Of a DNA stretch of 64,000 bases, positions 1 to 64,000 are shown one piece after another; positions within the stretch are counted from its first letter, which is position 1, and every line of letters starts with the position of its first letter. The notes beneath the pieces are model-generated. The model worked only from the letters and a program-made list of their open reading frames with translations, searched no databases and was not told the DNA's origin. The stretch comes from Eledone cirrhosa. Lineage: Eukaryota. The stretch is from NCBI GenBank assembly GCA_964016885.1, contig OZ024740.1:386322001-386386000 (forward strand), written 5' to 3'. Position numbers and translations under genes: made by a program.

Positions 1-1651
1 GGTATGACACCTTCTAGTATTACCTGGTTAACAATACGTGTGGTTATAGTGTGACCTACAGACCCAGATGCCTTCAGCATCTCGGCAGCTATATCCGATG
101 GACCGGTTGCTTTCCCCATCTTCATATCTTTGATTGCCTTACTTACTACGCTGCTGCTGACTTGTACTGCTGGCCCCTCTATAGGGTCTACTTGGGGTAG
201 AGTCTCTTCTTCCAATGCATTCTCCTCATTTAGTAATCTATCATAATGGCTCTTCCATGCATCTTTCTTCTCAGCACTTGTGAGGGCAATCTCACCTTTA
301 TCATTCCGGATACACTTCTCTCCAATGACATCACAATTCTCTCTGACACACTGCCTCGCAATCTTGAACACCTGTTTCTGGTCCTCACATTGCAAAACAT
401 GCTTGAATTTTCTATCCTCTGCTTCCTTCCTAGCTAAGTATACTTGTCGTCTAGCTTCCCTCTTGGTCTCTCTGTAATGTACCCTGCTTCCTCCGTTCTT
501 CCATTCTTTCCATGCCTGTCTCTTGGCCTTGACTGCTTCATCTACCTTATTGTTCCGCCACCAAGTCACTCTCCTCCTGCTTGAGGTCTTACTCCAGCCA
601 CAGATCTCATCCGCCGCCTCTAGTAAGTTATTTTTTAGGAACTCCCAGTGCTCTTCTACATTGAATGTCTCTATCTGTTCTTTGTCGTAGGCATTGAGTA
701 AAATATCTTTAAATCTGTTACTGGCTGAGGGGTCTTTCAGCTTCCAGATCTTTCTTCTCCAGGTTGGCCCCTGTTTCCAGGTTCGTCTAGTTCTGACCGT
801 GAGGTCGCTGACAACTAAGCTATGTTGGGAGGTACATTCCTCACTAGGAAAGGCTTTTGTGTTTACGACCGTCCATCTGTCACGTCCCCTGGTGAGGATA
901 AAATCTATCTGACTAGAATGCTCCCCTGATCTATAGGTGATCAGGTGGTTGTCGGGTTTTTTTAAGTTTGTGTTACATATCGACATGTCATTGGCGTCGC
1001 AGAATTCTAGAAGTCTGAATCCTTCTTCATTTCTTGTGCTAACCCCATGGCCTCCATGGACTCTATTGAAGCCATCAGTGTTTACCTACGTGTCCATTAA
1101 AATTTCCTGCAATGATTAGGAAGTCATTGTCGTTTGTTAGAGCAGTAGTGTGCATTAGGGACTCGTAAAACCTATCCTTAAGTTCGTCTGGCAACCCCGA
1201 TTGGGGTGCGTAAGCTGATATTATTGTGGTAATTGTTTTATTTAGGACTAGTCTGAGTTTAATGATTCTTGCATTTACCCTGTTCACTGAGATTACTTTA
1301 TCTACCCACTTATCAGCTAGTAGAATACCTACAACCCCCATCCCATCGTCATTTCCCACCCAGAAAAATTTGTAGCACTGACTTTTTCCTACAAGGACTC
1401 TAGCAGACTCCTCTCCATCTGGTCTCTTGCACACAGCATACATCAATTTCCTTTCGCTCTAGCATCTCTGCGATTTCTCCTGCTCTTCCTTTCATTGTGC
1501 TTACATTGATGGTACCAACTCGGAGTTTTGGGCATTTGTCAACATTTGTGGGTAAGGGTCGATTTTTGCAGGGGTGTGCGTGTGCTTCCTGTCTCAGAAT
1601 TGAAGCTTCACATGGGTGCTTGGTAGCTCGCGGATTCATATTCATTTTCAT
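1..1651 (-). mobile_element. RTE-type LINE, 5' part (AP endonuclease, linker, start of RT); frameshifted and runs off the window
   Basis: ORFs 1400-1651 and 1075-1446 give LRVGTINVSTMKG, CCVQETRWRG, SAYAPQSG and IAGNFNGHVG (APE motifs). LINE-like coding continues to base 1. Confidence 0.9.
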
Positions 1652-1898
1652 TTATTAATTCAAGGTTGCTCCATTTATTCTCAGCTCATCCATACATAAT
1701 GATAGGAAAATTCAGGGCTATAAGAACAGTGGTGGTGGTAATAATGGCAGGGTGTGTTGGGCTGGGACGGGGGAGGAGAGAGGTAGGTAGTAGTAGAGAT
1801 GGAAGGGTTTGTTGGGGTTGGTAGTGGGTGAGGGGGGGGGGGGGATGCTGAGGTTTGATTGGTCAAATAGGCTATGGTGGTGGGAGGGAAATTGTGAG

Positions 1899-2546
1899 GT
1901 AGGTAGCCAAATCATGGCCTGTAGCATCTCATGGCAAAATAGACGGATAGGAGTAGATGACTTTGAAGAGAAAGCGAACTGATAAATAAAACAACACTAT
2001 AATAGTGTAAGAGAGAGGAGGAGAGTAGATGACTTCGTAGAGAGGCAGCATGGTAGAGAAAATGAGGGTAAAAATAAATGTGTTGTGGAAGCTAGTGAAG
2101 TGATAAATACAGCAATAATTGTGTGAGTGGAACATTTGCAATTGGGGAAATACCTGGAAGATTTGTATGGATGGATGGCTGGAACGTGGTTAAGCAGCTC
2201 TAGTGATTCATTTTAGCCTTTCAGAGTCAAGTGTATCTTATCTCTTCAAGAACTTCAAGATGAATGAGGAAGGAATGGGTGAGAGGGAAAGGGAGGTAAT
2301 AGGTGGCTTAGAGATAGATAGAGAGAGAGATATATATATATAGGGAGAGGGTTGCCATCATGGCAAAATAAACCGATAGGTGTAAATACAACACTAATAA
2401 TAGAGTAAGAGAGAGGAAGAGAGTAGATGACTTTGTAGGTAGCCAAATCATGGCCTGTAGCATCTCATGGCAAAATAGACGGATAGGAGTAGATGACTTT
2501 GAAGAGAAAGCGAACTGATAAATAAAACAACACTAATAATAGTGTA
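1899..2546. repeat. ~110-bp direct duplication upstream of the LINE ORF
   Basis: gtaggtagccaaatcatggcctgtagc...aatagtgta occurs at 1899-2009 and 2435-2546, nearly identical. Confidence 0.8.
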
Positions 2547-2579
2547 TAATAGCAGATAAAACAGCTGCAATAATAATAA

Positions 2580-2772
2580 TAATTGTTTATACTTTTGGCA
2601 CAAGGCCAGCAACTACCCCAGTGCAATACTGGTGCTTTATTTTATCGACTCCGTAAGGATGGAAGGCAAAGCTAACCTTGGTGGAATTTGAACTCAGAAT
2701 ATAAAGAGCCGTAACTACATGCCACAAAGTATGGTGTCCAACGTTCTACCGATACTGACAATCTACTGCCTT
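2580..2772 (-). mobile_element. tRNA-derived SINE family A (Meta-domain-like body)
   Basis: Diverged reverse-complement copy of the element at 5966-6146. Confidence 0.8.
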
Positions 2773-3267
2773 CAGTGAAGGTGAAACTAAAATCTATAAA
2801 AGACAAAACAATATTACAAATAAGCAATATTGAACCACCCAATAGGTGTTTGAAATAAACTTAAGCACACACACTAAATAACTGATTTCAACAAAAAAAG
2901 TACTTTCTATAAGGATGTTCAAATGTTAACAACTAAAAAAGTTACAATACAAGAAGTAACAACATTTAAGACTGTAGTTTCATTCATTTTGCCCATAAAT
3001 ATTTCATAAGCAGGTGAATCTGGTGCTATAAATAAATCCTGCCAAAGATTTAGCAGAAAATGTCTAAAAATAAGTTTCTTAACTCAAATGTTTATAGTAG
3101 TGTTACTTGTGAGCAGATCTTTGTGAAAATTTGCAGTGTTAGATAGTGCAGAGACTTTAATTTTTCATGTGATGCAATCATAATGCTGTTTTGTACTTTT
3201 CAAGAATGCCATGCTAATTTAGTTACATGCGACACAGGATATTAAAAGTTAAATATGATCGGCTTAC

Positions 3268-3360
3268 CTATGGAACATTTGTAAGTGAGAAGCAAGCTCC
3301 TGGCCCACCAGAGTACACGATTATGTGAGAACATAAGCAAGATGTATTCCCCCAACCCAT
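3268..3360 (-). other. Candidate 93-nt exon, unassigned
   Basis: tttcag acceptor and AG|gtaagc donor. One fully open phase 1-1 frame (GLGEYILLMFSHNRVLWWARSLLLTYKCSI). No homolog recognised. Confidence 0.3.
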
Positions 3361-3507
3361 CTGAAAGTCAGTAGCTCCACTTGAGTACAGACTCAGTTTA
3401 TAACAACCTATTCAACTCTTGCTAGCAGAGAAAAGACATTTTTATTTATTTCCATATTAATATGCGTTGGATCAATTTTGTAAATTTAGACATTTGGATA
3501 CCTATAA

Positions 3508-3712
3508 CCCTTTAGCATTTACATTACTTTATATTTACTATTGTATTTGCACAGTAAAGGCTTTAACTCACATAATTATCTCATATCACATCTATGAGAT
3601 TTTGATATTTATTTTGAGAACAATACGTTAACATCAGTATGAGAGACTGGTTACAGCCAATTTGAACAGGAAAAGGTGAAAGAATTCTGGCTGGATTTGG
3701 CCAGTTTAAAGC
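3508..3712 (+). mobile_element. TTAA/piggyBac-like MITE, partial copy
   Basis: Starts ccctttagcattta and aligns with the full copy at 14932-15151. Confidence 0.75.
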
Positions 3713-3889
3713 AACTGATTTCACCAGTAACCTCTCTATTGTGACACGGGAATGGAATCTGAGCTTTCAGTACATCATTATGTCAAGAAGTACAACAATA
3801 ATCTTAGTAAAGTTTGAACTCATGTCCATATAAGTCAGTAATAGTCTAACACCGAAACCTCACAGACAAACATATATCAGAAACATAAT

Positions 3890-4066
3890 AATTGTTTCTA
3901 CTTTTGGCACAAGGCCAGCAATTACCCAGTACATTACTAGTACTTTATTTTATCGACCCCGCAAGGTTGAAAGGCCAAGTTAACCTCGGCGGGATTTGAA
4001 CTCAGATCATAAACGGACGTAACTCTATGCTTCAAAGCATGGCGTCTGACTCTACCGATACTGCCA
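3890..4066 (-). mobile_element. SINE family A
   Basis: Reverse complement of the family consensus; flanking direct repeat aacataataat. Confidence 0.85.
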
Positions 4067-4579
4067 ACATAATAATGTAGCATAACATACAGTCGTTTAT
4101 AACAAAATAATGTTTTGTTTTGTTTTGTTCTTCTAAAGAGAACCTGTCTGATTAAATAGATTTGTTGGAGACTGAAAGATGCCAATTCAACCAAGTGGTA
4201 AATATACTGAATAAATTTGATGAGTGTATAAAATAGACACCACACTTACTACTCCCGCTCTCTCTGCAACAGTGTCAACTGAAGACTAGAAGTAAGCTTA
4301 GTTATTCTGTATAACTAACAGGCCAATTCCACAGAGATTCATCATGAATAATCTTGTTTTAAATATTTTTTTAGTTACATTTAAACTGGATGAAAGTATA
4401 AGAGCAGACTAGATTTTAAAACATTTTACTGTTCAGTGGTTACATGATATAAAGCATTGGCAGTTGAATATATGTGATGATGTGATAGTGGTGGTGGTGG
4501 TGGTGGTGATGATGATGATGAGGAAGGGGAGGATAGATCCTCCATCAGTTTTGATGATGAACATTCAATTGTTCAATCA

Positions 4580-4803
4580 ACTTCAAAACCTCCATGCTTC
4601 CCGAAATTCACCAACACTACACCTGATATTTTGCCTCCATACACATGCACACATGTACATATGTATCTGTTTGTATATCATAGATCATACACTGTTCACT
4701 TTCCTGACAATTGTACATTATTCTATGTACTACACATGCACCTTTGATGAGTTGTGCACCTTAGCAGCGTACACAATAATTTTATTATTTTTCATTATTA
4801 TTA
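4580..4803 (+). repeat. Interspersed repeat with (ATT)n tail, probably a retroelement 3' end
   Basis: Homologous to 21870-22080 (catgcttcccgaaattc...ccatacacatgcacac...ttcattatta). Confidence 0.65.
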
Positions 4804-5965
4804 ACATGCAAGTGGCTGAATATTCCACAAACACACATACACTAACGTAATTATCAGGCAGAATCAGCATTACACAACTTGCAACAAGGTTGAACCTTTG
4901 AATTGCATGTGCAATCCATCCACCCGATTTCACTTGATCAATGTAACCAAAGGGTAAGATAAAGACACTTGCTCAAGATACCATGCAGTTGGACCAAACC
5001 TGTGACCTCATGATTGCGATGTGAACTTCTTACACACTCAACCATGCCTATATCCACTATGTGTTATACACAAAATGCAAGACAAGTATAAAGAGAATGG
5101 AAATATTTACCATTAGTTCATTGGACCAAAACAGGAAAAAAAAAAGCAAGTGTGTAAGTCTGACATTGAAAACATCTGCATCATATACACAACTTCTACA
5201 ATACCAACATAAAAGTCAATATTGTTCCCATCCAACTTGGACAAACTATTCAAATTAAAATAGCTGCAACATCAATTGTCTCTCTGGGTTACTAGTTCTT
5301 TTGAAATAAATCTTTAGAGACTGCAGTAATTCCACATTGGCTATTTTGCTTGTTTCCAATTCATTCATATTCAAAATATCTCGCATTCAATAGCATACAG
5401 GACAGCAAACTGAACTAAAGAGGGCCCCAGCTCAATGCCAAACTGTAATCTACTTGACAAACCCTATGTTATCTGATGTCTACTCTTTCATGCAATAGTT
5501 AACACCTTAATTCTTAACCTCCTGTATCACATTAGCCAGACATTCTTGAAAAGTACAAAACAGTATTATGGCTACATCACATTAAAAATTGAAGTCCTTA
5601 CATTAGTTTACTGCAGATAGTTTCTGCTAAATCATTACAAGATGACCATAAAAGACTGGTTGCCAAGCCTATATAGTGTAGAATAACACAAATGTTTTTT
5701 AACTTATGCCTACATGGCTTGCACATATTTCCATAAAACATACATATAGCTTCAACTGATAGTGTAGCAACTTCATTTCATTTTGTTAAAACATTTTTAG
5801 CTCAAACTTTTTAATTCCAAATTGGATAACTCTTACTACTTCCTTTCGTTATCGTTCCAACACCCATAAATGGAAGTAGATACAAGTCATGAAGAAATGC
5901 TCTGACTAACCATCAAACTACAACAGATATTGTATTATATTTCATTATCATTATTTTTATATGTG

Positions 5966-6146
5966 GGGGATTGGCAGTATCAGTAGAGGGTCGGACGCCA
6001 TGCTTTCCAGCATAGTTACGTCCCTTTACGATCTGAGTTCAAATCCCGCCGAGGTTGACTTTGCCTTTCATCCTTACGGGGGTCGATAAAATAAAGTACC
6101 AGTAATGTACTGGGTAATTGCTGGCCTTGTGCCTAAAGTAGAAACA
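5966..6146 (+). mobile_element. SINE family A with 16-bp TSD
   Basis: B-box gagttcaaatcc; body ttgcctttcatcc...gtcgataaaataaagtaccag; TSD attatttttatatgtg at 5950-5965 and 6147-6162. Confidence 0.9.
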
Positions 6147-6189
6147 ATTATTTTTATATGTGAATAAAGATATTCAAAGTCATCCTGGA

Positions 6190-7950
6190 TATCAGTGCTG
6201 TATCGGTGGAAATACCAAAAGTCTGGACATCCTCACTAGAGGTTGGGTTTTTTAGGGTAGGATCCCAATTTAGCCTTAGAAATATGGCAGCTGACCAAAC
6301 AAAGTATGACTACACAGTAACCTCTTTAGATGTCAAAATGGCAGAAGTACAAGTAATCCTTCTAAACCCACCGGCAGCTGATAAATACGAAACCCTTAAA
6401 AAGGCACTTTTATAAGCTTTCAGGAAGTCATTCACAGATAAGGCATAGAAAGCCAACAGCACTATTGAGGAGAATAAATGCACTCAACGATGATCCTAAG
6501 ACACTGAAAACAGTACTTTTTCTTGCCAAGCTTCCTCTGGGCATCAGAAATTTCGGCTGGTCAGGAATATGAGGAAAAACTTGCTGAATCTGCTGATAGG
6601 ATTTGGGAATTGAAGGGTATTTCTGCTCCTTTGCACACCATTTATAATACTTCTACTACTACTACTACTACATCTGCTCAATCTCCAATCCACAATCAGT
6701 TTCAGGGAATGCCTTTTTGAAATAAAAAAAATTCCATTTGTTACTACCATGAGAAGTTTAGGACCAAGGCATGTCATGGTTAGCCAGAAGGTAAATTCTT
6801 ATCTCTTCTGAAAAATCAGGGAAACAGAAATGCCAGTCGCTAAGCATGGCAGCCAACTCACCTCATGATTGTTACTCTCTACTACACATTCAAGACTTCA
6901 TAGTTACCTGACTGGATGTAATATTTTCTAAAAAATTGATTTAGTGGTTAGAGCATTGGGCTTGCAATCGAAAGGTTGTGAGTTCAATCTCAGACTGGGG
7001 TGATGTGTTGTTTCCTTGATCAAGACACTTTATTTCACATTGCTCCAGTTTACTCAGCTGTAGAAATGAGATGATAGGGACTGGGGTCCATATCATTCCA
7101 CTGCAAAGTGGTCGTGGAGGTGCCACGGCAAAAAAGCACCCAGCACTCACTGTAAATGCGGTTGGTGTTAGGAAGGGCATCCAGCTGTAGAAATCAAGCC
7201 AGAATCAGTTCCCGTATGAGCAAGAGAAGGTCAGCTGACCGGACACTGCCCACAACAGGACAACCCGTCTAACCCATGCTAGTGTGGAAGAACGGACGTA
7301 AAACGGTGATGATGATGATGATGATGATGATACTACCAAATATCAATGGCAACGGAATCAATCCCTAAAACAGCAGTCATTATTCCATTTGGATTGTGTG
7401 AATTTTACGGATGCCTTTTGGTTTGAAAAATGCTGCACAATTTTCCAAAAGACTCATGGATAGTATACTTCATGATATTCCTTTAGCATTTGTGTATATT
7501 GATGATGCTTTAATTGCATCTCCTTCAGACAGTGAACATTTTGATCATCACAAAGAACTTTTCCTTATTTTATCAACAATATAAATGTGTTTTCGGAGTA
7601 AAACATCTTGAATTCTTAGGTCATCTCATCACAGATCAAAGCATTCAACTTCTTCCTTCATGTGTTACTTCACTTTGTGAATATCCCACACCAGATTCTC
7701 ACACTGTACTACAAGGTTTCTTGGAAATGGTTAATTTTTATCATAAATCCTGCCCGGCATTGCAGAAATACTTGCTCCACTACATCAACAAGCTCATGGC
7801 AAGGGACAGAAAATAGAATGGTCATCAGATTATCAAGAAGCATTTGATATTGTCAAGAATTTACTGAGAAAAACTCCACTTCTGCATCATCCTTTTCCAG
7901 ACTAGTTTTACTGTTGATGATTCAAACACGGCTATTGCGGCATTGAGTTG
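6190..7950 (+). mobile_element. Decayed gypsy/Ty3 internal remnant (gag and RT), interrupted by a SINE
   Basis: gag-like ILLNPPAADKYETLKKALL. RT motifs MPFGLKNAAQ (~7410), FVYIDD (~7490) and LEFLGH. Confidence 0.85.
6941..7331 (+). mobile_element. tRNA-derived SINE family B with (GAT)n tail
   Basis: A/B-box head, cttgatcaagacactttatttc body, gatgatgat tail. Near-identical to the copies at 14281 and 29277. Confidence 0.9.
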
Positions 7951-8039
7951 ACCTGAAGCTATACACTGAAGCAATAATATTCAAACTGAGAAAGAACACA
8001 TGGACATTTAAGAGGCAGTTGCAGCAATAAATTCTAGTC

Positions 8040-8585
8040 ATCACAATCCCTATCTCTATATTTACAACAACCCAATCCCTTAAACAGCACAATGCATATA
8101 AACAGGGCCAAATTAAGCTCTTTTCAGGCTCATGGTCTACCTCTGGGTCTCCTGCTAGTTGGTTTTGCCTGTAAAACATGTCCAGCAATTCTTTCCTTAG
8201 ACTTTCTAACCATAGGTTTGTAGTATCAGAACTGTAATTTCTTGATTCAGAGAAGTAGCAACTTCCTGACCTCTGAGTTATGCACCCTTTTGAGTAATGT
8301 TACTCCAAAGACCCTTTGGAGTAACTCCATTTCAGCCACTTGTATTTGTGATCATATTCTGTTGGTCATTACCCAAGATTCACAACCATAGATAAGGGTA
8401 ATCATGATCACTGAATTGAAGATAGCAAGTTTGTTTTTTTACGCCTACCACCCTTCTGATGACCAAGTGCAGAAGTTGGTGCATTACTACACCAGCTCCT
8501 GCAATTCTTGCATTTAATTCATCCTCCTGCCCTCCTCCACTCATGAAAACGGCCCAAGATACTTGAACTTCACCTGCTTCACTTA
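8040..8585 (-). mobile_element. RTE LINE 3' fragment, decayed
   Basis: Aligns with 32000-32480 (gagtaatgttactccaaagaccct, cattacccaagattca). Confidence 0.75.
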
Positions 8586-11449
8586 AAATATTTTAAATAT
8601 AAAAATATTAAAACTTTGTACATATTTTCTCCACTCATGAGAATTTCAAAACTGCACCATGTTGTTTAGCTGCCTCAGCTTATACACGGGGTTTGGATTT
8701 TTAGCCATTTCTAAGACATAAAATAGCGGGGTGGGGGTCAGCTTATATTCGAGTATATACCATAAGTACCTGTCCAGAGCAGATGATTGGCAGAATTGTT
8801 AGAGCACTAGATGGGATGGTTTGAAGTATCTCTTCCAGTTCTGTCCATTTTTATTTTTTTTAAATGTGCTAACATGATAGGACTGAAGCACCAATCATTA
8901 GAAATAAACTATTGGGTGCAATACCATAGGAGGCCAGCTAAATCTACACATGTGGGAGCTGTAATGATAATAGATATGTTTGAACAGAGCTGATTTGATT
9001 TGAAACAACAATATTATTATTGATTATCTAAAAAAATTACCAAATATGACAGTTTTACTGGATGACTTTATATAATTTCTTTAATGTAAAGAAACTTACC
9101 CTTCACAGATATAGATTCAAGTTAGATAAAGCAAGTTTCTGCAAGTAATCTTAACTACAGACAACACTTGACTGTGGTAGCCTAGTTAAGTTGGTAACCA
9201 ATCCATCATTACATTATTATGCCACATTGTCTTTGCCTATGTAGCAATTTACAATGATATTGTTACATTAGTCAGGGTAACACTTTTTTGAACTACTGAA
9301 TATATTAAGTAGCTTAATACCCACATATTCTGATAGTTTCAACATCTCAGTAACCACACTGCATCCAAAGAAAAGCCATTTGTCTGACTCCACTCGGCAT
9401 TCCTGACTCACTCATCTCTCCTGCTTGTCACCCACATTATATCCACCACCACTACCCCAAGCTCCACACTAACTACTTCCTCTCCAGAATGTAGTCCCAT
9501 TGTAATTCTCACTCTGCATCCACTAAAAAAAGAATTTTTTAAACTATCCTCCAAACGATTTAGTGTTGTATTCTTTCATGTCTGTAATTCTTCCTTCATG
9601 TACTTGAAATAACTTAAGTTGACAAGAGAGTCTATGTGGTGTTTTGATCTGCTAGAAATGGCAAATAAATTTCCCCCAAATTATACCTTACTACTTTAAA
9701 AAAGAGAAGGACACATTGAATAATGTAGTCCTAAATGGACTATATCTGGAAAAAAGTTGATCAAGACTGAAATGCCTTTGATCATAGGTCTACTTGTTCA
9801 AAACTGAACTGGAGAAAAACAACCACCTCTCATACTGAACATGCTATGCCACTTTCATTGAAAGTAACCATGAGGTGCATTTTAGATACACTTTCCAATG
9901 ATATCTTGGATCATATGAGCACAGTACCTTGCAACCTTAAAGAATTGATCAAATTATATAGGAATTACTCAATTAATTACAACTACAGATTAGAGACCTT
10001 GCCCTAGTATGAGAAATCTGTCTAGTGATTTTTGTATAGTCTTATTACTTTCAAGGTCTAAGTTGCCAGTAGTAATCAAAAATCTATCTATAACAAACTA
10101 CCATCTACCTTCACTTTGTTCAACTTAGAAACTACATCCAACCAACCTAACTTTAACCCTGGATACATTTCAACCACAACACACTGAACTCTTTCTTTCT
10201 TTTCCTTGATAAATGGTGTATAGTTTGTAAGACAGAGTTCTACTTTTCTCATGATAACTACATTCATTTAAACTACCACACTTGGATTATTTGTTGCTAA
10301 AGTAGACTCACTGGTTTCCTCCTATTCTGAATTTTACCTTAAAAATAATGAGATCCATATCTATTTTCTTTCATAAGTTTTGTACATTAGTTACTGCCAT
10401 CCATTACAGATACTGTTAGTAGTTGATGATTGAAACATGCTAATAATATATTTATTTCCTCTTCAAAATCAAATACTACTTTAGATACAACTCTTTCATG
10501 CACAAAAAGTAAGCCAGTTAACTAAGCTTCTCTCAGAAATTGTCCTACTAATTCATACATGTTCCTTTCCTCATCACCTATAGAATCAGCTGTCAATTTA
10601 TTTAAAACTACCCAGATATTGTTTCATTCTTAACATTTTGCAGTCAATGCAATCTTTTTTTTCCCCTGTATTTTATTTCCTATGACATGCTATCAAAAGC
10701 GTGGAGTAAGATAGTTTTAATCTAGCCTAAGAGAACTGGAAAAATAAAATACAGAAATAATTGATAAAGAAGCAAGCCAATTAGAAAGAAGATTGTTTTC
10801 AAAAGCCAATTCATGTAAATAAGGAAATAGTTCAAACATAAATCTACACATTGAATGTAGAAACAAAGGCTAATTATATATTGATGGCAAGCTGTGTAAA
10901 GAAAATGATTAGAATTTGTGCATAGAAATATAAAACTACCAATGGTTCAAAATACAGATTTAAAGATTAAATAAACTGGAGATATTTCAGATAATGATTA
11001 TTAAAACAGAGAATAAAAGAGATTGATAATTCAGTTAAAAATGCGTTAAAAAAAGGAAAATGATTTGCAATAAGTAAATAAAATAATTTATTTCAATAGG
11101 TATACTATTTTATTTACTTATTGACCATTACAATGTATTTTTCCTGGTTCCTGATAAATTAAGTCCCTTCAATAAATACTGGGCAATGTCAACAGAGTGA
11201 AACAGGAGAATAACAACTTCCAATATGGTCATTCACCATCATCATTTAAACAGGTGATGATGGTGGTGAATGATCTGGAGTCCTCCAGTGATCAGTGCAG
11301 ATTACGTTGGCCTAGTTTAATGTGAAAGTTAGAAAGAAGGGATTTTAAGACTTTGTGAAAGCGTTTCACCTAGGCAGAAAGAATAGCAGAAGAGAAAGAT
11401 TTATATAGAATGTGCAGAGGTTAACAAACATGGCAACCAGAAGCACAGA

Positions 11450-13570
11450 AGATAACTTTAGGCTTGAAAGAGCCCTGTTGGATAGTGTCCAAAATGAAGT
11501 CAATAGCATACTGATTAAATATGCAACTCAAATATGTATATTAAATTCGTACTAAAACAATTCTTAGAAGAGGTTACAGTAGTGATAATCTACCAGTTAT
11601 GTAGACATTGGAATCAAACACAAGTGGGGAAAAAAAGGCAACAAACTTGAGCTTCCCAATGTAAGTTACCCCAACAGCAGTCGATCACATAATACTTGAG
11701 AAAATCAAGTAAAGTATCCTTGGAGACAGAAAAATATGGTCAGAGGATACTTTACACGATTTTCTCAACTATTATTTATAGTGATTGATTGTTGAGATCA
11801 TTTGCATTGGGATGCACAAGTTTCAAATGTTCCCAATGCTTCTTAAGTCAATATAAAAACATTAAACCAGCCACGTCACTACTCACGAGAATTGTAGTGT
11901 GGATGTGAAGAATAAATTCAATGCACAGGCAATAATGAAAGAACAGAAAGGCACTAGAAAATCATTAAAAATACAACTGGAGCAGCAAAAGTTCATACTA
12001 TAAACAAAAGAAACAGAAAAGATGATTAATAGAGAATCTACCAAATTTCACTCACAAGACTATAATAGAGGACACTTACTGAAGGTTCTATGCCTATACC
12101 TATCACAAGAGAATTCAGGAACTACATAGCAAGAAATATTACTCAATTACAAGGTGCCTTCAATCAAAAGGTAACAGCATAGTGGGAAAAAACAAAATTT
12201 ACAGATTTAAGATACTATGATCATGAATCTTGATGGTTTCTTATTAGAAGACACATCATCATCATCATCTTTTAATGTCCATTTTCCACACTAGCATGGG
12301 CTAGACAGTTACACATGGTTATCTGAAATGCATTTGATAAGAGAAAGTAACAATATTTAATAGCCTAACAATAGAAATATTGACATTGCTAGAAGGATTT
12401 GGATTCAAAATATTAACAAAATGGCTAAGTGCTAATTAATATAGCATTTATAAAAATGAAGAAATTGCCACAGACCCTTTCAAATCAACATTTATACTCC
12501 TAAGAAATCTGAAACTATGGCTGTGAATTGGGTAGAATGCTAACTCTCAAAAGTCATATTACAAAATTTCTCTGGAGAATGATTATACTGAGGATAAAAA
12601 AAAAACAGGATTAAACTTGAAATTTCAAAAAGAAATGATGCAAAGTTTGTTGAGCACCACCAAGGCTATCAACATTTTGAGAACATTCATACAATGAGCA
12701 TTAGAATTAAAAAATGATGTATACTTACAATTTATTGATTATACAAAATTCTTTGACTGAATAAGACATGTCAACTCAAGTCATTAGATATTCAAAGAGA
12801 ATTAATGATAATTAAGAAAAAGTAACAGTAATTAGTAGACAAAAAGCACAAGAGAAATACATAAGGCTTTGTACTATCTCCAGATCTTTGTTCTAATTAG
12901 TAAAAACATACCGAGAACAATTTAAAGTATCCTTGTGACTCAAACTGAGAAAGAAACATTTAACAATCTTCATTATACAGAAGATATTGTCTTGATAACA
13001 GAAAATGTGCAAGATGTACTATCTCTATTGAATACCATGATGAAAGAATAAAAATGAGAGGATGGGTTTATCTCTAAGCAAAGAGGAGACAGTAACAATG
13101 ACCATCTTGTATAGAAAAAAAAACACCACAATGCAAACCGAACTTGAACAATAGCAACTTAAAGTGGGTCCATGAATCCAAATATTTGAAGGTAATAATT
13201 AGTCTAACCCATGCTAGCATGGAAGATAGACGTTAAATGATGATGATGAATTACATAAGATGGACTATGTGAAATAGAGTAGAAAAACTGAATAGGTCAA
13301 TCAAAGTTGATGTTTCAAAATATGAGGGCTACCTTGACTATCCTGTTTACCACTAACACTACATCAACAAGTATCACATATATTTTGTATGAATGTGAAG
13401 TATTTAAATACAAATAGAAATGTTGTTGGTCATCTAAGTATAGTCCTTACAGACAATGATGAGAATGCAGTGAACAAATTAGGGTGTTCTATAAGACTAA
13501 TTAAAATAGAAAACTCTTTATATAAATATGAAAACACCAATTTAATTTCCTTAGACATGTAATGGGGAGA
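11450..13570 (+). mobile_element. Heavily decayed LINE RT region
   Basis: Remnant FIDYTKFFD (~12730) and a YADD-like NLHYTEDIVLI (~12965). Boundaries are approximate. Confidence 0.5.
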
Positions 13571-13822
13571 CATCAGTTGACACCTTTGAGACCAAACCAC
13601 CTGAATATTTCCCCTGGTACTATGATAAAAAGAACTGTATATTTTGAAGTGGTTATTTATTTATATATATATATACCATTTATGTTTTGTTGTCTACCAA
13701 TGGGTAGGACTGGTCATTCCAGTTAGTGAATGATGATGTAATAAATTAAAGCACTCAATGTTATGCAAATCAACCTTCATAGATGTGGTATCCCATGGCT
13801 GGTGCAGGAACAGGGTTAAATA

Positions 13823-14264
13823 GTTATTTAAAAACAACAGAAGGAAACATTCATTAAAGTTTTAATTTTGAGAAAACTCTATACACATCCAATGGACCAG
13901 TTTGATCATCTGATCATCATGCAAGACTTAGGTGGTGGTTTCAACAGGTATTGATTACAAAATTAGTTATATAAGATAACAGGATTACAGCGAACACAAA
14001 CAGAAAATAGATTTGGTTTGGGGATGGCAAACTATCCCCAAATGGTACAAACACATCAATGTGGGATAAAGGGGTTAGGGGCGACAGAAATTATTATGTC
14101 CTCAGAAAATGTCATTCATTAATCACAATCAACACCTTATGAAATTGTATGTCTTGCATCATGATCAGATGATCAAACTGAGCCACTAAAGTATGTATAG
14201 TGTTTTTGCAAAATTAAAACTTTAAAGAATGTTTCCAATCAGGCCTTCTATTTCTTTTAAATAT
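13823..14264. mobile_element. Element with ~110-bp imperfect inverted arms (MITE-like or fold-back)
   Basis: ggaaacattc..aaagttttaattttg..cagtttgatcatctgatcat.atgcaagac at 13840-13930 is mirrored at 14150-14240. Confidence 0.7.
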
Positions 14265-14280
14265 ATATATATATATACAT

Positions 14281-14870
14281 GGAGGCACATGGCTTAGTGG
14301 TTAGAGCATTGGCCTTGCAATCAAAAGGTTGTGAGTTCAATTCTCAGACCGGGTGATGTGTTGTTTCCTTGAGCAAGACACTTTATTTCACATTGCTCCA
14401 GTTTACTCAGCTGTAGAAATGAGATGATAGGGACTGGGGTCCCTATCATTCCACTGTAAAGTGGTCGTGGAGGTGCCACGGCAAAAAAGCACCCAGCACT
14501 CACTGTAAATGAGGTTGGTGTTAGGAAGGGCATCCAGCTGTAGAAATCAAGCCAGAATCAGTTCCCGTCCCACCCTTGCAAGCAGGGAAAAGTGGACGTA
14601 AAATGAGATGATGATGATGATGATGATGACATATATATAGGTGTCATGACAAAAGCGAGCACCCAGTCCACTCTGTAAAGTGGTTGAGAGTAGGCAACAT
14701 GGCAAAAAGCACCCAACACACACTGTAAATGTGGTTGGTGTTATGAAGGGCATCCAGCCATAGAAACCAAGTGAAAATCAGTTCTGTGTGAGCGAATCAT
14801 GGTCCCCCACAAAAGGACAGCCCATTCTACTTATACTAGCGTGGAAGATGAACATATAATGATGATGATT
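14281..14870 (+). mobile_element. SINE family B followed by a second, older 3' module
   Basis: Full head ggaggcacatggcttagtggttagagc; two (GAT)n tails at ~14610 and ~14860. Confidence 0.85.
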
Positions 14871-14931
14871 ATATATATATATATATATATAAACCTTCCA
14901 TCGTAGTTTTTTATGTAAAAAACTTTGTTAA

Positions 14932-15151
14932 CCCTTTAGCATTTACATTACTCTATATATACTATTGTATTTTCACGGAAAGGCTTTATCTCACATAATT
15001 ATCTCACATAATATTGAATCTATGAGATTTTGATAGTACTTATTTTAAGAACAATACATTAAAATCAGTATGAGTGGTCGGTTACAGCTGGTTTGAACAG
15101 AAAGAGGGGAAAGAATTCTGGTCGGATATGGCCGGTTTAAATGCTAAAGGG
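14932..15151 (+). mobile_element. 220-bp TTAA/piggyBac-like MITE, complete
   Basis: TTAA|CCCTTTAGCATTTA ... TAAATGCTAAAGGG|TTAA: a 14-bp TIR with TTAA TSD. Confidence 0.92.
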
Positions 15152-15834
15152 TTAATCGATGTTTCAAATACCAGCTTAATTAATACTGAGAAAGCTAGTT
15201 ATATTACTAAATCTTTCGAAATTCTTTTCAAAATGATTTGGAAATCATAGTCTTTTTCATTAGAAATATGGTAATGAAAGGGTTAAACATCTCATAATAG
15301 GAAAATTCAATGACAAAAGAAGCATAGGTAGGTTGAAAAGTTACAAGTGTAGATGGTATTGTAGATTGATATTTGAGAAACAGAGGCTTAGAACTGCTTA
15401 TCTCTACTTAAGACTGCAAGAAATAGAAGATCATGAACTCCTATGCCATTCAGCATATAATCTTAGAGTATGGATGAGAATTCTGATTTACATTAAAGAG
15501 TTGTTTTTGTCGTTTTGTTTTGTGTACGTTTCTTTTTTTTTTCTTGTTTCTTAAATTGATGAATAAAATTGAAAAGGTTTCAATAAATCAATTGAAAAGG
15601 TTTCAATAAATCAAGTGGAGAGAGTCAAATCAAATATCTAAAAACAGTAATGTCAAAATTCATAACAAAATCTGAAATTCTAATTCAAACATATTTTTTT
15701 TAAATGACCAGTTTATGAAAACAACTGTTTTAAAGATTTAATAATTCAAACAAAAAAAAATAATAAAAATAAAAATAAACTTCAATCATAACATCCTTGC
15801 TTGATAGTAGTTTTTTTTTATGTAACCGTTCAAG

Positions 15835-15938
15835 AGAATACTCACACAAAAAGTTCTGACATCAAAGGACAAAAATAAGACATTGAAGAATGAACATGAA
15901 CTGGAAAAGGATACAAGAAATCAGCTGTCAGAAATAAG
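15835..15938 (+). other. Candidate coding exon of an unidentified gene
   Basis: T-tract plus AG, open frame RILTQKVLTSKDKNKTLKNEHELEKDTRNQLSEI, AG|gtaaat donor. A competing minus-strand exon at 15846-15900 also has good splice sites. Confidence 0.3.
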
Positions 15939-17173
15939 GTAAATATAATACTCATATTTCAATAAATATAATGCAAAACTATTTAATTGTAAAGACACTC
16001 TTATACAAAATATTTCTAAATTCCATCAGTGTATATTAATGTAAAATACTTTTTTTAAAGAATTTTAACATTGGCCCAAGATCACAAGTTTGTAAGAGAG
16101 AAATTAATTGAATGAATTCAAATAAATATCTAGTATTTGTTATTGTTTAACCCCAGGTTATATCTGATTTAACAAGCATGATCAAATGTGTTCCAGTCAT
16201 GATCATCTTTTTTTTCCACCCATAGCATGTCTAGGAAAAGATTATTGAGTTATACTTTTCCTTTTTAACACCATGTATGATTTAGTTGAGATTGTACTGC
16301 TATTTCTGTGTAGTCGGCCAACCACAAACTTTTCTTGATTTGATGGCTGGTATTTATTTATCAAATGTGAAAGGATAAATGACAAAACCAGTCAAGTTCA
16401 GAAAGTGAAGGAACAAAAATACTCCAAGACATTTAGTCTAGTATTTCACTGTTTTTGTCACTCAATTGCTCTTGTTAAAAATGAATTCAATCTCAAAACT
16501 ATGCCATTACAAAATCCAACACTATAAGCATAACTGACCAGTTAGAGACATGCAACTATGTTATCTAACCATTGAGAACTGCAGCATAAGTAATGTTGTT
16601 GGCCTCAACCTCATTAAAGTCTTCAACCATGTTTGGCATGAGAATCACTTAGCTAGGTTTCCCAACTACAAGCTTCATTGGAAATTCTTGTCAGAAAGCT
16701 CCATCACAGCATGCATCAATGAATAATTTTCAACCCCACATTCCATCAATTTTGTTATGCTTCAGGGTTCAGTTATGTCTCCCATAATCTCCTTTACATT
16801 AATGACATATTCACTATCATATCTAACCACACACTCCTATGCAGACAATACTACCTAAACTTCATTCATCCCTTAATCTTCCACATACATGTATTATCTT
16901 CATATAACCTAGGCATCTCATGCCTGATCTACATTGCTTCAATGAACAGATTCTTTAAAACATTCACAAATGGAAACAAAACATCCTAGTCTCTTCAACA
17001 GCACCAAACCACTAGACATATCAAAGAAACCATCTTACAAAATTATCCACTCCCTATTCATGAACAATACACAACTAAATCACAGTAACTTACAATCCCT
17101 AATCTACATGGCTTGCCATCATATCTCATTTGTTGGTTGTCACTCATAGCAGTGAAGTGGTTAGACGCATTAA

Positions 17174-17373
17174 TCCTTTAGCATTTAAACCGGCCGTATC
17201 CGGTCAGAATTCTCTCACCTCTTTCTGTTCAAACCGGCTGTAACTGGCCCCTCATACCGACTTTAAGGTATAGTTCTCAAAATAGATAATATTAAAATCT
17301 CATAGATTCGATATTATGAGATAAAGCCTTTAATGTGAAAATACAACAGTAAATATAGAGTAATGTAAATGCT
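17174..17373 (-). mobile_element. TTAA MITE copy
   Basis: Reverse-orientation copy of 14932-15151; one TIR is truncated. Confidence 0.8.
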
Positions 17374-17875
17374 TTTGTGATCATATTTATAATAAAATAC
17401 ATTCTACTTCAATTAACTAATAAAGAATTTTAATGGATTTATTAAATATATTTATTTCATTACTTAGATTGCAACTCAACATAGTTCTTATATACAATTA
17501 TGTTGGAAGATATTTATTTAAATAGGAACCCTATAAAATAGGTGGTTTTGTTTCATAGAATCAGAAACTGGCATAAACAAAACCAATCCTATGAACAAAT
17601 TTTACAATACATTAAATCTGAGAAACCAGAATTTTAATCCAATCTGACACTGTAACCATAACTGATATGATGCACAAGAACCATGTCAATATAAACAGTC
17701 GTAAATCCATTAACACAGCCAATATGAAATACCAAAGTTGTGTCAATATACAGTGTACAAGCTGATCTAACAAGCACATTTTAACCCTTTCATTACTATA
17801 TTTCAATACCATTTCCTATCTATCATTTTCAAATGAATTTGAAAATAATCAAGACTTTGAGGGTATTTAATAATA

Positions 17876-18505
17876 CTAGCAGAAAAACCACCTTCGGGTG
17901 GTTTTCTGCTAGCTTGTCTAGTGTGTATATTGATATTATACGCAAGTATATATGCATGTAGATATGATACATCAAATAAAACCGTAATTGACAATATATA
18001 CAGAAATTGAACGAAGACTGTGTTACACTGTCTTCTGTAATCAGTAACGTAATCCATGATACATTTTAAAAAAGATGATATTATATATCTGCTAGCATGT
18101 GTAGTGTGTATATTGATATTATACGCAAGTATATATGCATGTAGATATGATCAAATAAAATCGTAATTGACAATATACACGGAAATTGAACGAAGACTGT
18201 GTTAGATTGTCTTATTAATCAGTAACGTAATCCGTGATACATTAAAAGAAGACGATATTATATATAAACTGCATTAGGAGAAAATTAGTGACAGAAATAT
18301 ATGAATATTTATTGAAACGATCGCTAACCGGAAGTGTTGACATTTGAAAATTTTAAAGCAGTGAATCTTTAAATAAGTAATAAAATATATTTAATGAACA
18401 GCCACAAAATTTAGTAGATAAATTATGTAATATTCATTCATTATTTATTCAAAGTAATCCAACTTATTTTACTAAGGGGATAAAAAAATTATAAACCGTA
18501 CGCAG
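17876..18505 (-). mobile_element. Non-autonomous Helitron-like element with an internal ~185-bp tandem duplication
   Basis: Inverted homolog of 58755-59202 with shared ends. Terminal hairpin ctagcagaaaaaccacc-ttcg-ggtggttttctgctag, ending CTAG|T on the minus strand. Confidence 0.6.
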
Positions 18506-18814
18506 TCCTGTGCTTCTTACTTTATTATAGTTTAGATACCTAACTTTCTCACCATTAAGCTGATATTTGGAACATAACTTAAAGACATTTAAAAATTCTT
18601 CTCAAGAAAAAAAAAAAGAAACTTCTCTCGCAGTTGCCTCGCTAAGAAGAGGGCATCTGTAGTACTTTTCCCATGAAACAAACTGCATCTCATCTATTTT
18701 GACTATTTCTCTAATTTGCTGTGCTAGAACTCTTTCGGTCACTTTCATAACTTAGTCCATTAGTTTTATTCCTCTATACGTGCTCCTTTCTAGAGAATCA
18801 CCTTTGCCCTTGTA

Positions 18815-20400
18815 GCAATGTCATTGCTGCACCAGTCATTGGGTATGACTTCATCATGTATTACTTGATTTACTATACAGGTTACTAGTTTGACTTAGCA
18901 TCTCAGCAACTATTTCTGATGGTCCGTCCTGCAGCTTTACCATTTTTCATCTCCTTGATTGCATCTTTGACCCTAAAACTATCAACTTCAATAGCTAGTC
19001 CTTCCTTTGAGTAAGTTATGGGTAGTTTCTCTTTCTCCCATTCATTCTCTACTTTCGTCAATCTCTCAAAGAAACATTTCCAGGACTCTTTCTTTCGGGC
19101 ATCAGTGGTGTACCAGCATCATTTCTAAAACATTTCCCCCCCAACAACATCTTGATTCACACTAACGCACTGCCTTGCCATACAGAACACTTCACGCCTC
19201 TGATCCTCACATCTCAAGACATTGGCAAATTTACTTTCTTCAGCCTCTCTCCGAGCTGTGTATACCTGTTGACAGAGCTTCTTCCTTAGCTACTTGGTAT
19301 CGGTCTCTGCTACCGCCATTTTTCCACTCTTTACATGCCTGTCTCTTAGCTTTAATGGCTGCATCTACTGTGCTCTTCTACCACCAGGCCAGCCTTTGTC
19401 TGTCTGGAGCTTAACTCCAAGTCTCACCAGTAGTTCGCAAAACGTTGTTGCATAAGAATTTCCAGTTGTCCTGTACGTTGTATGTATCTAGTTCATCATC
19501 CCTCACATCAAGTGCATCCTGTAGGGCCTTTCTAAGCCTATATTTAGGTCCTTTAGCTTCTACATCTCCATATTTTCCAGTGTTGTGTTCTGTCTTGTTT
19601 TTTCGATGTCACTAATAGCTAACTTGTGCTGGACAGTTCATTCTTCCCCAGGGAAGGCCTTAGCATTTATTACAGTCTGTTTGTCTTGTTGTCTAGCAAG
19701 TAAGTAATCAATTTGGCTTGTATGTTCACCTGATTGGTATGAAATCAGGTGATTGGCCTGTTTTCTGAAATTTGTGTTGCTTATGGTTAGTTTATTTGCA
19801 TCACAGAATTCCAAGAGTCTCAGTCACACTTTATTCCTTGAGCTATAACCATAATTGCAATGAACTCCACTGAATCCATCCTGGTACTGTCCCATATGTC
19901 CATTGAAGTCACCTGCCAGGATGATGAGGTCTCTTTCATTAATACTTGAAGTTGTCTGTAAAAGTTCCCCCATAGAACCTGTCCTTTTCTTCTTTACCCA
20001 GTCCTGTCTGTGGAGCATAGGTAGATGTGATTGTCACCAGTCTATTTCCTACAGTTACTCTAAGCTTGATGATTCTGTCACTTACTCTAACTACCTCTAT
20101 CACTTTATCTATCCATTTCTCAGCTAGTAGGATGCATACACCTCCTATCCCATTGTCATTTCCTACCCAGTAGAGTTTATATCTAAGTTGCTTGACCATT
20201 ATTAGTCTTGCTGAGGCACTTCTCCATCTCACTTCTAGTACACAGCATACCTCTACTCTTCTTCTCTCTAACAGTTCCATAATTTCACCTGATTTGCCTT
20301 TCAGGGTATGAACATTGAAGGTGGCAGTCTTGAGATTTGTACCTTGATAGTTCTTGTTGCTTCTTTGGTTAGAGGTTCTACGTACCTGAAAGGGAAAGTA
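18815..20400 (-). mobile_element. RTE-type LINE related to 1-1651, decayed
   Basis: TATFNVHTLKGKSGE, VCCVLEVRWR, STYAPQTG and LAGDFNGH endonuclease motifs; stops and frameshifts. Confidence 0.9.
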
Positions 20401-20920
20401 GTTGTGCGATTGCTCGATGACAGTCGAGGAGTTCTTGCACATGACTACTCTAGCCACCCCACTACCGTGCGCAGCACTAACATGACTAATGTTAGCCCTG
20501 TGTTCGCAACTAGTGGAAATCATATTGGTCATGCTTTTCATAATTATATATGTGTTCACATGTCAGAGATGACTAAAAGAGTTGGTGTCATGAAGAGCAT
20601 CCATCCATAAAACACTTCCTCAAAATGATGATGGTGGTGGTGGTGGTATTAACTTAACACTACAGAATTAGCACATTTGATACCATTGTGCCTGATTCTT
20701 AGATACAAAACTGCATCTATCAATGTGTTCATCATTCAATGTCTGTATTTAAATTAAAACCTTCCAATATAATTTCATCAAAGAATCTTTTGATAAGTTC
20801 ATGTTCTTAATAAACATCAGCCAAATAGAGAAATAAATGTAAAAGCTAGTTATTTTACTAAACTCTCTTCAAATTCTCGATTATTTTTAAAATTAATTGA
20901 AAGACATGTTCAGAGCAATT

Positions 20921-21472
20921 TTTAGCAGGGTAGTAGTTTGAAGGTCGTTAGTTGACAGTGTAGTAAAATGATAGTATCCTCGTTGGATTGTCTTGTCGAC
21001 AGACGTAAGGGAAGGTCCCTCGATCTATTTACCATCTTTGTATTTACAATATTCCTTTCGTCGGGTCGCCAATTCCAGCAGCATGGATTATAGATGTTAT
21101 TGAGACACGAGTAACATAATAATGATTTCAACAGCAGAAATTAAAGATGAAATGTATGTTTATTTTTGATGTAGCACAAACAATGTTTGTTAACTTATAT
21201 GGTTGAAGTTACACATAAAAAGAGGTTACAAAAGGGAATGTGCCATTGCGCCGGAAAGCCGGCGAGGCTAGGGTGCAAAATCTCACCGTTACATTATGCG
21301 TGTTGCTGGTTCGAAGTTCCCGGTTCAAGAGACAGATTCTTCAAATCTTCGCGGGGAATTTCTTCCTCAGGGCGCGTAGGGATACATCCTCTTCTACTGG
21401 CGCTGATTGGCTGAACTGAGCCAAATCACGCACAGAGAATGTATGTGAGCCCGCGGAATGTAGGTCACTACA
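20921..21472 (-). mobile_element. Solo LTR (~552 bp)
   Basis: Ends tttagc (decayed TGTAGC) ... ctaca, with AATT TSD at 20917-20920 and 21473-21476. CCAAT, TATAA and AATAAA lie in order on the minus strand. CpG-rich relative to the flanks. Confidence 0.7.
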
Positions 21473-21777
21473 AATTCATTAAAATTATAGTTAAGAATGT
21501 ACTAAATAATCTTTATATTGCTCAGCACCAAAAATTTTATGCATGTCACAATAGATGGTACTAGGTTTAAACGTATGCATTAAACTGAAAATATAAACAA
21601 TCTTCAGAAATGTTAATTAATTGATAAGGTGGGTTGTTACAACTTATTCTGACTGGTTTTCAATTTCTGCAACATCACTGCTTAAATTCAATTATGAAGT
21701 TATGAGTGGATACATGAGCTAAAGATGTACTACAAAGAAAGTTGAAAATTACAACCAAGTAGGTAGATAGAACTTAA

Positions 21778-22221
21778 CCCTTCAGCCTTTTTATTACTCT
21801 ATATTTACTATTATATTTTCACCGAAAAGGCTTTACCTCATAATTATCTCACATAATGTTAGCTGCCGAGACACTGCATCTTTTAAAACCCTCATGCTTC
21901 CCGAAATTCGCCAAAACTACACCTGATGTCCCCCTTCCATACACATGCACACGTGTATATCATTACTCATGCACTGTTCATTTTCCTGACAATTGTACAT
22001 TACCCTATGTACTATGCATACACTTTTGATGAGTTGTAGTGCACCTGAGCACTGTACACATTATTTTCATTATTATTATACATAATATCAAATCTATGAG
22101 ATTTTGAATTTATTTTGAGAACAATACCTTAACGTCAGAATACATGGTCAGTTATGGCCAGTTTAATCAGAAAGAGGTGAAAGAATTCTGGCCGGATATG
22201 GCCAGTTTAAATGCTGAAGTA
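21778..22221 (+). mobile_element. TTAA MITE interrupted by the 4580-type repeat
   Basis: MITE halves at 21778-21857 and 22081-22221 flank the insert. Confidence 0.75.
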
Positions 22222-23898
22222 TTAATCACTGATGTTACACCTTGCAAACACATATCTCAATGGTTTAGTTCATTTCTCTGTACCTTGCAAAGCTATTTTT
22301 ATACTATTGTAAGAACCATCAGCAGCAAAACCTAAAGTAATGGCCTGATATATTGAAGGATCTCTTGAGCGGTAGTGTTTAGCTTTAGTTTCATGGTGGG
22401 AAGGATGAAATAAATCTTTCCTAGCTAAAACACCAGTGTATCACAGTTAATGCTTCCAGATTAATCTACTATCTATTCCTGACAGCTAAATGGCAAGTAG
22501 AATAAAGTATCCTGTCTGGAAACAAAACGAAACATGACCGTAATTTAATGTCTTATTTCCTTGAGTATGGGTTGCACAATACTGTTTTGAAATAGTATTC
22601 TATAACTGAATGCCCTTGCTGATGCCAACCTTTACTTTTTTATATAAAGTACTGATCTTTGCACATCAAGCCTATAGGCCACAGGACATAAACAAGTAAC
22701 ACTGCTCGTGTACGTGGTCTAAAATGCAAAGCAAACACAACTTCCATACTTTTTCTGTTCACCAGTCACTAGCTCAAAATGCCACCCACAGTGGAACAGA
22801 ATCCATAATCAAGTGGGTGCCAACTGAACTTCTTAACTACATAGCCATCCTTGCAACATGCAGCAAATTTAAAATCCCAAAGTCAGCATGAGTAGTCCAG
22901 TAATTTATCCAGTCATCCATTTCATACTACATATAAGCAACAAGAGAGAATACAATTGATTTCTAATTAAGTCATGAAACTAGAAATTGAAAGAAGAGAA
23001 TATTACGATACTCATATCTTTCTTAATTGCATTAGCAGACATCATTTAACGTCTGTCTTCTCTGCTGCCAAGAATAGGGTGGATCTTCACAGACCAAGTC
23101 AGTACTAACCTCTTAGATGGGCCTACATTTTGCTTACATATGTTCTTACACACTGACTGCATTTTATAATAGCACCAGTACTAGGAAGGTGGTTGTGTTT
23201 TTGACACTGCTTGAAGATTCCTCTTGACATTCTGTTTGGCATGTTAAGGCAATGGTTGTTAGCTTTCAATACTGAGCTGAAATTCTCACAAGGGTCTCAA
23301 ATAAAAGCAATGGGAATCACTATTTGAAAATGAAATTTTCAGTGATATCTCAACAACCAAGTTATGACATTAATTTATACCCAGCAGTATACTGTTCCAC
23401 ATACCTCAGTTAACCAAGCAGAAAACCAGTGTCAATTACATTACTACAGATTGGTAATCTGACAGGAACTAGCATTTACAACACTACATGATTGATAGGA
23501 ATCAACATATAAGATTCTACAAGAGCAACTAAATCTCCCATGAAACAAATCTGTTTCATGTTGAGATAATATAATTTCTAATAAAGGTAACAAAACTGGG
23601 GTGAAAATACACTGTCATTAAGTTTAATCTAAGAATATTCAATCACAGTATCATTATCATCATTCTTCTTCATTCGACATTCACTATACCAGATAGTTGT
23701 TTTCACATACACATAATACTTCAGTTGCCACTGACAAATCTTAACTTGACTTGTGGTTAAATAATTTCCTAGCTACATAGAAATATCTAACTAAAACTGT
23801 CGATTGCCTTAATTTGAATGTAAATAAGTTTACAATATATTGTGGCATTTAACATAACCATTTCTTCATGAAGTTCCTCTTATTCAGTGTAACATTAA

Positions 23899-24117
23899 CC
23901 CTTTATAGCATTTAAACCGGTTGTATCCAGCCAGAATTTTCTCACCTCTTTCTGTTCAAACCGGCTGTAACTGGCCACTCATACCTACAATAAGGTATTG
24001 TCTTCAAAATAAATATCAACTGTCCAGCGATTCTCTCCTAAGACATTCTAACTGTGAAATAAAGCCTTTACCGTGAAAATACAATAGTATATATAGAGTA
24101 ATGTAAATGGTAAAGAG
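23899..24117 (-). mobile_element. TTAA MITE copy
   Basis: TTAA on both sides, degenerate TIRs, aligns to the family. Confidence 0.85.
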
Positions 24118-25339
24118 TTAAGCACAATACAATTTCATGTGAAACTTTAAGAAAAACTGGATAGGAAGGTTTGGAGGTTGAGATAAATAAGATGATTAGT
24201 GGATCAGAAGCGAGGATAGAGTGAGAGCTTTTAATGCAGTCTAAGATGTGACAGTAGTGCTATTCCAAATATGTGAGCAATACACTAAAGTAGAAGACAC
24301 TTGTGTTTTGTAGAGAGTCAGCAACCTATAAGGGATGAAGAATTGTCTGGCTCTTAAGAAAAAGCCTAGTATTTAGGATGTAATTTTTACGATGTTATGT
24401 GTGTTGTTGCCATGAAAGATCACAAGTCTGAGTTTAATTATTTTTAGTTATTATAGCTACCCACTTCATTACTGAGAGTATACCTACACTACTTCCTGAA
24501 TATTACAAAAACTAAGATATGAGATATGACAGCAATAAAATATCTAACATTTGTTTTAGGGATGAGTATGGGTAGAACCCTTTGCTCAAAATACATTTAA
24601 TAAAGTATAATCTTGAAATGTCATGTTTTTTTCAGGTATGCCAAAATATCCTACCACCTTAAAAAAATAGAATGAGTCAATAATGTGATCCTAGATACAC
24701 TACTCCTGAAAACAAGATAAGATGGCTATGGCTGGAAAGCTTTTCATCAGAGGTCTGCTCAATCATGGCTAACATGGGGCTGAACGACAATAGATATTTA
24801 CTAATGCAAACCACTTGCAGTCTCCTTGAATGTCTTCATTTTTTAAATATTAGCTACCTAAGCTAATCTTTTCCAGACCTCCATAAGACAAATGTTATGC
24901 AGCTTTTAGATAAAAGATAAAATGTCCCACTTTGTAGGGTACTGAACCATTACTGGGTAGTTTTACTAGCAAGAAAAGGAACTGCTTACAGATGTGAAAT
25001 ACCCTACCTGTGGTATCTACTTAGGGTAAGATAAATGTCTTGCTCTTGGACACAATACCATACTAATAACAAGATATAAACTTTTGGCCTCTGAAATTTT
25101 TCTAATCAACATTACAGTGTGTGATCTCTGTTTAAAACAGTTTCTATGAAACCTTTGTGTAAGCTACCTAAAGAATTGATGACAGCAATATCCTTATCAT
25201 AGCTAGTTATTTCAATATAGATCAGAAATTTCAGGTGGAGACAAGGAAAATTAGGAAACAAATTACATTAGCGAAGATAAAAAATCCTAATTTGATTTAC
25301 GATATAACTTCCAATTAGCACTTCATGACATCTCTTTAA

Positions 25340-25543
25340 CCCTTTAATGTTCAAACCGGCCAAAACCAGCCAGAATTCTCTATCTTTTTCTGTTGAAACT
25401 GGCTGTAACTGGTCACTCAAACTGATGTTAAGGTATTGTTCTCAAAATAAATACTTTCAAAATTTCATAGATTTGATACTATGTGAGATAAAGCATTTAC
25501 CATGAAAATATAATAGTATATATAGAGTAATGTGAATGCTTAT
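25340..25543 (-). mobile_element. TTAA MITE copy
   Basis: Aligns to the family. Confidence 0.8.
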
Positions 25544-25774
25544 AGAGAACTATAATATAGAAGACATCTAGCAGTTGCTAAGAAACAACATGCCAAAAGC
25601 TAATGGTTAAATTCGATGGTCAGATGGAGCTAGGTCCCAGGCAGACAGAGAGTAGTATGATGACAAAATAGTTTAATAAATAAGGTTTTAACCATTTTGA
25701 TACCAAACCACCTGAAACTGCCCTTGGTTCTACGATACAAAATTACCTTTTTGAAAATGTTTATAGTTATTTAA

Positions 25775-25952
25775 CCCTTTAGCATTTACATTACTCTATA
25801 TTTACTATTGTATTTTCATTATCTCACTTAATATTGAATCCATGAGATGTTATTTATTTTGAGAACATCAGTATGAGTGACCGGTTTACAGCCGGTTTAA
25901 ACAGAAAGAAGTGAGATAGTTTTGGCCGGATACAGCCAGTTTAAATGCTAAA
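25775..25952 (+). mobile_element. TTAA MITE copy nested in an older repeat
   Basis: ttaa|ccctttagcattta ... taaatgctaaa; internal deletions. Confidence 0.8.
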
Positions 25953-26688
25953 TTTATGTAACAACTTTTAACTTATGCTTCAAACACCAGATAAATAGCA
26001 AAAAATTTAGTTGTATGACTAAATCCTTCCAAATCCATAATTACTTTAAAAAATCATAGGCAGTCTCTTTCATTAGAAATATGGTAACTGACAGACTTGG
26101 AAAAATGAGAAAAGAGAAAAACAAAAAAAGATATGAAGTAAAAACATCTAGAAAGAAGCTGAAAGTATAGGTGGGAGACATAGAGTATTCCAATTTATAA
26201 GAAGCAGGATGGTATTGCAAAGAATTGTACTTGAAATGAAGGTTTTGCATGGCTTCAATGTCTGTGAAAAGAGATATGGCAATGTCAATAAGATGTTGAA
26301 TAAAGAATGTGAGTGGGATAGTGAAAAACTCCCAAATGTGATCAACAGAGAAACCAACTATAGTGGTTAGTTCACACATAATCAGTAAGTCAATCAAGGA
26401 TTCAATGGTAGGGAAAGTCACAGCACCATCAGATATGGTTAATAGGATATTGAATGTATAAAAACATATAATGTAAGCTTCAGAGGTTAATTAAATAGTA
26501 TATTACTTCAATGTTAATTAGTTGGACAGATCTGAAGGTTATCCAATCAATTCTCATGTTCAACAATTATCACTTTTGACAGACTCTAGATTATATATTT
26601 TAGAAGTGCATTACTGGTACTTTAATGAAACTACTTTAGCCCAGCTCTCTACTGCAACTGCTAACTTACTATCTTTTCTCCTTAACAG

Positions 26689-26730
26689 CTTGAGAGAAAG
26701 CAGAAATAAGCACCAGCTCTATATAAAATT
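26689..26730 (+). other. Candidate 42-nt exon
   Basis: ctaac branch point, then atcttttctccttaacag acceptor. Phase 2-2 frame LRESRNKHQLYIK. Weak gtgatt donor. Confidence 0.25.
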
Positions 26731-27996
26731 GTGATTCATGAAAGGAATAATTAATATAATAGTATCTAAAAAAAAAAGGCTGTGCAAGATAAATTCTCAA
26801 CAGGATGTTTAGGCTAGGAATATAATGTAATGTCTGTGGCTGCATTTCAATTCCTGACCTTTATATTAGTAGTCTTAAGCAATCAATTAGTGTATATCCC
26901 TATTACACATGGAAATCCACAATTCAAATCACATTTCATGCCTTTAACCTTAAATGTTCTAGGTCTTACAATCCAACATCCTTCCTTTCTGTTTTAATTT
27001 AAACTTACTACAATCATTTTGTTTTGTTGTATAGTATATATTTTTTCTGCAAATTTTAAGATTTACATATAAATTGTCTGGGACATGCTGTTTTCAAGAC
27101 TAGGCTTTCATCTTAACAGTATTCAAAAGTGAAAATGACACTTATTCACAGCTAGTCTGACAAATAAATAGAGTTAAAACAAGACTTTTGAACTCATTAG
27201 TTAATCTTTTCATGACTATATATATATATAAAGAAAAATACTGTATTTCAGTTAATTAATGGAAAATTTTGAGGGATTTACTAAAATTATAAATCATTTC
27301 ATTACTAAAATAGTAACTTAATGTCTCCTATATAACATTTTGAAGGAAGATTTCAATTTAAGTAGAAACAATTTAAAATAGATGAATTTGTTTCATTCCA
27401 ATGGGTGAGTTGATACAAAAGAGTTAATAGTCAATAGCTCAGAACAATCAACCAACCATGAAGTATGATTTTAATAATGAGCACATTCATGAGCCATTTG
27501 AAATATTTGTTCTGCACAAACACATACACTTCCATATCACTCTCAGTGATTGGCTCATTGGAAACTTTTAACCAACAACACTATTGTTCACCAATTGCGA
27601 GATAAAATTTCAAAAATAAACAATAGACATCTACAACATTTTATAATCTAAACAAGGACTAGGATTTTCCTTAAGCTGCTGATATCAAAGAGGAAATTAT
27701 AATTATAAATAATTTAAGTCAAATATACACTAGATTAAGACAATCAATGCTCTATTAGACTTCAATAATAATCCTAACATTAATATCTAAATAGATTTTA
27801 ACTGGAAACTGGGATTTCTTTTAACTTTTTTTCAGTTTACCATATGGCAGCGAATTGACAGAGTTGTCATATGGTCAGATAGACTGACTATCTGCACTGA
27901 ATTTAAATCAGGTTAAGAAAAAAGTACTAGTCCAGTACTGGTGTTGATATTTCCTCTATATCTCTGCCTCACTTCCTATCACTATCTCTTTCTCAG

Positions 27997-28106
27997 AAAG
28001 AAATCAGCAGTGTTCAGACCTGGAGAGGGACGTCCAAGATATGCCATATGTCCCAATGGCACTCCTATTAGTCCACCAGGAGTTACGGGCCCATACATAT
28101 ATGAAG
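27997..28106 (+). other. Candidate 110-nt coding exon
   Basis: Long pyrimidine tract plus cag; GC-richer sequence not matched elsewhere in the window; AAG|gttaat donor. Two open frames (KKSAVFRPGEGRPRYAICPNGTPISPPGVTGPYIYE or RNQQCSDLERDVQDMPYVPMALLLVHQELRAHTYMK). Confidence 0.45.
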
Positions 28107-29276
28107 GTTAATAATCTGAGATCATAAAAAAGGCTGACAATAAAAATTATCAAAAATTGTGAGTTCACTCTAAACATTATGCCAAAATTCTTTATTATGA
28201 AATGAAACAAAAACTATACAAAATACAAGAATCTTAGGCATGCAATGACCAAATAAAGAGATAAGAAATAAAATCTCAACTAGGAAAATTAAAATCCAGC
28301 TAAATTTAGTTTTCTAAGGATCCTTTTATTAAGTTTAGCACTTTCTTTACCATATTTCTAATGAAAGACACAGCCAATAATTTCCAAATCATTCTGAAAC
28401 TAATTAAGAATTTGGAGGGATATATAACTATCTTCCTCATTATGAAGATATTGGAGCATATTTCTACAAAAGTTCTTACATAAAATCATTTTGGAAAGGG
28501 TTTTAGATAAATGAAAACACTTAACAATAAACAGACTTGTAACATGGAACCAGAGGTGGTTTGATATCAAAAGGATTTAAATGTGTATCGTCATTTTATG
28601 TCTGTGTTAAGTATTGGCATGGGTCGGACATATCATCATCATTTACCCTTTACTGTATAGTTTAAAACTCTGATTTTGGCAATTTAATGTAGGTTGGGAG
28701 GGGGTGACTATTCTCCCATAAACAATAAAAGACAAAAGACCAAGAAAAAGCTAGGTAAAGGTGGTTAGTGCTGATCACAAAACACTGAACCCCACAAAAG
28801 AAATGTTGAAGAAACACTATGAGTTGAGGGTGTATGTGCTGAAAAAGACCTGTCCAACCCATACAAGCAAAAAAAAATAAAATAAAATAAAAATGAATGT
28901 AAAATGATGATGATGAGCCCACTTGTGTTGCACTTAGTAATGTTTTATCAATAAAAGTATTTGTATACATATGTCCTTCTCATAGTATATCTCAGACTAC
29001 ATTATCTAGTAAACTTTAATGTTAAAATGTATATTCCTTTTTTTTTTAAATGTAATTTGAGAGAAATTTGGTCTATCAGATCGAGGACTGTTTTACTGGC
29101 TCATATTGCTATCAGGGAAAATGAACATTAAATGATGACGATGACAATGATGAATAAAATTAGAATTTTTAAAAAACTAATCTGCAACCTCTTAGTACCA
29201 AAAGCTTCATTTTTACTCAAGGACAATTCATTTCTTTCTAAGTTATTAAACGCAAGAATTTACAAATACAACAAGT

Positions 29277-29667
29277 GGAGGCACATGGCTTAGTGGTTAG
29301 AGCATTGGCCTTGCAATCGAAAGGCTGTGAATTCAATTCTCAGACCGGATGATGTGTTGTTTCCTTGAGCAAGACACTTTATTTCACATTGCTCCAGTTT
29401 ACTCAGAAATGAGATGATAGGGACTGGAGTCCCTATCATTCCACTGCAAAGTGGTCGTGGAGGTGTCACGGCAAAAAAGCACCCAGCCCACACTGTAAAG
29501 TGGACGTGTAGGCACCACAGAAAAAAAGCACCCAGCACCCACTGTAAATGCGGTTGGTGTTAGGAAGGGCATCCAGCTGTAGAAATCAAGCCAGAATCAG
29601 TTCCCGTCCCACCCTTGCAAACAGGAAAGCGGACGTATGATGATGATGATGATGCTGATGATGATGA
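29277..29667 (+). mobile_element. SINE family B
   Basis: Near-identical to the 14281 copy, with one extra internal aaaaagcacccagc unit. Confidence 0.9.
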
Positions 29668-29796
29668 ACAAATTAAATGAGTGAAATGGCTCAAATGGGA
29701 ATCATGCCTGCATTGCAGATCTAATAATACATCAAACCCTACTTCCAAATAAATGTCTCTCTGGTGCAAATTCATCTAAGGTTCAATTAAAGTGAT

Positions 29797-29976
29797 AATT
29801 GTTTCTACTTTAGGCACAAGGCCAGCAATTACCCAGCGCATTACTGGTACTTTATTTTTATCGACCCCCGTAAGGATGAAAGGCAAAGTCAACCTCGGCG
29901 GGATTTGAACTCGGATCGTAAAGGGACGTAACTATGCTGGAAAGCATGGCGTCCGACCCTCTACCGATACTGCCAA
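29797..29976 (-). mobile_element. SINE family A
   Basis: Reverse complement nearly identical to 5966-6146. Confidence 0.9.
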
Positions 29977-31897
29977 TAATGTTGCTAAGAACACAATAGA
30001 ATTCAAGTGACATGACTTGAACTCATGATCTTTGAATCAAGTAACCCGAGATCTCAAAGACTCATAAAAATCATGAGAGAATTATAAACAAGTGTGTTTG
30101 CATAGGTGTATGTATATGACTTTATAAGTATGTGTGTGTAAATTTGTATGCATATATGTTTATGTGTATTTCTGTGAGTATTTGTACATTTATATGTGTA
30201 TTTCTATGGATATTTGTAAATTCATATGCACATATTGCATAGATATATTAATTGTAATGGTGTGTCTATATCTGTATGCATCTGTTTATATGTATTTCAT
30301 CATTATTGTCAACTTTTCCATGCTAACATATCTTTTAAAGCAGTTTTTTCTATGAACAGATGCCTTCCCTTATTTTTAAGTACAGTATATACTGCTGGTG
30401 TTTGTCAACTATTCATATACAAATATATCCCTTGTAAAATGGCAAACTCATGCTTGTCTTAACATTCTTCTGCCTAACATAGTAATCCTAAACAGAACTA
30501 TTTCCCATTTACAATACCAAATTCACTAGCTTATACTATTCTTTTTAAATGTAACACTCCAAGATGTAATTATCTACTGCTACCTGCTAGCAAAAAAATA
30601 GTGAAAAATATACTAAATTCACTCTGGTAAATGCTTGCCACAAAATTCTAACATAGAAAAATGAAAATACAGGAGCAAGAATCAACATAAAAATTTGGTG
30701 CTCACTCCTGAATAGGTTTAGCAAGCATCTCATGGGAGAACTATCATGTCGCCATTTTTCTTGTGATAGGAGACAAAATTTGAACTCAGAACGCACAAAA
30801 CTGAAACAATTACTGCAAGGCGTCCCTTCCGCTAATCCACTGCCCTCATCTAGTACTCTATTTATTGACCCCGAAAGACTGAAAGGCAAAGTTGATCGTG
30901 GCAGAATTTGATCTCAGGATTCTGAGTGCCAGAACAAATACTGTAAGGCATTTATTTTGATGCTCCAGTGACTCAGCCAATTTGCCATCTTAACAAACAT
31001 AAAAATTGAAATTAATATATTTGGTTATTTCCTTTCATCAATCAAACAATGCACATTCCTGAAAAATCTGACACAAACTAAGATTGGGCGGAAAAAAAAC
31101 AACTAATAAAATTTACTTTTACTTAATGTTGATTTAGTTGATATACATACAAACACATATCACCATTTTTCATCTGTTTTGCTATGCATGCATGGAGTTC
31201 TCCATCACAGCATCTCACATATAACAGATAGCACTTTTCTGAACCCCCAAGACTATATCTGCAATCTCGGAGACTTGGCCCAAATGCTTGCAGCAGAATA
31301 GATTCCACTTAAGGCTCCTAAGAGCCATGTGGTGGTAGTGAACCATATCCAAGATTAAATCTATGATCCATGTAGGTCACAAAGAGATTTGAACTCAGAA
31401 TGTAAAAAAGCGAGAACAAACACTACAAAGCATTTCAGCCAACACTAACAACTCCACTGACTTGACTGGTACTATATTTTATCAGCTATAAAAGGATGAA
31501 AAATAAAGTTCTAATGAAATACACTGCTTTTGATCTCCAATTAATTTCGAAAATAATTAAGCTCATGTATGAAACATAACTTAAAATTTCTTACTTAAAA
31601 TTTTGTGTACCATAGAACCTTTGTGTACCATGAAAAGTGTTAAGCAGAGTTTTTGTCAACTAACTGCTTCTGTGTAGGAACCACATGCTTTAAAGTCCAA
31701 ATCTACAGATATAATGAAGATAACATGAACACATCTAGAACCTTCATCAATTATTTCTATGACATGCCTATCAACATAAAAACACGAGTAACAACTATAA
31801 CAACAATATGCTATTCTAATTTATGTTCTAAAATGTAATATTCAATTTTCAAAACTATTAAATGTGATTTTTAGAAAGCTTTTTCTTCTTTGCCCAC

Positions 31898-33397
31898 TTA
31901 TTCCTGAGAGGGTGATGAGAGAAGAGTCCTCAAACATTCCTTCCAGCAGGTGCTGTCAGAAACAACTGCTTCCAACTCATCTAGCTGGATCCTCAAGCGA
32001 GACCTGCTAAGCTCATGGATGTTATCCAACCATCTTGTTTGGGTTCTACCCTTGGGTTTTGCCCATAAAATCTGTCCAGTGATTCTTTCTCGAGACATTC
32101 TAACCACATGACCATATTATCTGATTTGTGATCAATTAGTTCAGAGAAGTAGCTGCTCTACCTGAAGCAACTCTCTGATCTCTGAGCTACACACTCTATT
32201 GAGTAATGTTACTCCAAAGACCCTTCAGAGGAACATATTTCAGGCGATCATATTCTTTCAGTCATTACCCAAGATTCATGACCATGGGTAAGGGTTGGCA
32301 CAAATGCTGAATTGAAGATAGCGAGTTTGGCTTTTACACCTACCTCACTTCTGATTACCAAATGACAAAGCTGACACATTACTGCACCAGCTTTTGCAAT
32401 TCTTGCACTTAATTCAGCCTCCTGCCTTCCATCACTAGTGAACAAGACCCTGAGATACTTGAACCTCTCCACCTGCTTCAGTGGAACTCCATTCATATCT
32501 AGAGTGTGCTGCACGTGCTTTCTTGAGAAGACGAGTGTCTCAGTTTTCGCAGCACTGATTTTCATTCCAGTCATGCAGCACTCGGCATCAAACCTATCAA
32601 GTGCAAATCGGGGATCACTTTCTGATCCCCTAAATCCAATCACAACCACATCTTCTGGTGTACATAAGGTGTATCTGGGGGGAGCAATGACTAATCTCTC
32701 GGAAGCTGAGATCACAAGAGTAATTAAAGAGCTCAAATGTGGCCAGGCTGCTGGGCAAGATGAAATTCAGCCTGAGATGTTAAAAAACTTAAATAGAGAA
32801 GGGGTATTCTCTGACTGACTTGTGTGTGCCAGGTTGTCTGAATCTCTGGAAAGGCACCTAAGCAATGGCAGTTGGGCGTGATAATCCCAATTTTCAAAAA
32901 GGGAGACAAGAGAGATTGCTCCAATTATAGAGGGATCTCCTTGTTAAGCCTCGCTGGTAAAGTCTATGCTAAGTGTTTGGCAAAGAGATGTAGGGACATT
33001 ACACAGAACAGCCAACCAAATATTCACTGTGGCAGGTCTTTGCGAAATTGTGGGAATAATGCCAAGAGGAGTATTCTTGTTTTGTAGGCCTCAAAAAGGC
33101 ATATGACTGCATTCCTCGAGACCTGCTGTGGAAGGTTCTGCAGGAGTATGGAATCGATGGTCAGCTTCTTGCTGCTCTAATGTCTCTACACGAATGCCCG
33201 AGTATTTATAGTCAGATAAATGGTGCTAAATTGAAACAATTCAATGTGGGAGTTGGACTCCGCCAAGAGTGCGTACTGTCACTTCTCCTGTTCATTAATT
33301 TCATGAACAGGATTGGCATGTGAAACTGGATTGGAAGTAATATCAAGACTGACCGGTGTAAAATCAGTCAGCTGGGATTTGCAGACGATATGGTATT
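31898..33397. mobile_element. RTE LINE with 5' inversion
   Basis: 31898-~32628 (-) encodes the RT C-terminal half (GMKISAAKT, FKYL, LTHGHESW). ~32630-33397 (+) encodes the preceding part (AAGQDEI, PIFKKGD..CSNYRGISLLS, GFADDMV). Confidence 0.9.
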
Positions 33398-33989
33398 TTT
33401 TTGAAATATCAAAATGAAATTTTCAAGAACCTAATAAAGTTATGAAAAACCAAATTCTTTTTATTTAAATAAATCATCACTTAGTTAACTTTTAAAAAAG
33501 AAAACACACACAAAAAAGTTATCCCTTTTGATGCAAACCTGCCCTGGTTCTACAATATAAAACTGTTTGCATTAAAGTGCTTATCACCATTATTGTTTTA
33601 CATGCTAGCATGGGTTGGATGGGTTATCATATTCAGAGACTATGACAGGCTAAATGGCCATGTCTTGCTCATACTTTCCATTTTTAAATGGTTTCTTACA
33701 GCTGAATGCCCTTCCAAATGCCAATCACTTTACAGGTAAGTACTGGGTGCAATTTATCATGGCACCAGCACTGTCTAACAACCTTCCATCATAATGAGAT
33801 AAGTAGTTATATTACTAAATTACTTCAAATTCTTGATTATTTTCAAAATTATTCGAAAATCATAAACTGTTTTTCATTTAAAATATGTTAAATTATGAGT
33901 GCCCCACTTCAAGGTCCAAAGAACTATAGTACTAACACCAACCATTTGATTCTCGTTCTACAGTAGTCAGAATTACCACATATACATTA

Positions 33990-34330
33990 ACTTACTAACA
34001 AGATAACCCTCTTCCCATCTGTGGGAGGTAAATCTCTCATCTGTGACACCACATTCTGTGAAATGTTCTGATTGAAAATTTGTCATTTCAACCATAAATT
34101 CAGCCACTGCTACCAGTAACGCAGAGAAGAAGATAGCTAAATACCCAAGACTTAACCACTTCCTTTTCATGCCAGTCACCATTGAGACCTCTGGTATCCT
34201 CAGTTCCTGAACTGCCATTTTCCTCCACAAAATGAGGAGGGCATCCTGCTTGAAGGAGTCCCGTGAGGTGAAGTGTCTAATACTGCAAGTGTTGCTAGCT
34301 GTTCTCTGTGGCATGTCTTCGCCATTTCGT
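33990..34330 (+). mobile_element. Decayed restriction-like-endonuclease (RLE) tail of a CRE/NeSL/R2-group retrotransposon
   Basis: Frameshifted translation ITLFPSVGGKSLICDTT...NAEKKIAKYPRLNHFLFMPVTIETSGI matches the RLE pattern TL.PW..GK.L.WD.T / AE..K..KY / F.P...ET.G. Confidence 0.55.
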
Positions 34331-34416
34331 TCTGGAGTGTACAACTGAGATATTCCATCTAGACTGGTGTGTAAAGTATGCTGCTCCCTTCCCTAGAATG
34401 AGGTGCAGAATTTGCT

Positions 34417-34452
<36 letters not shown>

Positions 34453-35394
34453 TACTTTCGCTATTTAATTTTTTTCCTTCTTTTTTTAAATAGACAAACG
34501 TTGATGAATCGTATACTTTTTAATAAAGCTATATATTTCCATTAACATTAAACATGCTTGCATTGCCCACTATTTTCATCATCTGTCAACAGTAATTCAA
34601 TGGTAATGTGGATCAACAAACTTGATTTCTCTATTCCACGTCTTAAGGCCTTATGATAAACACCAATAATGTGTAATGGCATCCAGAACTACCATCAGCA
34701 TCGATTTATCAAGATTGAACAAAATATGGTATACACACTTAAATAGAATAAGAGTAAATTTTATTGATAAAACATTATTAAATAACGTTTTAAACAAAAT
34801 TTCTATATGCTGCCAGGTAAATCATGCAAATAATTTAGTCCACTGAGAACTTTTTGTACTTAATATTTGCCGTTGAACTAAAGGTAGCTTATTTTGCAAA
34901 ATCTGAAAGTTCATATATAAACAAAAAATTTCAATTTATTTTCAAAGCTAATTTTTGTGGAAGGGATAAAGTTGATCCTCCTATTGATGTTAAATATTCT
35001 TTAGCAGTAAAAAAAATATAATAGACTATCGGGGTTTTAGCTCAGAAACGGGAAACCACAAACCAAATATCGGAAAGCACCCGTATGTCTAGCAAATAGA
35101 GTAGTTATTCTGAAGTGACATGAAATTACTATAATAATAATAATGGCCATCAATTTCGGGGGGGGGGGGGAATAAATCGACTCCAATGCGTTACTGGTAC
35201 TTTGTTTTATCGACTACGTAAGGATGAAAGGCATAATAATTATGATTATCAATATTATTATTATTTCTTTTTTAATAAGAATAACAATGATGGTTTCTTT
35301 GGCAGATATGAGGTCACAAATAATAAAAAATAAATAAACATATATGTTTGCATATCAAACAAGAATTATTGCTTTCTGACAAATCGTTTTGTAG

Positions 35395-35575
35395 GGAAAT
35401 TAAGGCATAAACTTCTAAGCTATCACAATTTTCGTGGAATGTTGTCGACGAGGCGGATGAACTACTATACATCCTGACAAAGAACTTAGGTGTCGCATCT
35501 GTGGACCTGGCGGTATTTGAACGATGTATAAAACTATCAGATCTCACTCTCTCTCTCCTAACATATTCGGCATAG
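35395..35575 (+). other. Candidate terminal coding exon
   Basis: The ttttgtag acceptor gives KLRHKLLSYHNFRGMLSTRRMNYYTS* (stop at 35477). An alternative acceptor at 35419 gives LSQFSWNVVDEADELLYILTKNLGVASVDLAVFERCIKLSDLTLSLLTYSA*. Confidence 0.3.
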
Positions 35576-37448
35576 ACAAGGAAAGAAATTTGCTCAATGC
35601 GTGGCGTAAAATCAGCATTAAAAGGTGTTGTCTGAATGATATAGTAGTTAATTTAGTTATAGAAGTGATGCAAATGGTTGCTAGTTGTCGTGGTCAAAAT
35701 AGATAGCTAATACGATATAGCTGCAAAGTAATGTGTGGTCGATGCGTCCTGAATAGAAAAAAAAACTTTAGTGATGAAAGAGTAAAAATGTCGATAAAGT
35801 ATAAACGTGCGCGCATCGAGTGGCGGCACATAAACTGACAATAGCGCTTACACCTGGCCATACATTCTAATACATACACACACAAAGTTTGGGCCATACA
35901 TAAAGAAATTGGATTCAAAGCAATTGACTTAGACACATTTGATTTTACAGAAAGTTCAAAAACTAGGATGAATTAAAATTTGAAAAATATCAAACATGCA
36001 TGTGTCGCCGACAGAGTGGGGCTGAGAGTAATAAGTTTATGTAAATAAGGCAGAGCTAGCAATGTATAAGCTGATTACTGTCACAAAGGATGCAGACAGT
36101 GAGTGTGTATGCTGTAACTATCCTTTTGTGGAATCCCAAAAGGAATCGATATATTCAGACAGTTAAAGGGACAAACAACCCACGTGCTCACTCATACACA
36201 AGTATTATTTGTATGTATAAACACTCAATCGCTCGAACACACATTCCATTCATATGATGAAACTAGATTTATATTTTCTTTTTTCCTTAATAAATTATCG
36301 GGATTCAAACAAGAAAAGTTTCACCTCAAATCGAAACGAAACTAGAAATAAAGATTTTTAAAAAGTTATATGAATATTGCCCCTCCACCTCTGACTAACA
36401 AATAAAATATTTATTTATATACGATATGCACTGAATAGGAAAAAAGTTGATTGATTTTATAATTTATATATATGTGTGTGTGTGTGTATATATATATATG
36501 TATAATATTAACTATAGATATGCGTGTGATGGATAACAAAATGAAATAAGATAAAGTGGCTTATAAAAATCTAAGTAACATCAATCACAGCCATTGCGAT
36601 TGTTCCTGCTAACTTTTTACAAGGGTAAAAGAATCTCAAGTTTTATCGCCATGCATGGCATTTAATATCTATCATCTACCGCTACACGACTATACATATA
36701 TACACACATACACACACATAGTCAAGCCAGTATTATGCTGGCTGTTGAATCTAATAATTTAATGTAATGCAATGTCCACTACAGATATTTAAAACAGTTA
36801 GTTGCATGTGCCAAAAAAAATGGTAAAGATAATGCAGTACATTAACAGAAATGAACAAAATACTAATCAAAATGAATAAAACAAATCTCACTTTTAACAC
36901 CTACACATGTAGGTTGATAAATGGTAGATTACAAAGTAGAAGTCGTCAGGGGCCATTCTTACATAAAAAAAAAAGGTGGCCAGGAGGAACTTACTTATTC
37001 ATTGCACATGCATAACGATTTAGTGGGAGAAAGCAGTGAAAGAATAACGGGAAAAGTAAATATTTATATTTATTAAATTAAAACTCGTCAATGTCTGAAG
37101 CAGATAAAGATAGGGGAATATTATTTATCGATATAATGTACTCACAGCCAACTTTGAAAAAATAAGCAAACAGAATCGAGAAATCATTAGAGTTGACTTG
37201 ACCATGCTTCAAAACAAATTTACCCAACCGTTTACCTACACCTATCTACAAGCATATCTTTCTATATATATATATACACACACAGTTCATTTAGTCTTTA
37301 TATATATAAACACTAAATGAACTGTTACAATACAAAAACTACTGATCGATGGACACGACTATTCTATAACGTAAATCTACATAAGTATTTTGCTATGCTA
37401 AAATTGGTCAGATAAATCAAATCAATATGTAATAATAACTTATACCGA

Positions 37449-37497
<49 letters not shown>

Positions 37498-38399
37498 CAT
37501 ACATACATACACATATATACAAAACAATGTATAAATATATGCGTGTATGAATGTGCGATCCCACTGATCTTTCGTGTGTATGCATGCATGCATGTTGTGT
37601 TGCTATATTTTTTATTGCCCCGCTACCTGATTTTCGTGCACCATTGCTTCGTCATTCCGCCAGCATAGCTGATGTTATTTCAGAGAAAGCTCAAAGAAAC
37701 AAACCCACCATATATAAACATAACACATGAGAAGATACAGTGAATATTATTATTATTGACAATGAAACTTGGAATTACGATGAAAGAGATAAGGCACAGA
37801 CGCACAAATCACAACAGTTTTATACTGTTTTGCTCTTTATAAGTTGGCTTTACTAGAACATATCGAAACCGCAAGCATTTCTTCATAACAGTTGTCTTAC
37901 GGTTTGTGTATGTGTGTTCGTGATTAAAATATTTCGTGTATTTACTATTATTCTTCTGGGTGTTGCTTTAAGTTTCAGGTTATAATGGCCATAATTGTTA
38001 TTAACATGCCTCATCTCGTAACACATGCCTGTACCATTGTACTGTATGTGTACATATTTTTTTTTTAATGCTGTGCACACAGTTAACTGTGTAAAAATAT
38101 TAATTGTATAATATATTGTCAGTGACTTCATGAATATTATGTAAGTGCATTTGGGTGTATATGTGTAGGTATATTTCTGTGTATATAACTACATCAATGT
38201 TTTCATAGCTACAAAATGTCATCAAGTTGACCAAAACATACGTAGACACATAATAGTTATAAAGAATTGTGGAGAGAAACAGGGAAATAACTGGCTACTG
38301 AAAACAAATCAACAACTAGATGAACACATTCGATTTGGTAAGAGCGAGCGGATGAAATAACCTGCAAATAAACTATCAATTAAAATTATACAAAGTGTG

Positions 38400-38439
<40 letters not shown>

Positions 38440-38915
38440 TCAGTAGTATTTAGGTGGATAGATAGAAAGATATGTATGTGAAAGTAATAGTTAAATAACG
38501 TGTGTCAAGGAGTGTCAGAGCAAGAAAGACAGGTACACACATAAGAAGAGAAAAGCCTACCGAAGTGAGAGAGGGGAAAAAGTAAAAGTGGGGAAAGATA
38601 TAGACACATATATATATAAATATTATATATAAGCAGAAGGGGTATTCAATTTGTTGGTAATTCAACAAATATAAATGTTTATAACTGATTCAGAGCACTC
38701 AATAGATATTATATATATATATTTATACATACGTGTGTGTATATATACGTGTGTGCGTGTATATATATATATTTATATATATATGTACATATATATATGT
38801 ATGTATGTATGTGTGTGGAGGGAGAGAAGAGTAAAGGATACAGTGAAATGAAGAGTGAAAGAAAAAAACAGCTGCAAGCAGAAGAAAAGATATAGTGATA
38901 AATACAGGTCCTTAC

Positions 38916-38942
38916 CTCATAGATACAGTTTGCCGCCATAGC
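38916..38942 (-). other. Candidate 27-nt microexon
   Basis: tattttatag|GCTATGGCGGCAAACTGTATCTATGAG|gtaagg; phase 0-0 reading AMAANCIYE. Confidence 0.35.
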
Positions 38943-39827
38943 CTATAAAATACACCATGAGACAGAAGGAAGTATCGGGCCAGAAAAAAAAAAGACCAAC
39001 TTAAGCTTCTTTCCCGACTGTTTCTCCTGTTCTTGCTCTTATTCTTACTGTTCTTGTTCCTGTTATCGCCGTCGTCGTTATTATCATCATCATCGACGCT
39101 GATATTATTAGCTTTCCTTATTAGTTCTCTCTCCTCCCTCTCTTTCTCCTTTCATTTTCTAATGATTTTTAAAAAATTATTTTAAATATATTTTAGGAGT
39201 TTTTTCGTGGTGGTGGTGGAGGAGGGGTGGGCTATTTTGTTAAGCTGTGTTGATAATGTCTTTTTTAAGCAGTCGTCAACATATACGTGTATATTTCTAA
39301 TAAACCAAATTAAAAAAAAAGCTTCAAAGTTTAAGATGTATATTATATGTGAGTGCGTATGTGTATGGAATAAGTAGTCGATTCAATGGGAGAAAATTGT
39401 TGAGATGGAACACATCAAGCAACATAAATCCAGGCATTGATAAATTTGAAGAAGGAAGGAAATAAGGAATGAGGTAAAGGCGGAGAGAAAGAAGTAGGAT
39501 GAGGAGAGTGAGACGAGGGAAAGGGACGGACAGAGTTAGCTGAATCATATACACGCGCGCTCATATACAATCACACACTCACTTACATATATTTATATAT
39601 ACACACACATATGTATATGTATACACACACACATATATATATTTATATATATATATGCATGCAAAATAAGATAACGACATTGTCACACATGGGATCTATT
39701 TACATCAGAGGTCCTCGATTTATTAATGTATCAATATTTAGCAAGCACTCATTTTTTTACGCGCGTCTATCACATCTATTATAATTTCAACTACGCTTAG
39801 AAAGCATTATAGGAGTATCAAATCGAC

Positions 39828-39990
39828 ACCAGTTTTTTTACTGGTACTTATTTTAACGAATCCGGAAACATGAAAGGTAAAGTAAACATCGGCGGGATTT
39901 GAACTCAAAGTGTAAAGCACCGTGATTAATAACTATAAGCAAGTATTTTATCCAATGCTCTAACGGTTCTACTAACCCACTGCCTTACCA
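39828..39990 (-). mobile_element. SINE family A, diverged
   Basis: ctggtacttatttt...ggcgggatttgaactc. Confidence 0.75.
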
Positions 39991-40328
39991 TAAAGGCGTG
40001 TGCATGCGTCGTTATATCATGTCCATTGTTGGCTTTAAAGACGATCCATTCCCATACTGCATTTTCTACATTTCGCAAGAAATTTTAATTAATTGATCTT
40101 ATTGGAGTTACCTTACCTGCTTGTTTTAAGATTATAAACTTCCTCAGGGAGGATTTTTCAACTACTTGTATAAGTAGACCTTCCCCTATTTGCATACAAT
40201 ACAAACGGAATATTTTCCTTAAACCACATTGTTGATATCCGTAAATCAGCCCCACTACATTATATATATATATATAGTAATAATAATAATAAGTAAGGAT
40301 GAGGTGTCAAATTATCATTAATTTTATT

Positions 40329-40421
40329 CAGGTATGACGCACGTTTCGCGATTGATCAGCTCCAGGTTCGATCTTTATCGATCGGGCCCGACTCTGGAAT
40401 CAAAAGCTCATCAAACTTCTG
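40329..40421 (-). ncRNA. Type I hammerhead motif, long stem II, decayed
   Basis: UUGAUGA-GC...GC-GAAA-C-GUGC-GUC, followed by AAUAAA. Stem I is imperfect. Confidence 0.55.
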
Positions 40422-41407
40422 TTTGCTCAATGACTGTATGTATATGTGTATATACATATGTGTGTGTGTAATATAATTAAAATACCATAAGTGTTTAGTG
40501 TATGAAATGTTAATTATATTAAATAAGATCTCTTGCAATAGATTGAGCATCATTATCTACAGATATTCTGCATACACACACACATACATATATGTATATG
40601 TATGTATGTGCTTATGTATATGTGTGTATATATATATATATGTGTGTGTGTATCTCTTGTTTGTTTTATACATACACACACATATATATATATATACATA
40701 CATACACACACATTAATCACTCTTTGATAACAATGGAATATACTTTGCTGAGGAGGTTAAATAATATCAAAATTTATCTTTTGCAGTCACCAGTTGGCTT
40801 TAGAGACTATGCTGTATATTCTATATTTTTCCACAAATTTCAATTAACTATCATATATCTCGCGCTTGTGTTCTTTTTATTATTATTTTGAGCCTTCTAT
40901 AGATGATTTTTTTTTTTTTTTTTGCTTTTGTTTACTAAGCGCAGTCTCAATCGAAGTTTTTTTTTCATACTATAGTACATATTTGAGATTCTACCGTAGA
41001 TACGTATGTACTTGTGCATTTGCGTACCACGACCACGGTAAACACTACACATTACACATTGTTAAACAAAAAATGCGATCCTCTCGTCCTACTCTACAGG
41101 AACTATATTGCTGATCAGATCACAGGAAGTGCGTCGAAACAAATCTTTAACCCAAAAAATAAAGATGAATATAAAATATATTTATCAGTTTTTGTGTGTT
41201 ATTTTACTGGCCTGTGGGATTGAGATTTTACTTTGCCACCAACAACAGGGTCATGATTTACCAGGCCATGGACATGTTCAGCTCATCTGTTATGGATACT
41301 GTTCCGATCTATGACTAACTCTGAGCCACCCGACAAAAGCATAAGCGAAGAACTATTTACTTGTGGGATGTAGACAGTTTTTAGACCTTCAGAAATAGAT
41401 TTCATAT

Positions 41408-41585
41408 TTGGCAGTATCTGTAGAGAGTCGGACACCATGCTTTGTAGCATAAATCCCGCCGAGATTAACTTTGCCTTTCATCCTTACGGGTCAATAAAAT
41501 AAAGCACCAATAACACACTGGGGTCGATTTAATCGACTTTCCCTCCCCCAAATGACTGGCCTTCTGCCTATACTAGAAATCATAT
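41408..41585 (+). mobile_element. SINE family A with internal deletion
   Basis: ttggcagtatc...ttgcctttcatccttacggg...tagaaatcatatt. Confidence 0.8.
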
Positions 41586-42873
41586 TATGGATGACCGCTG
41601 CTTTCATTTAGAAAATTTAGCGTGGCCCAGGGTCTATGGTAAGCATGGTGTTGGCAAGATGAATTTAAACGAAATGTTACTTCTTTTTCTTTCTATTGAC
41701 TTTAAAATTTCCGTCACTGACATTGTGTTTCAACAAAAAGATAATTATTAAACAACATAATGTCACCCTCGGTAAAAACATAGCGACAATTGATTATGTC
41801 CGCCAGCGTGGCAGAAATATAGTCACGACCACAATGTCATATAGAAATACAGAATGCTGATCTGATTGGTAACGCAGTGAGGTTTTTGTAAAAGGAAACA
41901 CCAAGACTGGTTTTATGTAAACGATACTAACATTAACAATGTGGTGAACACTATACATTGAATCTCACAAGTTGGGGATGATAGCTAATAGGACGTCTTC
42001 CTCTAAAAAATATTATCAAGTGCACAACCCAATCTAAGATTAATGAAAGGTGTTTTGTGGCGAAATAGCAATAGAAATGCACGAAGCAGCAGTCGCCTAT
42101 AATATGAAATCTATTTATGAAGGTCTAAAAACTGTCTATAGTCCAAAACTAAATAGTTCCTCGTTTATGCTTTCGTGGATGGCTCAGAGTTACTCATAGA
42201 TCGGAACAGTATCCATAAAAGATGAACATTTTAATGACCTGGTAAATCATGGGTCTGTTGTTGGTGACGTAGTAAAATCTTGGTCCCATGGAGATCTATT
42301 TCTAAGGGGCTCGGTTGATAAGGTTTAAAAGGCCGTTAAACATGTCCTATATCAAAGCACAAGGCCAAGACTAAATACACTTCAAGATTTACAAATTTGG
42401 TGGCTGCACATTGTTGAAAAACTCACTAAACTTTTCTGTGATCTGGACTTGGGATATGGTCCCCCGACAGTATAAGAATAATCCCATTGTTCATTAGTAC
42501 AGGGTTTCTCAGTTCTTTGAGGACACGTCTTATAATAGCTCTAATTTTTTTCTAACTTGTTCTGATAATAATTTTCTTTCAGAAATGATATTAGATATCA
42601 TGTTAACTCAGCAAATGAAAAGGCACATTGTAATCGTTGCCTTAAAGACAGAGTATAGTGATTTCGAGACTGCTCACTTCCTGAAAGTTGCACGGTCGTT
42701 TGTTGTCAAAGTTCGCAAAGAGCTGGAACCCGCTGGCGAGGATTCTACAGCAGTAGCCAAACGTTAGACGCTTGCTAATGGTCTTAATGCCATCAAAACG
42801 CCCAAATGTGTACAAAAAGTGCAGAAAATTATCGATAAGAATCACAGAAAGTCAATTAGTGCCATTATTAAGG

Positions 42874-43058
42874 GCGGTGGATTGGCAGTATTGGGAGAGG
42901 GTCGGACGCCATGCTTTGACGTATAGAGTTACGGCCCTTGCCATTCTGAGTTCAAATCCCGCCGAGGTTAACTTTGCCTTTCATCCTTACGGGGTCGATA
43001 AAATAAAGTACCAGTAATGCACTGGGTAATTGCTGGCCTTGTGCCTAACGTAGAAACA
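42874..43058 (+). mobile_element. SINE family A inside the transposase
   Basis: TSD attattaagg at 42864-42873 and 43059-43068. Confidence 0.92.
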
Positions 43059-43788
43059 ATTATTAAGGAGCTTAAGGTTTCGATGCATACTATTGGAAGA
43101 ATTGTGCATGAGAGAGGGCAATTCATGTCTCCAAAGACAAAAGATAACTATCTGATCCGTGCAAAGCATTTGTTGAGTAAATTGAAACATCACCAGCCTG
43201 GAATGCTTTGATTTTTCTCTGATGAGTAAAACTTTGATCAGGATCAAAAGGTGAATCGAATGATTGACAGATTATATAAAGATCCTAAAGACGTTTCAAT
43301 GCACACAACGTTTCCAGCGACTGAGATGGTTGTGGGAGTCGTGGGCAACGAATATGTCATTCCTTCTCACTTCTTTCTCTCGGGGATAAGGGTCAATGCT
43401 GCTGACTATAAGGAGCTGTTGGGGTGGGGGGCCGTGGATAGAGAGCGCAAGCAAAGGGAAACCGTACACCTACAAACAAGACTCTGCGTCGTCCCATAAG
43501 GCCAAGACAACCCAAGAATGGATGAGCTACAATCTCCACCACCACGCCCCCGCTATATATATGGCCTTCTAGCTCTGCAGACCTGAATCCGTTGGATTAC
43601 TGTGGATGGGGCATAATCGTGAGAGAAGTCAATCAACGCCCCCATGACACTATAAAAAATTTCTGAAATCTGCCATAACTAGCACAATGTCCAAAATAGA
43701 TAAAGACGATCTGATTTGGTCATATCAACGTTTCGGATCTCCTATTGAAGCAGTTATCTATGCTAACCACGGATTCTTGGAATAGATA

Positions 43789-44925
43789 GATTTCTATTTA
43801 TTGCCACTAGGGCGCAAAAGAAGGGGACAAATACAAGGGGGGAGTTTACACAAAAAGGCGAGTAAAGAAAACAAATAACAAATATAAAATTAACAATAAA
43901 GTCCTCAATAGGGAGGGGGCGTTTGGGGGGTCGCACCCCCCCCCCCCAAAAAAAAGTGTATAACCCCTTCTCCTCAGGAGCACAGAGAGAGGCTGCTCCC
44001 TCCTACCTTCCTCTTTTCCACCTACAGGCTGATGTAGAGAGAAGGCCCATTCACACGGGCCATTCTCGCCACTTTCACCCACCTTTCATAAAAACAACTG
44101 GGGTTGAGCATCTCTCTCTCCATCTTGATCCTTCTTCCGAAATGATATCGTAAGAAACGGATCAGTTGTTGGCCAGAGAGAAAGGTGCCTGACCTGAGTC
44201 CTTTCAGACGCGTCCACCATACAACCTCTTTCACCATGGCTATTACGCACAGAAACACCGCCTCTCCTTCGTTTTTGAAGGGGGGAGGCGGCTTAATCGT
44301 TACAATGGCCTCGGTTATCAACCGTATCGGTCCCACCCGTGATAGCAGTCGTTCGACATAGCCCCACAGATCGGCTACGCCCGAACAGTGTACCAATGCG
44401 TGTGCAACGGTTTCCTCGTCGCACACGCATCTGGGACAGATCTTTTTGGCGGGGTCCCTACCCGGGCGCTCGTGTCTGTAGAGCTTTTCTCGAACGGGTA
44501 GAGCCCCTCGGTAGCACTGCCAGGCCAGGGACTTCTGGAAGTTGTCCATAGGTCCCGGGCTGAATGTCCTACCGAACAGGCTGGCCAGTTCGTCTTCCTC
44601 CATGTCTAGGGCTTCTCCGAGGGCGTCGTCGCACCTGCTGCGTACCAGCCCTCTATAGAATGTCGCGGTGGAGTCTCCACTGATAACCGGGTCCGTCTGC
44701 TAGAGGGCCGTGAGCGCCTGGGCACACTCAGTGTGCCAGGCGCCCAGTTTTCTCGGTCTTTGCTTGACCCAGGATTGTAGCTCGGTGAGTGAGACGAGTC
44801 TGGGAAAGGTTCGTCTCACAAACGGGGACCACACCGGTTGACTGGTGAGGAATACGTGGAGGTGCCGTAGCCTTAATGCGTGTTTACGCATCATTAGCCA
44901 CGGCATCCCCAGCCCTCCTTTCGAA
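43789..44925 (-). mobile_element. 5'-truncated L1/Tx1-clade LINE (ORF2 C-terminus, 3'UTR, (ATCT)n tail)
   Basis: GGLGMPWL and CPRC..EETVAHALVHC (zf-RVT-like). Same family as 49560-54140. TSD ggaatagata at 43779-43788 and 44926-44935. Confidence 0.92.
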
Positions 44926-46422
44926 GGAATAGATACATCGAGAGAAGTCTCAAGATTATTCATGCCAATTTTTTTTTCAAATAAAATTCTTCTTTCATGC
45001 AAACGTCCTCAAAGAACTGAGCAATCGTGTATGAAAAGAAAGACAAAGAGCGAGAACTGCAATCACCGTGGAATTATACTATTCTCAATTGTTGGGAAAA
45101 TACTCGTACGCGTTATTTTAAATAGAATCAACAAACAGCATTATACCCTGGATCCCAACGTGGCTTTCGCACTGGACGTAGTGCTATGTATGATTTTTAC
45201 ACGAAAGCAAGTTCGGGGAAAAGATCAAGAATATGATAAGGAACTCTAAATGTTCTTTAAAGATCTGAGAAAAGTGTTTGGTACTGTATCCAGGGAGGCA
45301 TTATGGACAGTTCCGTCATAAGTAGACATTTTGAATAAGATGAAAAACGTCATTATTTTCTTTCATTATAACATGATGGTGATAGTAATTTTTCTTATAG
45401 TCCATGTTATCATCCTTTCCATGTTTCAAATGAATCTAAACGTGGCTGCGTTCTTGCTCCAGTCTTATTTGTCCTCATTTTTTTTCTAACGACCAAGTGT
45501 GTATTTAATGATTTTGATGGTGTCCTGTTTTACTCCAACCAGACCCGTTTTGGTGCTCAAGTTGGAGTGGGGGGGGGGGGTTAGACCATTCCAGGTGGGC
45601 ATTTTAATTCGCAAGGAACGTATTTTAGTACGTTTCTTGAAAAATAAACTCAATTTTCTAAATCTGAAGGTGAACCCCACCTCCCGCCCCTGCTGCAGGC
45701 ATGGCTCCTACGAAGTTCTAATGCACAACAGTTTAATACAAATACTAAAACTAGATTTCAACTCAAACGAGAGTTTGTTTGTTTGTTTTGTTTTGTTTTG
45801 TTTTTGTTTTTTGCAAATCATTGTGCACTTGTTACTCATTCATTGGAAGAGATGCAGGATCTAATAAATAGATTATCTAAGACATGTAATGCTTTTGGTC
45901 TTGCCATTATCATCACGAACAAACTCAATTTGTTCTTCAGCTCAGAAGAAATACATCAGAGTCGAGTTCTATAATAAAAATCGATGATAACCCAATAAAG
46001 ACAATCATTCTATTTTTGCTATCTTGGCTCTACGGTAACATTAAATGCCAAAATTGATAGCGAAATTGCTCAGTGTATTGGAAAAGCCAGCACTTATTTT
46101 GAAAAATTATCTCAACGCCTCCAGAAAAATCGTGATGTTTCACGTAGGACGAAAATCCAGGTTTATCGTGCTGTAGTTAACCCAACATCAACGATAGCGT
46201 TGAAAAACTTGACATAAGTCGCATTGAAAAATTCTAGTTCCGTACACAAATGCACTGTGTAGAGCACGTCATTTGTATGAAAGGTATTGGAATTCCTTTA
46301 TACTTCTCTACTGGCAATTTTAAAATATCCCCGTTTATCAACGTTTTCCCACTTCTATCCTTTGTTAGTGAGCTGTTCACGACAGAAGAGAGCCCATCCT
46401 ACAAACAGACACATCCTACAAA

Positions 46423-46770
46423 CGGTGGATTGGCAGTATCAGTAGAAGGGTCGGACGCCATACTTTGCAGCATAGAGTTACGCCCCTTTATGGTCTGAGT
46501 TGAAATCCTGCCTTTCATCCTTACAGGGTCGATAGAATAAAGTACCAGTAATGCACTGGGATAATTGCTGGCCTTGTGCCAAGTATAGAAATTGGCAGTA
46601 TCGGTAGAGGGTCGGACGCCATGCTTTTCAGCATAGAGTTACGGCCCTTTACGATCTGAGTTCAAATCCCGCTGAGGTAAACTTTGCCTTTCATTGCGGG
46701 GTCGATAGAATAAAGTACCAGTAATGCACTGAGATAATTGCTGGCCTTGTGCCAAATATAGAAACAATTA
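46423..46770 (+). mobile_element. Head-to-tail dimer of SINE family A
   Basis: Two consecutive units at 46423-46590 and 46591-46770. Confidence 0.9.
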
Positions 46771-47853
46771 TTTTATATTATATTACTGAGTATACTCTTT
46801 GTTGCTACTCCGAGCTTTGCGGATTGCCACTGAAATAAACTGGAATATAGTATTCTCTGCTTTGGTATTGAGCACCTTTTCCTCATGTTTGTAAACCCAA
46901 TCAGTGAATAAGGTCTAGGATCTTGTCGATCGACTCTGTGTGTGTGTTATATGAGTGCCGTTTTCAAATGAATGAATCACTATGTGCTCTGAAGGGAATT
47001 ATCGATCCACGTGACATTGCTATCGTTGAGCAGTTATATAAAAAGCAAGATTGGATAATTGTGTTGGCCTATGTGCCTCTGGCATCAAATCAATCTAAAT
47101 CCTCCGCTGTAATTCACTCCCGGCACCATAACTTGACCGGTTGAGTTGTTTTTGATTGACCGGGCGAGCTGTTGCTATTTTTAGCATTCTCCCACCAAAT
47201 ACCCTGAAAACCCTTTTCTTATCAGATAACTGTTGAAGACTCGTTGACAGGAGAATTTCGGCTATTAGTAAGACTATCTATTGATAAGTACCTCGCATTC
47301 CTATAGTCAATTTCCAATAGTCAATTTTCAATACTTGTGGCTGGCAAGTTTTTTCGAAGGTCGAAACAAAAACAAATGTGGTCCAAGTGATGGAAGTATA
47401 AGTATCTCAACTCTGTCTTAGTTAAACTGTCTTAGAGACGGTGAGGTATTGTAACAGCATGCTGCTTCGTTCCTCTCTGGGTCAAATACATAAACGCACA
47501 CTTTTTTCTTCTGTTTGTTCTTTGTTTGTTTCCTTAAAGTTTACCATCATTCCGTTGGTATACATCTATTACGCAATTTACAACTGAAGATGTCACCGGT
47601 TTCTTACACAACCTGGCCTCTGAAATGTGCATAGTGTTTGCAGAAATAAATAATTAAGGAAATTCAACATATTTGGCCTCCTGTTATTTCACTTTATAAT
47701 ACATTTACTCCGTTCCCGCACCTCCAGCATGATTCAACATCAAAGATGGATGAGTTGCATAACGTCGAGTGCTTTTCAAATATTACGTCATGATTAAAAT
47801 TGCAGAATGACCAATTACCAATTCTACCCAGAGGTAAACCACTAAATTTAAAC

Positions 47854-47910
<57 letters not shown>

Positions 47911-47911
<1 letters not shown>

Positions 47912-47988
47912 GGAAAAAATGAAACGAAATTTCATTTCTCACTCTTAGTACTAAGAGTGAGAAATGAAATTTCGTTTCATTTTTTCCG
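47911..47988. repeat. Perfect 78-bp palindrome next to (TA)n
   Basis: cggaaaaaatgaaacg...cttagtactaag...cgtttcattttttccg, with no spacer. Confidence 0.97.
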
Positions 47989-48085
47989 ATTAACTCACTC
48001 GATATGCAAATTAGGCTGCTCAGCCGTTAATATGCATAAGGAAAGTATATACTTTCAGACGTTCAATCTTCTGGCAGGAAGGTAT

Positions 48086-48128
48086 ACGTTGCTGACGATA
48101 GCTAATAAGCTTGAAACTAGTGCAGCGT
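48086..48128 (+). ncRNA. Minimal type I hammerhead motif with a non-canonical GUG site
   Basis: acguug-CUGACGA-uagcu aaua agcuu-GAAA-CUAG-UG-cagcgu. Confidence 0.55.
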
Positions 48129-48335
48129 GATTTTGTCAGTGTTGAACAAATGAGCAACGATGGTTGCTAGACACTGTACGGCTTAATTCGGGATGTTTGT
48201 TTACAAACACACCGAGCATTATAATAAATGTTCGGTGAATCCATACGTACATATATATATATATATGTACATGTATGTGTATATATATACATACTATTGT
48301 ACGTCTGTATACATATATGTATGTACGTATACATA

Positions 48336-48383
<48 letters not shown>

Positions 48384-48390
48384 TATACAT

Positions 48391-48690
48391 ATATGAATGT
48401 GTATTTTGCAATACATTGTATGCTTAATTAAAAGCATTTCGAAGACCTTACGCTATTGTTTTAGAGTAGTGACAATCTCACTTACTTCAATTTTCAGCAA
48501 ACAGGGGAGATAAAGCTGACAGAGCTCTGTTTCGCACTTTGTGGTGCTTATCAAAGCTAACTACTCCGCCTGTTTGCTGAAAATTATGAATGTTTGATTC
48601 TTATAGAATTCCAGTAATAACCAGGAACTGATTATACAGAGCGGTTGCCGGTCAAGCAGAAATTAAAAATTAGAATTGGTGTTCAGAGCA
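48391..48690 (-). mobile_element. ~300-bp HHR-containing retrozyme/pLTR-like unit between (TA)n tracts
   Basis: Inverted homolog of 55016-55390. Confidence 0.8.
48489..48585 (-). ncRNA. Type I hammerhead, U3:A8 core
   Basis: agcu-UUGAUAA-gcac cacaaa gugc-GAAA-cag agcu cug-UC-agcu, with a long bulged stem I (cagcaaacagg/ccuguuugcug). Confidence 0.85.
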
Positions 48691-48796
48691 CATAATATAT
48701 ATATATATTGAAATACCAATGATCGTTGGCAAATCACTGATGAGGGACTCATTTTATAACATGTAATCCATGTGCAACCATGCAGTATTCTTCTCC

Positions 48797-48872
<76 letters not shown>

Positions 48873-49007
48873 GAAAGTGAGGTTTTTTTACAAAATGAAA
48901 AATAACCGACGTGTCCTACACGAGTGAAAGTATAAAGAAAAAAAAGCTGAAATCGAAAATGCAACTGGAGTCTTATTTTAAAAAATATATATATATTTAT
49001 TTGGTTC

Positions 49008-49043
49008 CTTTACCGGTTTCGCATTTCTTCTGCTTTTCAAAAG
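49008..49043 (-). ncRNA. Minimal hammerhead, UUGAAAA core (left arm)
   Basis: Exact mirror of 49121-49156. Confidence 0.65.
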
Positions 49044-49120
49044 TAGAGTTGAGATGGAGGGTCTGTGGTTTTTCTCGCATCAGATGTGAGAAAAACCACA
49101 GACCCTCCATCTCAACTCTA

Positions 49121-49156
49121 CTTTTGAAAAGCAGAAGAAATGCGAAACCGGTAAAG
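49121..49156 (+). ncRNA. Minimal hammerhead, UUGAAAA core (right arm)
   Basis: cuu-UUGAAAA-gca gaagaaa ugc-GAAA-CCGG-UA-aag. Confidence 0.65.
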
Positions 49157-49220
49157 GAACCAAATAAATATATATATATTTTTTTAAACAAGACTCCAGT
49201 TGCATTTTCGAATTCGTCTT

Positions 49221-49251
<31 letters not shown>

Positions 49252-49370
49252 GAGAATTATAAACTCAAATATAAACTCAATCTAGCTAACTTGGTCATTT
49301 GCAATACAAACACTTATATACTTGTATTAGTGTTTATCCCTATCATATATTTATTTGTATATATATATAT

Positions 49371-49425
<55 letters not shown>

Positions 49426-49559
49426 TGGCTTGGTGTTTGAGTGTTCAATGCGCGCTCGTAAAGTCGTAGATCCAATTCTCGGCGGTGTATTGTGTTTTTG
49501 AGCACGACGCTTTATTTCATATTTTCCAGGTGTATTTAGGTGTATTTCAAAAGTCACCG

Positions 49560-52500
49560 TTATCACACAATGTCTCAAAAGGAATCTCTTTGAGAATTAT
49601 GTTAAGGGTACACATATCTATGGAATAGTCAACCACTGGCACTTTAATTTCATGAGCAGGCTGTCCACTGGCACACTCATCGTTAGAACAAACGGAGGTC
49701 CTTAATACAACATAGTCTTGGGTTGCCCAACGTTTTATGTATGAGATTTGGTAAACGAAAACTGCGTAGAAGCTCTTCGTATATACTTAAATATCTATCC
49801 CCAACGTGTGCCTCTGGATGGAATTTCGCACATAAACATTTCTGTTGAGAGTAGGCGGCCTTCATGTTACCACTGTTTAAGCAGTGGTCACCTGAAGGCT
49901 TACTGTCCTCAGTTAACTAAAAAAAAAAAGAGGCACTACTGCCAACACCCAAAACAACAACACAACCACCACCACCACCACCACCACCACCACCACCACA
50001 ACAACAACAACAACAACACGCAAACACAACCAGAACAAGAACAACAAACCAACCTGCAAGCACAGTCCCACCCAACCCCACTCCATCTAAAACCACTGCA
50101 AAAACACCCACAAACACAACAGCTCCCCAAAACATACCCCTTCCAAATAACACAGACACCACAACGGACGAGGGCCCCATATCATCACCAAGTGACGATG
50201 AGGGAGAGCCTTTCCGTTCGAAAAGAAAGAAGAAAAGACACCACAAGAACAAAAAAACAACAAACATCACTACAAACATACAACCACCAACACAAACAAC
50301 ACAAACATTACAAACAAAAACCCCCCGTCCCGAAAACAAAACCACGACAACACTCCAAACACAAACACCTACAACAAAACGAAAGCTCCCACAAGAACAA
50401 CAGACAAAAACCACCGCAACACAACAAGAACATTACACATACATAAACAGTAGAAACAAAACTTTAATGGAGGTCATCTCCAACGACCCTTCGGTTTTCA
50501 CCGAAGGGAAAACTTTTTCGAACTGTGTAGACAAACCTAATTTAAAGATGATTAGGGTCCCTACGGACACCTATAGGTCTTTAAAGGAAAACTTTCCTAA
50601 GGACGTAGGTAATCTTTGGGTTAAACCCATTAACCGCGTCCTTTTAAAAAGTTTCCCCACCCTCACCCCAGACACACCCACCCCAGACACCCCCAACCCA
50701 CCCCGCCGGAAACCACCATACACCCAGACATCTCCTCTAACACCCCCATGGAAAGCGTGCGGCCTGATCCCCGGGAGACGAAGAGGTGAGTGTTTTCTTC
50801 TCCTCTTTTAACTTTTCAGAACCAACATGGCCAATATAAGAGTTGGGTGTGTGAATGTACGCGGCCTGGGGATGCCTGGAAACAGGGCAAACTCTTAAAC
50901 GACCTCAGGTCGCACAGTATGGATGTAGTAGCCATTTGCGAGTCCAGGATCCACAGCGAGCGACAGCTGGCCCCCATCTTCGATGACTTTGAGATCTACG
51001 CATCTCTCTGTCAGCCGGGGGGTGGGGGCGGAGTTGCCGTTTTGCTGCGGAAACACCTGGACCTCGTAACACAGATGGTACATTTGGACACGGAGGGTCG
51101 ACTGGTGGTCTGAGACGTTGACGGTAGTGAAGGTGGAGCCTTCAGGCTGGTGGCCGCATATACCCCATCCGGGACACCACGGCTAGACTTCTTCAAACGT
51201 CTAGAGACTTTTCTGGGAACGTGTCGCTCCTTGCTTTTAGTGGGGGACTGGAATGGATCCTAGATGCACGTTGGGACTATGTGGGAGCATGTCGCGATAA
51301 AGGGGGGTGTAACATCCTCAAACAGTTAATCGGCCGATTTGACCTGGCCGATAGATATCGACTAGATTTTCCGACTGTGCCACTGTGGACGTGGACTAAT
51401 CTTAGCGGAACATCTAGATCGTACCTAGATAGGGTTCTAGTTAGAAATAAGGATAGGGACATGTTAAGCTGTCCACAAATGTTCATGGTTGCCTATTCAG
51501 ATCATAAACTAGTGACCTGCATGGTCAACCCTTGATAGAACCCATAGACAAGGACCCGGCTACTGGAAGCTGAACTTGTCGTTACCGACATGCAAAGCAT
51601 ACAGTAGACGGATTAGCACTTTAGTTAAACAGCACTTGACAGGGGCCATTGTCAACAACAGATGGTGGTACTCTCTCAAGAGGGCAGTTAGATTAGACTC
51701 GTTAGTTTTTAGTAAAGAATTAGCGTTAGATAGAAATAGAACCGAGAAAGAACTGGTAGATAAAGTAGAAGAGGCAATTAAAAGTGGGAACGTAGCCAGC
51801 GTGCTAGCAACGAGAACGGCCCTGGACCAGTTCTTTGACGCAAAGCATGAGGGCTGCGTTGTCAGAAGCAAAATACGTGCTCTGGGAAACGAGGGAGCCA
51901 AAGCTGTTAGCTGGGCCCGGGTGACGGAGGCAAAAAGTGGCAACAAGTCCAAGATTCGGTCTTTGAAGGACAAAAACGGACGCGTGATACGTGAGCCTAA
52001 GCAGATGTGTGCGGCCTTTCAGCGTCACTTTGCTCAGCTGTTCGGGCAGGGCGGCGCGTCGGGAGGGGCTATGGATTTCGGTCCATACCTCGACGGCCTA
52101 CCGCGACTCTCGGACAGCGAGGTAAAGTTTTGCGAAAAGCCGATTTCAGCCGCTGAGATAGAGGACGCGCGGAGCCAATGCGGCAAACGCAAATATCCAG
52201 GTTTCGACGGTCTACCCTACGAATTTTACGTAGCAATACCGGACTTATTCTCCGGTCTCCTGCAACTGGCAACAGAACGGGAGAATTCCCAGTTCTGTGA
52301 CCGGGGGCGTAGTCACACTAGTCAGGAAGGACGAGAATAAGGGGGATGACATAGGCAACTTCCGGCCCATAACTCTGCTAAACCAAGAGTTACAGATTTT
52401 GGCCAAGGTATTGGCAAAGAGGCTGGCGCTTGTCGTCGAGAACCTGGTGGGAGAAGCGCAGACATGCGTAATCCCGACCAGGTCCATTCACGACAACCTC

Positions 52501-54140
52501 CATCTCATGCGATATATAATAGAGAGGGTGGAGCCCTGATCAACTTGGATCAGTCTAAGGCTTTCGATAGGGTTGACCATCGTTACCTGGATGCGGTGCT
52601 CGAGGCGGCAGGCTTCGGACCCGTGTTCAGGGGCTGGATTGCTGCAATGCATAACAGCAACATCTGCTCAAGGGTTAAGGTGAACGGCTACATCTCGGAG
52701 CCGTTCCATATCACGCGATCAATTCGACAGGGATGCCCTCTCTCCTCCCTTCTGTACGTATTGACTCTCGAGCCACTACTGCGGAAGTTGGAGCTATTGC
52801 AGGGCATCCCTCTGGAACCGGGACTGCGGAAAGCGGCGTCGGCCTACGCCGACGACGTGACAGTAATGGTGTCGAGCGCCTCGCAAATAGAGGAAGTCGG
52901 CACCTTACTGAAGGAATACGAAAGGTTCACAGGAGCGAAGCTGAACCGGGACAAGTCCATCGGTTTGCAACTTGGATCGTGGAGAGGCAAACCGATGCCT
53001 TCCGATGGCGTCGTCGGACGCTGGACGGAAGGACCAGTAAAGCTCCTTGGGGTCTGGTTTGGTCCGGACCTCCAGGTGGAGAAGAACTGGAACGAGGCGT
53101 CGGCCAAGGTGTTTGCACTCACCCAGAAGTGGGCCGAGTGCAAACTATCCTTGAAAGGTCGAGCGGAGGTGGCGAACACTTTTATAGCGTCCGCCATCTA
53201 CTACCGCTTGACCGTCGTGCCTTGTCCAGCCAAAACGCTCACCAAAATGGAGCGCGTGCTCTTCCAATTCCTTTGGAAGAGGCGGGCTCCTTTGGTGAGA
53301 AGATCCATCTGCTGCCAACACCCTTCTAACGGAGGGCTGGGGATGCCGTGGTTGACGATGCGTAAACACGCGCTCAGGCTGCGGCATCTCTACGCATTCC
53401 TCACCGGACAACTGGTGTGGGCCCCGTTCGTGAGGCGAGCCTTCCCACGACTCGTCTCGCTGACCGAGCTCCAGTCCTAGGTCAAGCAAAGACCGAGGAA
53501 AATGGGCGACTAGCACATCGAATGTGCTCAGGCGCTCACAGCCCTCTGGCAGGCGGACCCGGCGATCAGTGGAGACTCAACTTCGTCATTCTATAGAGGG
53601 TTGATCCGCAGCAAGTGTGACGACGTGCTCGGTGAAACTGGGCGTAGAGGAAGACGAACTGGCCAGTCTGTTCGGTAGGACCTTCCGCCCGGGACCGATG
53701 GACAACTTCCAAAAGTCCCTGGCCTGGCAGTGCTACCGAGGAGCTCTACCAGTTCGAGACAAGCTCTACAGACATGGGCAGAATCAGGATGGAGAGAGAG
53801 GTGCTGTACCCCAGCAAGTTTTATGAAATGTGGGTGTAAGTGGCGAGAATGGCCCGAGCGAATGGGCCTTCTCTCTATATCAGCCTGTAGGTTGAGGAAA
53901 AAGAGGAGGAGAGGAGAAGAGTACAAACTCTTCGTACTCCTGGAGATGAGGGTTGCACATTTTTGGGGGGGGTATGTGTTACCCATATGAAATGTCTCCC
54001 CCTAATTGGGGAAAATCAACTAATTTTTAAATTACATTTGTGATAATATTTTACACGTTTTTATTGTATGTAAACTTCTCCCTTTGTATTTGTCCCCTTC
54101 TTTTGTGCCCCTGTGGCTAATAAAGAAACACATCTATCTA
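49560..54140 (+). mobile_element. Near full-length L1/Tx1-clade LINE
   Basis: ORF1 remnant with CCHC knuckle CYHCLSSGHLKAYC, then ORF2. The 3'UTR has AATAAA and an atct tail. The 5' end is uncertain. Confidence 0.92.
50827..53890 (+). pseudogene. Disrupted ORF2 (APE endonuclease plus reverse transcriptase)
   Basis: MANIRVGCVNVRGL, GDWN, YLDR, SDH, GYWKLN, NFRPITLLN, LDQSKAFDRV, RQGCPLS and AYADD. Several stops and frameshifts; the zinc finger is deleted at ~53780 relative to the 44-kb copy. Confidence 0.92.
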
Positions 54141-54350
54141 CACACACATATAAATAGATTCCCGAGTGGTGTCGAGGTGGGATAATCACAGTTAAAAAAG
54201 GTACTCAATACATTGGTAGAGTATAGGCATATTTATTATATACATAAAAATGACTTCTACAAGAGTAGAACTATTTCATTCGTATGAAATCATCAAGGAT
54301 GAAACAGTTCTAAATATATATGTGAATGAGGTTTTGGGTTGCTTGGTTAA

Positions 54351-54440
54351 CACGTCTGATGAGCAGATGAAGCTGGAGTTGGATGTATAAACATTTACAT
54401 GAATCCTGAGCCACCTATCTGTGAAATGGTCGTAACAGTG
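54351..54440 (+). ncRNA. Type I hammerhead motif with long stem II
   Basis: cacgu-CUGAUGA-gcagau...aucugu-GAAA-U-GGUC-GUA-acagug, followed by AAUAAA. Confidence 0.65.
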
Positions 54441-54755
54441 CATAATCAATAAAGTGAAACCTCATTTCGTTCTTTATATATATAATATATATAATTCTCA
54501 CAACCAATCTTGATTGGTTTGTACATGTTACGATGAAAGTTGAGGAAACCAATGGTTGTATTCACTTGTGGCGATGCGATATTGAGTTTCGTATCATTGT
54601 TGATGTCTATAAGATTATAGGTCAGATGATGCGACCACTTGAGAACATAGAAACGGTTTTACCACACACACACACACATATGTATGATCCCGTGACTCCC
54701 GATAGAGCGTTTCTCGGGCATTTTTAAGCCTGGTGAAGCCTATCCCTCTCCAGGC

Positions 54756-54801
<46 letters not shown>

Positions 54802-54892
54802 AACGATCGACTTTCGTCAAATCGGACCGAGGGAACAATGTTTCCGTTGGTCTTTCCAATTTCTAATACTATATATCGGTCGCAACTCCAGG

Positions 54893-55016
54893 TAGAAGGA
54901 GCAACGTGAAATAAAGTGTCTTGCTCAAGGACATAACGCATCACCTGGTCGAGGAATCGAACTCACAACCTTACGATTGCGAATCCAATTCTCTAACCAC
55001 TCAGCCACACGCCTTC
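54893..55016 (-). mobile_element. SINE family B-related tRNA head
   Basis: Reverse complement reads ggcgtgtggctgagtggttagag...gagttcgattcc...cttgagcaagacactttatttc. Confidence 0.8.
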
Positions 55017-55384
55017 ACTATATATATACATTCATATATATATAGCTATTTCAGAGCACCAATTCTAATTTTCAATTTCTGCTTGACCGGCAACCGCTCT
55101 GTATAATCAGCTCCTGATTATTTACTAGAATTCTATAAGAACCAAACATCCATGAATCCAGCAAACAGGAGGAGTAGTTGGCTTTGATAAGCATCAATAA
55201 ATGCGAAACAAGGCCTTGTCAGCTTTATCTCCCCTGTTTGCTGAAAATTACAGTAAGTGTGGCTGTCACTACTCTAAAACAATAGCATAAGGTCTTCGAA
55301 ATGCTTTTAATTAAGCATACAGTGTATTGCAAAATACACTATATATACATTCATATATATATAGCTATTTCAGAGCACCAATTC

Positions 55385-55390
<6 letters not shown>
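55016..55390 (+). mobile_element. Retrozyme-like unit with 319-bp period and terminal redundancy
   Basis: tacattcatata..gctatttcagagcaccaattctaatttt is repeated (gctatt at 55045 and 55364); central HHR. Confidence 0.8.
55159..55243 (+). ncRNA. Type I hammerhead, U3:A8 core
   Basis: ggcu-UUGAUAA-gcau caauaa augc-GAAA-caa ggcc uug-UC-agcu. Predicted cleavage after 55220. Extended stem I. Confidence 0.88.
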
Positions 55391-55440
<50 letters not shown>

Positions 55441-55541
55441 ACCAAATGTTAATAAGGTTCATTGATTACTCAATGAATATAGTTTTACAATAGATTAAAA
55501 GCACTCAACAAAGAAGTTTTCTGGAGTTATTAATATTATTA

Positions 55542-55611
55542 AAAATATTAATAAATGAAGACGTTCACATAATCAATGATTATGTGAACGTCTTCATTTA
55601 TTAATATTTTG
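55542..55611. repeat. ~70-bp hairpin of a pLTR-like 3' fragment
   Basis: aatattaataaatgaagacgttcacataatca-a-tgattatgtgaacgtcttcatttattaatatt; homologous to 58010-58050. Confidence 0.9.
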
Positions 55612-55652
<41 letters not shown>

Positions 55653-55655
<3 letters not shown>

Positions 55656-55728
55656 TGTGTCCAAAAAATGTATACACGTATTTATTAGAATGCTGTTAAA
55701 GTGTGTATACATTTTTTGGAACACCCTG
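55653..55728. mobile_element. 76-bp Tc1/mariner-type mini-MITE
   Basis: TA|cagtgtgtccaaaaaatgtatacac ... gtgtatacattttttggaacaccctg|TA. Confidence 0.8.
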
Positions 55729-56669
55729 TATATAGAGATAGGCATACACTTCTGTGTTTACGTCTACACCGCCTAATAAACTGGTTCTGTTTGTTTATGT
55801 CCTTCCTGTAAGTTAGCAGTTCGACAAAAGAAGATCAATGAGATAAAAATTGTCGCAGTCAAATGACTGAAGCAAGTAAAAGAAATAATATAACTATATA
55901 CACACGTATCAGCAAGGTAATAATAAAAAATCAGCAAGCTAGGCAAAACTAGTGTATTTAAGTTACTCAAAGTCATTTAATAATCGTACATTTAATATAC
56001 TTGCATTCAGGGACGGACTCATTGCACATATGAGGATTATTTTAAGTCTAGTGATAATTTAAATTCAAGATCTATTTCATTTATATAATTTATTAAAATT
56101 ATATGATGAAAATAGCATTTATATAACTCATTAAACAATAATGATAAAGGAGAGAAAAAAGAGGGATGGGGAATTCACCACCAAGTGCGACAATCGGCTG
56201 CACTTCACATCTTAGGGGTTAATCATGTTAATTGGGTTAATAATTGTTTCTAATGACCTAAAATGTGATATTTTATGTATCGATTCAAACCTCTTTTTCT
56301 TTCCTTTATAATTTTTGTTCAAGAATTTATATTATTGTGTTGTTATACACGGTTTAGATATTATATGTCTTTCTGAACGAATTGCGAGCAATTTATGTTA
56401 TTTACGCATTTGTTATGTTATTTATGTATATATTTAAAACATATTTGCAACGTTATTCTACTGTAAATTTATACAATTGTAAAATAAAGTACACAATATA
56501 TTACTACACATTTGCCAAAAAGTGACTAGTGGCCAGAAGTAGTGCCCTTTTCTGGCTATAAAAAGATGGTGAAAAAAAACCGTTACGAATTTTACCGCCA
56601 AAAGTACGAAAGGCGTGAAAATGTCGTCGAAAACAATATGTGCATATAAGATGAAAGAGAAAAGAAAAG

Positions 56670-56807
56670 TACATACGATAATTCCTTACTACACATCCAT
56701 ATATACACACAAATATATATATATTATATTATATATATATATATATAATATAATATATATATATTTGTGTGTATATATGGATGTGTAGTAAGGAATTATC
56801 GTATGTA
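56670..56807. repeat. 138-bp palindrome centred on a TA microsatellite
   Basis: tacatacgataattccttactacacatcc... is mirrored by ...ggatgtgtagtaaggaattatcgtatgta. Confidence 0.95.
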
Positions 56808-56861
56808 TATATATATATATACGATATTAATAAATGGAAACTATATTTATAAAACCATATT

Positions 56862-56926
56862 TATTTCATTATACATATTTCAGGGATACCACATTAAATT
56901 ATGGTATGCCTTCATCAGACAAAATA
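56862..56926 (-). ncRNA. Type I hammerhead (left arm)
   Basis: Mirror of 57080-57144. Confidence 0.8.
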
Positions 56927-57079
56927 CAATATATAACAGTTTTACAAATAGGTTTGACGTACCTTTTAAAATACAACCATTTCTTTTGGAGGCTGTGGGC
57001 ACTATCCAGACAGCCTCCAAAAGTAATGGTTGTATTTTAAAGGGTACGTCAAACCTATTTGTAAAACTGTTATATATTG

Positions 57080-57144
57080 TATTTTGTCTGATGAAGGCAT
57101 ACCATAATTTAATGTGGTATCCCTGAAATATGTATAATGAAATA
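57080..57144 (+). ncRNA. Type I hammerhead with minimal stem III (right arm)
   Basis: uauuuugu-CUGAUGA-aggcauaccaua auuuaa ugugguaucccu-GAAA-U-AUGU-AUA-augaaaua. Predicted cleavage after 57136. Confidence 0.82.
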
Positions 57145-57384
57145 AATATGGTTTTATAAATATAGTTTCCATTTATTAATATCGTATATCTACTCCAAAA
57201 ATTTGTCGAGTGCTTTATATCAGTTATAAAAATATTTACTTGTTGGGTTATTTATTTATTTTTTTTACAAAACGAAAAATAACCGAGGTGTCCTACACGA
57301 GTGAAAGTATAAAGAAAAAGAGATGAAATCGAAAATGCAACTGGAGTCTTATTTTAAAAAAAATATATATATATTTATTTGGTT

Positions 57385-57419
57385 CCTTTACCGGTTTCGC
57401 AGTTCTGCTTTTCAAAAGG
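57385..57419 (-). ncRNA. Minimal hammerhead, UUGAAAA core, within the element at 57260-57455
   Basis: ccuu-UUGAAAA-gca gaac ugc-GAAA-CCGG-UA-aagg. Confidence 0.72.
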
Positions 57420-57450
57420 TGAGTTGAGATGGAGGGTCTGTGGTTTTTCT

Positions 57451-57517
<67 letters not shown>

Positions 57518-57695
57518 CTCACAATAAATAAAATGTTAAATAGCAATTAATATACATATATATATATATATATATAAAACGGTGGTGATGATGATGATGA
57601 TGAGATATATATATATATATCATCATCATCACTGTTTTATATATATATATTAATTCAAAATATTAACAAATATAGACATTTATGTGATCAAGTAT

Positions 57696-57760
57696 ATTTT
57701 ATTATACATATTTCAGAGGTATTGAGCTATTTTCAACAGTACGTCCTCATCAGATAAAAT
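57696..57760 (-). ncRNA. Type I hammerhead
   Basis: auuuuau-CUGAUGA-ggacguacug...caauaccucu-GAAA-U-AUGU-AUA-auaaaau. Confidence 0.78.
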
Positions 57761-57940
57761 AAGTTGATGCTGACATACCTTGACTATGTTGATGGTTAAA
57801 ATTCAGTCATGGCAGAGAATTAGTTATGACAAAACTCAATATTTATATACCTTAAGATTGAGACATGAAAAAATTACATATGATACAGAGGGTGCGTGTG
57901 AGAAAGCTTATAAAGATTCATAATAATAAATAAATAACTA

Positions 57941-58012
<72 letters not shown>

Positions 58013-58052
58013 TTCAAAATATTAACAAATGTAGACATTCACGTAATCAAAA

Positions 58053-58122
58053 TATATTTTATTATATCTATTTCGGAGGTACTGTGCTGTTATTTCAGTA
58101 CGTCCTCATCAGATAAAATATA
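58053..58122 (-). ncRNA. Type I hammerhead
   Basis: uauauuuuau-CUGAUGA-ggacguacug...caguaccucc-GAAA-U-AGAU-AUA-auaaaauaua. Confidence 0.82.
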
Positions 58123-58130
58123 ATCTTTGG

Positions 58131-58172
<42 letters not shown>

Positions 58173-58445
58173 TTATAAAAAAGTAATTTTTTTAAATATC
58201 TCACACGGGTAGTAAAAAAATTATTATGCCTAATCATGTGACAGTCAACAATAAATAAAATGGTAAATAGCAATTTTGAGTCACTTTTTCTGGCTCAAAA
58301 AACCACTGTACCTAATCATGTGATTGTCATCAACCAACCAAATTACATTTTAAACAAATAGTAACTTTTTTTGTATGGAACAGAAAGAATTTTCAAACTC
58401 CACCTTGATATGAAACACACTACAACAGAAACACAAAACCTCAAT

Positions 58446-58489
58446 TTTACTTTTGAAAATCATAAGAACTGTGAAACCAGTAAAGTAAA
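58446..58489 (+). ncRNA. Diverged UUGAAAA-core hammerhead
   Basis: uuuacuu-UUGAAAA-(weak stem II)-GAAA-CCAG-UA-aaguaaa. Confidence 0.55.
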
Positions 58490-58600
58490 TAAATATTCTT
58501 AAAAGACTCCATTTACATTTCAATTTCTTTTCCTTATATATATAAAATAATTAAGTCAAATAGGTAAAATTTGGCTTCGTTTATTATATATTATAGATAT

Positions 58601-58655
58601 ACTGCTATATATATTTCGGTGACAGCCATCATTGGCTGTGACGTCTTCAGGCAGT
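58601..58655 (-). ncRNA. Minimal type I hammerhead
   Basis: acugc-CUGAAGA-cgucacagcca auga uggcugucacc-GAAA-U-AUAU-AUA-gcagu. Confidence 0.75.
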
Positions 58656-58754
58656 CTGAATTGGTGTGGTAGAGACAGGTACACATGTTGTTTAAGTGTG
58701 TTTTACTCCGTCAATACTCCGATATGTCCAGCTCCTGATTGCGTTGTTATTTCT

Positions 58755-59202
58755 CTGTGTACGGTTTATAATTTGTTATCCCATTAGTAAAATAAGTTGG
58801 ATTACTTTGAATAAATAATGAATGAATATTACATAATTTATCTACTAAATTTCGTAGCTGTTCATTAAATATATTTTATTATTTATTTAAAGATTCACTT
58901 CTTTAAAATTTTCAAATGTCAACACTTCCAGTGGCGATCGCTTAAATAAACATATTAATTTTCTGTCACTAATTTTCTCCTAATGCAGTTTATATATAAT
59001 ATCGTCTTTTTTTAATGTATCATGAATTACGTTACTGATTACATAAGAGAGTGTAACACAGTCTTCGTTCAATTTCTGTGTATATTGTCAATTACGATTT
59101 TATTTGATGTATCATATCTACATGTATATATACTTGCGTATAATATCAATACACACACTACACAAGCTAGCAGAAACCTCCCGAAGGGTGATTTTCTGCT
59201 AG
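58755..59202 (+). mobile_element. Helitron-like element, second copy
   Basis: Homolog of 17876-18505; terminal hairpin followed by CTAG|T. Confidence 0.6.
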
Positions 59203-60080
59203 TATATATAATTGAGTGACACAACTTCAAGTGATTAGCAATTTTTAGACACCCTAATCAATGACACAATTGTTAATACTGTAAATAAAAGCCTTTTTGT
59301 ACTGTTGACCATGTTATTCTTCACTCTTTCACCATATATATAGGGGGGGGGGGTGTAAGCGATTCCATTTAATTGCTGACTTATTGGTTTCATGTTTGTC
59401 TGAAAAACTAGTAGTTTGTTGAGCTACTTTTTGCTACCAAGCTTGATCTCTTAGTCGTTAGTGGCAGCCATAAGCTGTTTCATTCTTTACAAGCTATATT
59501 TTAGCCTTGGTCTAGCCTCAATATATCTTTACCAATTTAAATACATGTACGTTTATCTGGTGTTTCTCATCACTGATTATCTTCTCTGTTTACATGCAAT
59601 TGACTCTACAATATAAATTATTCCATTGACATGAACATTTTCTACACATTATCCTTTCGACTGTGTACAACACTAATGTATGCATGTTAGTACATTCTCC
59701 ATAACACATTTCTACTAGACTAATTATGTAATTGACTTATTGATGTATAGTTTCACAAAGATATTTATGTAAGCTTTGCCTTCATTGATGTTGCAGAATC
59801 AGAAATTGCTAGAAATTAAAGATTGTTCATAGGAATAAAAATGTTAATGAATTACCTATAAAAGTTTCTTTCCCAAAACTGGCCTCTTTCGATCTTGTTG
59901 GTAAAATAGTGATTACATAACATGTAATTTGAAAATGTGGGTAAAATAAGAGAGAATTCGGCAGGTATCAATTTTCAACATGAATCAATGCAAATTTTAC
60001 ATATTTATTTATTTAATCAATTTCAATGCCTGTATAGAGCTAATAAGCCATGACAAACTCAGAGAGGTATCTTATACTCC

Positions 60081-63000
60081 TATAGCTTGGGTTAAACTAT
60101 ATGCATAATAACGTTGACAACAAACTGTGACTTGTTAATGTGTAATGAACATTGACAAATTTAAGAAAGATAAGTCTATCTCTAAAGTCTGGCCATATTG
60201 ACATGCAAGCTGGGATATTTACTGCTGTCCCAGTTCAATACCAGGTCTGCAGTAAATTAACACAGGCAATTGTTTGTCCTCTACAAGCTTGCAGGCAATT
60301 CTCTACATAGCTCCTCCTCAGAACTGTTTATTGCTATTGGAACTGATAAGATGTTTTTACCACCCATCCCGTGTATGTAGCTATTTGGTTTTTTGGCTAC
60401 TGTTCGTCATTGGAGGTTGGTGTGATTTGCCAAAGATGGCCACTGTTTGGTGGGTGAGCTATCAATGTGGAGATGGGTTGGCTTCAATCTATTGATGGAA
60501 ACCATGTCCTGTTGTCTGGATAAATCACTTTGTATGGTCCATCATAAGATTATTGAAGGAGTTTTCACCATGCATTGCAATGATTGAACACAAACTTTGC
60601 TTTATGAAAGTCATTAGGAATAGAAGATTTCAATGTACCATGCATTGACATGTCTGTAGAGCATAACTGGCCATGATATCTCTCAGCTGTTCATGATAGA
60701 TTTTAGCATCAGGGTCTGACTTTGTGTTTGGAATGAAGTCACCAGGAACAGTAGGCAGGGTGCTTTACACCATTTAAATGGATGAGGTGTTATGGTCTTT
60801 CTTTGGGGCAGTGTGGATCTCCATCATCACCCATGGGAGTTGGTTGATCCAGTTGTGCCTGTTAACTTTAGTGATGAAGAACTCTTTCAAGTGGTGATGA
60901 AATCATTCCACCAAGCCATTGGCCTGTTGTGTGTTTCATGTTGATGCCAAAAAGCTCACACACGTCATCCACAGCCTTGAGGTCTTTAGCAAGAGCTTCT
61001 TTTGTGGATTCGAAGGCTGAGGTCATTGCACTGTCCTGCTCCTTGTTTGTTGGAACTTTTTTCTGATAGTGCTTTGTACAGTAGTCTCATCAATTTTGCT
61101 TCAGAGGGGAAAAACGATTATAAAAGTTTACCATTTTTACGAATTGGTACAGAGCCTTACTTGAGAGGAAGTGTGGAAAGGATAAGATAGCTTTCTCTTT
61201 TTCTGTGATTCGATGTCCAAGACACTCTTGGCAGGCTTAACTACCAAACTATATTGTTCAAGATTATCAAAAAGAGCCAATAGGTGCTTCTTGTGGAGTT
61301 TCACATTTTGACTTGCAATAAAGACACCATCCAGGTATGCAAAACCAAAGTTTAGACCCATGCGCACAGTGTCCATCATGTAGAAATTTGTATACTCCAA
61401 AGGAGTGCTAACAGCAGTCTAAGGAATTTGTACAGGTATTTGATGATTTGTACAGCAGTCTAAGGAATTTGTACAGGTATTTGATGATTTGTACAGCAGT
61501 CTAAGGAATTTGTACAGGTATTTGATGATAACCTCCGATAAGGTCGATTTTTGAGAAAATTGAGCAACTGGCTAACTGAACTAAGAAGTTTTGTGTTTGC
61601 AGGAGTAGCAGTCATGTGTAGTGCTTTTGTTGAGACAGCATTGGGTTTTGGTGTCACATGTAGAGGTGATGACCAGGGACTGTTTGACGAACAATATCCA
61701 AAATTTCCATATTGTCAAACTCAGCCTTCACGATAACAAGTTTGTCTTGGGTAGATGACACATGCAGCTGTAGGACCAGAGGCTGGAATGTGATGTCTTA
61801 CTCCATGGTGAGTTGTGGGTTGGGAGAATATCAGGTTAGTGAGTTTCGGGCAGTTCAAAAAGAGGTATGAGAACTTTGTCTTGGTCAGAGAGATGGCTGC
61901 TATGTGAGGAGCCACATTTATTGATGTTGCCAGAGAAACAGAGGCATAAATGTTGCTGATTACAAGTCATCTCTGTAAGTCTGCTCCGATGATAGGCTGA
62001 TGGACATCAGCAATGATGAATGCTCATCTATATTCTTGTGAGCCTATGTAGAGGGAGAATGTGGCATCCATACACTTTGATTGTAGAACCATTGATGGCT
62101 GCCAAAGGTTGACCTCACTCTCCACAACGGCAGTCCTTTGAGATTCCGGGGTGACGCTGACTTCTGCTCCTGTGTTGATTAGGAATCTTTGTCTGGAGAT
62201 CCAATCATGGACATACGACAGCAGTTGATCATGTTTGCTGGCCACTAGGGTGTGTTTAACAGTGGCCAACCTTGGAGTCGATGATGAGTAGTTCTTCAAG
62301 TTGTATGGTTGTTTACATCTGGCAACTGTTGCTCTAAACTTCTTGTGATAAAAACATATTATCCTGTGTGACCTCACCATGTCTTGTGGCCAACTTCGTG
62401 GTATTGATCATAATACTTATCAACAAAAAAATGTTTGTCTGCTGATCTAGCAAACTCTCATAACTCATTGATCTCGGTCTGCATTATGAGAGGTGGGTGG
62501 GCATTTTACATAGGAATATCTCCCTAAATAGAAATCAAGTGTTTCATCAAGGGGCACTAATGCCAGCACTCTGTCAATCAGCTCTGAAGGCTTGGAATTA
62601 CCTATCCCATTGGTATCCAATATTCTGGTTGCCTCCTCCTGATTAGTCAACCAGAATGTTTTAATGAGTCTGTTTTTTTAATGTTTTGTATTTCTAAGCA
62701 GCTGGTAGTTTGATTAAAGTATCTAACACCCTTGTTGCTGTGTCTTCGTCTAGCACTGCTGTCACATGAGTATTTCATTAAATCCATAGTGATGTTTTTA
62801 ATAGTAAACTGTGCCTCAGCTTTGCAAGCAATACTTTGGCTCTTTTTGACCAGAACTGGGGAAGTTTCAATGCAATGGCATTTTCACTTGTCATGATTAC
62901 GTGCTATTTTTCTTCTCGGCATCACCATTTATAGCTTTAGTTAAACTATAATGTTGATGACAAACTGTGACTTGTTGGATTATTATTTAATGAGTAATGA

Positions 63001-63152
63001 GCTTTGACAAATGTAAGAATGAAAAGTCTACTTCTGCTGTCCAGCTCTAATTCCAGGAAAGCTGGGAATATTTAGTGCTGCTCCAGTTCAACACCAGGTT
63101 CACAATAAATGAACACAGTCATCCTCTACAAGCTTGCAGGTAATGCTTTACA
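60081..63152 (-). mobile_element. Decayed, internally deleted gypsy LTR retrotransposon with both LTRs
   Basis: LTRs at 60081-60307 and 62930-63152. PBS-like tggtgatgcc; PPT gaggaggagc; protease FLINTGAEVS; RT FAYLDG; integrase remnant. Flanks ctcc/cacc. Confidence 0.9.
61411..61528. repeat. 41-bp tandem repeat, ~2.9 copies, inside the gypsy RT
   Basis: acagcagtctaaggaatttgtacaggtatttgatgatttgt starts at 61411, 61452 and 61493. Confidence 0.95.
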
Positions 63153-63239
63153 CACCATACAATTATGAATCAAAAATCAAAAATGATAGAGGGATGAAAA
63201 AAAAAAGAAAGGGGACAAGAGAATGCAAAATAAGTTTAA

Positions 63240-63459
63240 CCCTTTAGCATTTAAACCGGCTGTATCCGACCAGAATTCTCTCACCTCTTTCTGTTGAAAC
63301 CGGCCATAACTGGCCATTCATACTGACGTTAAGGTATTGTTCTCAAAATAAATAATATCAAAATCTCATAGATTCTATATTATGTGAGATAATATGTGAG
63401 ATAAAGCCTTTACTGTGGAAATATAATAGTAAATATGGAATAATATAAATGCTAAAGGG
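63240..63459 (-). mobile_element. 220-bp TTAA MITE, complete
   Basis: TTAA|CCCTTTAGCATTTA ... TAAATGCTAAAGGG|TTAA. Confidence 0.92.
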
Positions 63460-63469
63460 TTAAATAAGA

Positions 63470-64000
63470 AAAACAGGTGAAAAACAAGGAGAGCAATAAA
63501 GCAGATAAAGTTTCTGTTGAATTACTTCGGGGCCACCATTTACTGAAAGATCTTGTTAATGGTTGGTAGAGTTTGGGGTTAATTGATATAGTGAGGGATA
63601 TTGGAAGAGAGTTCCATGTAGTAGATATAGAGAGCAGGAGAGTTTGGTGTTAATTGATATAGAGGGGGGATTGGGATAGAGTGTTGTATGCATTTCGGGG
63701 CCACCATCTACTGAAAGATATTGTTAATGGTTGCCCATCAAATCTTGGTAGGTTTTTAAAGACAAGCTTCAAGATTTTGTCTTTCTCAGACTGGTAGTCT
63801 TTACATTAGAATAAATAGTGCTATAGAGTTTCTGGGTAGTCTCCACAAGAACACAGAGGTGATTCTATACAGATGTTGAGGAAAATATACATCAATAAGT
63901 CAATTCTATATGTTGTATACAATGTCAGGCGGATAATGTATTTAGAAATCATTCTGTCAAGGCTAAAGATCAAGGTTATCGTTTTGCTAGGAGAGAGAAT
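63470..64000 (-). mobile_element. Probable decayed LINE 3' fragment with local duplications
   Basis: cggggccaccat.tactgaaagat.ttgttaatggttg is duplicated at ~63528 and ~63696; LINE-like composition. Confidence 0.4.

Follow-up and report, generated by a model that had tools for sequence, protein, structure and literature searches.

U3:A8 minimal hammerhead motifs in a repeat with probable Penelope-like ends in Eledone cirrhosa

Four short motifs of the form stem I-UUGAAAA-stem II-GAAA-CC(G/A)G-UA-stem I lie in a 64,000-nt stretch of Eledone cirrhosa DNA (contig OZ024740.1; hereafter the window), and they raise the question of whether they are hammerhead ribozymes (HHRs) and, if so, what kind of element left them there. 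We consider it very likely that they are U3:A8 minimal type I hammerheads, predicted to cut only as a double hammerhead, within what is likely the 5'-truncated 3' end (pseudo-LTR, or pLTR) of a Penelope-like element (PLE). The features on which this reading draws are collected in Table 1.

Table 1. Motifs, repeat copies and tail in window coordinates (motif lengths include stem I)
Position	Strand	Feature	Motif length (nt)	Detail
48883..49081	-	Repeat copy with tail, palindrome left arm		93% identical to about 57260-57455 over 200 nt
48883..48930	-	~48-nt 3' extension ("tail")		Missing from inverted arm
49008..49043	-	Minimal type I hammerhead motif	36	Core U3 49040 to A17 49011
49083..49220	+	Inverted tail-less copy, palindrome right arm		CTTTATA end joined to (TA)n
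49121..49156	+	Minimal type I hammerhead motif	36	Core 49124-49153; other palindrome arm
57259..57455	-	Repeat copy with tail (57259-57307)		(TA)n abuts upstream
57385..57419	-	Best-preserved motif	35	Core 57415 to 57389
58413..58534	+	Older tail-less copy		~72% identical; CCTTATA end joined to short (TA)n
58446..58489	+	Diverged motif	44	Core 58453-58482

Form and conservation of the motifs

All four instances listed in an earlier, sequence-only reading of this DNA lie where it placed them; however, the 49008 and 49121 motifs are identical and sit on the arms of one palindrome, so the four amount to three loci and three distinct sequences. Contiguous stem I pairs number 3, 3, 4 and 7 (in the order of Table 1), giving the closure by a short stem I typical of type I. 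The ccuu/aagg pairing previously given for stem I occurs in the 57385 copy only, the 49-kb copies having cuu/aag followed by an A.G mismatch, and the 57385 copy (stem II gca-GAAC-ugc) is also the only one with all stems intact. As that reading had said, gca/ugc is retained in three of the four copies, loop II varies (GAAGAAA or GAAC), and GAAACCAGUA is present in the 58446 copy. A G10.1-C11.1 pair closes a 3-bp stem II in three copies, and the same three have ACCGGU, which is palindromic at 15.2-16.2/loop 3 and would allow a stem III to form in a dimer; no copy has an unpaired extra base between A9 and 10.1. The description of the motifs as minimal HHRs with a palindromic stem III was thus borne out (type I, U3:A8, ACCGGU), the dimer stem III being predicted. 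In the 58446 copy, with its 7-bp stem I, a U.U replaces G10.1-C11.1, stem II keeps two pairs, and the hexamer is ACCAGU; these losses of closing pair and palindrome are partly CpG-type changes, and this motif is probably dead.

The hammerhead likeness could be a coincidence, i.e., an A/T-rich repeat that happens to carry UUGAAAA and GAAA, with CUUUUGAAAAG and ACCGGU being DNA palindromes of another role or none, an explanation we hold to be very unlikely. Against it, a descriptor for a U3:A8 minimal hammerhead (stem I ≥3, stem II ≥3, palindromic stem III) matched three times in the window and at least once in only 1 of 200 windows shuffled by dinucleotide in 2-kb blocks, and in 0 of 200 when a G-C closing pair was also required, although these chance estimates are optimistic because the descriptor was composed after the motif had been seen. 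The 58446 copy fails the descriptor (U.U closure, two stem II pairs, non-palindromic ACCAGU). In favor of coincidence, Rfam hammerhead models gave no match on the four motifs even at E≤10, and the hammerhead clan (CL00010) had no match in the window at gathering threshold; however, neighboring motifs with a canonical core also scored below the Rfam hammerhead threshold.

Conservation bears on the same point from both sides. The core is identical at 13 of 13 positions in all four copies, and between the 58446 copy and each of the others non-core columns agree at 65-69 of 100-103 (65-67%; one-sided Fisher p = 0.006-0.008), a core-versus-flank result that is inflated because this copy was chosen for its core. 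An invariant core in a copy so diverged elsewhere argues against coincidence, and the suggestion that the core might prove more conserved than its flanks holds for these comparisons; among the three young copies, which represent one young sequence and to that extent leave room for coincidence, the comparison is uninformative (p = 0.47-0.59). Also leaving room for it, covariation was not significant: the three distinct rows differ by a single two-sided change, in stem I (C-G versus A-U), and 334 of 500 shuffles reach the observed level.

A covariance model built from the four motifs identified no fifth copy in the window, its next match scoring 14.6 bits versus 69-80 bits for the four, values that are high by construction. 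A family-specific pattern scan had no matches in metagenome contigs and none in viral contigs. Relaxing the pattern gave two matches in metagenome contigs (L001 and L002), which we rejected as chance since they have no stem II pairing, 3-4 stem I pairs and scores of 24-27 versus 69-80 bits; judged by eye, both also lie within apparent bacterial coding frames. A relaxed hammerhead-like scan returned 10 motifs, nine of them at 48.5-58.2 kb. Two other candidates were dropped: Rfam miRNA matches on 49028-49136, which merely reflect the palindrome and are far under gathering scores, and a possible short intron, noted by eye, that would begin with GTAAAG downstream of the cleavage site and be 26-45 nt long with a poor donor.

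The host repeat and its ends

Each motif lies inside a copy of one ~200-bp repeat, so that rather than hiding as AT-rich noise, as had been supposed, it sits in a recognizable repeat with PLE-type ends. Two copies form an inverted repeat with 139-nt arms (about 48943-49081 and 49083-49221, 96% complementary) that meet at their motif-strand 5' ends. A tail of 48-49 nt is found on two of the four copies, and on one palindrome arm only. The tail-less ends meet (TA)n at 49221 and 58535, and (TA)n also follows 57455. The distance from motif to PLE-type end is 52-130 nt, which again argues against a coincidental likeness.

Craig et al. 2021 (PMC8557442) describe PLEs as having an inverted copy beside them that is truncated at its 5' end, a tail of 30-40 bp at one end, (TA)n as target, and an HHR close to the 3' end. 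Apart from the tail length, each of these is seen here, and Neptune, Hydra and Naiad PLEs have an insertion bias for (TA)n. The PLE tail is the span between two reverse transcriptase (RT) start sites (Frangieh et al. 2024, PMC11167929), and by analogy with these accounts (PMC11167929 and PMC8557442) we infer that the ~48-nt extension is such a tail. An autonomous PLE elsewhere would have supplied RT and GIY-YIG endonuclease and nicked (TA)n; reverse transcription from one of two internal starts would leave ends with or without the tail, may have ended prematurely some 40 nt upstream of the hammerhead, and would once have produced an inverted second copy.

Pfam scans covered 15 selected ORFs, a 14.3-kb stretch in all six frames, and 130 of the 231 stop-free frames of ≥62 aa. 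They found no remnant of a PLE RT or GIY-YIG domain in the window, where the copies are only ~200 bp long, so it is from architecture only that we infer the tie of the repeat to an autonomous PLE. The matches obtained were LINE-type EEP/RVT_1/zf-RVT, DUF7041 and otherwise weak ones; an RT at 50.8-54.0 kb is LINE-type (EEP + RVT_1) and so was not accepted as the parent. The copies contain no ORF, and the PLE clade (Neptune, Hydra, Nematis or Poseidon) is therefore not assignable. Three features count against the favored reading: the short 3-bp stem II, the lack of the usual extra base after A9, and a ~48-nt tail that exceeds the 30-40 bp of published PLEs (PMC8557442). The missing base we do not treat as excluding, since the Marsupenaeus and Saccoglossus(2) rows of PMC4209133 also have none between A9 and 10.1.

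Alternatively, the ~200-bp unit might itself be mobile, a PLE derivative that is not autonomous and whose 5' end is fixed, retrozyme- or SINE-like and possibly moving as the palindrome. In three arms the start falls within about 2 nt of one position (ATGTGAGAAAAACC); one of them is the 57259..57455 copy 8 kb away, which starts that close to the position of the palindrome center. Random 5' truncation would not predict a shared start. Animal retrozymes have moreover been argued to be PLE derivatives (bioRxiv 10.64898/2026.07.22.740005). However, the shared start also fits descent of the 57385 and 49-kb loci, which are 93% identical, from one insertion, and it could equally be the pLTR boundary. 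The window has no head-to-tail tandem units of the repeat (copies on the same strand are separated by 8.3 and 9.3 kb), and such units are the defining trait of non-LTR retrozymes; we regard a mobile unit as unlikely. Non-LTR retrozymes resemble these copies in being short, non-coding, PLE-related units with a type I HHR, but they have a canonical HHR and at least two consecutive units each with a complete HHR, as opposed to a minimal HHR and no tandem units here. Likewise improbable is a reading in which the unit has a fixed length and a defined 5' end, derives from a PLE without being autonomous, and bears a U3:A8 hammerhead among the smallest in nature (35 nt, with a GUA site, a 3-bp stem II and no extra base). 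On this reading the hammerhead would still cleave, pairing in trans with RNA from other dispersed copies, and C3:G8 would have become U3:A8 in two or more separate repeat families of the host.

Predicted folding and cleavage

For the truncated PLE ends that we favor, the self-complementary ACCGGU is predicted to form stem III in a dimer only. Two hexamers would pair into a 6-bp stem III (computed self-duplex -8.3 kcal/mol), and the RNA would be cut only as a two-copy double hammerhead, after GUA, in a slow and possibly protein-assisted reaction. For the 57389 core, the computed double-hammerhead fold is -15.9 kcal/mol versus -9.8 for two monomers. In the predicted folds the double hammerhead was never the minimum-energy dimer for any copy (double hammerhead/best dimer: 57389, -15.9/-18.6; 49-kb copies, -10.9/-17.7; 58453, +1.2/-16.4), and stem I is predicted to pair with a probability of 0 in the 49-kb copies and of 0.34-0.36 in 57389. 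Non-hammerhead pairings are favored in three of the four copies, a point for coincidence. As no head-to-tail pair of copies exists here, and RNA running through the 49-kb palindrome would be a long hairpin burying the motif, the copies are likely inert at these loci; cutting would most likely take place in the tandem transcript of the parent element.

Co-option by the host, whether of the 57385 copy as a regulatory ribozyme that is active or of the 49-kb palindrome as a hairpin or siRNA source, seems to us extremely improbable. The palindrome does fold at a predicted -216.5 kcal/mol, and most differences between the 57385 copy and 49011 fall within the motif (25 of 28 identical plus a 3-nt gap inside, 88 of 90 outside), where they make for a better stem I, but no host gene was recognized nearby, the surroundings being microsatellites and TE debris. 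Palindromes of similar kind at (TA)n are also frequent in the window, as expected from PLE insertion.

Relation to published hammerheads

The UUGAAAA core had been proposed as a new variant, a claim the literature overtakes. Cervera and De la Peña (2014, PMC4209133) reported ~1,300 matches to U3-A8 minimal hammerheads in Schistosoma PLEs, among them Schistosoma_mansoni(4)* with the core UUGAAAAA in a Cercyon PLE (their Fig. S3 and Table S1), and U3-A8 is a natural, active covariation (PMC3088659). In our literature search for U3-A8 hammerheads PMC4209133 was the one match, with none for C3U + G8A. Nor is A7 a variant, since the published consensus core, CUGANGA, allows any base at position 7; A7 is common in the alignment of PMC4209133. 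With GAAA and a triplet that fits NUH, the motifs also have the other conserved parts expected of a PLE-type minimal hammerhead. An identical core published in a PLE further argues against a coincidental likeness.

The closest comparison is with S. mansoni Cercyon Sm3/Sm4 (PMC4209133), which are likewise type I and U3-A8, with a short stem I, G10.1-C11.1 and palindromic 15.2-16.2 (S. mansoni(4) sharing A7 as well), and which also occur mostly as single or opposite-strand copies from truncated elements. They differ in having a stem II of 4-6 bp versus 3 bp here, in the extra base after A9, which our motifs lack, in the 2-nt CG stem III insert (ACCGGU) found here, and in the cleavage triplet (NUU/NUG versus GUA), the likeness considered here being one of motif. 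Conversely, PLE hammerheads of Drosophila Penelope, Marsupenaeus, Adineta and Aedes (PMC4209133, Fig. S3) share the 2-nt palindromic insert and small helix III, and the Marsupenaeus (shrimp) HHR also the 7-nt unbulged core, short stem II, CG insert and A17, but these rows have canonical C3-G8.

What we describe adds a further family to the PLE-type minimal hammerheads; as its core has already been published for PLEs and cutting is a prediction, the finding is an ordinary one. It carries little weight alone, with modest value as a reminder that descriptors confined to CUGANGA miss PLE ends. This very motif could be among the variants that Luense et al. reportedly tested in 2017. What PLE hammerheads do in vivo is still an open question (PMC8557442), and in vitro hammerhead cleavage is dispensable for insertion and protein-assisted (PMC11167929); the truncated copies here make an in vivo role no easier to test than existing systems do.

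The family is, as had been thought, separate from the neighboring UUGAUAA hammerheads (48518/55184), the host repeats of the two giving no BLASTN match, and it marks this 10-kb stretch as a landing site for several PLE-like families. The abutting CUGAUGA repeat family has the same architecture in reads, where strand-switch joints are numerous and loose ends run into (TA)n at 57189 (5,704 reads in X11 and 61 contigs in X1), with depth running ~50 nt beyond; this adds to the case for PLE-type ends.

Motifs with a UUGAAAA core and their host repeat

All four minimal hammerhead motifs with a UUGAAAA core reported by the sequence-only reading were found in the window, their coordinates being correct once stem I was included, but they represent only three loci and three distinct sequences, since the motifs at 49008 and 49121 (the 49-kb copies) are identical in sequence and lie on opposite arms of a single 139-nt inverted repeat, whose spacer is 1 nt. 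The stem I pairing ccuu/aagg holds at 57385 only; the 49-kb copies have three pairs plus an A.G mismatch. A minimal descriptor with the U3:A8 core pair, drawn up after the motif had already been seen, matched three of the four motifs (58446 failed) and, when windows were shuffled locally, fired in 1 of 200, a count that fell to 0 of 200 once a G-C closing pair was demanded; Rfam at gathering thresholds gave no matches across the whole window. A relaxed scan with a 40-nt limit found 10 hammerhead-like motifs, one at 17.8 kb and nine within 48.5-58.2 kb (three of the UUGAAAA family, two UUGAUAA with full stem III, and four CUGAUGA). The UUGAAAA hammerhead feature is real.

Hammerhead motifs and neighbouring elements in the window
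Feature	Coordinates	Strand	Context
UUGAAAA core, U3 to A17	49040-49011	-	
UUGAAAA core, U3 to A17	49124-49153	+	
UUGAAAA core, U3 to A17	57415-57389	-	
UUGAAAA core, U3 to A17	58453-58482	+	
UUGAUAA U3:A8 hammerhead	48518-48554	-	in repeat 48399-48687
UUGAUAA U3:A8 hammerhead	55184-55220	+	in repeat 55051-55339
Palindromic repeat, 183-nt arms, CUGAUGA hammerheads	56814-57240		
CUGAUGA hammerhead	56870-56918	-	in 56814-57240 palindrome
CUGAUGA hammerhead	57088-57136	+	in 56814-57240 palindrome
Further CUGAUGA hammerhead family	57703-57753	-	in 57651-57761; 8-10-bp stem I
Further CUGAUGA hammerhead family	58063-58112	-	in 58010-58120; 8-10-bp stem I
Decayed LINE: EEP endonuclease, RT and zf-RVT pieces, Pro/Thr-rich ORF1-like region	49745-54140		
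Second LINE 3' fragment, inverted orientation	43783-45008	-	

A ~200-bp repeat hosts the motif, ~40 nt in from its 5' end. Copies 57455-57260 and 49080-48883 share 93% identity across 200 nt; that at 58.4 kb is more diverged (72% across 122 nt). This host repeat had no BLASTN match to that of the UUGAUAA motifs (48399-48687, 55051-55339), which bears out the proposal of a separate family. In the orientation of the motif, two copies end at CTTTATA or CCTTATA followed by (TA)n (from 49221 and 58535), 67 and 52 nt past the predicted cut, respectively, and the remaining two carry a common 48-49-nt extension ending TTTTGTAAAAAAA, 128-130 nt past the predicted cut. In the 49-kb palindrome the arms meet 5' end to 5' end, with the extension on one arm only. 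Three arm starts of the family (57455, 49081, and 49083) fall within ~2 nt of one position, and such a common start is not predicted by random 5' truncation.

Probable relation to Penelope-like elements

Pfam scans found no Penelope-like element (PLE) ORF remnant in 15 chosen window ORFs, in six frames of 54.0-60.0, 45.5-49.8, and 16.0-20.0 kb, or in 130 of the 231 stop-free frames that reach 62 aa or more (the others being low-complexity or covered by other Pfam scans), returning only LINE-type domains, DUF7041, and weak matches. The assignment of the host repeat therefore draws on architecture, by which it likely belongs to a PLE. Craig et al. 2021 (PMC8557442) list as PLE marks severe truncation at the 5' end, a neighbouring inverted copy that is itself 5'-truncated, a tail of 30-40 bp that often occurs at one end only, targeting of (TA)n, and hammerheads close to the 3' end; the extension seen here exceeds that tail length. 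Frangieh et al. 2024 (PMC11167929) show that two internal RT start sites delimit the tail, and report that the hammerhead of the Anolis PLE needs protein in order to cleave and that insertion in vitro does not require the hammerhead.

Cervera and De la Pena (2014; PMC4209133) describe minimal U3-A8 hammerheads from Cercyon PLEs with ~1,300 matches in Schistosoma mansoni, opposite-strand pairs 100-700 bp apart, and cleavage that is low in dimers and absent in monomers. Fig. S3 in that paper contains a PLE-associated row whose core is UUGAAAAA, a further row whose core is UUGAUAAA, and variants with a small palindromic helix III; one of these variants, from shrimp, carries a CG insert and A17 and lacks the extra base. 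Natural U3-A8 covariation was reported by Perreault et al. 2011 (PMC3088659), who also cite earlier in vitro activity for U3-A8 and note U10.1-U11.1 as tolerated. By their sequence features the UUGAAAA motifs belong with PLE minimal hammerheads and would work like them.

Predicted folding, constraint, and decay

Self-pairing of ACCGGU is predicted at -8.3 kcal/mol, and closure as a hairpin is not useful; ACCGGU would instead pair with a second ACCGGU to give a double-hammerhead fold. For the 57389 motif this fold is predicted at -15.9, against -9.8 for two monomers and -18.6 for the best dimer, so that the active fold differs from the predicted minimum-energy fold; the 49-kb copies give -10.9 against -17.7 for the best dimer, and 58453 gives +1.2. 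Folded in context, stem I of 57389 has a pair probability of 0.34-0.36, against 0 in the 49-kb copies. Given these energies and probabilities, only 57385-57419 is plausible as a working ribozyme. Same-strand copies lie 8-9 kb apart, and a transcript spanning the 49-kb palindrome is predicted to form a hairpin of -216.5 kcal/mol. Most likely the motif worked weakly within a tandem transcript of the parent element and would be inert at its present loci.

The core is more conserved than its flanks in 58446, which keeps 13/13 core positions against each other copy and 69/103, 67/103, and 65/100 non-core columns (one-sided Fisher p 0.008, 0.006, and 0.006, in three non-independent tests biased by the copy having been noticed through its core); among the three young copies the comparison is uninformative (p 0.47-0.59). 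Stem I shows one two-sided pair change, C-G (57385) versus A-U (58446), matched by 334 of 500 shuffles. The 58446 copy has lost both G10.1-C11.1 and the palindrome; two of these changes hit CpG sites (C>T and G>A), as would be expected under neutral decay.

Neighbouring hammerhead families and setting

Reads from four runs (X1, X4, X6, and X11) cover the CUGAUGA family of 56814-57240, which abuts the UUGAAAA element. This neighbour is highly repeated, with 5,778 contigs in X1, 79 in X6, and 3 in X4; the RAD library X11, in which few loci dominate, contributes 33,039 reads. Strand-switch joints with variable inversion centres are numerous in its reads, as are loose ends running into (TA)n at 57189, with depth persisting ~50 nt beyond; this apparent ~50-nt tail adjoins that of the 57385 element. 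The architecture is the same as that of the UUGAAAA host repeat. Among the 40 of 56 differences listed, the catalytic core is altered at position 7 only (57092 T>A, 28 contigs of X1), and stem III becomes a perfect palindrome through 57132 G>A, seen in 114 contigs. These variants support the neighbour's hammerheads as real; they do not bear directly on the UUGAAAA family. A7, which the sequence-only reading listed beside U3:A8, proves ordinary, as it occurs in this neighbour and in many of the Fig. S3 rows of PMC4209133.

Stems I and II of the UUGAUAA motifs are 4 bp long and their stem III is full; these motifs could fold as monomers and are weak Rfam HH9 matches (48518, 23.1 bits, E 0.05; 55184, 21.6 bits, E 0.16). 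This family is more likely to be active than the UUGAAAA family. A 79-nt palindrome (55537-55615) is built from the 3' end of the 57703/58063 CUGAUGA family. The motif at 17794-17832 (-) is UUGAAAA hammerhead-like, with a 5-bp stem I, a long stem II, and GAAAUAUAGUA; it had no match to the UUGAAAA family model and aligns only loosely with the CUGAUGA families. At ~54357-54435 (+), outside the limit of the relaxed scan, a long spacer separates CUGAUGA from GAAA and GUC, and visual inspection pairs cagaug with (u)aucug; the site is possibly a hammerhead whose stem II is very long.

Across the window GC ranges from 25-56% in 2-kb bins, (TA)n and (GA)n are abundant, and the only long ORFs are decayed LINE pieces, which points to animal non-coding DNA. 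Near-perfect short palindromes without a hammerhead adjoin (TA)n at 47911-47988, 55652-55729, and 56672-56805; they may have arisen in a similar way, as very short inverted insertions. Inverted copies (92%) of another repeat, at 17873-18505 and 58755-59205, end in a short GC hairpin and then CTAG, which we take to resemble a Helitron 3' end.

Follow-up and report, generated by a model that had tools for sequence, protein, structure and literature searches.

A non-coding retrozyme of Eledone cirrhosa with predicted U3:A8 hammerhead ribozymes and Penelope-type insertion ends

Results

Two predicted hammerheads in the window

The window, a stretch of 64,000 nucleotides of the Eledone cirrhosa genome, contains two copies of a non-coding repeat of about 320 bp, each with a predicted type I hammerhead ribozyme in which a compensatory U3:A8 pair occupies the place of C3:G8. 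Our main reading, which we hold with a probability of roughly 0.7, is that these hammerheads belong to a retrozyme whose copies were likely inserted in (TA)n tracts through the action of a reverse transcriptase-endonuclease of Penelope-like type. The hammerheads had been proposed by a first-pass annotation made from the letters of the window; the retrozyme context and the Penelope-type ends are additions of the present work.

Copy A is located on the forward strand, with stems extending from 55159 to 55243, and copy B on the reverse strand, from 48495 to 48579. In copy A, a long bulged stem I (distal part 55159-55169/55233-55243; middle part 55171-55174/55229-55232; proximal part 55180-55183/55221-55224) encloses the core U3 U4 G5 A6 U7 A8 A9 (55184-55190; U3 at 55184, A8 at 55189), a 4-bp stem II capped by a 6-nt loop 2 (55191-55204), GAAA, and stem III with C17 (55208-55220), which ends in the triplet GUC (55218-55220) with the predicted cut after 55220. 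The same order (UUGAUAA, stem II, GAAA, stem III, GUC) was read in copy B (U3 at 48554, A8 at 48549, C17 at 48518, GUC at 48520-48518), which belongs to subfamily B and deviates by a single letter of loop 2 from the majority of that subfamily; copy A belongs to subfamily A. All 12 nt of stem III are self-complementary in both copies (55208-55219 in copy A). The first-pass annotation had placed copy A correctly and copy B at 48489, which is off by 6 nt, and we read both copies as it did regarding the replacement of CUGAUGA by UUGAUAA, the GUC site, the long bulged stem I, and the exchanges in stem II (GCAU/AUGC in A versus GCAC/GUGC in B) and stem III (CAA/UUG versus CAG/CUG). Those helix differences are real, but they turned out to be subfamily markers and not events of individual copies. 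Similarly, the palindromic loop III described for A (GGCC) and B (AGCU) extends to subfamily D but not to the whole family, loop III being AGAU in subfamily C and a 3-nt loop in E1 and E2.

The core letters of A and B fully match the hammerhead except for the change of C3/G8 to U3/A8, a published active variant; GUC is an NUH cleavage triplet, and three helices with an open helix I were found in the 11 copies chosen for comparison. Fold z-scores were -5.8 for copy A and -6.2 for copy B, none of 200 shuffles being equally stable; since the opposite strands also reached -4.9, this stability signal comes mostly from the long distal stem. Search of the window against Rfam gave no match at gathering level: Rfam HH9 aligned to copies A and B at 21.6 and 23.1 bits (gathering score 52), covering the 6-nt loop 2 and an internal loop in stem I, the candidate partners of a loop 1-loop 2 tertiary contact. 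Rfam miRNA matches in the window were rejected, as they corresponded to TA repeats and inverted repeats, and the interpretation of A and B as a single inverted insertion was also rejected, as they belong to different subfamilies. Judged by their sequences, copies A and B would thus work as type I hammerheads with a U3:A8 core, and self-cleavage is predicted for them.

Other repeats are found nearby: a frameshifted non-LTR retrotransposon with endonuclease- and RT-like frames between the two copies (49745-53780, forward strand), an inverted fragment of the same retrotransposon family (44017-44927, reverse strand), an almost perfect inverted repeat (183 nt, spacer of 13 nt; 56814-57192), perhaps a foldback element or a MITE, and a tRNA-like SINE copy (54898-55019) directly adjoining insertion A on its 5' side. 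The SINEs of the window presumably resemble octopus SINEs.

The repeat family

Insertion A (55021-55391, forward strand) comprises a unit of 319 nt and a further 52 nt that belong to the next one (terminal redundancy), and ends at the "tail" site described below, by a (TA)n tract; insertion B (48370-48708, reverse strand; locus L031) has its end within (TA)n, at the short site. Both align to each other across about 320 nt. In the 3.0-Gb genome, the unit, with a period of 316-321, is both dispersed over many contigs and arranged in tandem, and one 10-kb array contains 28 hammerheads spaced 320-321 nt. A loose U3:A8 pattern gave at least 4,415 matches genome-wide, versus 19 with the reversed control. 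GC content of the unit is 34-35%, and neither copy A nor copy B is crossed by an ORF of at least 110 aa. The repeat consists therefore of a non-coding tandem unit within the 150-450 bp range, with one type I hammerhead per unit and GC below 50%, and by these sequence criteria it is a non-LTR retrozyme; it lacks the RT and GIY-YIG ORF of an autonomous Penelope-like element (PLE).

Near-full copies were sorted into eight groups, which accommodated 195 of the 196. Stem II reads GUAC/GUAC, GCAC/GUGC, GCAU/AUGC, or GCUU/AAGC depending on the subfamily, pair 15.4-16.4 is G-C, A-U, or U-A, and pair 2.1-1.1 is U-A or C-G. Subfamily F (L208, L123) carries U3:A8, a shorter and fully palindromic stem III, and further compensation in proximal stem I.

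The 3:8 pair in retrozymes and in Penelope-like families

The first-pass annotation had interpreted U3:A8 as a compensatory version of the 3:8 pair, and this was borne out by the existence of a homologous C3:G8 sister, subfamily C, whose core is CUGA(G/A)GA and whose homology extends over the whole unit (up to 82% with A and 88% with B). Matched patterns retrieved 1,493 U3:A8, 83 C3:G8, 9 U3:G8, and 7 C3:A8 cores, the C3:A8 pattern carrying one extra fixed base relative to the others, so that a Watson-Crick 3:8 pair was present in 1,576 of 1,592. The 16 mismatched cores were spread over subfamilies, and none was the founder of one. As had been anticipated, a CUGANGA search misses U3:A8; since the C3:G8 sister is overlooked by Rfam as well (14.6 versus 34 bits), the U3:A8 core is not the sole reason for being missed. 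The core variant is not new: natural U3/A8 covariation was reported in 2011 (PMC3088659), where activity in vitro is stated from another paper, and in 2014 a U3-A8 descriptor found about 1,300 motifs in Penelope elements of Schistosoma (PMC4209133).

Family G is a distant homologue with 14,683 C3:G8 cores and 24 lacking G8. Canonical relatives are consequently more numerous than the U3:A8 clade, and the idea that U3:A8 dominates the retrozymes of this genome was rejected. Family G is young, with a unit of 310-312 bp, C3:G8, a U10.1-U11.1 mismatch, and a minimal stem III (L234-L281), and it forms long inverted tandem arrays (e.g., G000 C1:111531606-111534220). Further small hammerhead families with a canonical core occur at L113-L115, L245, L216, and L228. 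For the direction of the 3:8 switch, trees were computed from 58 rows picked among 196 copies and 72 units; family G served as outgroup, and columns 3 and 8 were excluded. In the best tree, the C3:G8 subfamily is nested within U3:A8, which requires two changes; a single U3:A8 clade was not rejected (p-AU 0.47), and copy divergence (0.074 for C, 0.077 for A, 0.072 for B) gives no order.

The U3:A8 core is also found in two PLE families of this genome. In P1, an intact family with 13,821 such cores, each of the two pseudo-LTRs contains a minimal hammerhead with U3:A8, and full copies have intact ORFs of 409 and 775 aa. Three P1 hammerheads, all of minimal type with a UA cleavage site and a CCGG loop III, are located in the window: two in an inverted pair of pseudo-LTR fragments (48869-49218; cores near 49011-49040 on the reverse and 49124-49153 on the forward strand), one arm with a tail and the other without it, and one in a third pseudo-LTR fragment (57259-57455, reverse strand; U3 at 57415). 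For the second family, P2, 1,417 matches were obtained, with U3:A8 in 99 of the first 100 listed. No sequence homology was detected between P1 or P2 and the retrozyme. In the P2 cores (L309, L330; G000 C1:42354105, C4:351545374 region), the basal position of stem II is a U-U mismatch, and stem II of P2 resembles that of retrozyme subfamily A', which may reflect either shared ancestry or convergence. A further young PLE family, P0, combines a minimal hammerhead of C3:G8 type with a tail of 55 nt (L058:621-1467).

Predicted folds and the nature of the template

Folding was evaluated by nearest-neighbour predictions, with tertiary contacts outside the model. In the 11 copies used for constrained comparison (families F and G were folded without constraint), the lowest-energy monomer fold is predicted to differ from the active junction in every case, with a gap of 0.5-7.0 kcal/mol, and in 10 of them the 5' strand of stem III is predicted to pair with U3-U4-G5 (or the equivalent with C3). 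Copies A and B of the window likewise have predicted minimum-energy folds other than the active three-way junction. Stem III itself would be about neutral as a hairpin (-1.8 to +1.2) and stable as a self-duplex (-10 to -20), in agreement with reports that dimerization assists cleavage in type I motifs of animals (PMC4209133; PMC6155905). When folded as circles, natural monomers lie far below shuffled sequences, for instance at -79.5 versus -53.2 +/- 3.8 kcal/mol (25 shuffles each).

Sequence continued through the cleavage site in 153 of 193 cases, a count inflated by the choice of loci with an intact core. Since many copies read through this site, the template would be circular or else a multimer that was left uncleaved. 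The strongest alternative to our reading keeps ribozyme and Penelope mobilization but takes as template an uncleaved linear multimer transcribed from arrays, in which case cleavage might serve another step, such as releasing the RNA from host transcripts or limiting its amount. Long arrays do exist, and the main substrate of a lizard PLE was uncleaved RNA, its insertion in vitro proceeding without need for ribozyme cleavage (Frangieh 2024, PMC11167929). Moreover, only 12 of 226 5' ends were within 5 nt of the cleavage site, about 8 being expected; they are not clearly concentrated there, which is compatible with a circle too. Against a linear template, other animal retrozymes accumulate as circles (PMC7229834), and the circular folds predicted for natural monomers are well below those of shuffles. 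We consider the multimer a possible template, though a less probable one than the circle.

Selection on the fold

The proposal that the fold was kept under selection during propagation of the repeat is supported by the comparison of subfamilies. The nine catalytic positions U4, G5, A6, A9, G12, A13, A14, A15.1, and U16.1 are identical across all eight subfamilies, and 14 of the 22 loop and bulge columns vary. In 11 representative copies, 272 of 272 cells were paired and 6 of 25 pairs were altered on both sides, slid controls giving 32-48% paired; pairs 55168, 55169, and 55180 were excluded because of an unstable alignment register. Pairing was kept in 15 of 16 subfamily-level changes, counted manually, and in 95 of 337 private changes (Fisher p 1.5e-7), that is, changes shared by a subfamily preserve pairs and private ones mostly break them. 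The observed value of pairs altered on both sides was matched by 26 of 500 shuffles, in a control that ignores relatedness; subfamilies in these tests are interrelated, and some loci were picked by core-fixing patterns. The invariant unpaired core, together with changes that are one-sided G-U wobbles, points to selection acting on RNA.

It is improbable that the compensatory changes are instead mutational, arising from template switching in DNA or cDNA hairpins that mends quasi-palindromes, with a weak or dispensable ribozyme. Such an origin would agree with the greater variability between subfamilies of paired columns (23 of 54) than of those outside (34 of 206), with the location of positions 3 and 8 within a possible 3-bp mini-hairpin (2.2-10.1, 2.1-9, 3-8) in subfamilies A-D and C, and with the predicted preference for the inactive fold. 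However, it would account poorly for unpaired catalytic letters that stay constant while most loop and bulge columns vary, and one-sided G-U wobbles are not expected from repair. Family G, in addition, retains core and geometry though its helices largely differ, and U3:A8 is present also in two unrelated PLE families.

Insertion ends of Penelope type

The 3' ends of the retrozyme (128 loci) fell at two sites in 194 of 224 cases, either within the TA tract of the unit or about 25-28 nt beyond it, thereby defining an optional tail of about 25-28 nt between two fixed insertion ends (55364-55391 in insertion A, forward strand). Just upstream of the short end there is an 8-bp hairpin (55321-55340, forward strand), a candidate recognition element for the reverse transcriptase. 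This hairpin is kept in family G with other arms and another loop, the tail is likewise conserved between A and G, and family G insertions end at the same two places. Retrozyme 3' ends mostly abut (TA)n and bear no poly(A); because they sit in these tracts, target-site duplications are unreadable. Out of 78 inverted pairs, 20 had an unclassed end, and exactly one arm carried the tail in 53 of the 58 that could be classed (p 1e-11). Two Penelope families of this genome obey the same rule (9/9 and 7/7 classed pairs). A tail hidden behind an expanded TA tract at the short end, which would make the rule an artefact, was found in none of 104 cases.

These features resemble those of PLE insertions, which have a 30-40-bp tail, usually at one end (Craig 2021), that has been linked to reverse transcription starting at two internal positions, with AT-rich targets (Frangieh 2024, PMC11167929): two 3' ends, an optional tail, an inverted truncated arm, and an AT-rich target were all observed in the retrozyme. 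Intact and near-identical RT-GIY-YIG ORFs are present in the genome. Neither the regions downstream of 54 GIY-YIG/PLE loci nor P0, P1, and P2 yielded a pseudo-LTR with homology to the unit; a hit at L307 was discarded, being a retrozyme-type copy beyond a TA tract. Two other lines were also discarded: co-location with PLEs, which is not clearly enriched (33 of 155 loci versus 9 of 60 random 3.3-kb pieces), and direct junctions between unit and PLE ORF at L139 and L159, which violate the one-tail rule. It is very unlikely that a LINE moves the repeat or that it spread at the DNA level, as a satellite: LINE fragments are frequent nearby, a homologous PLE terminus was not found among those searched, and unequal crossover could lengthen arrays, but poly(A) ends are absent, copies are dispersed over many contigs, and the pattern of two fixed ends, with a single tail in each inverted insertion, is like that of this genome's PLEs.

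Discussion

A life cycle can be proposed for the retrozyme on the basis of the reading given at the outset. Tandem copies would be transcribed, and the hammerhead would cut the multimers into unit-length RNA, probably assisted by pairing between the self-complementary stem III of neighbouring copies. Monomers would then be circularized by a host ligase, and in the circle an alternative helix, in which stem III pairs with the 5' strand of stem I and U3-U4-G5, would hold the ribozyme largely inactive. Finally, a Penelope protein would nick both strands of a TA tract, and cDNA synthesis would start at two internal sites of the RNA about 25 nt apart, one start per strand, passing the cleavage junction and generating partial tandems and inverted arms. 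New subfamilies would be founded only by templates that keep the fold, and this would explain why C3:G8 and U3:A8 were amplified and mismatched states were not.

A more tentative extension can be envisaged, which we regard as rather doubtful: the Penelope enzyme would capture a small, sequence-unrelated circular RNA through the conserved hairpin and tail, with two internal priming sites, and U3:A8 would be tuned to weaken cleavage of the monomer, the pairing of U3 into the off-state helix contributing to this, so that circles persist. If true, the tuned pair would explain the occurrence of U3:A8 in three unrelated families of one genome (about 19,600 motifs).

The homologous C3:G8/U3:A8 series, with its stepwise helix swaps, offers a natural system in which tolerance at the 3:8 pair can be tested in a full-length ribozyme. 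The insertion ends add evidence at the level of junctions to the question of which enzyme mobilizes animal retrozymes, for which dependence on PLEs has been proposed (Cervera and de la Pena 2020, PMC7229834). In this genome, about 19,600 motifs (4,415 + 13,821 + ~1,400) would escape surveys restricted to CUGANGA; the canonical motifs of family G number at least 14,683. Our literature search retrieved no description of this family or of a tail rule for retrozymes, although supplements or repeat databases may hold one.

The U3:A8 family adds a variant to the non-LTR retrozymes already described and represents neither a new core chemistry nor a new class of element. As in the animal non-LTR retrozymes of PMC7229834, a type I hammerhead occurs once per non-coding, low-GC unit of 150-450 bp, copies are both dispersed and in tandem, and PLEs are the proposed mover. 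It differs from them in having U3:A8 in most copies of the clade, a 4-bp and fully self-complementary stem III in A, B, and D, and a PLE tail and inversion rule documented here, the words "tail" and "inverted" being absent from the main text of that paper. At the level of motifs, Rfam Hammerhead_HH9 (RF02275) and Hammerhead_1 (RF00163) align over the core, stem II, and 6-nt loop 2, with scores far below gathering. The hammerheads of the Cercyon PLE of S. mansoni (PMC4209133) and the variants of PMC3088659 show the same core covariation and are PLE-linked; those motifs are minimal and heterogeneous, whereas those of the retrozyme are full-size, with a long bulged stem I, and belong to a non-coding repeat with a C3:G8 sister. 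With PLEs (Frangieh 2024, PMC11167929; Craig 2021) the retrozyme shares AT-rich or (TA)n targets, partial tandems, an inverted 5'-truncated arm, an optional tail at one end, and a hammerhead near the terminus, but it has no ORF, and none of the PLE termini compared with it showed detectable sequence homology. Retrozymes of vertebrates have likewise been argued to be non-autonomous dependants of PLEs (Li, Clavereau, Pollet 2026, preprint 10.64898/2026.07.22.740005); the case made there relies on co-occurrence and pLTR homology, with no "tail" in its text, whereas in E. cirrhosa, where pLTR homology was not found, it is the anatomy of the insertion ends that links the retrozyme to Penelope-like enzymes.
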